64,000 bases of DNA from an uncultured Acidimicrobiia bacterium (GCA_963836205.1 CAWIIV010000020.1:120992-184991), one strand, 5' to 3'; numbered from the stretch's first letter, positions 1 to 64,000 are shown. Notes: generated by a model from the letters alone, not told the origin. Program-made: numbers and translations.

Positions 1-742
1 CCGAGACGACCACCGGGACCGCCCACCGGCGCTGGTGGTGGTCGACCCAGTGGTCCATGAGGTTGACCCGGCCCAGGAACTCGTTCCAGCTCAGGCACGG
101 GACGTGGCGCCAGGCCTCGTTCTCCGGGTGCGACACCACGTACCCACCGAGGTAGACGAACGGGATGTTGACGCCCTCCATGGCCTGCACCCACTCCGGG
201 AAGTGGGCGGCCGCGGCCAGGACCTCGGCCGACGCCGAGTGGCGGCCCCGGATCTCGATGGCCCGGACCCCGTCGATCGGGTCCCAGCCCGCGGCCAGGT
301 CGATGGTGACCCGCCGGATCCCGGGGACGTGCCTGCCGCCGGGGAGCAGCCGCACCGGGCGGGGACCCTCCAGGTGCTGGCGCCAGCTCCAGTTCTCGGG
401 CACGCCTTCGGAAGCGGCCGCCCACAGCTCCTCGAACGTGCGCCGGATGCCGTCGACGCCGTCCTTCTCGGGCAGGAAGACGGCCACCACGTCGGCCATC
501 AGCGGCTGGGGGTGCACCACGGGAGTGGTGTCGACGGCGTCGAAGTCGGCGTCGGTGAAGCCCCAGTCCCGCTCCGCGTTCCAGCGGCGGACGTTGGCCA
601 GCTGGTCGGCGACGGGGATGAAGAGACGCTCGTTCAACGTGGCCCGGTCGATGGTTTCGATGGTCACGAGTGTACGGCGGGGGGTCGGAAGCTCTGCGCC
701 ATCAGGTTCGGCGGTGTCGGGTGCGAGGGTGAGTGCGGACAC
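1..742 (-). CDS. Hypothetical protein, runs off the window edge (not in ORF track)
   Basis: Manual translation from GTG at 742, GGAGG upstream: MSALTLAPDT...LFIPVADQLANVRRWNAERDWGFTDADFD...SAEVLAAAAHFPEWVQAMEG...; GC3-rich codons, no stop before base 1. Confidence 0.7.
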   Translation of the reverse strand, partial: MSALTLAPDTAEPDGAELPTPRRTLVTIETIDRATLNERLFIPVADQLANVRRWNAERDWGFTDADFDAVDTTPVVHPQPLMADVVAVFLPEKDGVDGIRRTFEELWAAASEGVPENWSWRQHLEGPRPVRLLPGGRHVPGIRRVTIDLAAGWDPIDGVRAIEIRGRHSASAEVLAAAAHFPEWVQAMEGVNIPFVYLGGYVVSHPENEAWRHVPCLSWNEFLGRVNLMDHWVDHHQRRWAVPVVVS

Positions 743-825
743 GAGGTTTCCTCCGTAGCAGCGATGTCGAACTTCGTTTCAACGGCCCCGTCACTCACGA
801 CATTCCCGCCGCCTCAGGCCGCGGT

Positions 826-1062
826 TCACCGGCGGTAGCGGGCGACGAGCTCGTCCCGGCCACGGCGGTCGAGGGGGGGCGGGGCCACCCGGCTGACGGC
901 CCGCACCATCGTCCGCATCTGCCGGAGGTAGGCGGTGCAGTGCCGGCATGCCCGCAGGTGCTCCTCGAGGCGGGCGCGGACGGCAGGGCCAAGTGCACCC
1001 TCCAGGTGATCGGTGACCAGCTCGACCACCTCCTGGCATCCGAGTCGGCGGCGGCCGGGCAC
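826..1062 (-). CDS. Zinc-finger (zf-HC2/ZAS) anti-sigma-factor-like small protein
   Basis: CQEVVELVTDHLEG...EEHLRACRHC, a C...HxxxCxxC ZAS motif. Confidence 0.85.
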   Translation of the reverse strand: MPGRRRLGCQEVVELVTDHLEGALGPAVRARLEEHLRACRHCTAYLRQMRTMVRAVSRVAPPPLDRRGRDELVARYRR

Positions 1063-1072
1063 GAAGGTGCGC

Positions 1073-1825
1073 TCAGACCGGGACCGGGGTGGCGTTGGCG
1101 ACCGGCACGGCGAAGGCGCGGCACCACACGAGGACGGTGAACTGCTCGGCGACGACGTCGACCCCGGCCGGAATCGGGTAGTTCTGGCTCCCCCGGTTGC
1201 CCTTCAGCGCCCCCAGGTCGTGGCCGCCGCCGGGCGACTCCCGATCGGCGCCCGGCACCAGGTGCACGAAGTAGTCGGGCCCGTTCTGGATGTCGATGTC
1301 CTCCAGGCGGACGATGTGCGACCCGTCGTCGAGGCGGTACAGGGCCGCCGCCCCCGACGCCCGGTGGTCGATGCCCCGCAGCTCGCCGATCGAAAGGAGA
1401 ACGGGGCCGGACGGGGCCGGGACCGGGACCGGGGCGGTGGCGGTCACCGACGGCCCCGTGGGGAGGGCGGGCCCGTCAGCCGGCGTCGCCACCGCGACCG
1501 GAGCCGCCACCGCCGCCGATCCGGGAAGGGGCTCCACCACCTCCTCGTCGGTGAAGTACGGGACGACGAGGAGCCACCCGATCAGGCCGACGGGCACGGC
1601 CATCACCAGGCCCCGGACGACGGCGCTGTCGACGCAGCGGCGCAGCACCCACGACAGCGCCACCAGGGCCAGCACGATCACGGCCAGCCGGCTGAGGGCG
1701 GCGGGCGAGGTGAGCGTGGCCTTGACCACGTCGCCCCGGAACACGACGGCGGCGGCCACCGCGGCCACGACCACCCCTCCCCAGGCCAGGTCGCCCGGAC
1801 GCACCGCCCGGGGCGCCGGGGTCAC
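1073..1825 (-). CDS. Membrane-anchored DM13 domain protein
   Basis: N-terminal TM helices; [37 protein letters not shown]; GTG overlaps the egtA stop. Confidence 0.85.
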
Positions 1826-3122
1826 GGCCGGACGGCTGCGGAGGGCCCGGCGACCCAGGACAGGTCGCCGGGGAGGTAGCGGGCGCCGGTCCGGCGCCAG
1901 TGGTCGAGGACGTCGTCGGCGGGGCACCGGCCCCGCTCGACGTAGCGGTCGAGGTAGGCGGCCACCGCGCCGACCGTGGCCCGGTCGGCGCCCGTGCGCA
2001 CCAGGGAGTCGAGTGCGAGCCGGAAGCAGGCCCGGGCGGCGTCGGCCAGGGCGGGATGGGCCAGGCCGAGGCGCGACGCCGGCACCCACAGGTCGGCCGT
2101 GCTCCAAGCCGCCTGGGCCGCCGCCTCCCCGGCCTCGTCGTCGTACATCAGGGCGGTGGCCACGGCCACGGCCACCCGCCACCAGGGCCGGGGCAGGCTG
2201 TCGACCATCCGCAGCTCCAGCCAACCCCGGGGCCGCACCGGCGGGAAGAGCGTGGTCAGGTGGTAGTCGAGGTCGTCGAGGGTCGGGAAACCCAGGGTGT
2301 GGCCGTGGTCGACCCACTCCCCGAACGTCAGCGGCGTGCGCACCGGCACGCACCGCCCGGCGCCGTCGTGGATGAGCATGACCTGGGCGTCCATGACGTA
2401 CGCCCCCCACGTCCCCGGCCACGGTCCGGGTCCGCCGGCCGACCGGGTGCGGGACGGGTCGATCCGCCACCAGGTGGCCAGCCGGTACGATTTCCATCCG
2501 CTGGGCCCGCCCGCGACCAGGGGCGAGTTGGCGAAGCTGGCCGCCAGCGTGGGGCCGAGCAGGTGGGCCAGGCCCCACCGGGTGTCGGACGAACGGTTGC
2601 GGGCGTCGAAGTCGAGGTTGACCTGGAGCCCGGCGGTTGCGCACATCATGGTGCGCCCGGCATTCGCCCAGTCCTGGTCGGGGCCGGCGAAGTAGGCCTC
2701 CATGGCGTCGTACCGGGGGGAACGGATGACCCGGGCGGTGGTGGGCGACGGGTCGATGCCGCTGCCGACGAGGACGATCCCGAGGTCGGCGAGGCGGTCG
2801 GCGACCAACGTCAGGTCGGCCTCGAGCAGGGAGCACGCGGCGGAGACGTCGGCCGCCGGGGGGAGCTCAGCTCGAGCTGGCCGCCGGGCTCGAAGGTGAC
2901 GGAGGTGCCGCTGGCCAGGGGTCCGAGCGCCTCCAAGGCCCCCCGGACCGCGTCGTGGGAGGCCCGCCCCCCGTCGAGGCCCATCGGCAGCATCTCCAAC
3001 TCGATGCCCACCCGATCGGCACCCATGAGGTCGGGGCCTTCGAGCCGCGGCAGGAAGAAGCCCCGCCGTACGGCGTGCTCGACTGCGGCCTCTCGGCTGA
3101 GAACAGCGACCCTTTTCGGCAT
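1822..3122 (-). CDS. egtA: Glutamate-cysteine ligase (GCS2 family), EgtA-like; frameshift near 2860
   Basis: [53 protein letters not shown]; split at a G/C homopolymer. Confidence 0.8.
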
Positions 3123-3242
3123 GATGGACCTTCCCGCCGCCTTACCGGCTCTTCGCTACGACATCCCCGTCCGGATGACCCCCTCCAGCGTTACACCCCC
3201 GAAGCGCGGTGGCCGACACGCCTCGGTGGGCAGAACCCATCT

Positions 3243-3593
3243 ATGCCCAAATATCTGGTCAACGAACAAGCGGTGGCCCATTGCCGCCGGCTGATCGACG
3301 CCCGCCGGTACGTGCTCCGCAGCACCTGGGGCGAGGTCCAGGCCACGGCCGAGGACGAGAACAAGTACCTCGAACGCCACTCCTGGGAGGAGTACGCGGC
3401 CTGGCACCTCGGGCTCACGGTGGGCGCCAACGACGAGACCAAGGCCCGCCACGGCTTCGGCTACGGCGACTTCCGGCGGGTCCACCGCTCGGCCCTCATC
3501 GCCTGCGTCTTCCGGGCCGCGGAGTGGAACCACAAGGAGGTCGAGCTGGCCGCCCACGACCTCCTCCAGTACCTCGACGCCAAGCGGGCCTGA
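3243..3593 (+). CDS. Hypothetical protein (116 aa)
   Basis: MPKYLVNEQAVAHCRRLI...WHLGL...YGDFRRVHRSALIAC; strong coding bias. Confidence 0.8.
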   Translation: MPKYLVNEQAVAHCRRLIDARRYVLRSTWGEVQATAEDENKYLERHSWEEYAAWHLGLTVGANDETKARHGFGYGDFRRVHRSALIACVFRAAEWNHKEVELAAHDLLQYLDAKRA

Positions 3594-3662
3594 CCCGCCC
3601 ATCCGTGCCACGCTCGGTGTAACACCGTTCGTCCCCGGAGGACGGTCGAGCGTGAAGGAGCG

Positions 3663-4583
3663 GTGATGGTCGTCAGGAATCCTCGGGCGGAAGCGGCGAT
3701 TCGCATCAACCACCGGTACGACCCGAGGGTCCCCGAACCTTCGCCGCCGGCGGTGAACGAGGGCCCGTGGTTCGCCGACGACCCCGTCGCCGGCGGGGAG
3801 CTGGTGCCTTTCGTCCGCCCCGGCGCCCGCACGTGGGACGACTTCTGCACCGAGATCGGCAACGCCGAGCTGCGCACGTGGTGCGAGCTGCGGTGGCTCG
3901 TCCCCCGCGGCCTCGACCCCCTCCCGCCCGCCTTCGCCGAGACCCGCGACGCCCTCCACCGGGTGGCCGAGCACGTGATCGCCCCCCGCCGGCACCTGGC
4001 CAACGGCAAGATCGGCCTCCGGTACACCTACCGCGGCTTCGGGACGCCCTATTTCGACGACGACCACCAGGTGCGGGTGGAGGACGGCGAGCTGGTCGAC
4101 CGCAACCGCCGGCGCCAGCTCACCACCCTGGCTGCGGCCGCCGAGCTCGTCGGCGTCGAGCTGGGGAAAGGTACGGGCGTCTACACCCCCACCACCCCCT
4201 GCGAGCCCGACGCCCCCCTCGCGGTCGACTTCAACGCGGCCCGGGCGGTGGGCGACTGGTTCGGCTTCGTGACCGCCGTCCTCGAACAGCTCCGGGAGGA
4301 GGCGGGCGACGACGACTCGCCGTCGAGGGTGCAGCTCTGGCCGGAGCACTTCGACATCGCCGTCGACCTCGGCCCGGAGGGCGACCGGGCCAACTTCGGG
4401 GGCTCGCCGGGTGACGCCGGGCACCCCGAGCCCTACCTCTACGTCGGCCCGTGGGACACCCGGCCCCGGGAGGGCGACTTCTGGAACGAGCCCTTCGGGG
4501 CGTCGCTGTCGTACTCCGCCATCCGGGCGGGGGCCGACCCGCTCGAGTTCCTCCGACAGGGAAAGGCGCTGGTCAGGTCATGA
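3663..4583 (+). CDS. Hypothetical protein (start may be GTG 3753)
   Basis: QLWPEHFDIA and GSPGDAGHPEPYLYVGPW motifs; stop overlaps the next ATG. Confidence 0.75.
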   Translation: MMVVRNPRAEAAIRINHRYDPRVPEPSPPAVNEGPWFADDPVAGGELVPFVRPGARTWDDFCTEIGNAELRTWCELRWLVPRGLDPLPPAFAETRDALHRVAEHVIAPRRHLANGKIGLRYTYRGFGTPYFDDDHQVRVEDGELVDRNRRRQLTTLAAAAELVGVELGKGTGVYTPTTPCEPDAPLAVDFNAARAVGDWFGFVTAVLEQLREEAGDDDSPSRVQLWPEHFDIAVDLGPEGDRANFGGSPGDAGHPEPYLYVGPWDTRPREGDFWNEPFGASLSYSAIRAGADPLEFLRQGKALVRS

Positions 4584-6529
4584 GCGAGAACGCATGGGTG
4601 AGGATCGACCCCGGGGGCCTGGAGGAGGGGCGGGTGACGACCGTGGTCGCCGCCGGGCGGGCCATCTGCCTGGCCCGCACCGCCACCGGGTACGGCGCCC
4701 TCGACAACCACTGCCCCCACCAGGGCGGGCCCCTGGGCGACGGCCAGATCGCCGACGGCTACGTCATCTGCCCGTGGCACGCCTACGAGTACGACCCGGC
4801 CACCGGCAAGCCCCCGCCCGGCTTCAAGGACGGAGCCACCCCCTACGCGGTCGAAGACCGGGGCGCGGACGGCCTGTGGGTCGAGCTGCCGGTGGCCGAG
4901 AACCTCGTCTCGCTGATGGACCAGATGGTCGACGTGCTCTGCGAATGGGGTCTCGACACCGTGTTCGGGATGGTCGGCCACTCCAACCTGGGCCTGGCCG
5001 ACGCCCTCCGCCGCGCCGAGGAGGACGGGCGCATCACCTACATCGGCATCCGCCACGAGGGGGCGGGCGCCTTCGCCGCCTCCGGCTACGCCAAGGTGTC
5101 GGGCCGACCGGCGGCCTGCCTCACCATCGCCGGCCCCGGCGCCACCAACCTCCTCACCGGCCTGTGGGACGCCAAGGTCGACCGGGTGCCGATCGTGGCC
5201 CTCACCGGGCAGGTGAAGTCGCAGGTCATCGGGCCGGGGACGTTCCAGGAAGTCGACCTCGCCTCCGCCTTCAAGCCGGTGGCGGCGTGGAGCCAGACCG
5301 TCCTCCGCCCCGAGAACGCCACCGAGCTGGCCGCCCTGGCCATGAAGCACGCCCTGGTGGAGCGCGACGTCGCCCACCTCATCTTCCCGGACGAGGTCCA
5401 GGAGCTGCCGGGGGTCGCCACGCCCGCGCCCCGGCCCCGCCTCGGGAGGGTCGCGGCCCCGGAGATCGGCCCGCCCGAGGCCGAGCTGGCCCGCGCCGTG
5501 GAGCTGCTCCGCGCCGCCCAGCGGCCGGTGATCATCGTCGGCAACGGCGCCCGCGGCTACGGCGACGAGATCGCCGCCTTCGCCGAGCACGTCGACGCCC
5601 CCGTGATCACCACGTTCAAGGCCAAGGGGCTGGTCCCCGACTCCCACCCGCTGGCGTGCGGCGTCCTCGGCCGCTCGGGCATCCCGGTGGCGTCGATCCA
5701 CATGGGCCGCAGCGACTGCCTGCTGGTGCTGGGGGCGTCGTTCTCCGACCACACCGGGATCGCCACCTACGTCCCCACCATCCAGGTCGACTTCGAACGC
5801 ATGATGCTGGGCAAGTTCCACCCCGTCACCGTCCCCCTGTGGGGTGAGATCGGCCGCACCCTGGCCCTGCTGGCCGCGGCCGTACCCGCGGCCGAGCACC
5901 CCGCCCAGCGGGAGTCGATCGCCAAGCAGTGGCGCCGGTGGCGGGCGGAGAAGGCGGCCCGCTCGCTGTTGGCCGACGGCCGCGGGCGCATGCACCCGGC
6001 CCACGTGTTCGAGGTGTTGTCCCGCCTGGTGCCGGAGGACGCGGTCGTCCCCGTCGACGTGGGCAACAACGCCTACTCCTTCGGCCGCTACTTCGAGACC
6101 CAACGGGGCCAGACGGTGCTGATGTCCGGTTACCTGGGCTCGATCGGCTTCGGGTTCCCGGCGGCCATGGGCGCGTGGGCCGCCACCAAGGGCACCGGCC
6201 GCAAGGTGGTCTCGATCAGCGGCGACGGGGGTTTCGGGCAGTACCTGGCCGAGATGACCACGGCGGTCGCCCACTCCATGCCGATCACCCACGTCCTGCT
6301 CAACAACGACGAGCTGGGCAAGATCTCCAAGGAGCAGATCGGTGCCCTCCGCCCGGTGTGGCAGACGGCCCTGGTCAACCCCGACTTCGCCGCCTACGCC
6401 CGCCTGTGCGGGGCCCGCGGCTGGCGGGTCGAGCGCCCGGAGGACCTGGAGCCGGCCCTGGCCGAAGCCCTCGCCGTCACCGACGGTCCGGGCCTGGTCG
6501 AGGTGGTGACGTCGGCCCGCGACGTCTGA
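4580..6529 (+). CDS. Rieske [2Fe-2S] fused to ThDP-dependent enzyme (pyruvate oxidase/acetolactate synthase family)
   Basis: CPHQGGPL...CPWH; IRHEGAGAF; GPGATNL; GDGG...LNN ThDP motif. Confidence 0.9.
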   Translation: MSENAWVRIDPGGLEEGRVTTVVAAGRAICLARTATGYGALDNHCPHQGGPLGDGQIADGYVICPWHAYEYDPATGKPPPGFKDGATPYAVEDRGADGLWVELPVAENLVSLMDQMVDVLCEWGLDTVFGMVGHSNLGLADALRRAEEDGRITYIGIRHEGAGAFAASGYAKVSGRPAACLTIAGPGATNLLTGLWDAKVDRVPIVALTGQVKSQVIGPGTFQEVDLASAFKPVAAWSQTVLRPENATELAALAMKHALVERDVAHLIFPDEVQELPGVATPAPRPRLGRVAAPEIGPPEAELARAVELLRAAQRPVIIVGNGARGYGDEIAAFAEHVDAPVITTFKAKGLVPDSHPLACGVLGRSGIPVASIHMGRSDCLLVLGASFSDHTGIATYVPTIQVDFERMMLGKFHPVTVPLWGEIGRTLALLAAAVPAAEHPAQRESIAKQWRRWRAEKAARSLLADGRGRMHPAHVFEVLSRLVPEDAVVPVDVGNNAYSFGRYFETQRGQTVLMSGYLGSIGFGFPAAMGAWAATKGTGRKVVSISGDGGFGQYLAEMTTAVAHSMPITHVLLNNDELGKISKEQIGALRPVWQTALVNPDFAAYARLCGARGWRVERPEDLEPALAEALAVTDGPGLVEVVTSARDV

Positions 6530-6565
6530 CCTCGTCCGGACACCCCTCCGGCTCCGTAAGAATGC

Positions 6566-8302
6566 ATGCCCATGGCCAAGGAACGCGCCCCCGGACGTCC
6601 GGTCAGCTTCGGTTCCGACGGCGCCCTGGACCGGCCCGCATCGGAAGCCGACCTCGACTTCGTCCGCCGGCCCATGGTGCGCTGGCTCGACCCCCACCAG
6701 CTCCTCGACACCGCCGGCCGGGTCCTGGCGTCGGGATTCTGGAGCGCCTACACCGACAACCGGGAGCTCCAGGCCATGGTGGCGGCGGGCGTCCACGACC
6801 GGACGGCGGCGTCCGACGTATGGGTCGACTACGTCTCCGACCTGGGCGACGGCTTCAACTCGACGTACACCGTCGCCTACCTGCTGGCCCAGCCCGAACT
6901 CGACCTCGACGGGGAGCACACCCGGCGGGGACGGATCCTGGTCATGGGCGGCGACCAGGTGTACCCCGTCCCCAAGCGCTCGGAGTACGAGAACCGGCTG
7001 CTGGGGCCCTACCGGGCGGCCATGCCCAACCCGTCGGACGAGAAGCACGACCTGTTCGCCATTCCCGGCAGCCACGACTGGTACGACGGCCTCATCAACT
7101 TCACCAACATCTTCTGCCGGCGGCGGGAGCTGGGGGCGCTGCGGACGAGCCAGACCCGGAGCTATTTCGCGGTCGCCCTCCCCCACCGCTGGTGGCTGTG
7201 GGGCATCGACCTCCAGTTCGGGGACTTCATCGACGAGGCCCAGGTCCGCTACTTCAACGACATCGCCAGCGACGCCATGAAGCCGGGCGACCGCATCATC
7301 CTGTGCATGGCCAAGGAGGTCGACAGCGGGCCCAAGAGCGCCGAGGTCTGCTCCGACCGCGACGTCCGGTACCTGGAGCGGGAGGTGGTCGGGCCCGCCG
7401 GCGGCCGGATCGAGGTGTTCCTGAAGAGCGGGCGCCACTACTACAGCCGCTACGAGGAGGAGGACGGCCGCCAGCTCATCACCGCCGGCGGCGGGGGGTC
7501 CTTCCTCCACCCCACCCACCAGCTCCCGGAAGGCTCCAGCCCCCACGGCAAGCTCAAGACGAACTACCGGAAGCAGGCGGTCTATCCCACCGAGACGGTG
7601 TCGAAGGGGCTGCGCAAGCGGGTCTTCCTGCTGCCCGCCTACAACCTCCCCCTGGCCGCGGTGCTGGGGATGGTCCACGTGCTGCTGGCCTTCCTCCTGC
7701 GGCTGCACCTGGAGGACCAGTACCTCACGCTCGGGGTCGCCGACCTGTGGCACGCCCTGTGGGAGACGCCGGCCGCCTTCCTGCTGGTCTTCCTCCTCAT
7801 CACCAGCATCGGAGCCATGGTGTTGCTGGCCCACGACGCCGCCGGCTGGCCCCGATTGGCCCTGGGGCTCGTCCACTCCACCCTCCAGGTGGGCGGGCTG
7901 GCCTTCGTCTATCTGGTGGCGTCGCACGGGGCGGCCACGCTGGGGGCCTCGGGCGGGGTGGTGTCGCTCCTCGTCTTCCTCGTCCTCGTGTACCTGATCG
8001 GAGGGATCGGGGGGGTGCTGGGGATCGCGGCCTACTTCTGGGCCACAAACATCCTCGGCTACCACGGCAACGAGGTCTATGCCCCCCTCCACCACGAGGA
8101 CCTCAAGAACTTCCTCCGCCTCCACTTCGAGGCCGACGGCGGTCTGACCATCTACCCCATCGGCATCGACCGGGTCGGCCGCCACTGGAAGCTCAACCCC
8201 GAGGGGCCGGCCGACTCGCCGTGGTTCGTGCCCGACGGCCACAATCCTCCGCGACCCCACCTCATCGAGCCGCCGATCCGGATCAAGGGCGGTCCCGGCT
8301 GA
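6566..8302 (+). CDS. Calcineurin-like metallophosphoesterase with C-terminal TM helices
   Basis: SDLGDG, GGDQVYP, PGSHDWYDG, GGGGSFLHPTH; hydrophobic C-terminal segments. Confidence 0.8.
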   Translation: MPMAKERAPGRPVSFGSDGALDRPASEADLDFVRRPMVRWLDPHQLLDTAGRVLASGFWSAYTDNRELQAMVAAGVHDRTAASDVWVDYVSDLGDGFNSTYTVAYLLAQPELDLDGEHTRRGRILVMGGDQVYPVPKRSEYENRLLGPYRAAMPNPSDEKHDLFAIPGSHDWYDGLINFTNIFCRRRELGALRTSQTRSYFAVALPHRWWLWGIDLQFGDFIDEAQVRYFNDIASDAMKPGDRIILCMAKEVDSGPKSAEVCSDRDVRYLEREVVGPAGGRIEVFLKSGRHYYSRYEEEDGRQLITAGGGGSFLHPTHQLPEGSSPHGKLKTNYRKQAVYPTETVSKGLRKRVFLLPAYNLPLAAVLGMVHVLLAFLLRLHLEDQYLTLGVADLWHALWETPAAFLLVFLLITSIGAMVLLAHDAAGWPRLALGLVHSTLQVGGLAFVYLVASHGAATLGASGGVVSLLVFLVLVYLIGGIGGVLGIAAYFWATNILGYHGNEVYAPLHHEDLKNFLRLHFEADGGLTIYPIGIDRVGRHWKLNPEGPADSPWFVPDGHNPPRPHLIEPPIRIKGGPG

Positions 8303-8306
8303 CGCG

Positions 8307-8477
8307 TCAGATGGCGATGTGGACGTTGAACAGGACCAGGGGCCACACGAGGACCGCCAGAAGCGCGGAGAGGACGCCCGACAGGCTGTCGAGGTGATCG
8401 AGGAAGCCCTTGTTGGCCGCGACCACCAGCCCGATGACGATCCAGACGACGAACCCGAGGCTGACCGGTCTACGCAT
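8307..8477 (-). CDS. Small two-TM membrane protein (56 aa, not in ORF track)
   Basis: MRRPVSLGFVVWIVIGLVVAANKGFLDHLDSLSGVLSALLAVLVWPLVLFNVHIAI; start overlaps the upstream stop. Confidence 0.75.
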   Translation of the reverse strand: MRRPVSLGFVVWIVIGLVVAANKGFLDHLDSLSGVLSALLAVLVWPLVLFNVHIAI

Positions 8478-8622
8478 GGGTCTGCCCCTCGGCCGCGAGC
8501 CCGGGGTGGACCGGGCCCTGGACGGGCGGCCGCTCGACGAGGCGATCGAGCCACGTGGCGACCCAGAGGAAGAGGACCAGCCCGGCCAACACCGCCGGCG
8601 GGGTCCAGAGGCTGAGGTTCAT
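8470..8622 (-). CDS. Small single-TM protein (50 aa)
   Basis: MNLSLWTPPAVLAGLVLFLWVATWLDRLVE...; ATGA-coupled to the upstream ORF. Confidence 0.6.
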   Translation of the reverse strand: MNLSLWTPPAVLAGLVLFLWVATWLDRLVERPPVQGPVHPGLAAEGQTHA

Positions 8623-8843
8623 CGGGAGGCCCCGGTCGACGCTCGGCGGTGGCGACGGCGGCCGCGGCCGCTGGCGGGACGGGTGCTCGGTTCCGACTCG
8701 ATGCCGGCGGGGGCGGCGGTGGTGTCGCGCTCGACAGCCTGACCGTCGGCAAGGACGATGTCGCTCGCCCGCGCCGCCGTCACCCGCAGGGCGACGTTGG
8801 ACTGGAGGGGACGGGACGGGAGCGCGAAGGCTCGGTGGGGCAT
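8619..8843 (-). CDS. Small hypothetical protein (74 aa)
   Basis: GGAGG 4 nt before ATG; stop forms an ATGA overlap with the next ORF. Confidence 0.45.
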   Translation of the reverse strand: MPHRAFALPSRPLQSNVALRVTAARASDIVLADGQAVERDTTAAPAGIESEPSTRPASGRGRRRHRRASTGASR

Positions 8844-8850
8844 GGGACCT

Positions 8851-8964
8851 CCCTGGTGACGAACGCACTTGACTGCGTTACCAGGGTCCGGAGCAACGCT
8901 CCCGGGAGGGTGCCGACGGTGGCCGGCAGAGTCCGACACGGTGCGGGGACTCACTCCGTGTCGG
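8851..8964 (-). promoter_or_regulatory. Structured 5' leader with three hairpins, the last overlapping the SD
   Basis: Inverted repeats CCGACACGG/CCGTGTCGG, CCGGAGC/GCTCC-CGG and CCCTGGT..AACGCA/TGCGTT.ACCAGGG. Confidence 0.4.
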
Positions 8965-9924
8965 GCCTGACGATACACCCCTCGCCGGCGCGCGGTCGTC
9001 TCTTGGACTCATCCAGTTGCTGGCCTTCGGCTTCTTGGCCGACGGCGGCGTAGCGATGGTGGTGGTCGGGCCGGATCGGAGCGACGGCGACGGCGATCGC
9101 CGCTCGGGTCGTCGGTACCGTCGATCGTGGCGACGGCAGATCTCCCTCGCGAGGCGAGCGCCATGACAAGGACCGCCGCCGTCCACCAGCAGTATGGACG
9201 GCGGCCGACGGGCCGATTCGGCGGCGGCCGGGCGCGGACACCGCTGACCCCGTACGGGGCTTTCCGAGGGACCGGCCGATGACGGGGTCAGGATTCAAGT
9301 CGACGGAATGACGGACGTGGCCGCGGCACGCGGTGGAGGGAGGCATGGCCCCCCTGGGCGGCCGCCATATCGGCTGTCTGGGCGAACTGTCGGTTCGGTC
9401 AGCGGCCATGGGCCGCTCGACGTGTACCAGCGAGGGCTCCAGCCACGGTCAGGCCTCGCCCGGATCCTGGGCCTCGACTGCCCGCATGAGGCCTGTCGGA
9501 GTGTCGGCGGCGAACGGGTTCCGCCCTGACGGGACCTCGAGCGCGCCTGGCCGAGCGCTGCGGGTCCTCGGAGTGCCCCGCTGTGGGTGGCGTTGGTGCC
9601 TGCCCGGCGGCTGCAGGCGCTGCTGGTACCGGCCGAGGCGCTGCTCGGAGAGGTTGTCGCTTGCCCAGGGTCACGAGGCGACTGTGGTCAGGAATCCGTC
9701 CTGAGAGGACGACGAGGTGATAGCCGGGGGCGGCCGGGTCGAGACCTCCCGTACAGGAGCGGTGTTTGGGGCGTCGGCCAATGCAGGCTCGGGCTCGAAG
9801 GGCTCCCGCGCGGATCAGCAAGAACCGTTCCTACGGATTCGAGCGCCGCCCTCCGCCTTGGAGGCGCTGGTCTTGGCCAGGGTCCAACGGCCTAGCTTAG
9901 GCTGCGGACATCGGGGACGAGGAG

Positions 9925-11466
9925 GTGACACCCGCCGTGGAGATCTACCAGCTTGAGCAGGTCTTCAAGTTGTCGGGCGTGCCGGATCTCACCTTCGTCG
10001 AGCCGGTCGAGTTCACTCGTCTCGTTGTGGCGCTCCGGACACCTGGCCGGGGCGTCGTCATCGAAGGACCATCGGGCATCGGCAAGACAAGCGCCGTCAC
10101 GAAAGCGCTCGACAGGATCAGTCCCAACTCCGAACAATTGGCACTCCGTCTCTCGGCGCGAAAGCTCGACGACCGCGAGTTGATCGCCGAGCTCCCAGGC
10201 ATGGGCGCCGCGGGTCTAGTCGTTATCGATGACTTCCACCGACTGGACTCAGCGGTCAGACTCTCAATTGCCGACCACTTGAAGGTTCTTGCGGACGAGG
10301 AACGCACCGACACGAAGATCGTCGTGATCGGAATCAACCAAGCTGGTGAATCGCTTCTTTCGTTCGCTCCGGATCTTAGCGGCCGTATCGAGGTAATCAA
10401 GTTCGGAGTTAACCCTGATGACCGAGTGGAACAACTAGTCGAGCTGGGCAGCAAAGCGCTTAATATCGAGATTCCGATCGGACACGAAATAGTGCGGGCC
10501 GCTGATGGCAGCTTCAACATTGCCCAAATGCTCTGCCACGACGCGTGCTTGACTGCCGATATAACCGCGACTATGTCCGAAGGCGTTTCCTTGGGCGTCT
10601 CGTACGAATTGGTGAAGGAACGCGTTCTAGACCGTCTCGCGGGATCCTTCTACAAGCGAGCCGAGGTCTTTGCGAAGGGAAAGAAGCTCAGGAGGGAAGG
10701 TCGTGCGCCATATCTCCAAATCCTTCGTTGGTTGGCAATGAGCGATGAGTGGACCATCGACCTCGACCGGGAGATATCAAAGAACCCAACGCTGCGCGGC
10801 AGTGTCAGCCAAGTGGTCGAGAAGGGTCACCTCGCGAACCATCTTGACGAACACGCGAATCTGCTTGCCGACTTACTCCACTACGACACTGGTGCCCGAG
10901 TACTCGCCGTCGAAGATCCGAAGTTCTTTTTCTTCATCAAGAATCTTGCTTGGAACAGGTTCGCCGAGCGTATTGGCTACTTTGACGTGTCGTTCTCGTC
11001 TCGCTATGACTTCGCCCTGTCCTTCTCGGGAAGTGATCGCGATATTGCCCAAGCCCTATTCGACGCTCTGTCCGAGCTTGAGTACGAGGTCTTCTACGAC
11101 AAAAACGAGCAGGACCGAATACTCGCGGAGAACGTCGAGGAGTACCTGGCGCCGATATATAAGAGCGAGGCGAGCTACGTGATTGCAATCCTGGGACCTG
11201 ATTATCCGAAACGCATTTGGACGAAATTCGAGTCCGAGCAGTTTAAGAAGCGTTTCGGTGAACATGCCGTTATTCCGGTCTGGTTCGCGGGACAGGACTA
11301 TGCCGTGTTTGACATTTCGCGCGAGGTCGGAGGGGAGACTATCGATCGTGGCGAGCCCATCGAAACGCAGATCGAGGCGATCGCTGAGCGGCTCGCGAAA
11401 AAGCTTCGAGCGCACCGCATTGCGGGCGACGAGGGTCTGGACGCCGAGCCGGTAGTCTTGTCTTGA
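9925..11466 (+). CDS. P-loop (STAND-like) NTPase with C-terminal TIR domain; candidate defence protein (start possibly GTG 9937)
   Basis: Walker A GPSGIGKT, Walker B VVIDDFH; TIR YDFALSFSGSDR...VFYD...WTKFE; visibly more A/T-rich than flanks. Confidence 0.85.
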   Translation: MTPAVEIYQLEQVFKLSGVPDLTFVEPVEFTRLVVALRTPGRGVVIEGPSGIGKTSAVTKALDRISPNSEQLALRLSARKLDDRELIAELPGMGAAGLVVIDDFHRLDSAVRLSIADHLKVLADEERTDTKIVVIGINQAGESLLSFAPDLSGRIEVIKFGVNPDDRVEQLVELGSKALNIEIPIGHEIVRAADGSFNIAQMLCHDACLTADITATMSEGVSLGVSYELVKERVLDRLAGSFYKRAEVFAKGKKLRREGRAPYLQILRWLAMSDEWTIDLDREISKNPTLRGSVSQVVEKGHLANHLDEHANLLADLLHYDTGARVLAVEDPKFFFFIKNLAWNRFAERIGYFDVSFSSRYDFALSFSGSDRDIAQALFDALSELEYEVFYDKNEQDRILAENVEEYLAPIYKSEASYVIAILGPDYPKRIWTKFESEQFKKRFGEHAVIPVWFAGQDYAVFDISREVGGETIDRGEPIETQIEAIAERLAKKLRAHRIAGDEGLDAEPVVLS

Positions 11467-11770
11467 GAAGAAGCGGAACTCGTCACTGACTCCGAGAAGC
11501 GGCGACGGGTGTCCTGATAAACGTGTGATCACGTGTTCCTTCGTAGACCGCGCATCGACACGATTGGCCCAGACAATGAGAAGGCGCCCCATTGCAAAGA
11601 GGATCCGCTTGGGGGGCGGCGAGGCTCGCCGATTTGCGCTCGGCGGTTGCCGCCACGGACCTCGTCGATTGGGGCCGAGATCGGCACAAGCGGCGCTCAA
11701 ACCTCACACCCAAAATGCCTTGCTGCTGATACTGGCGTATTCCACTGGCCCACATTTTCACCCCATCGAC

Positions 11771-11799
11771 TTGACAACCGAACACATGTTCGATAACAT
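11771..11799 (+). promoter_or_regulatory. Housekeeping-type promoter with a LexA (SOS) box in the spacer
   Basis: TTGACA-17 bp-TAACAT; CGAAC-ACAT-GTTCG at 11779-11792; ATG 6 nt after the -10 (leaderless). Confidence 0.8.
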
Positions 11800-11805
11800 G
11801 AGGGT

Positions 11806-12978
11806 ATGTGGGAAGGGCGGACAGGGGGTCGGCTGGCAGAGGTTGTGACGATGCTGCGCGAGATGGTGTCGGGCTTCGAGCCGGCAGCGCTCGACGGGCC
11901 GGCGGCGGTGGAGGCGTTGGGGCTGTTCGGCGAGGTCGAGCGGCTGGGGGCGGCGGGGGTGGCGCTGGCCGGGGGGCGGGTGGAGGCGACCCGGGCCTGG
12001 CAGGGCTCGGGGACGCGTTCGGCGGCGCATTTCGTGGCCTCCCGCTGGGGGTCGTCGCTGCGCTCGGCGGTGGTGGCGTTGGAGACGGCCCGCCGTCTGG
12101 AGTCGCTGCCGGCGACGGAGGAGGCCCTTCGTTCGGGGAGGCTGTCCCTGGCCCAGGCGAACGAGGTCGCCTCGGTGGCCGGGGATCGGCCCGAGCGCGA
12201 GGCCGAGCTGGTGGCGGCGGCCGGTTCGGAAACCCTGCCGGCGTTGCAGGAGCGGTGCCGGGCGGTGCGGGCCGAGGGATCGGCCGCCTCCGAGGGCTAC
12301 CGACGAATCCATCAGCACCGCTACCTGCGGCACTGGAGCGACGAGGAGGGGGCGTTTCGCCTGGAAGCCCGGCTCTGTCCCGACGCGGGGGCCAAGCTGC
12401 TGGCCGCGCTGGGGGCCCACCAGCGACGGATCTTCGCCACCGCCCGGGGCGAGGGCCGGCGGGAGCCCTACGAGGCCTACGCGGCCGACGTCCTGGTGGC
12501 GATGGCCTGCGGTGGTGGAGGCGGGGCGAAGGGACCGGTACCGGTCGTCCACGTCCGGGTCGATCACGCGGCCCTGGTCCGGGGACGGGTCGAGGAGGGC
12601 GAGGTGTGCGACATCCCGGGGGTGGGGCCGATCCCGGTGGCCAGCGCCCGGGCCCTGGCCACCGACGGCATCCTCAAGGTGCTGGTGACCAAGGGCGTCG
12701 ACGTGGTGGCGGTGGCCCACGGGGGACGGACCGTCCCCGCCCACGTGCGCTCGGCCCTGGAGACGAGAGATCCGAAGTGCGTGGTCCCCGGCTGCGACGT
12801 ACGCCAGCGCCTGGAGATCGACCACCTCGTCTCCTTCGCCCAGGGCGGTCCCACCACGCTGGAGAACCTGGCCCGGCTCTGCCACCGCCACCACGCCCTC
12901 AAGACCCACCAGGGCTGGGTCCTGGGTGGCCGCCCCGGAGCATGGACATGGGACCCACCACCGGAGATGCCACCGTGA
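11806..12978 (+). CDS. DUF222/HNH endonuclease (13E12-repeat-like)
   Basis: RDPKCVVPGC...LEIDHLVSFAQGGPTTLENLARLCHRHHALKT. Confidence 0.9.
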   Translation: MWEGRTGGRLAEVVTMLREMVSGFEPAALDGPAAVEALGLFGEVERLGAAGVALAGGRVEATRAWQGSGTRSAAHFVASRWGSSLRSAVVALETARRLESLPATEEALRSGRLSLAQANEVASVAGDRPEREAELVAAAGSETLPALQERCRAVRAEGSAASEGYRRIHQHRYLRHWSDEEGAFRLEARLCPDAGAKLLAALGAHQRRIFATARGEGRREPYEAYAADVLVAMACGGGGGAKGPVPVVHVRVDHAALVRGRVEEGEVCDIPGVGPIPVASARALATDGILKVLVTKGVDVVAVAHGGRTVPAHVRSALETRDPKCVVPGCDVRQRLEIDHLVSFAQGGPTTLENLARLCHRHHALKTHQGWVLGGRPGAWTWDPPPEMPP

Positions 12979-13265
12979 GGTGCGGGGTGAGGGCTGGCCG
13001 GAACGCCCGCCGACACGCGGCGTCATGCCTGGGCCGACGCGCGAAGTCTTGAGCCCGCGCACAGGGGCCGCGGCCCCTGGGGTTTGGCGGGCCGCGGTCG
13101 CCCCCCGGCGGCGCCGGCTCGTCGGACCGGGCCGGATGGAGCGGCCGGTCGAGTCGCGAAACCGACCTCGCGCGGAATCGGCCGGCGAAACCACCAATCG
13201 GGGGGTGGGCGGCGTTGGAGTTGGCGTGGTTGGGCATGCTGCATCCACGAGGCCGGTGTCGGCCG

Positions 13266-13574
13266 ATGTCGGAGGAGGAGGTTCGGGTGACGGAGGATGG
13301 AGACCTGTCGAGCAAGGTGAAGGGGCTGGTGGCGAAGGCCAAGAACGCCATCAGCGGGGGCGACGACGACGGGGGCACGGGGAGCGGCGATTCGGCCGGG
13401 CCGGTGGCGAAGGTGAAGGCGGCATTGTCGAAGGCCACCGAGGCGGTCACCGGGCTGGTCAAGAAGGACGACGACGGCGCCGGCGCGACCGACGCCCACG
13501 AGGAGCCCACCGAGAACGCCCTCAAGATGAAGGCGGCGGTGAAGGAGGCCCGCAAGGCCAAGGACGACGACTGA
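13266..13574 (+). CDS. Small hydrophilic Lys/Asp/Ala-rich protein
   Basis: MSEEEVRVTEDGDLSSKVKGLVAKAK...; good coding bias. Confidence 0.6.
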   Translation: MSEEEVRVTEDGDLSSKVKGLVAKAKNAISGGDDDGGTGSGDSAGPVAKVKAALSKATEAVTGLVKKDDDGAGATDAHEEPTENALKMKAAVKEARKAKDDD

Positions 13575-13613
13575 CCCCACCGCCGACCGACCGGCGCGGG
13601 CATCATTGAGGCC

Positions 13614-14400
13614 ATGACGCTCACAGTGGGACACGGCCCGTTCGGGCAACATCCGGCCGGGATCTTCAACTTCGAGCCGCCGGAGCACGTCACGTTCGTC
13701 GAGCCCGTGCCCCGGCGGAATCCGGGGCCACAAGGACGGCGTCACCCTCGTCAACAGCGAGCGGGCCATGCTCGTCCACCAGAGTCGCCGACTTCCCTAC
13801 TACGCCTTCCCCCGGGAGGACGTCTCCATCGGTGGCGCGCCCGAGCCCCTGGTGGAGGGCTACGTCACGGTCCCGTGGGGCGATGTCGACGAGTGGTTCG
13901 AGGAGGACGAGAAGGTCAGCGTCCACCCCCGCGACCCCTACCACCGCATCGACACCTTCACCACGTCCCGGCAGGTGAGGGTGTCGCTCGACGGGCACGT
14001 CCTGGCCGAGTCCACCGGCGCCAAGGCCCTGTTCGAGACCGGCCTCCCCGTCCGCTACTACCTGCCGTTCCGCGACGTGCGGCTCGAACACCTGGTGGCC
14101 AGCGACACCGTCACCCAGTGCGCCTACAAGGGCACCGCCATCCACTGGTCGGCCCGGTTCGGCGACCCGACCCACTCCAGCCCCGCCCATCTCGACCCTG
14201 CCCATGTCGACCCTGCCCATGTCGACCCTGCCCATGTCGACATCGCCTGGACCTACGAGGGCGACGACGTCCAGCGGGATGCAGAGGCGGTGCGGGGCCG
14301 CATCTGCTTCTACAACGAGCGCACCGACGTCGAGGTCGACGGCCTCAGCCAGGCCCAGCCCCAGACCCCGTGGTCACGGAGCGCCATCGAGGAGCTCTAG
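13614..14400 (+). CDS. Tandem DUF427 domain protein; frameshift near 13719
   Basis: HPRDPYHRID, LFETGLPVRYY, TQCAYKG, ICFYNE; one extra base splits the N-terminus. Confidence 0.85.
14184..14241 (+). repeat. 15-bp in-frame tandem repeat (DPAHV)
   Basis: GACCCTGCCCATGTC x3 plus a partial copy. Confidence 0.9.
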
Positions 14401-14410
14401 GGCCCAGTCG

Positions 14411-15430
14411 TCAGGGCTGCGACTCCGAGACGTCGCCCGTCTGGCCGAGCAGCCAGCTGCACCATTCCTCGAGGCCCTCACCAGTGCGGGCCGACGCCCG
14501 GATGACCCGGGCGGTCGGGTTCACCGCGTGCAGGTTGGCGAGGAACGTGTCGAGGTCGAAGTCGAGGTACGGGAGGAGGTCGATCTTGTTGACCACCACC
14601 ACGTCGGCCGCCCGGAACATCACCGGGTACTTGAGCGGCTTCTCCTCGCCCTCGGTGACGGCGTACACCATCGCCACCGCGTGCTCCCCCACCTTGAACT
14701 CGGCCGGGCACACCAGGTTGCCGACGTTCTCGATCACCAGCAGGTCGATGTCGTCGAGGGGCAGCCGGCGCAGGCCGGAGCGCACCATCACCGCGTCGAG
14801 GTGGCACTCGCCGCCGAAGCCCTTGCTCGTGTTGACCAGGGCGATCTCGGCCCCGTAGCCCTCGAGCTGGTCGGCGTCGATGCTGGTGGCGATGTCGCCC
14901 TCGAGGATGCCGATCCGCACCGTCGGGCTCAAGGCGGCCAGGGTCTTCTTCAACAGCGACGTCTTGCCCGCGCCCGGCGACGACATGAGGTTGACCGCCC
15001 GCACACCCGCCTTGGCCAGCGCCTGCCCGTTCTCGGCCGCCACCCGGTCGTTCTCGCCCAGGATGTCCTCCAGCACCGCCACCCGCGACCGGCCCGTCTC
15101 CGCGTAGCCGCTGTGATCACCGACGTCCCGGTGCTCGCGCGAGTGCCCGTCGGTGTGATCGTGGTCGTGCCCGCCACCGTCGTGGGGATGGTCGTGCCCG
15201 TCGTGGTCGTGCCCGTCGTGGTCGTGCCCGTCGTGGTCGTGCCCGTCGTGGTCGTGCCCGTCGTGGTCGTGCCCGTCGTGGTCGTGCCCGTCGTGGTCGT
15301 GCCCGTCGTGGTCGTGCCCGTCGTGGTCGTGCCTGTCGTGGTCGAGCATAGGGTCGAAGGACCCCAGGGGCGCGTCCTCGTGGTCGTGGTCGTGGGTGGT
15401 GCCGTCCGAATGGCGGTGGAACCGGCCCAT
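14411..15430 (-). CDS. hypB: Nickel-insertion GTPase HypB with His/Asp-rich N-terminus
   Basis: SSPGAGKT, ECHLDA, ENVGNLVCPAEF, EKPLKYP, NKID. Confidence 0.95.
   Translation of the reverse strand: MGRFHRHSDGTTHDHDHEDAPLGSFDPMLDHDRHDHDGHDHDGHDHDGHDHDGHDHDGHDHDGHDHDGHDHDGHDHDGHDHPHDGGGHDHDHTDGHSREHRDVGDHSGYAETGRSRVAVLEDILGENDRVAAENGQALAKAGVRAVNLMSSPGAGKTSLLKKTLAALSPTVRIGILEGDIATSIDADQLEGYGAEIALVNTSKGFGGECHLDAVMVRSGLRRLPLDDIDLLVIENVGNLVCPAEFKVGEHAVAMVYAVTEGEEKPLKYPVMFRAADVVVVNKIDLLPYLDFDLDTFLANLHAVNPTARVIRASARTGEGLEEWCSWLLGQTGDVSESQP
15194..15343 (-). repeat. 15-bp tandem repeat encoding (HDHDG)n
   Basis: GTGCCCGTCGTGGTC, 9 perfect copies plus 1 variant. Confidence 0.95.
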
Positions 15431-15768
15431 CAGTCCTCCTCGACGTCGAAGGAGTCGATCCGGAACTCCTCACCGCTGATCATGGTGACCTTGTCGCTGC
15501 CGCACGCCTCGCAGAGGAGGATCGGCATCTCCAGGGTGGTCTCGGCCCCGCACTTCTCGCACTCGATGACCGCCGGCACCTGCTCGATGACGAGCTTGCT
15601 CCCACCCAGGTTGGTGCCCTCGGTGAGCATCTCCCAGCAGAACGAGAGGGCGTCGGGGACGACCTGGCGGAAATGCCCGACCCGGATGGAGACGCTCGTG
15701 ACGGTGCCGCCGTCGGCCAGCTTGGCGACGGAGGACGCGATCGCCTCACACAACGCCATCTCGTGCAC
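15430..15768 (-). CDS. hypA: Nickel metallochaperone HypA
   Basis: MHE N-terminus (GTG start); CEKC and CEACGS. Confidence 0.95.
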   Translation of the reverse strand: MHEMALCEAIASSVAKLADGGTVTSVSIRVGHFRQVVPDALSFCWEMLTEGTNLGGSKLVIEQVPAVIECEKCGAETTLEMPILLCEACGSDKVTMISGEEFRIDSFDVEED

Positions 15769-15845
15769 GAAGCCACCCTCCCTCACCGTTGCGACCCTAC
15801 CGACACCTTTGGCCTACCGACACCTTGGACGGTACCGCGACCCGA

Positions 15846-16596
15846 TCACCGTTCCGGGCGGGCCACCTCGAACCACACCGCCTTGCCGGCCCGGTTGGTG
15901 GTGACGCCCCAGGCGGTGGCCATCGACTCCACCATCGAGATCCCCCGGCCGGAGCTGTCGTCGGCCGACTGCTCGCGACGCCGGATCCCGTCCGGCGACT
16001 GTCGGCCACCTCGATGCGCACCCGGTCGGGGAGGAGCTGCACCGACACGTCGACGTCGGACCGGGCGTGGATGACGGCGTTGGTCACCAGCTCGCTCACC
16101 AGCAGCTCGACCGTGCCGAGGAGCTCGTCGCAGTCCCAGCGGCGGAGGGTCTCGTCGACGAAGCGGCGGGCCTGGCCGGCACTGGGCGCCTCCGGGGCCA
16201 GCCGGGCGGAGGCGGCGTCGACGGTGCGCCGGACGACGCCGATCATGCCCGCCACCAGCAGGATCTCGTCGCCGAGGCGGCTGGGGGGTACCGCCTTGGA
16301 CAGGTGGCCGACGACCCGCCCGCTTCCCCTCCCACCGGTCCGACCTCCCGGTCGGCGAAGCCCACGACGGCGGCGTCGGGCGCAGCCTGGTGCACGGACC
16401 CGACGACCGCCCCACCCTCGGCCCCCGCCAGCAGCAGGTCGACCAGCACCAGGTCGGGCCGGAGCCGCCCGGCCGCGTCCGCCGCCTCCTCGGCGATGCC
16501 GACCTCGCCCACCAGCTCGACCTCCGACCGGCCGGACAGGGCCAGGGACACCAACAGCCGGTAATCGGGGTCGTCGTCGACGACGAGCAGGCGCAC
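15846..16596 (-). CDS. Receiver domain fused to RsbW-like HATPase; two frameshifts
   Basis: RLLVVDDDPD...VLVD; SELVTNAVIH; SGRGISMV...GKAVWFE, spread over three frames. Confidence 0.7.
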
Positions 16597-16601
16597 GACC
16601 C

Positions 16602-18081
<1,480 letters not shown>

Positions 18082-18136
18082 CCCTACCTCCACTCCCCAA
18101 ACCCCTGGCTCGGACGTCGAGCCAAACTGCCCGCTC

Positions 18137-18164
18137 TTACCCCCCGCCCGCCACCGCCCAAACC
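18137..18164 (-). promoter_or_regulatory. SigF/SigB-type stress promoter candidate
   Basis: GGTTT-N17-GGGTAA upstream of the HAMP kinase ATG. Confidence 0.5.
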
Positions 18165-18171
18165 GCAGACC

Positions 18172-18225
18172 CCGAACTGGTGACGAAAGTGGGGGCTCTG
18201 GGCCCGGAAAGTGTCACCGGTTCGG
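18172..18225. repeat. 54-bp palindromic REP-like element, copy 1
   Basis: CCGAACTGGTGAC...GAAAGTGTCACCGGTTCGG. Confidence 0.8.
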
Positions 18226-18248
18226 TGGGGCGGGGAGGCCCGGCCGGC

Positions 18249-19256
18249 TCAGGCCGTCTTGCGTCCAGACCCGGCGGCGGCCTTCTTGGCCGGCGACTTC
18301 CTGTTCGGCGACCTCTTGGCGGCCGGCGACTTCTTGTCCGGCGTCTTCTTGGCGGCCGGCTTCTCGGCGGCCGGCTTCTTTCCGGCCGGACCGTCCTCCC
18401 CGTCCTCCTCCCCCGCCTCCTGGGCCAGCTTCTCGGCGGCCTTGGCCACCTCCTTCGGCAGCCTCGACCCGCCCCCCTTCCGGGCCGCAGCCAGGCTGGC
18501 TTCGAGGGCCTCCATGAGGTCGAGCACCTTGCCCTCGGTCGGGGCCGGCTCCTCGACGGTGACCTTCTTGCCCTTGGCCTTGGCCTCGATCAGGCCCTTG
18601 AGCTCCTCGGTGTAGGTGTCGTGATACCGCTTCGGGTCCCAGTCGGTGGTCAGCGACCCGATGATCTGCGACGCCAGCTTCAGCTCCTTGGCGTCCGGCT
18701 TGGGCCCCTTCCCCGGGAGGGCGTCGATGTCCGACTGGGGGACGACCTCGTCGGCGAAGCGCATGGTCGACATGGCCAGGGCCCCGTCGAGGGGACGGAT
18801 GGCGGCCAGGTACTGCTTGGTGCGCATCACGACCGAGCCGATGCCGGCCTTGTTCTCGCTCTCCATCGCCGCCAGGAGCAGCCGGTACGGACGCTCGGCG
18901 CCCTCGCCGGCCGGTGCCAGCCAGTACGTGCGCTCGTAGTAGATGGGGTCGATCTCCCCCAGGTCGACGAAGTCGGCCACGTCGATGGTCTTCGTCGTGC
19001 GCGGGCGCAGGTCCTGGATCTCCTCGGTGTCGACGACCACGTACTTCCCGGACGAGACCTCGTACCCCGACTCGATGTCGTCGCCACTGACCTCCTTGCC
19101 CGTCTTGTCGGAGACCTTCTGGTAGCGGATGCGGGCCCCGCTGCCCTTCTCCAGCTGGTTGAAGTGCACGTTGTGGTCGCGTACCGCGGCATAGGCCTTC
19201 ACCGGCACGCTGACCAGCCCAAAGCTGATGGAACCACTCCAGATCGCTCTCGCCAT
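18249..19256 (-). CDS. ku: NHEJ protein Ku
   Basis: [20 protein letters not shown]...[14 protein letters not shown]...[12 protein letters not shown]; basic C-terminal tail. Confidence 0.95.
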
Positions 19257-19286
19257 AACCCGAGTGCTACCCGGGGGCCGCCCCAT

Positions 19287-19340
19287 CCGAACTGGTGACG
19301 GTTTTGGTCGTCCCGACGCCCGAAAGTGTCACCAGTTCGG
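19287..19340. repeat. 54-bp palindromic REP-like element, copy 2
   Basis: CCGAACTGGTGAC...GAAAGTGTCACCAGTTCGG. Confidence 0.8.
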
Positions 19341-19363
19341 GGTGGGCGGGGCGATCGGAAGGC

Positions 19364-19933
19364 CTACCGGGTGTCGACGGCGGCGGCCAGCTCCTTCTTG
19401 GTCATGGACGAGCGGCCGGCGATCTCCTGCTCCGAGGCCAGGGCCTTGAGCTCGTCGACGGTGAGCTTCTCCCGCTCCTCGACGGTGGGGAAGCCCATCT
19501 GCGCCCGGCGGGCGTCCATCTTCTGGCCCAGCCGCTCGCGGAAGTCGGCGTCGGTGGCCGAGCGGACCGACGGGAACAGCTCCTGCTCCTCCTCGTCGAT
19601 GTGGTGCTCGACGCTCTCGATGAGGACCATGCCCTTGGCCACCCACGCGTCGCCGCCGGGCGTGAGCGCCTTCATCTCCTCGACCAGGACGTCGGCCACG
19701 TGGTGCTCCTCGAGCCCCTCGTCGATGGTCTCGCCGATCTCCTCCGAAAGGTCGTGGGCCGCGGGGTAGAAGACCTCCTCCTCGATCGTCGTGTGGATCA
19801 CGAGGTCCTGGGCCAGGAGGTTGAACAGGCTCGACATCTCGGCCACGTTCTCGCTCTCGTGAGCCGACTGGAATCGGGCGAAGGTGCCCCGGAACCGGTT
19901 GTGGTCGGCAATCAGCAGGTCGAGGCAGTCCAT
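19364..19933 (-). CDS. Hemerythrin (HHE) protein with Rho-N-like C-terminal tail
   Basis: DH, HTTIEEEVFYP, EEHH, HHIDEEE; IAGRSSMTKKELAAAV. Confidence 0.85.
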   Translation of the reverse strand: MDCLDLLIADHNRFRGTFARFQSAHESENVAEMSSLFNLLAQDLVIHTTIEEEVFYPAAHDLSEEIGETIDEGLEEHHVADVLVEEMKALTPGGDAWVAKGMVLIESVEHHIDEEEQELFPSVRSATDADFRERLGQKMDARRAQMGFPTVEEREKLTVDELKALASEQEIAGRSSMTKKELAAAVDTR

Positions 19934-20022
19934 CGGGTCGCTCCTCTTTCGTCGGTCGGCGGGTTGTCACCGGGCGGGCTACCCAGAACCACCGGACAGC
20001 ATGCGACTAGCGTCACGGCCCG

Positions 20023-20883
20023 ATGTGGCATGACCGCACGGTCTCGGTCGTCCTGATGACCTACGCCGAGAAGGACTCGATCCGCGGCACCATCGAGGGC
20101 TTCTTCGCCACCGGCGTGGTCGACGAGGTGGTGGTCGTCGACAACAACGCCGAGCCCGGCACCCACGACGAGGTGGCGGCCACCGCCGCCCGGGAGGTGC
20201 ACGAACCCCGCCAGGGATACGGCTTCGCCACCCAGCGGGGACTGGCCGAGGCCGCCGGCGACCTCGTCGTCCTGTGCGAGCCCGACGGCACGTTCATGCC
20301 CGGCGACATCTTCAAGCTCCTCGTCTACAGCGACGACTGCGACGTGGTGTTCGGCACCCGCACCACCCGCGAGCTGCTCTGGCAGGGCGCCAACATGGGG
20401 TTCTTCCTCAAGTGGGGCAACTGGGGGCTGGCCAAGGTGATCGAGGTCCTGTTCAACACCAGCCACCTGAGCGACGTCGGCTGCACCTACCGCCTGCTGC
20501 GGCGGGAGGCGGTGGAACGGGTGCAGCACCGTTTCTCCGTCGGCTCCGAGCACTTCGGGCCCGAGCTGATGCTCCTCTGCCTCACGTCCGGGCTGCGGAC
20601 GGTGGAGGTGCCGGTGAACTACCTCCCCCGGGTGGGGGTCTCGTCGGTGACGGGAGACCTCGGCAAGGCCTTCCGCCTGGGCCTGCGCATGGGCATCCTC
20701 ATCCTCGGGTTCCGGGTGCGCACCCTGGGCCGCAAGCAGCGGGTGGACTGGAAGCGCCTCGACGACAACGCCGCCGACACCGCCGCCGCCGTCGCCACTG
20801 TCCCTGTCCCCCGTGACCACCCGGCGGCCCGCCCGCTCGACGGTCCCGACGACGACCTCCTGGAGGCCGGCTCCTCTGCGTGA
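20023..20883 (+). CDS. Glycosyltransferase family 2 (polyprenyl-phosphate sugar synthase-like)
   Basis: VVVVDNN, QGYG, EPDGTF, SDVGCTYR, EVPVNYLPRVG. Confidence 0.9.
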   Translation: MWHDRTVSVVLMTYAEKDSIRGTIEGFFATGVVDEVVVVDNNAEPGTHDEVAATAAREVHEPRQGYGFATQRGLAEAAGDLVVLCEPDGTFMPGDIFKLLVYSDDCDVVFGTRTTRELLWQGANMGFFLKWGNWGLAKVIEVLFNTSHLSDVGCTYRLLRREAVERVQHRFSVGSEHFGPELMLLCLTSGLRTVEVPVNYLPRVGVSSVTGDLGKAFRLGLRMGILILGFRVRTLGRKQRVDWKRLDDNAADTAAAVATVPVPRDHPAARPLDGPDDDLLEAGSSA

Positions 20884-22661
20884 GCCTGCGCCGGATGTCG
20901 ACCTGAGTCCCCCGTCCCGCCTGGCCCGCTTCGGGCCGGTGGCGGCGGTCGTCCTGGCCTACGCCACGACCATCGCCCTCATGCCCCGGGTCGACGTCCC
21001 CGTCGGCGACGACTGGGCCTACGCCCGCACCGTCGAACGGTTCATCAACGGCGACGGGTTCCGCATCGTCGACGCCACCGTCGCCACCCTCGTGCTCCAG
21101 GCCCTGTGGGGGGCGGCGGTGACGTCGGTCGTCGGGTTCAGCTACGTGGCCCTGCGGCTGTCGACCGTGATCCTCGTCGCCGCGGGGGCGGTCGCCCTCT
21201 ACGGGCTGTGCCGGACGCTCGGGGCCAGCCGCCAGTGGTCGGCCGTGGCCGCCGCCGCCTGGCTGTTCAACCCCCTCGCCTACGTCCTGTCCAACAGCTT
21301 CATGAGCGACGCCTCCTTCGCCGGGCTGCTGGTGGCCGCCACCCTCTTCTACGTGCGGGGCCTGGGCGGCGAACGGGAGGTGCCGAAGTGGGTGGTGGTG
21401 GGCTCGGCGGTGGCGGCCGCCGCCTTCCTCTTCCGCCAGCAGGGGGCGCTCATCCCGGCCGCGGTGGTGGGGTTCCTGCTGGTCACGCACCGGGTCCGTC
21501 TCGACCGGGCCGGCCTGCGCACCGTGGCCCGGGTGGCGGCGCTGCCCGCCCTCACCGCGGTCGCCTACCTGCTGTGGCTGCGCCTGATCCACGGCGTGCC
21601 CGCCTACCAGGAGATGTTCGCCGAGGAGCTCGGCCTGGTGTGGCGGTCAGGGACGCCCCGGCTCCTGGTCCAGCTGCTGGTGGTGATGGTCGTCTACGGC
21701 GGGCTGTTCCTGCTCCCGGTGGCGGCCTCGGCCGTCGCACGGCTGCCGGCGATGCTGCGGAACTTCCCCCGGCGAGGATGGCGGGTCACCGGTCCCCTGA
21801 CGGGGCTGGCGGTGCTCGGCGCCGCCGGCTTCGCCCTCGCCGACCGGCTCATGCCCTACGTCCCCCAGTACCTGGCCGACTGGGGCATCGGCCCCGCCGA
21901 CCTCCAGGGCGGCCGGCCCCTCGTCACCGGTCGGTGGCTGTGGGCGCTGGTGACGATGGCCGCCACCGTCGCCGCGGTGGTGACGGCCGTCGCCCTCGGC
22001 CGGCGGGTGGGCGAGGCCCGGGAGCCCCCGGGCGACCCCGGACGGGGTGAGATCGGCCCGGGCGACATCGGCCCGGGCGACGTCGGGACGGGCGGGGGCC
22101 GGGCTGGTGTTCGCCGTGCTCGTGGGGCAGGCGGTGGGCATGCTCCTGCCGACGTTCCACTTCCAGAACCCGACCCCCGGCGCCATCCTCACCATCACCC
22201 TCGACCGCTACCTCCTGCCCCTGCTCCCGTTGGCGCTGGCCCTCGCCGTGTGGGCGGTGGCCGGCCTGCGCCTGCCGACATGGCCGGCGTGGGCGGTGAC
22301 GGCGGTGGTGGGCGTGGTCGCGGTGGCCGGCACCCACGACTTCCTCGTCCTCCAGGGGACGACGTTCGACCTGGCCGAGGCCACTGTCCGGGCCGGCGTC
22401 GACCCCAACCACCTCGACGGGGGTGCCCAGTGGGACGGCGAGCGCCTCTACCGGGACGGGGTCGAGGTCCCCGACCCCCGGGCCGACCGGACGTGGTGGA
22501 TCAACCTGTTCGCCTGGGACAACGACTCCACCTACGTGGTGTCGACCCAGCCCCTCCCCGGCTACGTCGAGGTCCGGCGGGTGCCGTACGACACCTGGCT
22601 GCCGCCCGCCGACCAGGCCCTGCTCCTCCTCCGCCGCCCCGACGCGCCGTGGCCGCCGTAG
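20813..22661 (+). CDS. GT-C/ArnT-like membrane glycosyltransferase; frameshift near 22090; start uncertain
   Basis: GDDWAY, NSFMSD, RQ, DRYLLP; many TM helices. Confidence 0.75.
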
Positions 22662-22668
22662 CCGGCGC

Positions 22669-23262
22669 CTAACCGCCGAGCTCGTAGGTGATGTGGGTGG
22701 CGGTCCGGGAGACGCGCACCGACCGTTGGACCAGCTCCCGCCGGCTGCTGCCCGCGAACAGGGGTGTGCCTGCGCCCAGGATCACCGGGGCGACGTGGAG
22801 GCGCAGCTCGTCGACCAGGCCTTCGTCGACGCACTGGCGGACGACGTCGGCCCCGCCCATGACGAACACGTCCTTCGCTCCCGCCGCGGCCCGGGCCTGG
22901 GCGACGGCCGACGCCAACCCGTCGGTCACGAACGTGAAGTCCAGATCGAGGCGCACGTGCTCGGGCTCGGAGTGGGTGACGACGAAGAACGGCGGCGTCC
23001 CGGCCAGTCCGGCGCCGTAGCCCATCTCGTCGTTCCACCCGAGAGGCCCGTCGACGACGTCAAACAGGCGACGGCCCATGATGACCGCACCCGAGTCCCC
23101 GGTGGCTTCCCGGAGGACTGCGGTGTCGACCTCGTCGTCGCTGTCGACGGCCCAGGTGTGCAACGCCTCACCGCCGTGGCCCAGACCGTGTTCGAGGTCG
23201 GGATCGGGTCCGGTCACGAACCCGTCGATCGACATGGAGATATCGGCGATCACCCTGGTCAC
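22669..23262 (-). CDS. Dihydrofolate reductase/RibD C-terminal family protein
   Basis: [33 protein letters not shown]. Confidence 0.9.
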
Positions 23263-23546
23263 GGCGCCTCCCCGTCGAGGCGCTCGTGCAGGCGGACGGT
23301 GACCGTGTCGCCCGCCTGCTTGGCGATGGCGGTTCGCACGTCGGCCTTGACCGGCAACTTGTGGGTGCCGTCGCCAAGGGCCATGAACGAGCTGCGGAAG
23401 GGGTGGCCGTCGACCGTTCCCCTGATCTTCACCAGGCCGCGGGTGCCGAAGAACCCGGCCGAGCCGGGCATGACCACGTAGGTCCACCCGCCCTTGCTCG
23501 GGCTCTTCTGCAGGGTGGCGGTGAACTCCTTCTCCAACACGCTCAT
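23259..23546 (-). CDS. DUF1905 family protein
   Basis: KGGWTYV...[15 protein letters not shown]...[11 protein letters not shown]. Confidence 0.85.
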
Positions 23547-23618
23547 GGGGACGCCTCCTGATCGACCGGCTACTGACGTAGACGGGGGAACGCGCTCGGA
23601 CTCATCGCTGCTCTTTCA

Positions 23619-23682
23619 TTCAACCAGATGGTTGACAACGCCCGCCGACCGGTCTACGTTGGTGTTCAACCGAATGGTTGAA
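23619..23682. promoter_or_regulatory. Two palindromic ArsR operator candidates
   Basis: TTCAACC-AGAT-GGTTGAC and TTCAACC-GAAT-GGTTGAA just upstream of the ArsR gene. Confidence 0.75.
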
Positions 23683-23698
23683 TGAAAGGAGGAGGCCA

Positions 23699-24082
23699 GT
23701 GTCGGCAGATCCGTTGTCCCGGGTGTTCTCGGCCCTGGCCGACCCCATCCGGCGCGACATGGTGGCCCGGCTGGCGGTGGCCGACGCCACCGTGAACGAG
23801 CTGGCCGAGCCCTACGACGTGACCGTCCAGGCCGTCTCCAAGCACCTCAAGGTGCTGGCGGAGGCGGGCCTGGTGAGCCGGACCCGGGAGGCCCAGCGTC
23901 GCCCGGTGCACCTCGAAGCGGAGGTCTTCGACCTGATGACCAAGTGGATCGAGCGCTACCGCGGCCAGGCCGAGGAGCGCTACCGCCGCCTCGACGACGT
24001 CCTCCGGTCTATGCCGGACTTCGCCGCACCCACCCCTCAGGTCGCACCCACCCCTCAGACCGAGAAAGGAACACCGAGATGA
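23699..24082 (+). CDS. ArsR/SmtB family regulator
   Basis: FSALADPIRR...AVSKHLKVLAEAGLV. Confidence 0.9.
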   Translation: MSADPLSRVFSALADPIRRDMVARLAVADATVNELAEPYDVTVQAVSKHLKVLAEAGLVSRTREAQRRPVHLEAEVFDLMTKWIERYRGQAEERYRRLDDVLRSMPDFAAPTPQVAPTPQTEKGTPR

Positions 24083-24558
24083 CCACCACCACCCACGAGA
24101 CCGAGATCATCGTCGACCCCGACCTCCCCCTCGTCCGCATCATCCGCGAGTTCGACGCTCCCCCGGCCAAGGTCTTCCGGGCCCACACCGACCCCGACCT
24201 CTTCGTCCGGTGGAACGGCCCCCGGGGCATGGAGACGCGGATCGACCAGTTCGACTGCCGCACCGGCGGGTCGTACCGCTACCTGATGACGCAGGACGGC
24301 GAGGAGTACGGCTTCCGGGGTTGCTTCCACGAGCTGCGCCCGGCCGAGCTGCTCGTGCAGACGTTCACCTTCGAGGGCATGCCCGACGGCGTGGCCCTCG
24401 AGCGGATCGTGTTCGAGGACCTCGGCGACGGTCGCACCCGGCTCACGTCGACCTCGTTGGTCGACTCCTTCGAGGTCCGCGACGCCTTCGTGGCCAGCGG
24501 CATGGACGTCGGCGTCCGCGACGGCTACGAGCGCCTCGACGAGCTGCTGGCCGGCTGA
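24079..24558 (+). CDS. SRPBCC/AHSA1 domain protein
   Basis: REFDAPPAKVFRAHTDP...WNGP...GGSYRY. Confidence 0.9.
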   Translation: MTTTTHETEIIVDPDLPLVRIIREFDAPPAKVFRAHTDPDLFVRWNGPRGMETRIDQFDCRTGGSYRYLMTQDGEEYGFRGCFHELRPAELLVQTFTFEGMPDGVALERIVFEDLGDGRTRLTSTSLVDSFEVRDAFVASGMDVGVRDGYERLDELLAG

Positions 24559-24595
24559 GCGCGGGTCGTTCGGCCGTTGCGCCCTTCAGGCGACC

Positions 24596-25039
24596 TCAGG
24601 TGATCGGGGGGCGCTCCTCGTCATGCCAGCGGCGCAGGCGGCCGATGGCGGCGGGGAGCGTCCCGTCGCCGAGGCAGGTGAGGATCGTCCCCTCCGAGAA
24701 CCGGTCGGCCCGGACGACGGCCGTCACCATCCGGACCGCCTCGGCCACGGGGGCCGCGTCGAGGCCGCGGCCGCCCGGGTACCGGCTGAGCCCGTCCCAC
24801 GAGTGCCAGTCGAACGGGAGGCTGGCCCCCAGGGCGTAGATGGCGGCGATGACCCGGTCCACCGCGGGGCTGTAGACGACGTACGGCATCTGGAGGACGG
24901 GCTGGTCGAAGCCCGCCCACCGCCCGGGTTCGGGCTCGGCGTCGAGGGCCACCACCGCGTCCCAAAGGTCGTCCCACCGGGCCTCAGGCGCAGCCCGCAG
25001 GAGCCGCTCGATCTCGCCGTCACCCGGCCCGTCGAACAC
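24596..25039 (-). CDS. DUF6508-like protein
   Basis: MPYVVYS, FDWHSW, VRADRFSEG. Confidence 0.7.
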   Translation of the reverse strand: MFDGPGDGEIERLLRAAPEARWDDLWDAVVALDAEPEPGRWAGFDQPVLQMPYVVYSPAVDRVIAAIYALGASLPFDWHSWDGLSRYPGGRGLDAAPVAEAVRMVTAVVRADRFSEGTILTCLGDGTLPAAIGRLRRWHDEERPPIT

Positions 25040-25150
25040 CGGAGGAGGCTACGCCGACCCTTGCCTAAGGGTCTCTCGGTGCGTTCGCGGGCGGGTCGGC
25101 GCGAGACTGGATGGGAGCGTGGAGTCGAATCTCGCAGGTGGGAGGCCCAG

Positions 25151-25571
25151 ATGATCCGCTTCGACGTGCTCGTCGCCAACGTGACCGAGGCCGGCGACAT
25201 CGTCCTGCTCGCCTTCGTCGTGATCCTCACCCTCGCTGTGGGCCTGGCCTTGCTCGGCATCGACGCCGTCGTGGCCCGCCGTGGGCGGCGAGGTGGCCGA
25301 GGTCGTAGCCGCGACGGAGACTGCCCGTGCGGGCCCGTCCGACCTTGCCCTCAGGAGGGAGGTCCAGACGGGCATCACCAGGCCGCCTCCCGGTACCGGC
25401 CGCCGGGTGCGAGCTGGACGGGCGAGGTTCCATCCAGGCGGACGAGCCCGTGGCCTGAGCGCAGATCGAGATGGCCGTCCGAGCACTTCCCGGGCCCCAG
25501 CGCTGGTCGGAGGGACGATCATGATCGGGCGGCGGGGGCTTCGCCGGTCCCGCGGGACCGCTATGCGATGA
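25151..25571 (+). CDS. Possible small membrane protein, probably frameshifted near 25285
   Basis: GGAGG then MIRFDVLV...LLAFVVILTLAVGLALLG; downstream frame unclear. Confidence 0.35.
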
Positions 25572-25578
25572 TCGCCCG

Positions 25579-26217
25579 GTGCGCGACGCGTCCGCCTACT
25601 TTTCCACCCGCTTCACGCCCACCGAGGCGCGCGACAAGGTGTGGGCGTCGCTGTGCACCTACCTCCAGCGTTGGGTCCCGGACGACGCGGCCGTGCTCGA
25701 CCTCGGCGCCGGCTACGGCGATTTCAGCCGTCACATCAAGGGTGGGCGGCGGGTGGCCTTCGACGCCAACCCGGGGCTGCCCGACATGGTCGAGCGGCCG
25801 ATCGAGGCTGAGGTCGGCGACGTCACCGACCTCACCCGGTTCCCGGACGAGACCTTCGACGTCGCCTTCGCCAGCAACCTGCTCGAGCACCTGGCGTGGC
25901 CGGAGCTGGAGCGGGCGATCGCCGAGATCCGGCGCGTCCTGCGCCCGGGCGGCCGCTTCATGGCGGTGCAGCCGAACTTCCGCCTGAGGCCACGGGAGTA
26001 CTTCGACGACTACACCCACCGGACGATCTTCACCGATCGCTCGCTCGGTGACTTCCTGGCCGCGTCCGGGTTCGCGGTCGAGCACGTCGAGCCCCGCTTC
26101 CTGCCGCTCACCATGAAGTCCCGGTTGTCCTTCGGCCACGCCCTGGTGCCCCTCTACCTGCGCCTGCCCTATCGGCCGCTCGCCGGGCAGATGCTCGTGG
26201 TGGCCGGCCGCGCCTGA
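25579..26217 (+). CDS. Class I SAM-dependent methyltransferase
   Basis: VLDLGAGYG, FDVAFASNLLEH, RVLRPGG. Confidence 0.9.
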   Translation: MRDASAYFSTRFTPTEARDKVWASLCTYLQRWVPDDAAVLDLGAGYGDFSRHIKGGRRVAFDANPGLPDMVERPIEAEVGDVTDLTRFPDETFDVAFASNLLEHLAWPELERAIAEIRRVLRPGGRFMAVQPNFRLRPREYFDDYTHRTIFTDRSLGDFLAASGFAVEHVEPRFLPLTMKSRLSFGHALVPLYLRLPYRPLAGQMLVVAGRA

Positions 26218-26305
26218 CCGACGAGGGGGGCGCCGGCCCCGCACCCAGATGCCGACCGGGCAACGGGTCGTCCCCTACCGTGAGCCTCCTACGACCGGAG
26301 GACAC

Positions 26306-27127
<822 letters not shown>

Positions 27128-27169
27128 CCGAGCGGTGGCGACTGCCGGGGGTGCGGCCCAGGAATGGTG

Positions 27170-29068
27170 TCAGGCGATGACGTGCTTGGCCCGGTTCACC
27201 AGGTCGGCGAGGTCGGCCGGCGCCGACTTGCGGAAGGCGCCCTCCACCGCCACCCGGGGCTTGGCCAGCAGGGCCCAGGGGCGCTTCGAGTCCGAGCCTT
27301 TGAGGGGGAGGTGGCCGCCCTCGGCCGAGCCTTCGGCCCGGACCGGGTCGAGCTGGTCGAGGCGGACGCGCCAGACGGCCACCCGGCCGACAGCCGGGTC
27401 GAGGGGGCCGGCGGTGCTGTCGCCCCGGGCACACACGCCGACCAGGCGGGCCGTCGTCACCAGCAGGGTCGACGTCCCCCGGAAGGCGGGGGTGGCGGAC
27501 CCGTCGTCGAACATCGCCATCGACACCAGATAGGCGCCCCTCACCTGTTCTCCGGCCTCGAGCACCGGGAACCAGGTGGCGGTGTCGAAGCGAACGCCGA
27601 GGTCGGGGGCGGCCAGAAGCTCCTCGGGTGACGAGACGACCACCTCGATGACCTGGAAGCGGCGGGGGTCGGCACGGCGGCGCTCGGGCGGCCAGAAGCC
27701 CGCCGGCGGCGCCGCCAGCAGCCACCCGGGCGGGGACGCGGTCGGCCTGGTCGCAATTGGTCGCCCCGGCGCACTCCCTGACACCGACGAGGGCGCGGCC
27801 AGGCTCGCTCCGTCCGGGGCCGCCCGGCGGCCGAACACCGGCGGCGGGATGGGGGGCATGGGCACCGAGGGTGCGGACGGCACCGATGTCGGCTGGGAGC
27901 TCGGTGCACTCTGCCGGATCGAGGGTGGACCTGGCGGCGGCGGGGGCGGGGGCGGAAAGCCCGACGGTGCCGGCTCGGGCGCGAACGGCGGCATGCCCGA
28001 CGACGAGGGATACCTCGACGCCGGTGGGGCCGGGTCGGGCTCGAACGGCGACGGGCTCGACGGCGACGACGGATACCCCAACGCCAGCGGGGCCGGTTCC
28101 GGTTCGAACGGCGCCAGGCCCGACGGCGACGACGGATACCCCAGCCCCGGAAGGGGCGGGTCGGGCTCGAACCGCGACCGCGACCTCGGCGGCGGCCCCG
28201 CCGGCTGGGGGGCGAAGAAGTCGTCGTCCTCGTCATCCGACGCGTCGACGTCGAGCGAGACGCCGGCGTCGAAGAAGGCTTGGCTCTCCTTGGGCAGCCA
28301 CAACAGCCCCACGATCGCCACGGCCATCCCCAGGGGGATGAACAACGGTCCGGTGAGCGAGCCTTCGTTGCCCAGGAGGATGGCCACCACCGCTCCTCCC
28401 ATGAGCCCCGACACCTGGGTGCGGGCCGCGGGATCGCCTGTCTGCAGCCGGCGGCGGTCCTTGAGGCACACGACGGCGATCCCGGCCAGGGCCAGGCCGG
28501 CGAACCCGTACTTCGCCCGCACCGGCATGGCCGGCAGGAAGGCGACGCCGACCGCCAGCATCAGGGCGGCGAGCATGGCCACCAGCGCCCGGGCGGCCGT
28601 GATCGGCACCGGCACCGACCCCGGCGGGCGGGCGGTGAAGAACTCCCGTGCCCGCGGCGGTACGAGCAGGCCGGCCATCACCGCGATCGAGCACACCATG
28701 GTGACCGTCGCCGACCCGTCGTCGAAGCCGTAGCCCGCCAGGAGACCGAAGGCGAGGCTGCCGCTGACCACCACCGTGACCACCCGCGCCACCGGGTCAC
28801 CCTGGCTCAGCCGCCACGCGAGCAGGAAGCAGGCGACCGCGAAGAAGCCCAGCTCGAAGAACAGCACCACCACGAGCGGGCCGAACGAGTCCCACAGCCC
28901 CCCGTCGCTGAGGAGCTTGAACGCATCCGGCAGGTCCTGGAGGACGGGGATACCGGTGAACAACCCCGCCACGCACAGCAGCCCGACGACGGCCACCAGC
29001 TCGCGCGGCAGGTCCACCGGCAGCGAGCGCCGGGGCCGATGCACCTCCACGGGCCGGTTCACCTCCAC
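27170..29068 (-). CDS. Multi-TM protein with Pro-rich linker and unknown C-terminal (PH-like) domain
   Basis: Duplicated TM module, Pro/Ser repeats (YPSSPS..PFEP.P), globular C-terminus. Confidence 0.7.
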   Translation of the reverse strand: MEVNRPVEVHRPRRSLPVDLPRELVAVVGLLCVAGLFTGIPVLQDLPDAFKLLSDGGLWDSFGPLVVVLFFELGFFAVACFLLAWRLSQGDPVARVVTVVVSGSLAFGLLAGYGFDDGSATVTMVCSIAVMAGLLVPPRAREFFTARPPGSVPVPITAARALVAMLAALMLAVGVAFLPAMPVRAKYGFAGLALAGIAVVCLKDRRRLQTGDPAARTQVSGLMGGAVVAILLGNEGSLTGPLFIPLGMAVAIVGLLWLPKESQAFFDAGVSLDVDASDDEDDDFFAPQPAGPPPRSRSRFEPDPPLPGLGYPSSPSGLAPFEPEPAPLALGYPSSPSSPSPFEPDPAPPASRYPSSSGMPPFAPEPAPSGFPPPPPPPPGPPSIRQSAPSSQPTSVPSAPSVPMPPIPPPVFGRRAAPDGASLAAPSSVSGSAPGRPIATRPTASPPGWLLAAPPAGFWPPERRRADPRRFQVIEVVVSSPEELLAAPDLGVRFDTATWFPVLEAGEQVRGAYLVSMAMFDDGSATPAFRGTSTLLVTTARLVGVCARGDSTAGPLDPAVGRVAVWRVRLDQLDPVRAEGSAEGGHLPLKGSDSKRPWALLAKPRVAVEGAFRKSAPADLADLVNRAKHVIA

Positions 29069-29075
29069 CGGCGGG

Positions 29076-29690
29076 TCAACTCCACAGGCTCGATCGAGCG
29101 TCGGGCCGGCGGTGGGTGACGGCGTTGAGGGCGGTCGCCAGCTCGTCGGGGGCGACTGGTTGCGGCCGGCCGTCGACCACCCGGTGCACGTTGGCCAGCG
29201 TCACCCCGCCCACCAGCCGGTCGGTCGAACGCACCGCCACCACCGTGGCGCCGCCGGCGTCGACGACCCGGGCCATGTCGACGTGGGCCAGAGGGAAGGA
29301 CCAGGCCACGACCGTCCCCCGTTCGAAGTCGACGAGTCCCGAGACGACGTCGCCTCGGGGGCAGATGCCCACCATCCGGCGGGCGGTGAGGACCACCGTC
29401 GACCAGCCCCGGAAGGCGGGGACCAGTCGGGCGTCGCCGCGGCCCCGGGCCGGTGCCGAGGACGAGTCGAGGCCGATGTGGGCGGTCACCAGGGCGACGA
29501 AGCGGCCGCGGCCGGGCTCGTCGGCGGCGACCAGCGGAAACCACGTCGAGCGGTCGGGTCCGAGCTCGAGGGCAGCCATCGGTCCCTCGGACGGCGGACC
29601 GCCGCCCACGATGGCGAAGTGAGGGAGGAACTCGGACGACCGGGCGAGCACCCGCAGGACGTCGGCCGGGGTCAGCCCCCCGACGTTCAT
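29076..29690 (-). CDS. Stand-alone paralogue of the neighbour's C-terminal domain
   Basis: Shared TWFP...PAFRG.ST...T..R.VG.C.RGD motif. Confidence 0.7.
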   Translation of the reverse strand: MNVGGLTPADVLRVLARSSEFLPHFAIVGGGPPSEGPMAALELGPDRSTWFPLVAADEPGRGRFVALVTAHIGLDSSSAPARGRGDARLVPAFRGWSTVVLTARRMVGICPRGDVVSGLVDFERGTVVAWSFPLAHVDMARVVDAGGATVVAVRSTDRLVGGVTLANVHRVVDGRPQPVAPDELATALNAVTHRRPDARSSLWS

Positions 29691-29765
29691 GGACGTGCGT
29701 CCAACGCCGGCATCCGGCGGAGTGTAGAGGTTGCCGCCCCCGCGATCCGGGAGGGGCGTCGGGAG

Positions 29766-30233
29766 CTACGGCAGCTCGGACAGCTTCTCGGCGAGGGGAT
29801 CGAGCAGGACGAAGAGGAATTCGGAGATGGCCACCACCTCGGGCGACGGCGGGACGCCCTCGACGCCGTCGGCATCGTCCTCCATGAGCTGGACCCACGC
29901 GTCGAGAAGGGCCTTGGCCTGCTCGACCGGCATGGCCACGCCGAACAGGGCCTGGTTGCCGACCACCCGGGCCGCACCTCCGCCGCGGGGGATGGTGAGC
30001 GACTGCTCGACGACCTCGGACACCCGGCCGGCGATACCGACGGGCCGGAAACCGGTGGGCGCGGGGACGGGATCGGGCCGGGTCGGACGACGAGACGCCT
30101 CGAGCTGGCGGGTGACGCCCACGGCCGTGGGATCCGATGCCAGGTCGACCAGAATTCGGGCCTCGGCATCGTCGAGATCGGCCTCGAGGGCTTTGATCTC
30201 GTCGGACGCGGCCAGTTCGCGCCATCCGCTCAT
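29766..30233 (-). CDS. Hypothetical protein (155 aa)
   Basis: GGAGG before MSGWRELAASDE; coding bias. Confidence 0.6.
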   Translation of the reverse strand: MSGWRELAASDEIKALEADLDDAEARILVDLASDPTAVGVTRQLEASRRPTRPDPVPAPTGFRPVGIAGRVSEVVEQSLTIPRGGGAARVVGNQALFGVAMPVEQAKALLDAWVQLMEDDADGVEGVPPSPEVVAISEFLFVLLDPLAEKLSELP

Positions 30234-30483
30234 TGCGTCCTCCGAAATGCCGGGCGACCGAGGATGCCAGGATCGGTGTCCTGACCTGCGCATCTCTCGA
30301 CTCGATTCTCGTCCACGGGCTTCTCGCATCCTCCCGCCGGTTTGGTCAGGGCGGGCCACCCGACCTGGACGACAAAGGAGCTCGGATCCAGAGTCATTTG
30401 GCCACTGTTGTCGGCGTACCCACCGGGAAACCGGCGCTAACCAGCACCGACGCGCTACCGGCAGCGGCCGCCGATCGAGAACC

Positions 30484-31506
30484 TCAACTGGATCCCGTCG
30501 ACTTCCCCACTCCGGGCCTGCTGACCCCGGGGCCGAGGCAGCAGGGGTCGGTGCCCCGGTCGACGCAGGTCTCGCACTCCAGCTCGAAGGTGGCGTGGGT
30601 GATGGAGAAGCGCTCGGCGATGGCCACCTTGGCCGCCTGCGCCACCTCCTGGGCCTCCGCCAGCGACGGCCGGCCGGAGAGGACGAGGTGGGCCGACACC
30701 GCCCGCACGTCGGGCGACAGGCTCCAGGCGTGCACGTCGTGGACGTCGTCGACCGAACCGAGTCCGACGATGGCCTGGATGAGGTCGTCGACGACCAGCC
30801 CCGGCGGGGTGGACTCGAGGAGCATCGACGTGGTCTCCCCCACCAGGCGCAGGGCCTGCACCGCGATGAGGGCGGCGATCACGAGCGACACCGCGGGGTC
30901 GAGCCACTGGTAGCCGCCGGTGACGATGATCACCACCGCGGTGATGGCGACGCTGGCCGAGGTGGCGGCGTCGCCCGTCATGTGGAGGGCGGCCGAGCGC
31001 ATGTTGAGGTCGTGGCGGTGGCCGTGGCCGAGCATCCAGGCCGCGGCCCCGTTGACCACCGCCGACACCACCGCGGCTCCGAGCACCCACCCGCCCTCGA
31101 CGTCGGGCGGGTGCAGGAGGCCGCGGACCCCGAAGTAGCCGATGAGGGCGGTGACGGCGAGGAGGGCGGCCGCGTTGGCCTGGGCCGCCAGCACCGTCGA
31201 CCGGTGGAAGCCGTAGGAGTGGCGGACGGTGGCCGGCCGGCGGGCGAGGCGGACGGCGTAGAGCGACACCGCCACCGCGGCCACGTCGGTGAGGCTGTGG
31301 CCGGCGTCGGCGACCAGGCCAAGAGAGTGGGCCATGACGCCGACCACCGCCTGGGCGACGACGATGGCCAGGTTGAGGACGAGCACGATGAGGAGTCGTC
31401 GCTCCCGCACCGTCGACCGGGCGTGCGCATGGGCGTGCGGGGAGGGGCCGCCGGGTTCGGCGTGGCCGGCGGGGGCTTCGGGGGGGCCCGCGGGGGTGTC
31501 AGCCAC
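30484..31506 (-). CDS. CDF Zn/Co/Cd transporter, CzcD-like
   Basis: SLGLVADAGHSLTD, SYGFHR, LNMRSAALHMTGD, HDVHAW, HATFELE. Confidence 0.92.
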   Translation of the reverse strand: MADTPAGPPEAPAGHAEPGGPSPHAHAHARSTVRERRLLIVLVLNLAIVVAQAVVGVMAHSLGLVADAGHSLTDVAAVAVSLYAVRLARRPATVRHSYGFHRSTVLAAQANAAALLAVTALIGYFGVRGLLHPPDVEGGWVLGAAVVSAVVNGAAAWMLGHGHRHDLNMRSAALHMTGDAATSASVAITAVVIIVTGGYQWLDPAVSLVIAALIAVQALRLVGETTSMLLESTPPGLVVDDLIQAIVGLGSVDDVHDVHAWSLSPDVRAVSAHLVLSGRPSLAEAQEVAQAAKVAIAERFSITHATFELECETCVDRGTDPCCLGPGVSRPGVGKSTGSS

Positions 31507-31894
31507 GGTCGTCGCGCTCGTGTTCGACGGCCACGTCGAGGAGCATTCTCACGTGGCCGTCGGTGAGGGAGTAGTAGGCCCGGCGGCCGGATCGGCGCAC
31601 CTTCACCACCCGGTGGGCCCGCAGCAGGCGTAGGGCGTGGCTGGTGGCCGACTCCCCCAGCCCGGCGGCGGCGGCCAGGTCGCACACGCACAGCTCCCCC
31701 GCCTCCAGCAGGCCGAGGAGGAGGCGCAGGCGGTTCTCGTCGCCGAGCAGGGAGAAGACCTCGGCCACCGACGTGATCGACTCCGGGGCCGGCAGGGCCC
31801 GCTGCACGGCGTCGACCCGCTCGGGGTCGACCATCCGCACCTGGCACTCGTCGAGGTGAAGGGCGTGAGGGGTCGCCGGCTCCATGGACACCAT
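31499..31894 (-). CDS. Metal-sensing ArsR/SmtB (CadC/SmtB-like) repressor
   Basis: ELCVCDLA, SHALRLLR, DGHV...EH. Confidence 0.9.
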   Translation of the reverse strand: MVSMEPATPHALHLDECQVRMVDPERVDAVQRALPAPESITSVAEVFSLLGDENRLRLLLGLLEAGELCVCDLAAAAGLGESATSHALRLLRAHRVVKVRRSGRRAYYSLTDGHVRMLLDVAVEHERDDRG

Positions 31895-31904
31895 TGTGTC
31901 TCTA

Positions 31905-31922
31905 TCTGAACATATGCTCAGA
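31905..31922. promoter_or_regulatory. SmtB/CadC-type operator
   Basis: TCTGAACAT-ATGCTCAGA near-palindrome next to minus-strand TTGACG. Confidence 0.7.
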
Positions 31923-31937
31923 CGTCAAGAAGGCGGC

Positions 31938-34623
31938 TCAACCGGCGGCGGCGCCGGTGACCTCGACGACGGCCCGCATGCCCAACTGGTAGTGCCCCGG
32001 CAGGTGGCAGCCGATGAGCACCTGGCCCGGCTGGTCGAAACGGTAGACGAGGCTGGCGGTGCGCCCGGGCTCGACCTGCACCGAGGCCGCGCCGTGGGCA
32101 TGGTTGTCGGCGCGGCCCGCCCGGTCGGCCTCTCCCTGGACCTCCTCGTCGCCGATGACCGCCTCGTGGACGGCCGCGCCGTCGTTGCGGAACACGAAGC
32201 GCACCTCCTCGCCGGCGGCGACGTCGAGCACCGTGGGCGAGTAGGCGAACTCCGACATGGCCATCTCCACCACCCGGTCGACGGGCCGGGCGTCGTCGTC
32301 GCCGCCGGCTCGGGCCCAGAGTGCCACCGCCACCAGGGCCAGGGCGGGCACGGTCCAGGCCAGGGCGAGTCCCCATCGCCGGTCGCGGGCGGGCGCGGCG
32401 GCCGCGTTCGAGGGCCCCCGACCGAAGCGGTAGAGGCGGAGGCTGTTGGCCACCACCGACACGCTCGACACGCCCATGGCCGCCGCCGCCACCCACGGGT
32501 CGAGCAGGCCGGACGCGGCCAGGGGGATCGCCACCAGGTTGTACCCGAACGCCCACCCCAGGTTCTGGAGGATGGTCGTGTACGTGGCCCGGGCCAGGCG
32601 GATGGCGGTGGCGACCCCGGCCAGGTCGGCCGAGAGCAGGGTGATGGCCGACGTCTCGACGGCCACGTCGGTGCCTGTCCCGATGGCGATGCCGACGTCG
32701 GACCGGGCCAGGGCGGGGGCGTCGTTGACCCCGTCGCCCACCATCGCCACCACCCGTCCCTCGGACTGGAGGCGGGCGATCTCGTCGGCCTTGGCGTGCG
32801 GCAGGACCCCGGCCATGACCCGGGCGATGCCGACATCGGCGGCGATGGCGGCCCCGGTGCGGGCGTTGTCGCCGGTGACCAGGGCCACCTCGACGCCCAT
32901 GGCCGCGAGCTCGGCGACGGCGGCCCTGGCGCCCGGGCGGACGGTGTCGGCCAGGGCGAGGAGGCCCCGGGCCTGGCCGTCCCACCCCACGAAGACCACG
33001 GTGCGGCCCTCCGCCTCCAGCCGGTCGGCGACCGCCTCCAACTCGGCCGTCGGGGCGACGAATCGGCGGTTGCCGACCACCACCGACGAGCCGTCGACCT
33101 CGGCCCGCACGCCCTGGCCGACCACGGACTCGAAGGCGGTGGCGGTCGCGCCTGCGGCGGTGAGGCCGCGGCTGCGGGCGCCGGCCACCACCGCCCGGCC
33201 CACGGGGTGCTCCGACCCGAGCTCGGCCGCCGCTGCCCGGGCCAGGACCACGTCGCCGCCGACCACGTCGGTGACCGACATCTCGCCCACCGTGAGGGTG
33301 CCGGTCTTGTCGAACACGACCGTGTCGACGCCCTTGGAGCGTTCGAGCACCTCGCCGCCCTTGATGAGGACGCCCAGGGCCGCGCCCCGGCCGGTGCCGA
33401 CCATGATCGCCATGGGCGTGGCCAGGCCGAGGGCGCACGGGCAGGCGACGATGAGGACGGCGATGGCGGCGAGAAGGCCGTCGAGGGGACGGTCGGCAGC
33501 CAGGGTCCAGACGGCGAAGGTGACGGCGGCCACGGCCAGCACGACCGGGACGAACACCCCCGCCACCCGGTCGGCCAGCCGTTGCACGGGCGCCTTCGAC
33601 CCCTGGGCCTCGGCCACCAGGCGCACGATCCGAGCCAGGGCGGTGTCGGTGCCGACCGCGGTGGCCCGCACCGTGAGCACCCCCTGGCGGTTGACGGTGG
33701 CGCCCGCGACCGAGTCGCCCGGCCCCTTGTCGACCGGCACCGACTCCCCGGTGAGCATCGACTCGTCGACCGCCGACGCGCCGGCGACGACCACCCCGTC
33801 CACCGGCACCTTCTCCCCCGGGCGGACACGCACCTGGTCGCCTACGCGCACCCGGCCCACGGGCACCCGGTGCTCGCCGTCGGGATGTGCAGGGTCGAGG
33901 AGGGACGCCTCGTGGGCGCCGAGCTCGGCCAGCCCGGCGATGGCCCGAGTGGCCCGACCCTTGGCCCGCGCCTCCAGCCACCGGCCGAGGACGAGGAAGG
34001 CCACGATCAGGGCCGACATGTCGAAGTGGAGGTGGCCGCCGAAGGCGTGGCCGCCACCGTGGGCGTGGCCGGGGTCGGCGAAGAGCAGTCCGGCCACCGA
34101 CAGGCCGAAGGCGGACAGGGTGCCGACGGCGACGAGGGTGTCCATGTTGGCCGTCCCCGCTCGGGCCCGCACCACCGCCCCCCGCAGGAAGGGGAACCCG
34201 GCCCAGAACTGCACCGGCACGGTGAGGAGGGCGGCCGTCCACCGGGCCCAGTCGTCGCTCGGGCGGAAGGTCGACAGGGCCAGCACGACCAGCGTGAGGG
34301 GCCAGGCCACGACGACCCGGCGCCACCAAACGTCCTGCTCCGACCGCGGCCGGGTGTCCGCCGGGCCCGCCGCTTCCCGGTCCGGACGGCGGGATCGGCA
34401 GCAGGCCGTAACCGATGGCGGCCACCGCCTGGCCCAGGCGCTCGACGTCGACGGTGGCGGGGTCGAAGTCGATCGTGGCCCGGCCGGTGGCGAAGTTCAC
34501 GCCCGCCCGCTCGACACCACCCTGCCGGCCGAGGACGCGCTCCACCCGGGCCGCGCACGACCCGCAGGTCATGCCGGTGACGTCGAGCTCGATGTGCATC
34601 GGGGCGGGGGCGGTGGTCGTCAA
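31938..34623 (-). CDS. copA: Cu(I) P1B-type ATPase with N-terminal HMA and C-terminal cupredoxin; frameshift near 34385
   Basis: GMTCGSC, TGES, CPC, DKTGT, SEHP, GDGVND, YN, MGVSS; tail HEAV...[11 protein letters not shown]. Confidence 0.9.
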
Positions 34624-34627
34624 CCGG

Positions 34628-34945
34628 TCACCCCTCGGCGGGGACCTCGGCGGGGGCCTCGGCCCGGGCCGGACCGGTGGTGATCCGGTCGAAGCGGAGG
34701 GCCTGCATCAGCTCGTCGACGATCTCGGTGGTGCGGCCCGAACGCATGGCCTCGGCCACGCACGTCTCCAGGTGGTTGCGGAGGATGGTGCGGCTGGCCG
34801 CCTCCAACGACCCCTGCACCGCCGACAACTGCTTCATCACGTCGACGCAATAGGTGTCGTCCTCGACCATGCGCAGGACGGCGTCGACATGGCCGCGGGC
34901 GCTGCGCAGCCGGTTGACCAGAGCCTTCTTGTCCGCTTCCTTCAT
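34628..34945 (-). CDS. csoR: Copper-sensing repressor CsoR
   Basis: RLRSARGHV, YCVDV, HLETCV. Confidence 0.9.
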   Translation of the reverse strand: MKEADKKALVNRLRSARGHVDAVLRMVEDDTYCVDVMKQLSAVQGSLEAASRTILRNHLETCVAEAMRSGRTTEIVDELMQALRFDRITTGPARAEAPAEVPAEG

Positions 34946-34955
34946 GGTGCTAGGG

Positions 34956-34976
34956 TACCCCACCTGGGGAGGGGTA
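34956..34976. promoter_or_regulatory. CsoR operator between divergent, probably leaderless csoR and copZ
   Basis: TACCCC-ACCTGGGGA-GGGGTA; -10-like TAAGCT and TACCCT each lie 6 nt from an ATG. Confidence 0.75.
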
Positions 34977-34986
34977 AGCTAGGGAC

Positions 34987-35211
34987 ATGGAGCCGACGAC
35001 GAAGACGCAGGTCCGCATCTACTCGGTGCCCGCCATCTCGTGCGGGCACTGCAAATCAGCCATCGAGGCCGGCGTGGCGAAGGTGGCGGGAGTCGACCGG
35101 GTGGAGGTCGACGTCGCCGCCCGTACCGTTCGGGTCGAGGGCGAGGCGTCGGACGAGGCGGTGCGGTCCGCCATCGACGAGGCCGGCTACGACGTGGGCG
35201 GCCTCGTCTGA
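34987..35211 (+). CDS. copZ: Copper chaperone CopZ
   Basis: ISCGHC...AIDEAGY. Confidence 0.9.
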   Translation: MEPTTKTQVRIYSVPAISCGHCKSAIEAGVAKVAGVDRVEVDVAARTVRVEGEASDEAVRSAIDEAGYDVGGLV

Positions 35212-35213
35212 GA

Positions 35214-35417
35214 GGGTCTCGACGCAGCGATAGATCGTACAGGTGGATGTCGGGGAAGTTAGGCCTGGATCTCGGACGTGAGCTCGTCGGCGGTGACATG
35301 GCCACCGGAGCGCAAAGGGGAGCTGATGATCGCCCGCCGGGACGTCGTGACCCGCCCACCACGGTCGCGAAGCATCCCGAGAATCTGCTCGAGGCGCTCG
35401 GCATTGGCCACTGTCAC
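35214..35417 (-). pseudogene. Fur-family regulator N-terminal remnant
   Basis: GGRVTTSRRAI...HVTADEL...PDIHL..TIYRCVETL across a stop and frameshifts; ends at the copZ 3' end. Confidence 0.65.
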
Positions 35418-35465
35418 GCTCGGGGAGCGTACCGGGCCGAGCGACGAACAATTCGCGAACCGTAC

Positions 35466-35495
35466 TTGCACTACGAACACATGTTCGTGTAGAGT
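35466..35495 (+). promoter_or_regulatory. Promoter with LexA (SOS) box
   Basis: TTGCAC..CGAACACATGTTCG (35474-35487)..TAGAGT; box identical to 11779-11792. Confidence 0.8.
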
Positions 35496-35541
35496 GGGGG
35501 TACTTCCCCCTTGGTCAGGTGCTCGACCGGGGAGTCCGGCG

Positions 35542-36687
35542 ATGGACGTGGTGACTGGGCTGGTGGCGGCGGTCGACGCGCTGTGCGCGGCCGACCCCTC
35601 GACGCTGGCCGACGGCGAGAGCATCGTGGCCCTCGACCGCCAGCGGCAACGGCTGACGGCGGTGCTCACCCGGGCCTCGGCCGCCTTCGACTCGGCAGGT
35701 TCGTGGGCCGACGACGGCGCCCGTTCGGCGGCCAGGTGGATGGCGGCCCGCTGCGCCCTGCCGGTGGGCAGTGCCCGGGAGCGGGTGCATCTCGGTCGTG
35801 GGCTACGACACATGGCGCTGGTTGAGCAGGCATGGCTGGCGGGCGACGTCGGCCAGGCCCAGGTCTCGGCGTTGGCGGCGGCTCGCACCGAGGCCACAGC
35901 CGACTGTTTTGCCCGGGACGAGGAGATGTTGGTCTCCCAGGCCAAGGAGCTCAGTCACCGCCACTTCAGCCGGGCCCTGGCCTACTGGGCCCAGCACGCC
36001 GATCCCGACGGGGCCGAGGACAAGGCCGCCGCCCAACGTGATGCCCGGCGCCTGCACCTGTCGGCCGGCTTCGAGGGGACGTGGGTCCTCGACGGGCTGC
36101 TCGACCCCATCTCGGGATCGATCGTGGCCGATGCCCTCAAGGCGGTGGAGGAGGAACTCTTCGCCGCCGACTGGGCCGAGGCCAAGGACCGGGTGGGAGA
36201 TGCGGTGTGCGCAGCCGACCTGGGCCGCCGCCCGGCCCAGCGCCGGGCCGACGCCCTCGTCGAGCTGGCCCGGCGGGCCCTGGCCATGCCGGCGGGAGCA
36301 CGCATGCCCGAGCCGCTGTTCAGCGTCCTCGTCGGCTACGAGACCTTCGCCGGACGCATCTGCGAGCTGGCCGACGGCACCGTGGTCACGCCGGGGTCGC
36401 TCGTTTCCTGGCTCGACCAGGCGTGGGTGGAGCGGGTCGTCTTCGAGGGAGCGGATCGGGTCACCAACGTGGGCGTGCGCCGGCGCATCTTCGCCGGGGC
36501 CACCCGCCGGGCGGTGCAGGTCCGGGACCGGGAGTGCTTCCACGAGACCTGCGAGGCCCCCACCGACGACTGCCAGGTCGACCACGTCCAGCCCTGGGCC
36601 ATGGGCGGGCTCACCGTCGACGACAACGGCCGCCTCGCCTGCGCCTTCCACAACCGCCTGCGCCACCAATCACGACCGCCGCCGTGA
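35542..36687 (+). CDS. DUF222/HNH endonuclease (13E12-repeat-like)
   Basis: QRRADALVE; RDRECFHETC...QVDHVQPWAMGGLT..DNGRLACAFHNR. Confidence 0.9.
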   Translation: MDVVTGLVAAVDALCAADPSTLADGESIVALDRQRQRLTAVLTRASAAFDSAGSWADDGARSAARWMAARCALPVGSARERVHLGRGLRHMALVEQAWLAGDVGQAQVSALAAARTEATADCFARDEEMLVSQAKELSHRHFSRALAYWAQHADPDGAEDKAAAQRDARRLHLSAGFEGTWVLDGLLDPISGSIVADALKAVEEELFAADWAEAKDRVGDAVCAADLGRRPAQRRADALVELARRALAMPAGARMPEPLFSVLVGYETFAGRICELADGTVVTPGSLVSWLDQAWVERVVFEGADRVTNVGVRRRIFAGATRRAVQVRDRECFHETCEAPTDDCQVDHVQPWAMGGLTVDDNGRLACAFHNRLRHQSRPPP

Positions 36688-36877
36688 AGGCGGGAAGGAG
36701 CGGTTCGGGGATCGCTGAGTGCAGGCGCAACCGTGGACGCAGCGGCGCGGAGCTCGGGTCGGCGAAGGAGCACGCCCACGCGTCTGTGGTCGACGGGTTG
36801 GGCGTTCCGGACTTGGCGGCGGGAACGTAAGCCCGGAACCCCGTCGTTGGTCGCCGGCCGCGGTCGGGCGGCGAGGT

Positions 36878-36899
36878 TGTCGTTGGGGTTGCGTAGGGT
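36878..36899 (+). promoter_or_regulatory. PafBC/RecA-NDp-type DNA-damage promoter candidate
   Basis: TGTCGT-N10-TAGGGT against the TGTCGG-N10-TA-N3-T motif; GTG 7 nt downstream. Confidence 0.55.
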
Positions 36900-36906
36900 C
36901 GACGGG

Positions 36907-39564
36907 GTGACTGGGCGTGGACCGGCTGCCCTCGGGCGGGGTGTGGTGGTGATGGCCGACGGGGAGATCCCGGCCGAGTGGGCGGGCGCGCCGGTGGTCG
37001 TGGTCGACGAGGCGGCGATGGCGGACCCGGGGCGGTGCGTCGCCGAGATGCACTCGGCGTGGGCGGCGCGGCGGCCGGTGGTGGTGGCGCTGGCGGTCGA
37101 CCCGGCCCGGTTCCGCGAGCCGGAGTCGTGGGCGGTGGAGCCGTGGACACTCGGCCCGGCATTCGAGGCGTACCGCGACCGGCTGCACTTCCTCGTGTGG
37201 GCCAACAATTACGACGCCCGAAAACCCGGCGATCCCGTGTGGTGGTGGGGCCGGAAGACGGAGCGCCTCGGCGCCCACCCGGCCCCGGACGGCACTTCCT
37301 CCGACGTACTGCTCCCGAACGGGCGGGCGGCGTGGGTCGACGGTGGTCCCCGGGGCCCGCTCGACACCGGCGACGGGGCGGCGGTGGTCCACGTGGAGTC
37401 GGTGGCGCTCGGCCGGCTCACCCCGGCACCCCCGCCGACCTCGCCCACGGCCGTCCTCGCCCCCGACCAGTTGGCGGCGGTGGCCCACGGCGCCGGCCCG
37501 GCCCGGGTGATCGCCCCCGCGGGGTCGGGCAAGACACGGGTCCTCACCGAGCGCCTCCGCCACCTCGTGGTCGACCGCGGTTTCGAGACCGAGACGGTGC
37601 TCGCGGTGGCGTACAACAAGAAGGCCCGCGAGGAGATGGAGAACCGGTGCCGGGCATTCCGGCCCCGGGTCCGCACGATCAACGCCCTCGGGCTGGCCCT
37701 TCTCACAGAGGCCCGCGGCAGTCCCCCGGCGGTCCTCGACGAGCGTGACGTCCGGGAGATCGTCACCACCCTTGTGCCCCGACCCCGGCGGCGGGTCAAC
37801 ACCGACCCCATCGGCCCCTATCTCGACGGCCTGTCCCTCATCCGCCTCGGCCTACGCGACCCGGTGGCGGTGGAGGACTCCCGCGACGACGTCCCCGGCC
37901 TGGCCGAGGCCTTCGCTCCCTTCCGCCAGCGGCTGGCGGCCAGTGGCGCGGTCGACTTCGACGAGCAGGTCTACGGCGCCATCGAGATCCTCCTCGCCGG
38001 CGGCGACTTCCGCCGTCACGCCCAGGCCGGGTGCCGCCATCTCCTGGTCGACGAGTTCCAGGACCTCACTCCGGCCCACGTCCTGCTCCTGCGGCTGCTG
38101 GCCACCCCCGCCCTCGACGTGTTCGGCGTCGGCGACGACGACCAGGTCATCTACGGCCACGCCGGTGCCGACCCCCAATTCCTGGTCAACTTCGAGCATC
38201 TGTTCCCGGCCGCGGCCGACCATCCCCTCGAGGTCAACTACCGCGGCCCGGTGGAGGTGGTCGCCGCCGCCCGCCACCTTCTGTCCTACAACGACCGGCG
38301 GGTGCCCAAGCAGATCCGCCCCGGCCCCGACGCCGACGCCACCGTGGGTGCCCTCACCGTCCGCCGGCACGCCCCCGAGGCTGGTGGCACCGCGGTAGCA
38401 GACGTCGTCTCGACCTGGCTGAGCGAAGCCGAACCCGCCGGCATCGCGGTGTTGGCCCGGGTCAACTCCCTGCTCCTCGCGCCCCAGGTGGCGCTGGTCG
38501 AGGCCGGCGTCCCGGTCGACTCGGTGCTGCGGGCCAGCGTTCTCGATCGCACCGGGGTGCGGGCCGCCCTCGCCTACCTCCGCATCGGTGCCGACCCCGA
38601 CGACATCGACGGTGCCGACGTGGTCGAGGTGTACCGGCGGCCGTCCCGGGGCTTCCCCCAGTGGTTCCCCAAATGGCTTCGGGGCCGGCTGTCGATCGAT
38701 CGGCTGGCGGCCATGTCGTCCCGCATCGACGACGTGAAGGTCGGCCAGAAGGTCACCGAGTTGGCCGCCGACCTCCGGCGGGTGGCCGACGCCGTTGCCA
38801 GCGGCACCACCGCCACCGCCCTGGCCGTCGTCCGCGACGAGATCGGCCTGGGCGGGGCGATGGGCATGCTCGACTCGTCCCGCGCCGGCGAAGGTGGGTC
38901 GAGCCACCTCGACGATCTGGAGGCCCTGGCCCAGGTGGCCGCCCTCCACCCCGACGCCGCCTCCTTCGAGCCGTGGCTGCGGGAGGTGCTCCGGCGGGAG
39001 GCCACGCCAGGCGGGGTCACGCTCTCGACCGTGCACCGGGTGAAGGGACGGGAGTGGGACCGGGTGGTCGTCTTCGGGGCCTCCGCCGGCCTCATGCCCC
39101 ACCGCTTGGCGGAGGACCTGGAGGAGGAGCGGCGGGTGCTCCATGTGGCCATCACCCGGGGCCGGCACCGGGTGGTGGTCCTGGGGGACGCGTCCCGGCC
39201 GTCGCCGTTCCTGGCCGAGCTCGACGGCACCGCCCCCCGCCAACAGGCCCGCAGCGCGGCCGCCACCCTGACGACGATCCCCGGACCGTCCGCCCGCGGG
39301 CCCCGGGAAGCGCCCGTCCTGGCCCCGTTGCCGGCCGACGCCGAGGCCACCGAGGCCGCGCTCCGAGCGTGGCGGACCGAGCGGGCCCGGCAGGACGGTG
39401 TCCCCGCATACATCGTCCTCAGCGACAAGTACCTGCGGGGCGTCGCCGTGGCCCGGCCCCGCACTCTCGTGTCGCTGCGGGCGCTGCCCGGCATCGGCCC
39501 CACCAAGCTCGAGCTCTACGGCGAGGAGATCCTGGCCGCCATCGAAGGGTCGGAGCCGGACTAA
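36907..39564 (+). CDS. UvrD/PcrA-family helicase with HRDC (UvrD2-like) and N-terminal extension
   Basis: APAGSGKT, VDEFQD, GDDDQ, NYR, TVHRVKGREW, EERRVLHVAITR; HRDC LRAWR...PAYIV...GIGPTK. Confidence 0.92.
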   Translation: MTGRGPAALGRGVVVMADGEIPAEWAGAPVVVVDEAAMADPGRCVAEMHSAWAARRPVVVALAVDPARFREPESWAVEPWTLGPAFEAYRDRLHFLVWANNYDARKPGDPVWWWGRKTERLGAHPAPDGTSSDVLLPNGRAAWVDGGPRGPLDTGDGAAVVHVESVALGRLTPAPPPTSPTAVLAPDQLAAVAHGAGPARVIAPAGSGKTRVLTERLRHLVVDRGFETETVLAVAYNKKAREEMENRCRAFRPRVRTINALGLALLTEARGSPPAVLDERDVREIVTTLVPRPRRRVNTDPIGPYLDGLSLIRLGLRDPVAVEDSRDDVPGLAEAFAPFRQRLAASGAVDFDEQVYGAIEILLAGGDFRRHAQAGCRHLLVDEFQDLTPAHVLLLRLLATPALDVFGVGDDDQVIYGHAGADPQFLVNFEHLFPAAADHPLEVNYRGPVEVVAAARHLLSYNDRRVPKQIRPGPDADATVGALTVRRHAPEAGGTAVADVVSTWLSEAEPAGIAVLARVNSLLLAPQVALVEAGVPVDSVLRASVLDRTGVRAALAYLRIGADPDDIDGADVVEVYRRPSRGFPQWFPKWLRGRLSIDRLAAMSSRIDDVKVGQKVTELAADLRRVADAVASGTTATALAVVRDEIGLGGAMGMLDSSRAGEGGSSHLDDLEALAQVAALHPDAASFEPWLREVLRREATPGGVTLSTVHRVKGREWDRVVVFGASAGLMPHRLAEDLEEERRVLHVAITRGRHRVVVLGDASRPSPFLAELDGTAPRQQARSAAATLTTIPGPSARGPREAPVLAPLPADAEATEAALRAWRTERARQDGVPAYIVLSDKYLRGVAVARPRTLVSLRALPGIGPTKLELYGEEILAAIEGSEPD

Positions 39565-41657
39565 CGCTCGTGCACGTAGACGCCGGGGGCGTCGCCCAAC
39601 GGCGGGTAGGCCTCGCTTCCCAACGCCGGCGGCGGGCGGCGGGCCCCGGCCCGGGCCGCGATCCAGGCGGCCCAGTCGCCCCACCACGATCCCGAGTGCT
39701 CGGTTGCCCCCGCCAGCCACGCCTCCGGAGACCCGGCGGGCGGGGGCGATGAGGCCGCAGACGAGGGCGAGCCGGCCGCAGACGAGGGCGAGCCGGCCGC
39801 AGACGAGGGCGAGCCGGACGGGGGCGAGGGGGGGGCCGAGCCGGCCGTGTACGGGGCCGAGCCGGCCGTGTACGGGGCCGAGCCGGCCGAGGACAGGGGC
39901 GAGCCGGCCGCCACCATGGCCGGCGGTGGCGGTGGCGAGTCGACCGGCGGTGAGAGTGAGTCGTTGGTCCAGTAGCGCCGGCGGGATGGGCCGATGGGGT
40001 TGACGATGCCGGCCACGTGGCCCGACGACGTGAGGACGAACCGGACATCGCCGCCGAGGAGTCCGCCGGTGGCGTAGGACGACGTCCACGGGGCGATGTG
40101 GTCCTCCCGGGCGGCCAGCACGTAGGCGTCGGCGGTCACCGTCGACAGGTCGAGGCGGGTGCCGGCCAGGGTCATCCCGCCCGTGGCCAGTTGGTTCTCC
40201 ACGTAGCAGCAGCGCAGGTAGAAAGAGTGCATGTCGGCCGGCATGCGGGTGCCGTCGGCGTTCCAGGCCAGGATGTCGAAGGCCGGGGGCGGCTCCCCCA
40301 TCAGCCAGCCGCTCTCGACGTAGTTCCAGATCAGGTCCCGGGGACGCAGGAGGTCGAACATGGCCGCCATCTCGGTCGACTCGAGGTACCCCCGGCGCAG
40401 CATCTGCTCGCTCAGCCGCGCCACCGACGCCTTGTCGAGGAACTGCCCCATCGGCCCCGGCTCGGAGAAGTCCACCAGCGTGTTGAGGAGCGTCGCCGAC
40501 CCCACCCCGACCCGTCGACGACCGTGTCCGCCGGCGGCCTGGTGGGCCAGCAGCATGGTCGTGAGCGTCCCGCCCAGGCACAGCCCGACCACGTTGACCG
40601 AGTCGGCACCGGTGACGTCGGCGATCACGTCGAGGGCGTCGTAGGGACCCCGGAGGAGGTAGTCGTCGAGGGCGACGTCGGCCATCGACGCATCGGGGTT
40701 CCGGTAGCTGATGGCGAAGACGGTGTGGCCCTGGGCGACGGCGTACTCGGCGAAGCTGCGGCCGGGCGCCAGGTCCATGATGTAGTACTTGTTGATCCAC
40801 GGCGGGCTCAGCAGCAGGGGCACCTCGTGCACCGTCGCCGTCGTCGGCGAGTACTGGATCAGCTCCATGAGGTCGTTGCGGAACACGACCTTGCCGGGCG
40901 TGGCGGCCAGGTTCTCCCCCACCCGGAAGGCGGACGAGTCGACCTGCCGGGGACGGCCACCGTTGGTCTCCATGTCGCGGAGCACGTTGGCCAGCCCGGC
41001 CAGCACCGAGCGCCCGCCGGTGTCGACGGCCCGCCGGAGGGCGGCCGGGTTGGACCACAGGAAGTTCGTGGGGGCGAGGGCGTCGACCAGGATGCCGATG
41101 GCGAAGCGGGCCTTGCTGGTGGTCGCGGGGTCGAGGCCGGCCGCCTCAACCAGTTCGTACAGGTAACGGCTCCACGCCAGGTACCACTGGCGGAGGGCGA
41201 AGAAGCGCGGATCGGCCTCCCACGCCGGGTCGCGGAAACGGCGGTCGCCGGCGTCGGCGGCCACCACGCCCGGCACCGCCAGGCCCAGCGAGCGGGCCCA
41301 CGCGGCCCATCCGTCGGCGGCCACCGCGCCCGCGTAGCGGCCGGTTGGGCCCCACGCCAGATGCGGCTGGCGACGGAGGGCGGCGCCCACCTCCTCCACC
41401 GCGGCGGCGAAGCCGGCGACGTCGAGGCCGGCCAGCAGCCCCGCCTCGGGACCGATGTCGTCGGTGGCGACGAGGGCAGCTTCAGCCGCCGCGGTTGCCG
41501 GCGAGGTAGCTCCGGTAGACAGAGAGCAACGCCTCCTTCTGGTCCGCGGTGAGCTTGGGGTCTCGCCGGATGGCGGCCTCGGTGGACGGGCTCGTCGGCG
41601 GACCCTCGCCGTCACCCGGCTGGCCGCCCGCGCCGGCACCGCCGCCGGCGCCGGCAC
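39561..41657 (-). CDS. phaC: PHA synthase, copy 1 (true start uncertain, likely near 41400-41480)
   Basis: DRRFRDPAW, ATPGKVVFRN, PPWINKYYIMDL, GLCLGG, EDHIAPW, SGHVAG, GSWW. Confidence 0.92.
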   Translation of the reverse strand: MPAPAAVPARAASRVTARVRRRARPPRPPSGETPSSPRTRRRRCSLSTGATSPATAAAEAALVATDDIGPEAGLLAGLDVAGFAAAVEEVGAALRRQPHLAWGPTGRYAGAVAADGWAAWARSLGLAVPGVVAADAGDRRFRDPAWEADPRFFALRQWYLAWSRYLYELVEAAGLDPATTSKARFAIGILVDALAPTNFLWSNPAALRRAVDTGGRSVLAGLANVLRDMETNGGRPRQVDSSAFRVGENLAATPGKVVFRNDLMELIQYSPTTATVHEVPLLLSPPWINKYYIMDLAPGRSFAEYAVAQGHTVFAISYRNPDASMADVALDDYLLRGPYDALDVIADVTGADSVNVVGLCLGGTLTTMLLAHQAAGGHGRRRVGVGSATLLNTLVDFSEPGPMGQFLDKASVARLSEQMLRRGYLESTEMAAMFDLLRPRDLIWNYVESGWLMGEPPPAFDILAWNADGTRMPADMHSFYLRCCYVENQLATGGMTLAGTRLDLSTVTADAYVLAAREDHIAPWTSSYATGGLLGGDVRFVLTSSGHVAGIVNPIGPSRRRYWTNDSLSPPVDSPPPPPAMVAAGSPLSSAGSAPYTAGSAPYTAGSAPPSPPSGSPSSAAGSPSSAAGSPSSAASSPPPAGSPEAWLAGATEHSGSWWGDWAAWIAARAGARRPPPALGSEAYPPLGDAPGVYVHER
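39730..39960 (-). repeat. In-frame Ser/Ala/Pro insertion built from 21-bp repeats
   Basis: GGCCGCAGACGAGGGCGAGCC x3; GGGGCCGAGCCGGCCGTGTAC x2 plus partial. Confidence 0.85.
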
Positions 41658-41925
41658 CGGCCGGGTCGTCGTCCTCGAACAGGCCGGCCTGGGCCAGCAT
41701 GGCTTCGGCCGACAGGTCGAGGGCTTTCGCGATCGAGCGCAGCACCCGCACCGACGGCGCGTGCAGACCCCGCTCGATCTGGCTCAGGTAGGCGTTGGAC
41801 ACCTTGGTCCGGTCCGCCATGTCGCGGAGGGAAAGGTTGGCCAGCCGGCGCTGGGCCCGCAGGAACGAGCCGAACGCCTCCCGCTGGGCCCCCCAGGGGT
41901 CGCCCGGTTCCTCGGTGACTGGCAC
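41482..41925 (-). CDS. XRE-family HTH regulator
   Basis: GSFLRAQRRLANLSLR...SNAYLSQIERGLHAPS; C-terminal AIRRDPKLTADQKEALLSVYRS. Confidence 0.9.
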   Translation of the reverse strand: MPVTEEPGDPWGAQREAFGSFLRAQRRLANLSLRDMADRTKVSNAYLSQIERGLHAPSVRVLRSIAKALDLSAEAMLAQAGLFEDDDPAGAGAGGGAGAGGQPGDGEGPPTSPSTEAAIRRDPKLTADQKEALLSVYRSYLAGNRGG

Positions 41926-41988
41926 GGTGCAACTCTGGCACCGCCGGCGGTCGGGCCGCCGCCCCGACCGACGTGGCGGCTGCCGAAA

Positions 41989-42303
41989 TCAGGACTTGGT
42001 CTTGGGCGGGACCGACGAGACCGAGGAGGCCGCGGCCTTGGCCGCCGGCATCATGGCCTCGAACAGCTTGGTGGTGAACTCCTGCTGGCTGGCCACGACC
42101 TTCTCGGTGAAGACGATGGTCGTCTCGAACATCTGGGTCGGCTTCATCGGCTCGGCCGTCACCAGCTCGGGCAGCTTGGCGTAGACGGTCTCGACCGTGT
42201 CGGCCCACGTCTTGACTCCGTCGAGCATGGCCTTCTGGCCGATCTGCAGGGCGGTGAACATCTTGTCCTGGATCGCCGTGGTGGCGTCTAGCGCGGTGGC
42301 CAT
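41989..42303 (-). CDS. Candidate phasin (PHA granule protein)
   Basis: 104-aa amphipathic helical protein (EKVVASQQEFTTKLF); AAAGGAGG RBS; lies between two phaC genes. Confidence 0.65.
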   Translation of the reverse strand: MATALDATTAIQDKMFTALQIGQKAMLDGVKTWADTVETVYAKLPELVTAEPMKPTQMFETTIVFTEKVVASQQEFTTKLFEAMMPAAKAAASSVSSVPPKTKS

Positions 42304-42704
42304 TGGGGCCTCCTTTCGTCGCTGGTGCGTACTTTACCACGCATCTGCACAGTTTCACACCCGGGCCGGGCCGCCTTGACAGGAGCGATGCAGATCGGTA
42401 GACCGGAGCAAGGCCAACCCGCGGGAAACGTTGATTCCCGGCGACAGGACACCTTTCGGCGATCTTCACACCCTCGCCACCCAGCCTTCTCATTGAGGGA
42501 ACCGGCACGTAACCGGCCTGGGCCAGGATGTGGCCAAGAGAGATTCGTGCCCCACCCGCAGACGGGAGGGGGGCCACATCCAGACCGGCTGCGGCTCCGC
42601 CGTGACCTGGCATCACGCCGGCAAATCCCGCCCAGCACGCCTGCGAACAGAACACCGCGAACTGAGCACGGACGACCGTCCGGCTCGAGCCGAGGGAGAG
42701 CACC

Positions 42705-43220
42705 ATGCCCATCCCCCCCATGCCCATCCCCCCTGTGACGGATCCCGCCACCGTGGACCCGATCGTCATCGACCTCTCCGACCTCCCCAGCCGCACCGGC
42801 GATGTCCTCGGGCACAGCTCGTGGCGGACCATCACCCAGGGCGACGTCGACACCTTCGCCCGCCTCACGGGCGACGAGCAGTGGATCCACATCGACGCCG
42901 AGCGGGCGGGCGCCGGGCCCTTCGGGGGGACGATCGTCTACGGCTATCTCACGCTGGCGCTGGCCACCCTCTTCCTCGATCAGGTCCTCACCGTGGCCGG
43001 GGCCGGGCTCGTCCTCAACTACGGGTCGAACCGGGTGCGTTACCCGTCGCCCGTGCCTGTCGGGTCGAACGTGCGGGCCGAGGTCACCCTTGCCTCGGTG
43101 GAACCGGTCCCGGGCGGGCTGCAAACCACCTTCCGCCTGGTCTTCGAGGTCGAGGGCCAGGCCAAGCCGGGCTGCGTAGCCGACATCGTCTACCGCTACT
43201 ACCAGGAGTTTCCCTCATGA
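42705..43220 (+). CDS. MaoC-family dehydratase (PhaJ-like candidate)
   Basis: FARLTGDEQWIHID...GPFGGTI..G; NYGSNRVRYPSPV. Confidence 0.9.
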   Translation: MPIPPMPIPPVTDPATVDPIVIDLSDLPSRTGDVLGHSSWRTITQGDVDTFARLTGDEQWIHIDAERAGAGPFGGTIVYGYLTLALATLFLDQVLTVAGAGLVLNYGSNRVRYPSPVPVGSNVRAEVTLASVEPVPGGLQTTFRLVFEVEGQAKPGCVADIVYRYYQEFPS

Positions 43221-44932
43221 GTGCCGACCCGGTGAGCTTCGGACTGGCCCTGGCCGAGCTGGGCGCCGAAATCGCAAAGCACCCCGAGCGGGCCCTCGAC
43301 GCCTGGGCCGGCTTCTCCGCCGACCTGGCCGCGGCCGCGTCCGAGACCGTCGACAGGGCCGTGGTCGGAAACGGCAACGGCTCGGCCGCCGACACGAAGC
43401 CGCCGAGCCTCACCCCCGCGCCCAAGGACCGGCGCTTCGCCGACCCGTCGTGGGAGCAGAACCCGTGGTTCTTCGGCCAGCGCCAGGCGTATCTGGCCTG
43501 GTCGCGGTTCATGCACAACCTGGGCGGGGCAGCCGACCTCGACGAGCGCACGGCGCAGAAGGCGGCGTTCGCCGTGGGCATGATCGTCGACGCCCTCGCC
43601 CCCACCAACTTCGCCGCGTCCAACCCGGAGGCCATCCGCCAGGCGTTCGAGACCGAGGGCGAGAGCCTGCGCCAGGGCCTCGACAACTTCCTCGACGACA
43701 TGGCGGCCAACAACGGTCGGCCCCGCCAGGTCGACGCCTCGTCGTTCGAGCTCGGGGTGAACCTGGCGGCCACGCCGGGCAAGGTCGTGTTCCGCAACGA
43801 CCTCATGGAGCTGATCCAGTACTCCCCGAGGACGGAGACGGTGCACGACGTTCCTCTCCTTCTCAGCCCCCCGTGGATCAACAAGTACTACGTCATGGAC
43901 CTGGCCCCCGGTCGCAGCTTCGCCGAGTGGGCGGTCGACCACGGCCACACCACCTTCGCCATCAGCTGGCGCAACCCCGACCCCGACCAGTCCATGCGCG
44001 CGACCACGATGGACGACTACCTGCTCAACGGCCTGGGCACCGCAGTCGACGTGGTCCGGGAGATCTGCGGCGTCCCCCAGGTGAACGTGGCCGGGCTGTG
44101 CGTCGGCGGCACCCTGGCGGTGATGCTCCTGGCCTGGCAGGCCCAAATGGAGGCGACACAGACCGAAGCCGCCTCCGCCGAGACCGGGGCCGGCCTGCCG
44201 CCCGTGAAGTCGCTCACCCTGCTCAACACCCTGGTCGACTTCTCCGAGCCGGGTGCGCTCGCCGCCTTCACCGACCTCGACACCATCGAGCGGTTGGAGA
44301 CGCGCATGGCCGAGCGGGGCTACCTGGAGGGGGCGGAGATGGCGGGCACGTTCGACGCTCTCCGGCCCAACGACCTCATCTGGAACTACGTGGCCGGCAA
44401 CTGGCTCATGGGCCGGACCCCGCCCGCCTTCGACATCCTGGCCTGGAACGCCGACGCCACCCGCATCCCGGCCGCCACCCACTCCGCCTACCTGCGCAGC
44501 TTCTACCTGGAGAACCGCCTGGCCACGGGGCAGATGACCATCGGCGGGCGGCGTCTGAGCCTCGACGACATCGAGTCCGACGTCTACATCCTGGCCGCCA
44601 GCGAGGACCACATCACGCCGTGGAAGTCGTCGTACGCCACCGTCGGGCTGCTCCCGTCCCCCATCCGCTTCGTGCTCAGCTCGGCCGGCCACATCGCCGG
44701 CATCGTCAACCCGCCCGGCCCCAAGCGGGTCCACTGGACCAACGACGATCTCCCCCTCGACCCCGATGCCTGGCGGGCGGCGGCCACCGAGCACCCGGGC
44801 ACGTGGTGGGACGACTGGATCTCCTGGCTCGACGCCCGCGCCGGCGGGCAGCGTCCCCCACCCCCGACCGGCACCACCACCCATCCCGCCCTCGCCGACG
44901 CACCCGGAACCTACGTAGGAGGACGAGCATGA
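43217..44932 (+). CDS. phaC: PHA synthase, copy 2
   Basis: DRRFADPSW, PPWINKYYVMDL, GLCVGG, EDHITPW, AGHIAG, GTWW. Confidence 0.95.
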   Translation: MSADPVSFGLALAELGAEIAKHPERALDAWAGFSADLAAAASETVDRAVVGNGNGSAADTKPPSLTPAPKDRRFADPSWEQNPWFFGQRQAYLAWSRFMHNLGGAADLDERTAQKAAFAVGMIVDALAPTNFAASNPEAIRQAFETEGESLRQGLDNFLDDMAANNGRPRQVDASSFELGVNLAATPGKVVFRNDLMELIQYSPRTETVHDVPLLLSPPWINKYYVMDLAPGRSFAEWAVDHGHTTFAISWRNPDPDQSMRATTMDDYLLNGLGTAVDVVREICGVPQVNVAGLCVGGTLAVMLLAWQAQMEATQTEAASAETGAGLPPVKSLTLLNTLVDFSEPGALAAFTDLDTIERLETRMAERGYLEGAEMAGTFDALRPNDLIWNYVAGNWLMGRTPPAFDILAWNADATRIPAATHSAYLRSFYLENRLATGQMTIGGRRLSLDDIESDVYILAASEDHITPWKSSYATVGLLPSPIRFVLSSAGHIAGIVNPPGPKRVHWTNDDLPLDPDAWRAAATEHPGTWWDDWISWLDARAGGQRPPPPTGTTTHPALADAPGTYVGGRA

Positions 44933-45828
44933 ACGAGAACGTGAACAAGCCCGCGGTGACAAAGCCGGCAGAGGTCAAAACAGTCGGCATCGCCGGATCC
45001 GGGATGATGGCCGCCGGCATCGCCGAAGTGGCGGCCAAGGCCGGGTTCGAGGTCGTCGTGCGGGGCCGGTCGCAGGCCGGCGCCGACGCCGCCCTCGCCC
45101 GGCTGGCGAGGTCCCTCACGTTCCAGGTCGACAAGGGCAAGCTGTCGGCCGATGACGCCGAGGAGGCCCAGGGCCGGGTGCGGGCCACCTCCGACCTGGA
45201 GGACCTCGAGCTGTGCGGCCTCGTGGTCGAGACGATCGTCGAGGACCTCGAGTCCAAGCAGGGGCTCTTCCGGGAGCTCGACCTGCTGTGCGTGGAGGAG
45301 ACCATCCTCGCCACCAACACGTCGACCCTGCCGGTGATCGACCTGGCCATGAGCACCCGCCGGCCCGACCGGGTCGTCGGGCTCCACTTCTTCAACCCCG
45401 CCCCCCGGATGCCGCTGGTGGAGCTTGTGCCCGCGCTCACGACCTCCGACGCCACCGTGGCCACCGCCCGCCAGTTCGCCCTCGACTGCGGCAAGGAGCC
45501 GGTGACGGTGAAGGACAACGCCGGCTTCATCGTCAACGCCCTCCTCTTCCCGTACCTCAACAGCGCGGTGCGGATGCTGGAGAGCTCGATCGCCACCCGG
45601 GACGACATCGACGCCGCCATGCGGGGCGGCTGCGGCTACCCGATGGGGCCGCTGGAGCTGCTCGACCTGGTCGGACTCGACACCAGCCTGGCCATCCTCC
45701 AGGCCCTCGACGAGGAACGCCACGAAATCGCCTGCACCCCCGCCCCCCTCCTCCGGCGGATGGTGACGGCGCAGCACCTGGGCCGCAAGGCGGGCCAGGG
45801 CTTCTACAGCTACCCGAAAGCAGGTTGA
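44929..45828 (+). CDS. 3-hydroxybutyryl/acyl-CoA dehydrogenase, copy 1
   Basis: [39 protein letters not shown]. Confidence 0.9.
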
Positions 45829-45830
45829 CC

Positions 45831-47037
45831 ATGACCCCGACTTCGAACACCCAGAAGCCGAACTCCGTGATCGTCGGGTACGCCCGCACGCCCATCGGCA
45901 AGCTGTCCGGATCGCTGTCGTCGCTGGCGGCCACCGAGCTCGGCGGGCTGGCCATCGCCGCCGCCCTCGAGCGGGCCGGCGTGCGGCCGGGACTGGTCGA
46001 GCGGGTGGTCATGGGCCACGTCCTCCAGGCCGGGCAGGGCCAGAACCCGGCCCGCCAGGCGGCGGCCAAGGGCGGCGTCCCGATGGACGTGCCCGCCGTC
46101 ACCGTCAACAGCGTGTGCCTGTCGGGCATCCACGCCATCTACCTGGCCGACCAGCTCATCCGGTCGGGCGAGGCCGACGTGGTCGTGGCCGGGGGCATGG
46201 AGTCGATGAGCCAGGCGCCCTACCTCCTGCCCGGGGCCCGGGCCGGGTTCCGGCTGGGCGACGTGACCGCGGTCGACTCGATGATCCGCGACGGGCTGTG
46301 GTGCGCCTTCGACGACGTCCACATGGGCGCCGGTACCGAGGCCTACGCCCAGGCCGCGGGGATCTCCCGGGCCCGGCAGGACGAGCTGGCGGCCATGAGC
46401 CACCAGCGGGCGTGCATCGCGGCCAAGGAGGGCCGGCTGGCGGGCGAGATCGTGCCCGTCATCGTGCGCCAGCGGCGGGAGGAACTGGTGGTCGAGGCCG
46501 ACGAGGGCATCCGCTCGGACACCACCGTCGACGGGCTGGGCCGGCTCAAGCCCGCCTTCTCGCCCACGGGCACCATCACCGCCGGCAACGCCTCCCAGAT
46601 CTCGGACGGGGCGGCGGCAGTGGTGGTCATGAGCCGGGCCCGGGCCGACGAGCTGGGACTTTCCCCCCTGGCCGAGCTGGCCGGCTTCGGCCTTGTCGCA
46701 GGTCCCGACCCGTCGTTGCTCACCCAGCCGTCACGCGCCATCAGGCAGGCCCTCGAACGCACCGGGCGTCACGTCACCGACGTCGACCGGTTCGAGATCA
46801 ACGAGGCCTTCGCGGCGGTGGCGGCGGCGTCGATCGACGACCTCGGCATCTCCGACGACGTGGTCAACGTCAACGGCGGGGCCATCGCCCTCGGCCACCC
46901 CATCGGCATGCTCGGGGGCCCGCCTGGTGATGACCCTGGTCGAGGAGCTGCGGCGGGGCGGCGGCGGCCTGGGCGCGGCGGCCCTGTGCGGCGGCGGCGG
47001 CCAGGGCGAGGCGGCCCTGGTCGTGGTACCCGGATGA
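45831..47037 (+). CDS. Acetyl-CoA acetyltransferase (thiolase); frameshift near 46911
   Basis: [38 protein letters not shown]. Confidence 0.92.
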
Positions 47038-49707
47038 GCTGGACCCACCAGCTTCCCCAGGTCGACGCCGGCCTCACCCAGGAGTGGCTCGACTCCCTCG
47101 ACGACGTGGTCGACGCCCACGGCCCGGCCGCGGCCCGCCTCCTCCTGGCCCGCCTCCTCGACCGGGCCGGCGGCCGTGAGGTGTCCACCCCGTACGTCAA
47201 CACCATCGCCGCCGTCGACCAGCCCGCCTACCCGGGCGACGTCGAGGCCGAGGCCCGCATCGAGGCGCTCGTGCGGTGGAACGCGGCGGCCATGGTGACC
47301 CGGGCCAACGTCCGGTCGGAGGGCATCGGCGGCCACCTGTCGACCCCGGCGTCGGCCACCAGCCTCTACGAGATGGGCTACAACCACTTCTTCCGGGGAC
47401 GCGACGGCGGCGAGCCCGGCGACCAGGTCTTCTTCCAGGGCCACGCCACCCCCGGCATCTACGCCCGGGCCTACCTGGAGGGGCGGCTGGGCGAGGACCA
47501 GGTCGACCGCTTCCGGCGGGAGATCGGCGGGCCCGGCTCGGGCCTGTCGAGCTACCCCCATCCCCGGCTCATGCCCGAGTTCTGGGAGTTCCCCACCGTC
47601 TCCATGGGCCTGGGTCCGATCAACGCCATCTACCAGGCCCGCTTCAACCGCTACCTCGCCGACCGGGGCATCGTCGACACCAGCCGGTCGCACGTGTGGT
47701 GCTTCATGGGCGACGGCGAGTGCGACGAGCCCGAGTCGCTCGGCGCCCTGTCGATCGCGGCCCGGGAGGGCCTCGACAACCTGATCTTCGTGGTCAACTG
47801 CAACCTGCAGCGCCTCGACGGCCCGGTGCGGGGCAACGGCAAGGTCATCCAGGAGTTGGAGTCGGTGTTCCGGGGCGCCAGCTGGAACGTGCTCAAGGTC
47901 ATCTGGGACTCGCAATGGGACGCCGTGCTGGCCGGCGACGTCGAAGGGGCCCTGGTCGAGCGGATGAACGTCACCCTCGACGGCGAGTTCCAGAAGTACG
48001 CGGTGGAGGGCGGCGCCTACGCCCGGGAGCACTTCTTCGGCGGCGACGCCCGCCTGCTGCGCATGGTCGAGGGCCTGGGCGACGACGCCCGCCTGCTCAC
48101 CCTGCCCCGCGGCGGCCACGACCGGAACAAGCTCTACGCCGCCTACGCGGCCGCGGTGGCCCACGAGGGCGCGCCCGACGGTGATCCTGGCCAAGACGGT
48201 GAAGGGCTCCGGGCTGGGCGTCGAGATCGAGTCCCGCAACGCGGCCCACCAGATGAAGAAGATCGGTAAGCCCCAGCTGGCGGCCCTGCGCGACCGGCTG
48301 GGCCTCACCGACCAGGTGCCCGACGAAGCCCTGGCCACGGGCCTGCCGCCCTACCTGCGCCTGGCCGAAGGCTCTCCCGCCGACGACTACCTCCACCGAC
48401 GGCGCCGGGCGCTCGGCGGCGCGGTCCCCCGCCGCATCGTCGCCGGCACCACCACCGGCCAGCCCGACTCGGCCGTGTTCGACGACCTCCTCACCGGTTC
48501 CGGCCACCGGACGGTGTCGACCACCATGGCCTTCGCCCGGCTCCTGCGGTCGCTCCTGCGCGACCCCACGGTCGGGCGCCGGATCGTGCCCATCATCCCC
48601 GACGAGGCCCGCACGTTCGGGCTCGACTCGCTGTTCGGCGAGGTCGGCATCTACGCCCCTGGCGGCCAACGCTACGAGCCGGTCGACGGGGGCATGCAGC
48701 TCGCCTACCGGGAGAGCGCCCAGGGCCAGATCCTGGAGGAGGGCATCTCGGAGGCGGGGGCGATGGCGTCGTTCACCGCCGCCGGCACCGCCTACGCCAC
48801 GTGGGGCGAGCCCATGATCCCGTTCTACGCCTACTACTCGATGTTCGGGTTCCAACGGGTGGGCGACGCCATGTGGGCCTTCGGCGACATGCAGGGCCGG
48901 GGCTTCCTGCTGGGCGCCACCGCGGGGCGGACCACGCTCAACGGCGAGGGCCTCCAGCACCAGGACGGCCACAGCCTGCTGCTGGCGTCCACCGTCCCCA
49001 ACCTGGCCGCCTACGATCCCGCCTTCGCCTACGAGATGGCCACCATCGTCCGCCACGGGATGACCCGCATGTTCGGCGACCGGCCGGACGACGTCTTCTA
49101 CTACCTCACCCTCTACAACGAGAACTACCCAATGCCGGCCATGCCGCCCGGGGTCGAAGAGGGGATACTCAAGGGCATGTACCGGTTCGCGGGCGCGCCC
49201 GATGGACCGTCCCGTCCAGCGGTGATCCTGTTCAGCGGCACCGCCCAGGGCGCGGCCCGGGAGGCCCAGCAGGTCCTGGCCGACGACCACGACGTGGCCG
49301 CCGAGCTGTGGAGCGTCACCTCGTACAAGGCCCTGCGGGAGGACGCCCTCGACGCGGTGCGCTGGAACCGGCTGCATCCCACCGAGTTGTCGCGGCTGCC
49401 GTACGTCTCCGAGGCCCTGGCCAGCACCCAGGGGCCGTTCGTGGCGGTCACCGACTTCATGAAGGCGGTCCCCGACCAGGTGGCCCGGTGGGTCCCGGGC
49501 AACATGATCACCCTCGGCACCGACGGCTACGGGCGGTCGGACTCCCGGGCCGCGCTCCGGCGCCACTTCGAGACCGACACCGCCCACGTGGTGGTGGCCG
49601 TCCTCGCCGCCCTGGCCGACACCGACGACGCCAAGCCGGAAGAGGTGGCCGACGCCATCGCCCGCTACGGCCTCGACGCCGGCGCGGTCGAGCCGAGGGT
49701 GGCATGA
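47034..49707 (+). CDS. aceE: Pyruvate dehydrogenase E1, homodimeric type; frameshift near 48174
   Basis: [46 protein letters not shown]. Confidence 0.92.
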
Positions 49708-50590
49708 CGGCCTCCGAGAAGGTAGGCATCGAGCGGGTGGGCGTCGTCGGCTGCGGGCTGATGGGCTCGGGCATCGCCGAGGTGTGCGTCCGGGCCGGGC
49801 TCGACGTGTTGGTCCGGGAGGTCGACGACGACGCGGTGGCCGCCGGGAAGGCCCGCATCGGCAAGTCGTTGGAACGGGCCCGGCGCAAGGGCAAGCTGTC
49901 CGACGACGAGGCCGGCGCCGCGCCTCGGCCCGGATCCGGTTCACCACCGACTTCGCCGACCTGGCCGACCGCCAGATCGTCATGGAGGCGGTGTCGGAGT
50001 CGGAGCCGCTCAAGCTGGAGGTCTTCGCCACCCTCGACAAGGTGGTGGCCGACGACGCCATCCTGGCCTCGAACACGTCGGCCATCCCCATCATGAAGCT
50101 GGCCATGGCCACCGGCCGGCCGGAGCAGGTGGTGGGCCTGCACTTCTTCAGCCCGGTGCCGGTGCTGACCCTGGTGGAGCTGGTCTCGTCGCTGCTCACG
50201 AGCGAGGAGACGGCCGCCACCACCCAGGCCTTCGCCGAGGACGTGTTGGGCAAGCGGGTCATCCGGGCCAAGGACCGGGCCGGGTTCATCGTCAACGCCC
50301 TGCTCATCCCCTACCTGATCTCGGCCATCCGCATGCTGGAGTCGGGCTTCGCCACCGTCGAGGACATCGACACCGGCATGGTCCTCGGCTGCAACCACCC
50401 CATGGGCCCCCTCGCCCTGGCCGACTTCATCGGCCTCGACACCACCATGGCCGCGGCCGAGTCGATGTACGAGGAGTTCAAGGAGCCGTTGTTCGCCCCC
50501 CCGCCCCTGCTGTCCCGCATGGTCGAGGCCGGCCTTCTCGGCCGCAAGACCGGCCGCGGCTTCTACGTCCACAACGGCCAATGGCCATGA
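49704..50590 (+). CDS. 3-hydroxybutyryl-CoA dehydrogenase, copy 2; frameshift near 49925
   Basis: GCGLMG, SNTSAI, GLHFFSP, HPMGPL, GRKTGRGFY. Confidence 0.9.
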
Positions 50591-50793
50591 GGTTTGGGGC
50601 CGTGAGCCGGGCGACGACGGTCGACGCGACCGAGGAGATCTACGACCGCCTGGCCCGGTCGGGCGAGGTGCCGCCGTACCTGGCGGACATGACCCCGGCC
50701 GCACCTATCAACCGAGGCGGCAACGTGATCCAGCCCGTGCCCGTAGGCGGCACCGACGCGGGGGGCAGGGCGGCGCCACTTCGCGAGATGTAG
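50587..50793 (+). CDS. Small hypothetical protein
   Basis: ATGA overlap with the upstream stop; moderate coding bias. Confidence 0.35.
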   Translation: MRFGAVSRATTVDATEEIYDRLARSGEVPPYLADMTPAAPINRGGNVIQPVPVGGTDAGGRAAPLREM

Positions 50794-50810
50794 CGCCAAT
50801 TTGGCGCTAC
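50790..50810. promoter_or_regulatory. Inverted-repeat operator of the vapBC pair
   Basis: GTAGCGCCAA-T-TTGGCGCTAC, 9 nt before the antitoxin ATG. Confidence 0.7.
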
Positions 50811-50819
50811 TGTGTGGCG

Positions 50820-51050
50820 ATGCCAAGCATTCAGGTCAAGGATGTGCCGGAGGACGTCCACGCGACGCTCCGGCGCCGGGCGGCGGTGGCCGGCCAGTCG
50901 CTGCAGGAGTACCTCCTCGCCCGGCTCGTCGAGGATGCACACACCCCGACGCTCGATGAACTGCTCGACCGGGCCGGCGGGCGTGCTGGCGGTCGGGTTG
51001 GGTTCAAGGCGGCCGCAGCCGCCGTCCGCGCTGACCGGGAAGGCCGTTGA
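50820..51050 (+). CDS. vapB: FitA/VapB-like ribbon-helix-helix antitoxin
   Basis: IQVKDVPEDVHATLRRRAAVAGQSLQEYL. Confidence 0.88.
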   Translation: MPSIQVKDVPEDVHATLRRRAAVAGQSLQEYLLARLVEDAHTPTLDELLDRAGGRAGGRVGFKAAAAAVRADREGR

Positions 51051-51439
51051 TCGTCGTCGACGCAAGCGTCATCGTCACCGCTCTCGGCGACGACGGACCC
51101 GATGGTGACCTGGCCCGGGCCCGGCTCCGAGGTGAACGCCTGGCGGCACCGCACCTGATCGACCTCGAAGTGGCCTCCGCGTGGCGCCGCTTGGCTGCTG
51201 CCGGCGAGCTCGACTTGCGCCGCGCCCAGCTTGCCCTCTCCGATCTGCGAGCACTTCGGGTCGACCGGGTACAACACGGAACCCTCCTCGTCCGCTGCTG
51301 GGAGCTCCGGGACAACCTCACCATCTACGACGCCGCCTACGTGGCGCTCGCCGAGCTCCTCGAGGTGCCACTCGTCACGGCCGACAGCAAGCTCCCGAAC
51401 GCTCCGGGCGCCCGGTGCACGATCGAGATCCTTCGGTAA
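51047..51439 (+). CDS. vapC: VapC PIN toxin
   Basis: IVVDAS, DLEV, YDAAYVALAE, LVTAD. Confidence 0.93.
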   Translation: MIVVDASVIVTALGDDGPDGDLARARLRGERLAAPHLIDLEVASAWRRLAAAGELDLRRAQLALSDLRALRVDRVQHGTLLVRCWELRDNLTIYDAAYVALAELLEVPLVTADSKLPNAPGARCTIEILR

Positions 51440-51720
51440 TTCGTCCCGAATCCCCTTTCCTTCCAGCACGACAGGGCGCCACCGTCAGGGCTGGATCGCC
51501 CGTCGGCTGCTGGGCGAGAGATCTCAGGCAGTAGCGTGTTCCGCGACTCGACGGGGACTCGTTCGAAGTCCCGACGAACTCGAAGGCGTGCGTGAGCCTT
51601 GCGCGCGTCTGTCCTCCAGGCCGGGGACCGGCTCGTCCGGGCCGGGGGTCGGCGACGTAGAGCACACTGTGGACGAGAACCGCCGGCTCGCCCACGTCGC
51701 CGACCGATCGGAGGCCGCCC

Positions 51721-52935
51721 ATGCCGTCGCCTAGATCGGTGGTCGCGACGTTGGTCAAGAAGGGGGCCACCAACCCGGACGGCCCGTTGCGGCAGGGGCG
51801 ATTCCAGAGTCCGCTGCGGGACGAGCGGCTGGCGGCGTGGCTGGGCGCCTCCCTCGGCGTCCTCTTCGGGATCTGCTTCCTGACCGGGCTGTTCTCCCAC
51901 CTCCACCAGCACCCGTTGTCGTGGCTGCCGATGCCGGCCCGGCCGGCGGGGCTGTTCCGGATCACCCAGGGGGTCCACGTGGCCGCCGGGATCGCCTCGG
52001 TGCCGGTGCTGCTGGCCAAGCTTTGGCTGGTCTGGCCCCGGTTCGTCGCCTTCCCCCCCTTCCGGCGGGCGAGCGACGTGGTCGAGCGGCTGGGCGTGCT
52101 GGCCCTGGTGGCGGGTGGCGTCTACATGGTCTTCAGCGGGGTGGCCAACATCGCCCAGTGGTACCCGTGGCCGTTCGCGTTCACCGCCACCCACTACTGG
52201 ATGGCCTGGGTGACGATGGGCGGGATCGTCGCCCACATCGGTGCCAAGTGGCTCATCACCCGGGAGGCGATCCGCCGCCCCCGACGCCGACCCGTCCTGG
52301 CCGAGGCCGACGCCGCCATCGAGGGCACCGTCGCCGAGGGAGACCACCCGGGCCTGTCCCGGCGGGGCTTCCTGGGGACGGTCGCCGGCACCAGCGGACT
52401 CCTCACCCTGGTGACGGTGGGCCAGACCCTTCCCGGGTTCCGCCTCCTGGGATTCCTCGCCCCCCGCGATCCGGCCGACCGCCCCGTCAACCGCAGCGCC
52501 CGCAACGCTCGGGTCGTCGAGGCGGCCACCGCGCCCGAGTTCCGCCTCTCGATCGAGGGACGGGTGGCCACACCCCTGGTCCTCACCATGGCCGACGTCA
52601 TGGCCCTGCCGACCCACGAAGCGACGCTGCCCATCGCCTGCGTGGAGGGGTGGAGCTATTCGGCCCCGTGGCGGGGGGTGCGGGTGCGCGATCTGCTCGA
52701 CCGGGCGGGGGCCGACCCGGACGCCACCGTGCGGGTCGAGTCGCTCGAGGAGAACAGTCCCTACCGGGTCTCGCCGCTCAACCGAGCCCAGGCCCGCGAC
52801 CGCGACACCCTTCTGGCCACCCACCTCGACGGCGAGCCGCTGTCGCTCGACCACGGCTTCCCGCTGCGGCTGATCGGTCCGGGCCGGCCCGGCGTGCAGC
52901 AGACCAAGTGGGTCACCCGGCTGGTGGTCGAGTGA
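51721..52935 (+). CDS. Polytopic molybdopterin oxidoreductase (sulfite oxidase family)
   Basis: TM region, internal SRRGFL, IACVEGWS, LDHGFPLRL, TKWV. Confidence 0.88.
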   Translation: MPSPRSVVATLVKKGATNPDGPLRQGRFQSPLRDERLAAWLGASLGVLFGICFLTGLFSHLHQHPLSWLPMPARPAGLFRITQGVHVAAGIASVPVLLAKLWLVWPRFVAFPPFRRASDVVERLGVLALVAGGVYMVFSGVANIAQWYPWPFAFTATHYWMAWVTMGGIVAHIGAKWLITREAIRRPRRRPVLAEADAAIEGTVAEGDHPGLSRRGFLGTVAGTSGLLTLVTVGQTLPGFRLLGFLAPRDPADRPVNRSARNARVVEAATAPEFRLSIEGRVATPLVLTMADVMALPTHEATLPIACVEGWSYSAPWRGVRVRDLLDRAGADPDATVRVESLEENSPYRVSPLNRAQARDRDTLLATHLDGEPLSLDHGFPLRLIGPGRPGVQQTKWVTRLVVE

Positions 52936-53525
52936 CGGCCCCCACGCCGAGCCCGGCCCCGACTCCCGCGGCCAACCGGCACCGGGGCCCGATCTTCTGG
53001 GTGACGGCGGCCGCGGGCTGGGCCCTCATCGCCTGGGGCCTGCGAGGGGTGTTCGCCCACGAGATCGACACCCGCCCCCGCGACCTCGCCCGCTTCGTGT
53101 TCGGCGGCGCTCTCCTCCACGACCTGGTCCTCGTCCCGATCGTCCTCCTCGTCGGGCTGGGCCTGGCTCGGGTGGTCCCCGCCCGGTGGCGGACGTACGT
53201 CCAGGTGGCGGCGGTGATGTCGGCGTGCATGGCCCTCTTCGCCTACCCCCTGGTCCGCGGCTTCGGCCACGCCCACAACAACCCCACCTCGCTCCCCCAC
53301 AACTACACCGCCAACCTGGCCCTCGTGGTCGGGGTGGTCTGGCTCGTGGTGGCGATGGTGGCGGTCGTGCAGGCCCGACGACCCCGCACCGTCGGCGTGG
53401 AACCCGACCATCCTGGCTGGGCCGCGGGCGACGCCCCAAGCACGGGTGGGACGGGTCGTGGGCAGCTCAGTGGCGGCCTCTCTCGTCGCCGTTGCCGAGG
53501 GCGCCGGCGTAGGCGACGCCGCTGA
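52932..53525 (+). CDS. Membrane protein coupled to the Mo enzyme
   Basis: LLHDLVLVP, NPTSLPHNY; GTGA overlap. Confidence 0.75.
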   Translation: MTAPTPSPAPTPAANRHRGPIFWVTAAAGWALIAWGLRGVFAHEIDTRPRDLARFVFGGALLHDLVLVPIVLLVGLGLARVVPARWRTYVQVAAVMSACMALFAYPLVRGFGHAHNNPTSLPHNYTANLALVVGVVWLVVAMVAVVQARRPRTVGVEPDHPGWAAGDAPSTGGTGRGQLSGGLSRRRCRGRRRRRRR

Positions 53526-55146
53526 GGTGGTGCATGTCGCGGTCGAAGGTGACGAGGTCGTCGACGCTGAGCTCGGAGACGTGATGGTGCCCACAGGCAC
53601 GGGCCAGCACCTGGATGAGCCGGGTGGTGGCCGTGAGGAAGTTGGCGAGACGGTGCGCAGCCACGTCGACGGGCAGCCGAGCCCGCAGGCGTTCGTTCTG
53701 GGTGGCGATGCCGACGGGGCAGTTGTCGGTGTTGCAGGCCCGCATGCCAACGCAGCCGATGGCCTGGAGGGCCGAGTTTGCGATGGCCACCGCGTCGGCG
53801 CCAAGGGCGAGCGCCTTGGCGAAGTCGGGTGTCGTGCGCATGCCGCCGGTGGCGATCAAGGTGACGTCCTGCCGCTCGAGACGGTCGAGGTGGCGTCGTG
53901 CCCGCGCCAGCGCCGGGATGGTGGGCACCGAGATGTGGTCACGGAACAGCTTCGGCGCGGCCCCGGTGCCACCGCCTCGACCGTCGAGGATGATGTAGTC
54001 GACCCCGATCTGGAGGGCGGCGTCGATGTCGGCCTCGATGTGTTGGGCAGACAGCTTCGCCCCGAACGGGATGCCGCCGGCGACGCCGCGCAGCTCGGCC
54101 ACGAACGCGGCGATGTCGCCGACCGTTCGGAACTCGGGAAAGGTCGGCGGTGATACCGCGGCGGTGCCCTCGGGGAGGCCGCGCACCTCGGCGATGCGGC
54201 CTTTGACCTTGTTGCCCGGGAGGTGGCCACCGGTCCCCGTCTTCGCCCCCTGGCCGAACTTGAGGTGGAAGGCCTGGACGCCTCGCAGGTGATCGGGGGA
54301 CCAACCGAACCGGGCCGACGCCAGCTCGTAGAAGTAGCGAGAGTTCTCCGCATGCTCCTCGGGGAGCATGCCGCCCTCGCCCGAGCAGATCCCCGTGCCG
54401 GCCAGCTCCGCGCCACGCGCCAGCGCCGTCTTGGCCTCGGCCGACAGCGCGCCGAAGCTCATGTCAGAGACGAACAGCGGTAGATCCAGTCGCAGCGGCC
54501 GCGCCGCGTTCGGGCCGATCACCACATCGGTGCCGACCTCGTCGTCGTCGAGCAACGGGCGACGGGCCAGCTGCGCGGTGACGATCTGGATGCTGTCCCA
54601 CGACGGCAGATGTTGGCGAGCCACCCCCATGGCGGCCATCGCCCCGTGGTGACCAAGGCGTTCGAGCCCGTGCAGGGCAAGTTCGTGGATGTCCCCGACG
54701 AAGGGTTCCTCCGGTGAGGAGTGCTGGTTGCGGTAGTGCACCTCGTACTCACTGACGGGCTCGGCGCTGACGACGAGCCCATGGCGCCGGCGGTAGGCAG
54801 TGAGCTCGCTCGACGAGACCACGATCTGGCCGCCGATCACCGCGCTCTCGAAGCGATGGAGTTGCTGGCTGCTGTCGTAGGTCGACACGCCGGTGTCGAT
54901 GCGGTAGTCCCAGCCGTGTACTCCGCAGATCAGGTTATCGCCCCGCACACTGCCGTCGGCCAGCAGCGCACCGCGATGCTGGCACCGACCGGACAGCACG
55001 GAGTGCGCGCCGTCGTAGCGGACGACGACGAGATCGACGCCTTCGACGAACGCTCCGAAAGGGGTCCGGTCGGGGATGTCCGTCCAGGCCGCCACCGGCG
55101 TGTCGAGATGATCCGCGGCGGTTGTGTTCACCTCGAGCTGGGTCAC
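53467..55146 (-). CDS. Rieske [2Fe-2S] fused to FMN-binding glutamate-synthase-family domain
   Basis: CQHRG...CGVHGW; SDMSFGALS, GEGG, KFGQGAKTGTGGHLPG, DGRGGGTGA, CVGMRACNTDNC. Confidence 0.9.
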   Translation of the reverse strand: MTQLEVNTTAADHLDTPVAAWTDIPDRTPFGAFVEGVDLVVVRYDGAHSVLSGRCQHRGALLADGSVRGDNLICGVHGWDYRIDTGVSTYDSSQQLHRFESAVIGGQIVVSSSELTAYRRRHGLVVSAEPVSEYEVHYRNQHSSPEEPFVGDIHELALHGLERLGHHGAMAAMGVARQHLPSWDSIQIVTAQLARRPLLDDDEVGTDVVIGPNAARPLRLDLPLFVSDMSFGALSAEAKTALARGAELAGTGICSGEGGMLPEEHAENSRYFYELASARFGWSPDHLRGVQAFHLKFGQGAKTGTGGHLPGNKVKGRIAEVRGLPEGTAAVSPPTFPEFRTVGDIAAFVAELRGVAGGIPFGAKLSAQHIEADIDAALQIGVDYIILDGRGGGTGAAPKLFRDHISVPTIPALARARRHLDRLERQDVTLIATGGMRTTPDFAKALALGADAVAIANSALQAIGCVGMRACNTDNCPVGIATQNERLRARLPVDVAAHRLANFLTATTRLIQVLARACGHHHVSELSVDDLVTFDRDMHHLSGVAYAGALGNGDERGRH

Positions 55147-55442
55147 ATCCACTCCAGGGTCAGGCGATCGTGGCGATCGAATTTGGCCAGGTGCTTCGCG
55201 ATCATGAACTTGAGCTGGTCGACCACGTCGGCGGTCGGGGCGACGATCGAGATCGTCAGCACCCCTGGGCCGGCGTCGAGATCGCACCGGCCGTCCCCGA
55301 CGGCGATGGTCCCGTGGGTGCGGTCGAACTCGACGGGCACCTTGCCTTGGAAGTGTTTGCAGAGCTGGAGGAGGTAGCGGGACGGATCGTCAGTGGTGAC
55401 CTGGGCGCCAGCAGTCAGCGGGCCGGCGGATGAGACGGTCAT
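55143..55442 (-). CDS. DUF2218 family protein
   Basis: SRYLLQLCKHF...HLAKF...LEW. Confidence 0.85.
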   Translation of the reverse strand: MTVSSAGPLTAGAQVTTDDPSRYLLQLCKHFQGKVPVEFDRTHGTIAVGDGRCDLDAGPGVLTISIVAPTADVVDQLKFMIAKHLAKFDRHDRLTLEWM

Positions 55443-55627
55443 GGTCCTCCCCTGGTTCCTCCGAGTACGACGGTCAGCGATAGTACGCGCCGGCGGTCAG
55501 AATCGAGAGGGCCCCCGACGTCCTAGGCGTTTCGCGACGGTGCCTCCTCGCTCGTGGCGCAGAATGAGGTGCCCAGCACGGCGTGACGAGACGGACCTGG
55601 CCGGCGGCCCACAGAGCAACGGGGTTG

Positions 55628-56560
55628 TCAGTCGGCGAAGCCGTTTTGGCGGAGCCAGGTCTGCGCCACGACGTTCGTGTCCCCCCCTGTGTTGTGAACC
55701 CGCTCGTTCAGCTCGGAGAGCGATTCGGTGGTCAGGGCGGCGGAAACGGCGTTCATCACCGAGCGAGCTCGTTCGTCCACCGCGGCGGGCCTGATGACTG
55801 CCACCACCGCATCGGCGTTCTGCAGCTGCTTGTCGTCCTCGAGCAGGACGAAGCCGGTGGCGTCGCTCGTGAACAGGAGGGCGACGTCGATTTCACCATT
55901 GCGCAACGCCGTCTTCGTCAGCGGGCCCCCGGCGTCGAGCGCCTTGAACGACCCGAATCTGATGCCGTACCTGGCCTCCAGGCCCTTGGCGCAGAACGGA
56001 CGAGTGGGGCACTCGGGCGGGCCGCCGAGGCTGAGCTGCGAGGCCAGCGGTGCCAGGTCCGACAACTTCGTTATTCGCAGTCGGTCGGCCGTGGCCTGGG
56101 TGACGGCGAACGTGTTCTGGTTCACCGCCCGCGCCGGGTCGAGGGCCAAGAGGCCTTTCGGTTGCAGAACGTCGTTCAGCCGGCTCACCGTCTCCGCCGC
56201 GTCCGGCGTGGCCTGGCCGGCATTGTTGTTCCAGAACTCCAGGTCGGTTGCGGCATACCCGAGATAGATGTCGATATCGCCGTGCTCCAGTGCGGGACCC
56301 ACGACTTCCCGGCTTCCGATGTTGGTGCGGAACTTGATCGCGAACCCGCTCTCGCGAAGGGCTCCGCCGTAGATGTTGGAGAGGATCGCGCTTTCGGGAA
56401 AGTTGAATGCCCCAAACGTGATCCTGCCGGTCGAGCTGTCGGACGCACACGAGGTCAGCATCATGAGCGATCCGAGGACAAGAATGCGGAATCTTGCCTT
56501 GTTCCGGGCACTCGCGTCGCCGCCAATTCTTCGGACGGGTGTCCGAGCCGATCTCTTCAT
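55628..56560 (-). CDS. Glycine betaine/osmoprotectant ABC substrate-binding lipoprotein
   Basis: LTSC lipobox-like, FPESAIL, GSRE, ECPTRPFC, LEDDK. Confidence 0.85.
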   Translation of the reverse strand: MKRSARTPVRRIGGDASARNKARFRILVLGSLMMLTSCASDSSTGRITFGAFNFPESAILSNIYGGALRESGFAIKFRTNIGSREVVGPALEHGDIDIYLGYAATDLEFWNNNAGQATPDAAETVSRLNDVLQPKGLLALDPARAVNQNTFAVTQATADRLRITKLSDLAPLASQLSLGGPPECPTRPFCAKGLEARYGIRFGSFKALDAGGPLTKTALRNGEIDVALLFTSDATGFVLLEDDKQLQNADAVVAVIRPAAVDERARSVMNAVSAALTTESLSELNERVHNTGGDTNVVAQTWLRQNGFAD

Positions 56561-56688
56561 CGTTTGCCAACTCTCTTCCGCTCAGGTGGTAGCGAGATTC
56601 GCGTCGGCCGCTGCAAGGAGCTGGTCGAGCGACTTGCCTGTCGTCTCGGCCCGTCCCACCGACCTCCGCAGGTGCGCCACCGCTCCGA

Positions 56689-59600
56689 CTAGGTCGATGC
56701 AACACCCAACGAGTCAGGTCCGGAATCAGCGGACGCAGGTGAGGCGTCGGCATCCCGCGCCGACGGACGGAATCGGAAATACGCCCAAAACGCGGTCGAA
56801 ATCGCTGCGAACGTGCTCGCAATGATCAAGGCCTTCCATGGTGCGCCGTTGTTGTCTGGCCCGGAAGAACTTGCTGGTCGCAAGACGATCAACACATAGG
56901 CGAACGCTCCGATCGAATAGACGGCGGCCCAATCGACGAGCTTCCACGAACGGATCGCTCCGCCATCGAGCTCCTTCATCGGGATGAGGCCTATGACGAG
57001 CGTCTCGACCGCAGCGATGAAGGTGCCGGCAAGGGCTGAGTCCGCCACCGCGAGCCAAAACGTCACGTCCCCCTCGGCGGCCGCGGCTGAAACAGGAACC
57101 CAGAGGAACCAGGCGGCGAGGCCGACCCCGAGGGTGAATATGGACGTCACGATGGCCAGGCGGCCGCTCGACCTCGCGGGGAGGGTCGTCGCGAATACCA
57201 GCCCGCCGATGAGCCCGAACAGGAAGCCGGGCTCAAGGTGGAGGAACCGTGACGCAAGCACCAAACCCGCGGTCAACACCAGTGCTCCGGGCCGTAGGCT
57301 GATCTGCCCCCGATCCTTGTGGCTGCGCCGCATGTACAAGATGCCCGGGAGACCGAAGCACACGAACACCACGGCCAAGCTCGTGGCGAGTCCGACGATG
57401 AGGGCGACGGTCGTGATGCTGGGACCGAAGCCGGGGTCGAGAAACGCGCCTGCGATTCCGCCGACGAGGAGGAATCCGACAAGGGCCGAAGCCCGAAAGG
57501 CCCGGCTTCGCTCCGAGATCGGCTTCACCGCCTTGGGCGCCCGCCCGAACCAACCACGGATCTCGTCGTAGTTCTCGTCGACGGTCGAGTCGAGCAGGCT
57601 TCCTGGGAACGAGACGAGCAAAAGGAACAGGATCGTAAGCAGTGCGCTGGCACCAATCGACTTCGGGCTGAGATCTATGTCAGTCGGCTTGGGGATCCCG
57701 GTGACGACAACCGAGCGGTGCAAATCGGGATCCGAAACGAGGATCGTCGTCGACGCGAGGACGGGTGAGCCGGAGATGTCACAAGAGGCCTCGACGGTGA
57801 ATTGCCCGGCCCCGAAGTCCCCCGGGATGTCAATGCGAAGGTGGAACTCCCCCGTGCTGTCCGGCCGTTGCGATCCGATACGTTCGCCTTCGGCGAAGAA
57901 GTAGACCTCCTCGCAGTCGCCGTAGCCCGCTCCGTCGATCTCCAGCACCGAGCCGGGCGCGCTCGAGGCGCTGCTCCCTGTCCCAATCGCAGACAGGGTC
58001 GGCGCGGGAGGACCCGGGGAGGTCGTCGTCGTCGTTTGGAGCGATGTCGTCGTTTGGAGCGATGTCGTCGTCGCGGCAATCGTGGTCGTCGTCGCGGCAA
58101 TCGTGGTCGTCGTCGGGACGACCGTTGACGCGGGGGCCGTTGACGGAATCGGCGCCGTCGTGGTCGCCGGTATCGCAGTGGTTTCCGGTGTCGCGGTGGT
58201 CGTCGGGACCAAGGTCGTCGTCGGGACAGCGGTGGTCGGGACGATCGTGGTCGGTGTCGGGACCACCGTCGTTGTCGTCGGGAGCGTTGTCGCCGGGACC
58301 GTCGTGGTCGGAGCCGTGGTCGTCGTCGGGACGGTCGTCGTCGTCGGCACCGTGGTCGTCGTCGGCACCGTGGTCGTCGTCGGCACCGTGGTCGTCGTCG
58401 GCACCGTCGTCGTCGTCGGCACCGTCGTCGTCGTCGGCACCGTCGTCGTCGTCGGGACCGTGGTCGTCGTGGTCGTCGTCGGAGCCGTGGTCGTCGTCGG
58501 GACTGTGGTCGTGGTCGTCGTCGGGACTGTGGTCGTGGTCGTCGTCGGGACTGTGGTCGTGGTCGTCGTCGGGACCGTGGTCGTGGTCGTCGTCGGGACC
58601 GTGGTCGTGGTCGTCGTCGGGACCGTGGTCGTGGTCGTCGTGGTCGTCGTCGTCGGGACCGTGGTCGTTGTCGTCGAGGTGGTTGTCGTCGTCGGAGCCG
58701 TGGTCGTCGTCGGAGCCGTTGTCGTGGTCGTCGTAGGGACCGTGGTCGTCGTAGGGACCGTGGTCGTCGTAGGGATCGTGGTCGTCGTCGGGATCGTGGT
58801 CGTGGTCGTCGTGGTCGTCGAGGTGGAGGTCGTCGTGGTGGTGGTCGTCGGTGGTGCGACGGTCACCGACTCGTTGGCGTCGCCGCACGATCCAGAGACG
58901 GCACTGTTGGCGGCGTCGCCCCCGTAGGAGGCGATCCACCGGTAGGTGCCGGGGGCCGTCGGCGAGAACGACTCGGACGTGTAGGAGCCGTTGCCGTTGA
59001 CGGGGCGAGTGGAGGTGAACACCGCCGTAGTGCACGACTCGTCGCCGGGGCCGAACAGGTCGAAGGTGATCGTGCCCGTGGGCGCGACACCGTTCGACAG
59101 GGTGGCGGTGTCGGTCACCGGGTTTCCCACCTCGACTGGTCCGGAGGCGACCGTCGAGAGGCCCGGTAGCACCGCGTCGACCGTGACGAAATCGATCCCC
59201 CGTCCAACGGCGCTGGTTGTCACCAGCTGTCGCACCCGACCGAGCACAAGTGCGGCAGAGGCCGTTTGCACGCCGCGCCTCACGGCGACGTCAATGGTGG
59301 GAACCCTGAGAACGTCGAAGGAGAACTGCATCGTGCAGCTGTCGTCCCGGCCGAATGTCGACAAGGCCACGCTGCTCGACGGGGTGAATGTCACCATTCC
59401 CGTTGCGTCGGGGGCGCTGATGGCGAAGGTGAGCCCCTGACATGCGCCGGCAATCCCGACAGCAGTCGGACTCAACGAGAACACACCCGTCTCAGGTGTG
59501 CCACACGGTATGCGGGCGTCTCCACACGAAGGCCAAAACCGGATGGCCGTGAGCTCGAGCGCTCCAGGCAGCGTGAGGAACGGGCGACTGATGGATATCG

Positions 59601-59802
59601 TCCCTGTCCGGCCCTGTTGGAAAATCGTCACTGGGTCCGCCATGCGAGGCGTCACCGTGATGACGTTCCCGATCAGGCCCGACGCCGCGGGCGGAGGCGC
59701 CGCCAAGGCCAGGGTCGCGCCGAGTACCAGCGCGCCGCCAACGAAGGCGTTCAAGTGAAGCCTACGGGCGGGTCGAGACGTCTTCCTGGCTGTCTTTTGC
59801 AC
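56689..59802 (-). CDS. Large surface protein: signal peptide, Ig-like domains, Thr-rich stalk, multi-TM (FGLLP-like) C-terminus
   Basis: GTITFDLFGP...YRWIASYGGD; (VPTTTTTT)n; PGFLFGLIGG, IGLIPMKELDG. Confidence 0.8.
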   Translation of the reverse strand: MQKTARKTSRPARRLHLNAFVGGALVLGATLALAAPPPAASGLIGNVITVTPRMADPVTIFQQGRTGTISISRPFLTLPGALELTAIRFWPSCGDARIPCGTPETGVFSLSPTAVGIAGACQGLTFAISAPDATGMVTFTPSSSVALSTFGRDDSCTMQFSFDVLRVPTIDVAVRRGVQTASAALVLGRVRQLVTTSAVGRGIDFVTVDAVLPGLSTVASGPVEVGNPVTDTATLSNGVAPTGTITFDLFGPGDESCTTAVFTSTRPVNGNGSYTSESFSPTAPGTYRWIASYGGDAANSAVSGSCGDANESVTVAPPTTTTTTTSTSTTTTTTTTIPTTTTIPTTTTVPTTTTVPTTTTTTAPTTTTAPTTTTTSTTTTTVPTTTTTTTTTTVPTTTTTTVPTTTTTTVPTTTTTTVPTTTTTTVPTTTTTTVPTTTTAPTTTTTTTVPTTTTVPTTTTVPTTTTVPTTTTVPTTTTVPTTTTVPTTTTVPTTTTAPTTTVPATTLPTTTTVVPTPTTIVPTTAVPTTTLVPTTTATPETTAIPATTTAPIPSTAPASTVVPTTTTIAATTTTIAATTTSLQTTTSLQTTTTTSPGPPAPTLSAIGTGSSASSAPGSVLEIDGAGYGDCEEVYFFAEGERIGSQRPDSTGEFHLRIDIPGDFGAGQFTVEASCDISGSPVLASTTILVSDPDLHRSVVVTGIPKPTDIDLSPKSIGASALLTILFLLLVSFPGSLLDSTVDENYDEIRGWFGRAPKAVKPISERSRAFRASALVGFLLVGGIAGAFLDPGFGPSITTVALIVGLATSLAVVFVCFGLPGILYMRRSHKDRGQISLRPGALVLTAGLVLASRFLHLEPGFLFGLIGGLVFATTLPARSSGRLAIVTSIFTLGVGLAAWFLWVPVSAAAAEGDVTFWLAVADSALAGTFIAAVETLVIGLIPMKELDGGAIRSWKLVDWAAVYSIGAFAYVLIVLRPASSSGPDNNGAPWKALIIASTFAAISTAFWAYFRFRPSARDADASPASADSGPDSLGVAST
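58020..58850 (-). repeat. Thr/Pro/Val low-complexity tandem repeats (18- and 24-bp units)
   Basis: GTCGTCGTCGGCACCGTG and GGGACTGTGGTCGTGGTCGTCGTC arrays. Confidence 0.9.
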
Positions 59803-60939
59803 CGGCGAGAGTCAGGCGACGCCGTGGACGAGGACGATTTCGACGGCGGTCAGGGGCATCCCCACGTGTCGCTCTTCGGAAGACTTCCGCTCGCGCCAGT
59901 CGTGTCCGGGCCGTTCCCGCCTGGCGACCGACCCCTCCGCGAGGAGAGGCCACCGTGGTCGGACGACGTCCGCCCCCGTGCCGGCCGGGCCACGGTCGGT
60001 GGCCTTCACGATCGAGCTCCGCTCAACGAATCCGTGGTCGCCGCGGCCGAGCCGAACGGCCCGGGCCACCACCGCCGTATGCGACTGGTGGCAGACCGTC
60101 ATGTTCCGAGCGGGATGGGTGGCCTCGGGGACGCGCCCGCCGGTCCGACGAGCGCCAGCCCCGACCGTCGGGGGGCGACATCGCCGCCACCCGTCGTTTC
60201 TGGTGCGTTGTGGATGATCCCGTCTCCTCACTCGCCCACGACGGATGTCGATCCACCTGGCGCCACTCAGGGCCCGACGAACTCCGTACCGCGGGTCAAC
60301 TGCCGCGTGGCAACCGTAAGAAAGTCGTCGTCGCGTCGAAACCCGGAAATCCGTAGTCGGGCGGACGCCCCGTCAGTGGGCCGCGGATTCCTGTGCATCG
60401 CCGGCGCTCCCGGAGGCCCCCGGGCCTCCTTCCCACATTGCACACGAGTAGGCCCCGCGGATGGCCGTGCGCTCATGCTGGAGAGGAGCTCTCAAAACCA
60501 CGTTTGGAGATGGGGCGTGGGCATCGCAAATGCCGGCGGAGACCACCGTTCCGGTCACGAACGTCGATTCGCCCGACCCACGTACTTCTCGTGATCGATG
60601 CGGTCAGGGCGCAGGAGCTTGGCCACCGATCTCGACGGTGTCGTCACCTATGAACCGCGGGTCAGCAGATACGTCTGAGGGATTGGGATTCGGACTTCGA
60701 TCAGATCATGGCCGACGCCTGTCGGATGGGAGCATTGAGACGCCGCTCGACAGTGGCGCCCGCCGACTCTTCGCCGGCACTTGGCTCATAGCCGACCTTC
60801 TCCTAGGCGCGGATATTCGAGCCCATTTCACCGCCAGGGCGGGCCTCCCAGGCATCAATTCCACGCGCGGAGCCACGAGAAGGCCTTCGATCAATGCAGC
60901 GCACTGCGGGTGCCGGCCCGTTCCGACACCATCGGGGCC

Positions 60940-61629
60940 TCAGAATGTGCCGGTCGGTTCGTGCTCGACCGCGGTGATCGTTCCGTCAGGAGACGCCTCG
61001 ACGCAGCGGTCGGCGACAGCTGCGAGCAGGGCGTCGTCGTGGGAGATGGCGAGAATGCCGAGCTGCCCCGTCCCGACCCGGCTGAGGAGGACCTGCCACA
61101 GCTGGGCTTGGGTGATGGGGTCGAGCATGGCGCTGATCTCGTCGGCGACGATGAATGTCGGCCTGGCCAGAAGGGTCCGGGCCACGGCGATGCGCTGAAG
61201 CTCACCGCCCGAGAGCTCGTTGGGGTAGCGGTCGAGCCATCCGGCGGCAATCGAGAGCTCCTCGAGCAGGGCCGGGTCCAGGCGGCCGCCCTCGGCCAGG
61301 ATTCGGCGGAGCTGCCATCGGGGATTCACCGCCAGCTCCGGGTTCTGGAGGATGAGCTGGACCGGCGAGACGCCACGTGGGCGAAGAGGCTGACCATCGA
61401 CGGTGACGGTGCCCTGGTCGGGGACCAGGAAGCCGGCCAGGAGGCGCCCGAGGGTTGTCTTGCCGCAGCCGCTCGGGCCCCGTAGGCCGACGACTTCTCC
61501 GAGAGACACTCTTATGTCAGCCCCGCTCACGATCCACGGCGTGGTGCGGCGGTAGCGGAACGACAGGCCAACCCCTTCCAGGCCGCCTCGATTGGGCGCG
61601 GGAACCGCAGACATGGCCCGTTCAGGCAT
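60940..61629 (-). CDS. Peptide/nickel ABC ATP-binding subunit
   Basis: GPSGCGKT, LSGGELQR, ADE, SHD. Confidence 0.9.
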   Translation of the reverse strand: MPERAMSAVPAPNRGGLEGVGLSFRYRRTTPWIVSGADIRVSLGEVVGLRGPSGCGKTTLGRLLAGFLVPDQGTVTVDGQPLRPRGVSPVQLILQNPELAVNPRWQLRRILAEGGRLDPALLEELSIAAGWLDRYPNELSGGELQRIAVARTLLARPTFIVADEISAMLDPITQAQLWQVLLSRVGTGQLGILAISHDDALLAAVADRCVEASPDGTITAVEHEPTGTF

Positions 61630-62575
61630 GGATGCATCTCACGAGGGCTCCGTCCACGAGGCGGGACTCGGGCCGGCCCCGCTCGCAGTCCGCAGATCGA
61701 TGAGCGCAACGCGGGGCGAACAGGCATCCGGGGGGCAGATCGGTCGGCGGCGGCTGAGCACCGGCCAGGGGCGTGAAACCGTGGCCGGGCAGGGCCGCCC
61801 ACAAAGCCCGGCTGTAGGGATGCCGGAGGCCGGCACCATCGCCGGCGAAGCGATCGGCGGGCGTCACCTCCACCGTCGTGCCGGCATAGAACACGGCGAT
61901 CGTGTGGGCGACCTTCAGTGCCCCGAGAAGGTCGTGAGTGATGAGAACGACGGCCGCCCCGTCGTCGGCCATCGCCCGCAGCCCGGCCAGGGTCTCGGCC
62001 ACCACCGCCGGGTGCAGGCCGGGCGTGGGCTCGTCGGCCAGCACCAGCAGGGGCCGCCCGACCGTGGCCGTGGCCGTGAGCACCCGGCGGGCCATGCCCC
62101 CCGACAGCTCGTGGGGATACCTACGACCGGTGCCGCCGGGCAGGTCGAGCCTGCCCAGGGCCGATCGGGCGGCGTCATCGGGGGCGGTCGCGCCGGCCAG
62201 CTGGGCCGACCGCACGATCTGGCGCCCGACCCTCGTCACCGGGTCGAGAGCGGCGACCGTCTGCGGGATGAGGCAAATCTCCCGGCCCCGCAGCGTCCGC
62301 AGGCGGGTCTCGGAGAGCACCTCGCCCCGGTACCGGATCTCGCCCGACACCTCGGCGTTGCCGGGTAGCACCCCCAGCACGGCGTGGGCCAGCAGGGACT
62401 TGCCCGACCCACTCGAGCCCACCACCGCCACCAGCTCCCCGGCCTCGACGCTCAGGTCGATGCCGCAGACCACCTCCAGCCGCCGGCGTCGCAGCCCAGC
62501 CTCGTACTGGCTGAACACCACCCGCAGGGCCCGCACCTCGAGCACCGGCGAGCTCGCGCCTGCCGGGCCGTTCAC
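61622..62575 (-). CDS. Peptide/nickel ABC ATP-binding subunit (DppD-like)
   Basis: GSSGSGKS, YPHELSGG, HPYS, GCLFAPRC. Confidence 0.9.
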   Translation of the reverse strand: MNGPAGASSPVLEVRALRVVFSQYEAGLRRRRLEVVCGIDLSVEAGELVAVVGSSGSGKSLLAHAVLGVLPGNAEVSGEIRYRGEVLSETRLRTLRGREICLIPQTVAALDPVTRVGRQIVRSAQLAGATAPDDAARSALGRLDLPGGTGRRYPHELSGGMARRVLTATATVGRPLLVLADEPTPGLHPAVVAETLAGLRAMADDGAAVVLITHDLLGALKVAHTIAVFYAGTTVEVTPADRFAGDGAGLRHPYSRALWAALPGHGFTPLAGAQPPPTDLPPGCLFAPRCAHRSADCERGRPESRLVDGALVRCIHA

Positions 62576-63444
62576 TCCTGCACCGTGCGGGGATCGGTGA
62601 GGCTGCGGAGCTGGTGGCCGAGCACGTCGACGGTCTTGACCATCAGCAGCAGGGCGAGACCGGGCAGCACCGCCAACCACCAGGAGCCGGCGGACAGATA
62701 GCGCATGCCATCGGCCAGCAGGATGCCGATGGCCGGCTCATGGGGCGACAGACCGAGCCCGAGGAAGCTCAGAGCCGACTCGTGGAGGATGGCATGGGGG
62801 AACAGCAGCACCATCCCGACGGTGAAGTGAGGGACCAGATGAGGACCGAGATGGTGGCGGGCCACCCACGCCCCCCGCCGCCCGAGCCTGCGGGACACCG
62901 CGACGTAGTCCGACGCCGCCACCCGGCGGGCCTCACCCCGCAGCACCCGGGTGAGCGAGGGCCAGTGGGTAATTGCCACCCCGATCACGACGGCCTTCAG
63001 GCCTCCGCCGAGCACGAAGGCGAGCAGGATCAGCAGGACCAGGTGAGGCAGGGCCATGACCAGGTCGACCATCCAGCCGACGACGGCGTCGACCCGTCGA
63101 CCAAGGGCACCGGCCGCCGCCCCCAGAACGAGGGCGATGCCGGCGCTGGCCGTGGCGGCGAGGGTCCCGACGAGCAGCGACAGCCGTAGCCCGGCGAGCG
63201 TGCGGGCCAGCTGGTCGCGTCCCAGGCGGTCGGTACCGAAGGGATGTCCGAGGCTGGGCGACAGGTTGCGGGCGCCGAGGTCGGTCTGCGCCGCCCGGTC
63301 CGCCAGCAGCGTCCCGGCAACGAGGATCACCGCCAGCACGGCCAGGGTGGCCGCGGCGGTGGCGACCGTACGTGTGCGGCGATCGATCAGGCGGCCCCCG
63401 CTGGGGGACGCCAGGCCCTCGAGGGGCGAGGTGACGCTGGTCAC
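62572..63444 (-). CDS. Peptide/nickel ABC permease (DppC-like)
   Basis: HPFGTDRLGRD, ESALSFLGLG. Confidence 0.9.
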   Translation of the reverse strand: MTSVTSPLEGLASPSGGRLIDRRTRTVATAAATLAVLAVILVAGTLLADRAAQTDLGARNLSPSLGHPFGTDRLGRDQLARTLAGLRLSLLVGTLAATASAGIALVLGAAAGALGRRVDAVVGWMVDLVMALPHLVLLILLAFVLGGGLKAVVIGVAITHWPSLTRVLRGEARRVAASDYVAVSRRLGRRGAWVARHHLGPHLVPHFTVGMVLLFPHAILHESALSFLGLGLSPHEPAIGILLADGMRYLSAGSWWLAVLPGLALLLMVKTVDVLGHQLRSLTDPRTVQE

Positions 63445-64000
63445 GGCCGGGCCGGCCGCAACAGCGGCACCCGGGGGTCGGCCACGCCCTGTGCGACATC
63501 ACCGAGAAGGTTGCCGACGTAGACGAAGACGGTCGTGGCCATGACGATGCCAAGCAAGAGCGGTACGTCGCCCCGGATGCCGGCCGCAGCCGTTGCCTGG
63601 CCGAGGCCCGGATAGCTGAAGACGGTCTCGACCAGGATGGCGCCGCCGAAGAGCTCCGACAACGAGGCGAACTGCAGGAGCAGGGCCGGCACCGCCGCGT
63701 TGCGGACCAGGTGGTGGCGCAGCATTCCTCGCCGTGCTCGCCCTGGGCCCGGGCGAAGACCGCCGCGTCGCTGTTCAGGAATGCGACGGCCTGCTCCCGG
63801 GTGTGCAGGGCGATGGAGCCCACCCCGACGATGGCCAGGGTGGCCGCCGGCAGGACCAGGTGGTGAAGGCGGTCCACCAAGCCGATCGAAGACGGGTCAG
63901 TGCCGATCGGCCCCACGCAGCACACCGGTGCCCAACCCAACGAGATGGCGAAGACGTAGAGGAGGAGCAGGCCATCCAGAACGTGGGCGCCGAGGCCAGG
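63441..64000 (-). CDS. Peptide/nickel ABC permease (DppB-like), partial and frameshifted
   Basis: HLVLPAATL, ARAQG, RNA, ETVFSYPGLG. Confidence 0.85.

Follow-up and report, generated by a model that had tools for sequence, protein, structure and literature searches.

What does a solitary gene for an ATPase fused to a TIR domain do in a bacterium whose close relatives lack it? The gene lies in a 64,000-nucleotide stretch of DNA (hereafter the window) from an uncultured Acidimicrobiia bacterium (GCA_963836205.1, CAWIIV010000020.1:120992-184991), and a preliminary description had proposed that it encodes a foreign, compact, NLR-like abortive-infection protein with its domains in inverted order. 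Our analysis places the gene in a widespread family whose members, judging from their sequences, most likely kill or arrest virus-infected cells.

An intact gene in a foreign segment

An uninterrupted open reading frame occupies 9925..11466 on the + strand and would encode 513 amino acids if counted from the GTG at 9925. The true start is probably the GTG at 9937, because an AGGAGG hexamer lies 11 nt upstream of it and the database copy of the window protein (P0001) has 509 amino acids. The hexamer also overlaps the GTG at 9925. Residues are numbered throughout according to the 513-amino-acid form.

9937..11466, + strand: ATPase-TIR gene, 509 amino acids from GTG 9937, from the open frame and homologues matched at E=0
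9920..9925, + strand: AGGAGG, a ribosome-binding-site-like hexamer read directly from the sequence, 11 nt before GTG 9937

The gene has a GC content of 0.564 and a GC3 of 0.68, compared with GC3 values of 0.89-0.97 for the six genes around it and a GC content of 0.712 for the whole window, which bears out the preliminary observation that its codons are more A/T-rich than those of the flanks. Homologues behave in the same way, with the gene lower in GC than its locus at 27 of 27 loci. No ATPase-TIR protein was found in any of 40 related genomes (7 of the same genus, 17 from other genera of the family and 16 of the same order), and only one of 400 other genomes of the phylum carries one at E<=1e-20; these counts take in six genomes flagged as unpublished (G008, G009, G015, G017, G021 and G023). 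Plasmids do carry the gene, with matches in nine of 72,556 records, eight of these over at least 80% of the length. Among 50,697 phage records there is no full-length copy, and one match covers 21% of the query. Because of its deviant GC3, its absence from relatives, the low GC of homologues at all 27 loci and their carriage on plasmids, the gene is, on sequence evidence, horizontally acquired.

~9900..11800, no strand: low-GC foreign segment, from a 100-nt GC profile, limits approximate
9548..9836, + strand: decayed DUF222 fragment on the left, interrupted by a frameshift and a stop, from blastn and tblastn
11806..12978, + strand: intact, multi-copy DUF222/HNH gene of the right flank, from Pfam DUF222

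The flanks had been called degenerate, which is true of the left side and not of the right. The left fragment matches a DUF222 gene of genome G001 (75% over 124 nt, E 5e-17 by blastn), and the right-flank DUF222/HNH gene is intact, with copies at 92-93% identity elsewhere in the same genome. The idea that the TIR gene split a single DUF222 gene was rejected, as the DUF222 gene on the right is whole and has its own copy of the segment seen in the left fragment. Apart from a DUF222-derived direct repeat of 57 nt (9586-9642 and 12072-12128), no convincing flanking direct repeats mark an insertion, and no tRNA is found near the gene within positions 1-30000.

In same-genus genomes the left gene is retained to about position 8300, with partial continuation to 8980 or 9558, and the right side resumes at 13223 or 13431; the stretch in between varies among them. 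Genome G007 has 746 bp in place of window positions 9558-13223, and thus lacks the stretch that includes the right-flank DUF222/HNH gene. G001 has a DUF222 gene at the corresponding site, and the TIR gene is absent. The locus in the source genome appears to be a variable hotspot of foreign DNA uptake.

A switch-like ATPase module followed by a TIR domain

The domain structure of the protein was derived from an alignment of 46 full-length homologues, 25-81% identical to the window protein, and from an AlphaFold2 model built with this alignment (mean pLDDT 90.9, pTM 0.86).

10063..10089, + strand: Walker A, EGPSGIGKT; E47, G48, G53 and K54 in 46/46 aligned homologues
10216..10239, + strand: Walker B, LVVIDDFH; D102, D103, F104 and H105 each in 45/46
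10372..10404, + strand: DLSGRIEVIKF with conserved R154 (45/46); fold match to RFC/ORC/Cdc6
10411..10689, + strand: helical lid of the AAA+ module, residues 163-255, from model secondary structure; RFC/ORC alignments reach about residue 237
10690..10980, + strand: winged-helix-like region, residues 256-352, from the model; spanned by the Cdc6/Orc1, 2qen, 2fna and Avs5 alignments
10990..11421, + strand: TIR domain, residues 356-499, from Pfam TIR_2, fold matches and PDB profile matches
11218..11232, + strand: WTKFE with the putative catalytic glutamate E436; in the alignment it pairs with WTNYE of AbTIR and WTEYE of 7uxr

Both Walker motifs are intact, as previously described, and are invariant or nearly so across the 46 sequences, and the helical middle that had been noted resolves in the model into a lid and a winged-helix-like region. 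Residues 5-237 of the model resemble the AAA+ domains of clamp-loader, ORC and Cdc6 proteins (Z ~14-14.7 over ~205 residues, with RFC at Z ~14.7), and the position of R154 presumably corresponds to box VII, or the arginine finger, of the clamp-loader and Cdc6 AAA+ proteins. Further alignments reach into the winged helix, including those to the P. abyssi ATPase 2qen (Z 14.6, 284 residues, model 12-340), SSO1545 (2fna, Z 13.0) and the Cdc6/Orc1 structures 2qby (Z 13.6, model 8-351) and 1w5s (Z 12.8, model 8-353); Cdc6/Orc1 matches overall range from Z 12.8 to 14.5. An Avs5 filament (9nc9_D, Z 12.4, rmsd 4.2, 257 residues, model 8-358) and, for the ATPase module, MalT (8bob, Z 12.2) are equalled or exceeded as fold matches by RFC, ORC and Cdc6 (Z 12.8-14.7). 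In the model, the first 355 residues thus resemble a bare switch of the Cdc6/ORC/STAND type, made up of NBD, lid and winged helix and carrying no other part.

Pfam yields only generic AAA matches below threshold for the N-terminal half. The protein is below the cut-off for all of the NACHT, NB-ARC and nSTAND1-5 models, and nSTAND3 is absent from its Pfam matches at E<=1. The term "inverted NLR" used in the preliminary description is only partly apt: no sensor domain is present, the fold is like that of Cdc6, ORC and clamp loaders, and the nSTAND models that had been suggested as a check failed to recognize the protein, the only match, nSTAND_NTPase5, scoring 14.4 bits where the cut-off is 34.

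The C-terminal TIR domain is well supported, with a Pfam TIR_2 score of 33.7 bits (cut-off 28) over residues 363-455. Fold matches of the model include the TIR domains of RUN1 (7rx1, Z 16.4, 139 residues, rmsd 2.9), AbTir (7uxu, Z 16.1, rmsd 2.0, 128 residues), SARM1, MAL and SpbK (9phb_G, Z 12.2, 130 residues), and PDB profile matches were obtained to 7uxr (3.8e-11), AbTIR (8.8e-10) and TcpB (8.3e-7). The residues S366 and E436 are present in all 46 aligned sequences, and R372 and W432 each in 42 of the 46. E436 belongs to the WTKFE motif singled out previously, which aligns with WTNYE of AbTIR, whose glutamate we take to be the catalytic residue of that enzyme. TIR domains of the AbTIR/TcpB/7uxr type make cADPR isomers.

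Neither TPR nor WD40 repeats were detected in the protein by Pfam, in agreement with the earlier reading, and neither Pfam nor the model reveals repeats or any domain C-terminal of the TIR. Averaged over sequence pairs, identity amounts to 0.46 in the N-terminal lead, 0.43 in the NBD, 0.32 in the lid, 0.37 in the winged helix and 0.35 in the TIR. As far as these alignments indicate, conservation is even along the protein, with no hypervariable segment that would mark a sensor. A complex prediction for two copies of residues 1-355 with ATP, run without controls, gave a score of 0.00 and is uninformative in either direction.

Distribution of the family

Of 8000 candidates scored in a word-indexed search, 2197 proteins reach E<=0.001. 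The top 120 of these are ~410-570 amino acids long and 55-100% identical to the query, and the most specific names among them are "TIR domain-containing protein" and "ATPase". An exhaustive search of representatives gave 3510 matches at E<=0.001, 285 of them at E<=1e-30. ESM Atlas clusters of the window protein carry the automatic names "TIR domain-containing protein" and "nSTAND3 domain-containing NTPase family protein".

In a pattern-limited scan of one-genome-per-species contigs, at least 27 loci encode a relative. The hosts of relatives belong to the Actinomycetota, Acidobacteriota, Pseudomonadota, Cyanobacteriota, Bacteroidota, Chloroflexota, Verrucomicrobiota and Planctomycetota and include two archaeal MAGs. 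Homologues of ~50% identity are spread over many bacterial phyla, these archaeal MAGs and plasmids. A tree was built from the window copy and 17 intact loci, leaving out seven broken loci (L009, L015, L018, L022, L024, L025 and L026) and three cut by contig ends (L021, L023 and L027). The window copy groups with those of Cellulomonas, Georgenia and Streptomyces (support 100/99). The remaining phyla are intermixed, with one tight clade composed of Limnobacter, a Chloroflexota MAG and a Lysobacterales MAG. The broken copies, seven of 24 assessable loci, carry a frameshift, stop or truncation and come mainly from MAGs, so that part of them may be assembly errors; their frequency fits what is expected of a costly gene.

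The ATPase and winged-helix module (residues ~5-355) recurs among the representative matches in longer proteins. A scan of 48 such relatives found TIR_2 in 45, and the added domains comprise DUF4062, HTH, HsdM methylase, PNP_UDP_1, SIR2_2, metallophosphatase, protein kinase, caspase, HD-CE, a receiver domain, NACHT with HEAT or TPR repeats, and an extra TIR. In domain content, these proteins follow the pattern of an immune chassis on which effectors have been exchanged. Some longer relatives exceed the nSTAND3 or nSTAND5 cut-off, among them P0138 (40.3 bits), P0141 (31.1 bits) and P0198 (31.0 bits) for nSTAND3, whose cut-off is 27.2. In 18 of the 48 the best TIR stretch is N-terminal to the ATPase module, so within the clade the TIR can reside on either side of it.

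Gene neighborhoods

An all-against-all comparison of 1222 ORFs located within 6 kb of the gene at 27 loci and in the window revealed no family common to more than two of the 28 loci. This supports the preliminary statement that there is no partner gene and, together with the GC3 and the near absence from related genomes, the designation of a foreign single gene.

Neighbors were annotated with Pfam (182 ORFs from 21 loci) and PADLOC (148 ORFs within 4 kb). PADLOC identifies specific defense neighbors within 4 kb at eight of the 21 loci.

L003: adjoining TIR protein and NUDIX
L006: HerA/mad8-like giant protein
L007: ThsB (274 bits) and PDC-M50A
L008: PDC-S54
L009: CBASS cyclase (411 bits)
L010: ThsB, TIR-SLOG, Fic and PemK
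L012: PDC-M50A, TIR-TM and HEPN
L017: type I R-M and RmrA

Genes of mobile elements occur at L003, L004, L013, L016, L020 and L022. Thus, defense or mobile genes are found within 5 kb at 13 of 21 loci, a raw count that makes the enrichment qualitative. Neither kind is present at the other eight (L001, L002, L005, L014, L015, L018, L019 and L025), and the window locus has no such neighbor other than the DUF222/HNH gene. Both plasmid contexts examined are rich in defense genes, one with a CBASS phospholipase, a TIR protein and an integrase beside the homologue and the other with a TIR and caspase pair. Several other matches were discarded as generic, namely those of DNA_pol_A at L001 to RTasPolA (34 bits), of the ABC ATPases at L002 and L012 to mad3, AriA and mad8, and of a glycosidase at L019 to a CARF fusion model.

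Comparison with named systems

As judged by profile comparisons, the ATPase-TIR protein belongs to no validated named system. PADLOC gives partial matches to PDC-S59 (59.1 bits, E 9.7e-17, profile positions 136-331 of 428, or 196 positions) and to PDC-S66 (30.6 bits, profile positions 147-254 of 282, the TIR part alone), and 42 of the 46 family members show the matches seen in the window protein, PDC-S59 included. The window protein reaches a full-length, member-level match to neither profile. A true PDC-S59 member (L043:1492-2814, 441 amino acids) scores 233.7 bits over profile positions 3-404 and aligns to residues 99-349 of the window protein at 22% identity. It likewise is the product of a single gene with a homologous ATPase, lid and winged-helix module, but it lacks a TIR, and the window protein matches only part of the profile. 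According to the report that introduced them, the PDC sets comprise 145 candidates that its authors describe as untested (bioRxiv 10.1101/2024.01.29.577857).

NCBIfam contains no model that the protein matches near its cut-off. The ORC1 equivalog scores 15.7 bits against a cut-off of 417, and the likeness to ORC1/Cdc6 is thus one of fold only. Cdc6/Orc1, clamp-loader subunits and the archaeal PF01637-type ATPases (2qen and 2fna), the best fold matches for residues 5-350, are housekeeping proteins without a TIR, whereas the window gene is sporadic and foreign. The TIR part has its best sequence and fold matches among the AbTir and BtpA-TcpB-type NADases, with which it shares W-x-x-x-E. The latter come from bacterial pathogens, have a coiled coil or another part ahead of the TIR, and are not known to contain an ATPase.

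Avs5 (AVAST type 5), an antiviral STAND protein, is comparable in being a single-gene product whose P-loop NTPase core (NBD, lid and winged helix) resembles the fold of the window module, and in carrying an NAD-consuming effector, which is predicted in the present case. In Avs5, however, the effector is SIR2 and is N-terminal, and the C-terminus holds a large repeat sensor; the window protein has a C-terminal TIR and no sensor that we could find. Avs5 is a SIR2-nSTAND3-repeat protein whose NTPase is Pfam nSTAND3 (PMC12931631) and which is reported to be activated through filament formation (PMC11897194). The window protein does not have the tripartite Avs/STAND build of N-terminal effector, NTPase and C-terminal repeat sensor, as defined in PMC13581612.

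SpbK of Bacillus subtilis resembles the window protein in that one polypeptide combines an N-terminal non-TIR part with a C-terminal TIR of matching fold. It is reported to be a self-association-dependent NADase (PMC12847820) that gives abortive-infection protection and whose N-terminal domain binds the phage portal protein. SpbK has 266 amino acids and an N-terminal domain not described as an ATPase in the sections consulted, whereas the window TIR is preceded by a 355-residue AAA+/winged-helix module. SpbK provides a precedent for a C-terminal TIR and, with the 18 relatives in which the TIR is N-terminal, makes the inverted orientation less distinctive.

No description of the family was found in the literature searched. 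An E. coli TIR survey (PMC11350192) mentions in its text one new AAA-domain system without naming it, and its figures and supplements might describe a related AAA-containing TIR system, which would bear on novelty. The earlier reading is largely sound, and the clear match to a named system that by its account would remove the novelty was not found, although the novelty of an "inverted NLR" is softened by the relatives with the TIR on either side, by SpbK and by the partial PADLOC coverage.

Proposed mechanism

We consider it likely, without being firmly convinced, that the gene encodes a one-gene abortive-infection protein in which cue- and ATP-dependent oligomerization clusters the TIR domains, completes an NADase site and depletes NAD+. 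At rest, the AAA+/winged-helix module would keep the protein monomeric or inactive. An infection-linked cue would then cause ATP-bound modules to oligomerize, with R154 of one subunit reaching into the ATP site of its neighbor. The oligomer would place the C-terminal TIRs head-to-tail and thereby complete a composite NADase site around E436, and the resulting consumption of NAD+ would stop the growth of the infected cell. The NADase activity, the oligomerization, the phage trigger and the cell outcome are inferred. The reading as a whole draws on the intact catalytic residues, the confident model, the fold matches to oligomerizing AAA+ proteins and the Avs5 filament core, the foreign origin, the lack of a conserved partner, the defense or mobile neighborhoods, the modularity and decay of homologues, and the precedents of SpbK and Avs5. 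Points on the other side are that proteins that sense phage proteins directly are seldom so well conserved between phyla, that no sensor domain was found, that no Pfam STAND model recognizes the window protein, and that eight of the 21 loci and the window are without a defense or mobile neighbor, the DUF222/HNH gene aside.

Given the even conservation (0.32-0.46), we favor the view that the ATPase/winged-helix module itself reads a conserved cue, such as a nucleic-acid form or a nucleotide, rather than that the cue is a rapidly evolving phage protein. If active, the gene would be a compact immune gene of ~500 amino acids that is portable across domains of life, with the path from sensing to NAD+ depletion contained within three small domains. 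It might also serve as a convenient model for an AAA+/NOD-type switch that controls a TIR enzyme, and would add a defense family that catalogues touch via two candidate profiles only.

More speculatively, the protein could be a pan-prokaryotic, minimal immune protein that has no separate sensor, in which the Cdc6/ORC-like ATPase and winged helix are the receptor and assemble the C-terminal TIR NADase, a possibility to which we give some weight while thinking it doubtful. Foreign DNA, the structure of a replication intermediate or an altered nucleotide pool are candidates for a conserved cue from the invader. If true, this would explain how one gene can function after transfer between bacterial phyla and archaea, why ~50% identity is kept across phyla, and why relatives add effector or input domains to the same chassis.

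Alternative explanations

It is also possible, though unlikely, that the TIR makes a cyclic ADPR isomer or similar signal that switches on an unlinked effector, as in Thoeris. The TIRs closest in sequence are of the isomer-producing AbTIR/TcpB/7uxr type, ThsB-like TIR genes lie beside homologues at L007, L010 and L012, and the host genome contains eight TIR_2 genes. Nonetheless, no effector gene, of the ThsA type or otherwise, is conserved beside the family, and no match to SIR2_2, a ThsA-type domain, was found in this 88.6%-complete genome. The ThsB model scores only 15 bits against the window protein (E 0.0033) and reaches E<=0.001 in five of 46 family members. Moreover, a lone gene that crosses phyla would require a ready-made receptor in every new host.

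Quite improbable is a function that is not antiviral, either as a selfish or competitive gene of mobile elements (for example in plasmid exclusion or addiction) or as a stress regulator of NAD+ or dormancy. Such roles would be in keeping with plasmid carriage, with the integrase, transposase or conjugation genes that adjoin the homologue at several loci, and with the eight of 21 loci at which neither defense nor mobile genes are found. On the other side, no antitoxin-like partner is conserved, and the sporadic distribution speaks against a housekeeping role. The domain partners of the relatives (SIR2, caspase, HD-CE, an extra TIR and the NACHT/TPR giants) are the usual immune effectors.

Least probable of all is that the host carries the gene as an inert passenger, acquired recently, either not expressed or without function, and heading for decay. 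Its codon usage is far from that of the host, seven of 24 homologues are broken, it lies next to a decayed DUF222 fragment in a hotspot of variation, and a scan found no sigma-70-like promoter upstream of the start and just a weak match inside the gene (10109-10138). That scan covered a single type of promoter, however, and for an actinobacterium of high GC it counts for little; moreover, the 509-codon frame is intact, with all conserved residues present and a strong RBS-like hexamer before the start.

A variable hotspot around the foreign ATPase-TIR gene

The region at approximately 8300-13430 of the window is a variable hotspot, with content that is unlike in every same-genus genome compared. 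It lies between a conserved 578-aa gene and a DUF427 gene, and the features in and beside it are as follows.

6566-8302, conserved 578-aa gene (left border), without a Pfam match at 1e-5
9548-9836, decayed fragment from a DUF222/HNH copy
9937-11466 (+), foreign ATPase-TIR gene
11806-12978, DUF222/HNH gene
13768-14400, DUF427 gene (right border)
14411-15430 (-), HypB homologue with a long N-terminal His/Asp-rich repeat containing DHDGH runs

The intact DUF222/HNH gene is multi-copy within the source genome (G000), with copies of 92-93% DNA identity on contig C23 and at two places on C6, and another of 75% identity on C22. Because this gene lies to the right of the TIR gene and the remnant of another copy to its left, the foreign gene is flanked by two copies of a repeated element.

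Relatives of the ATPase-TIR protein

Frameshifts, in-frame stops or truncations were found in 7 of the 24 assessable homologous loci (L009, L015, L018, L022, L024, L025 and L026), and in L026 only the last 95 residues of the homologue remain. Three copies, from Limnobacter (L008), Chloroflexota (L011) and Lysobacterales (L013) MAGs, form a single clade with support of 100/100 and branch lengths of 0.08-0.22, reflecting either very recent cross-phylum transfer or else mis-binned contigs.

When ORFs within 6 kb were compared all-against-all, only four neighbour families were common to two loci. One of these is the pairing of a ThsB-like TIR gene with a gene of the PADLOC candidate system PDC-M50A, which adjoins the homologue in a Flavobacterium (L007:3948-5185) and in a Halobacteriota MAG (L012:249-1104).

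Other TIR and ATPase genes in the source genome

G000 (4.05 Mb) is unusually TIR-rich. Eight open frames, 257-1011 aa long, exceed the Pfam threshold for TIR_2 (C14, C12 at two places, C6, C11, C7, C8 and the window), and there is an additional split match at C11:533-872. No Pfam match to SIR2_2 was found in this genome. A second ATPase (C3:11531-12682; L044:1405-2670), of the PADLOC candidate type PDC-S59 (91.8 bits, 422 aa), lacks a TIR domain and adjoins an asparaginase gene. This ATPase and the window protein have in common an N-terminal VF..G.P..T motif and the Walker B sequence IDDFH.
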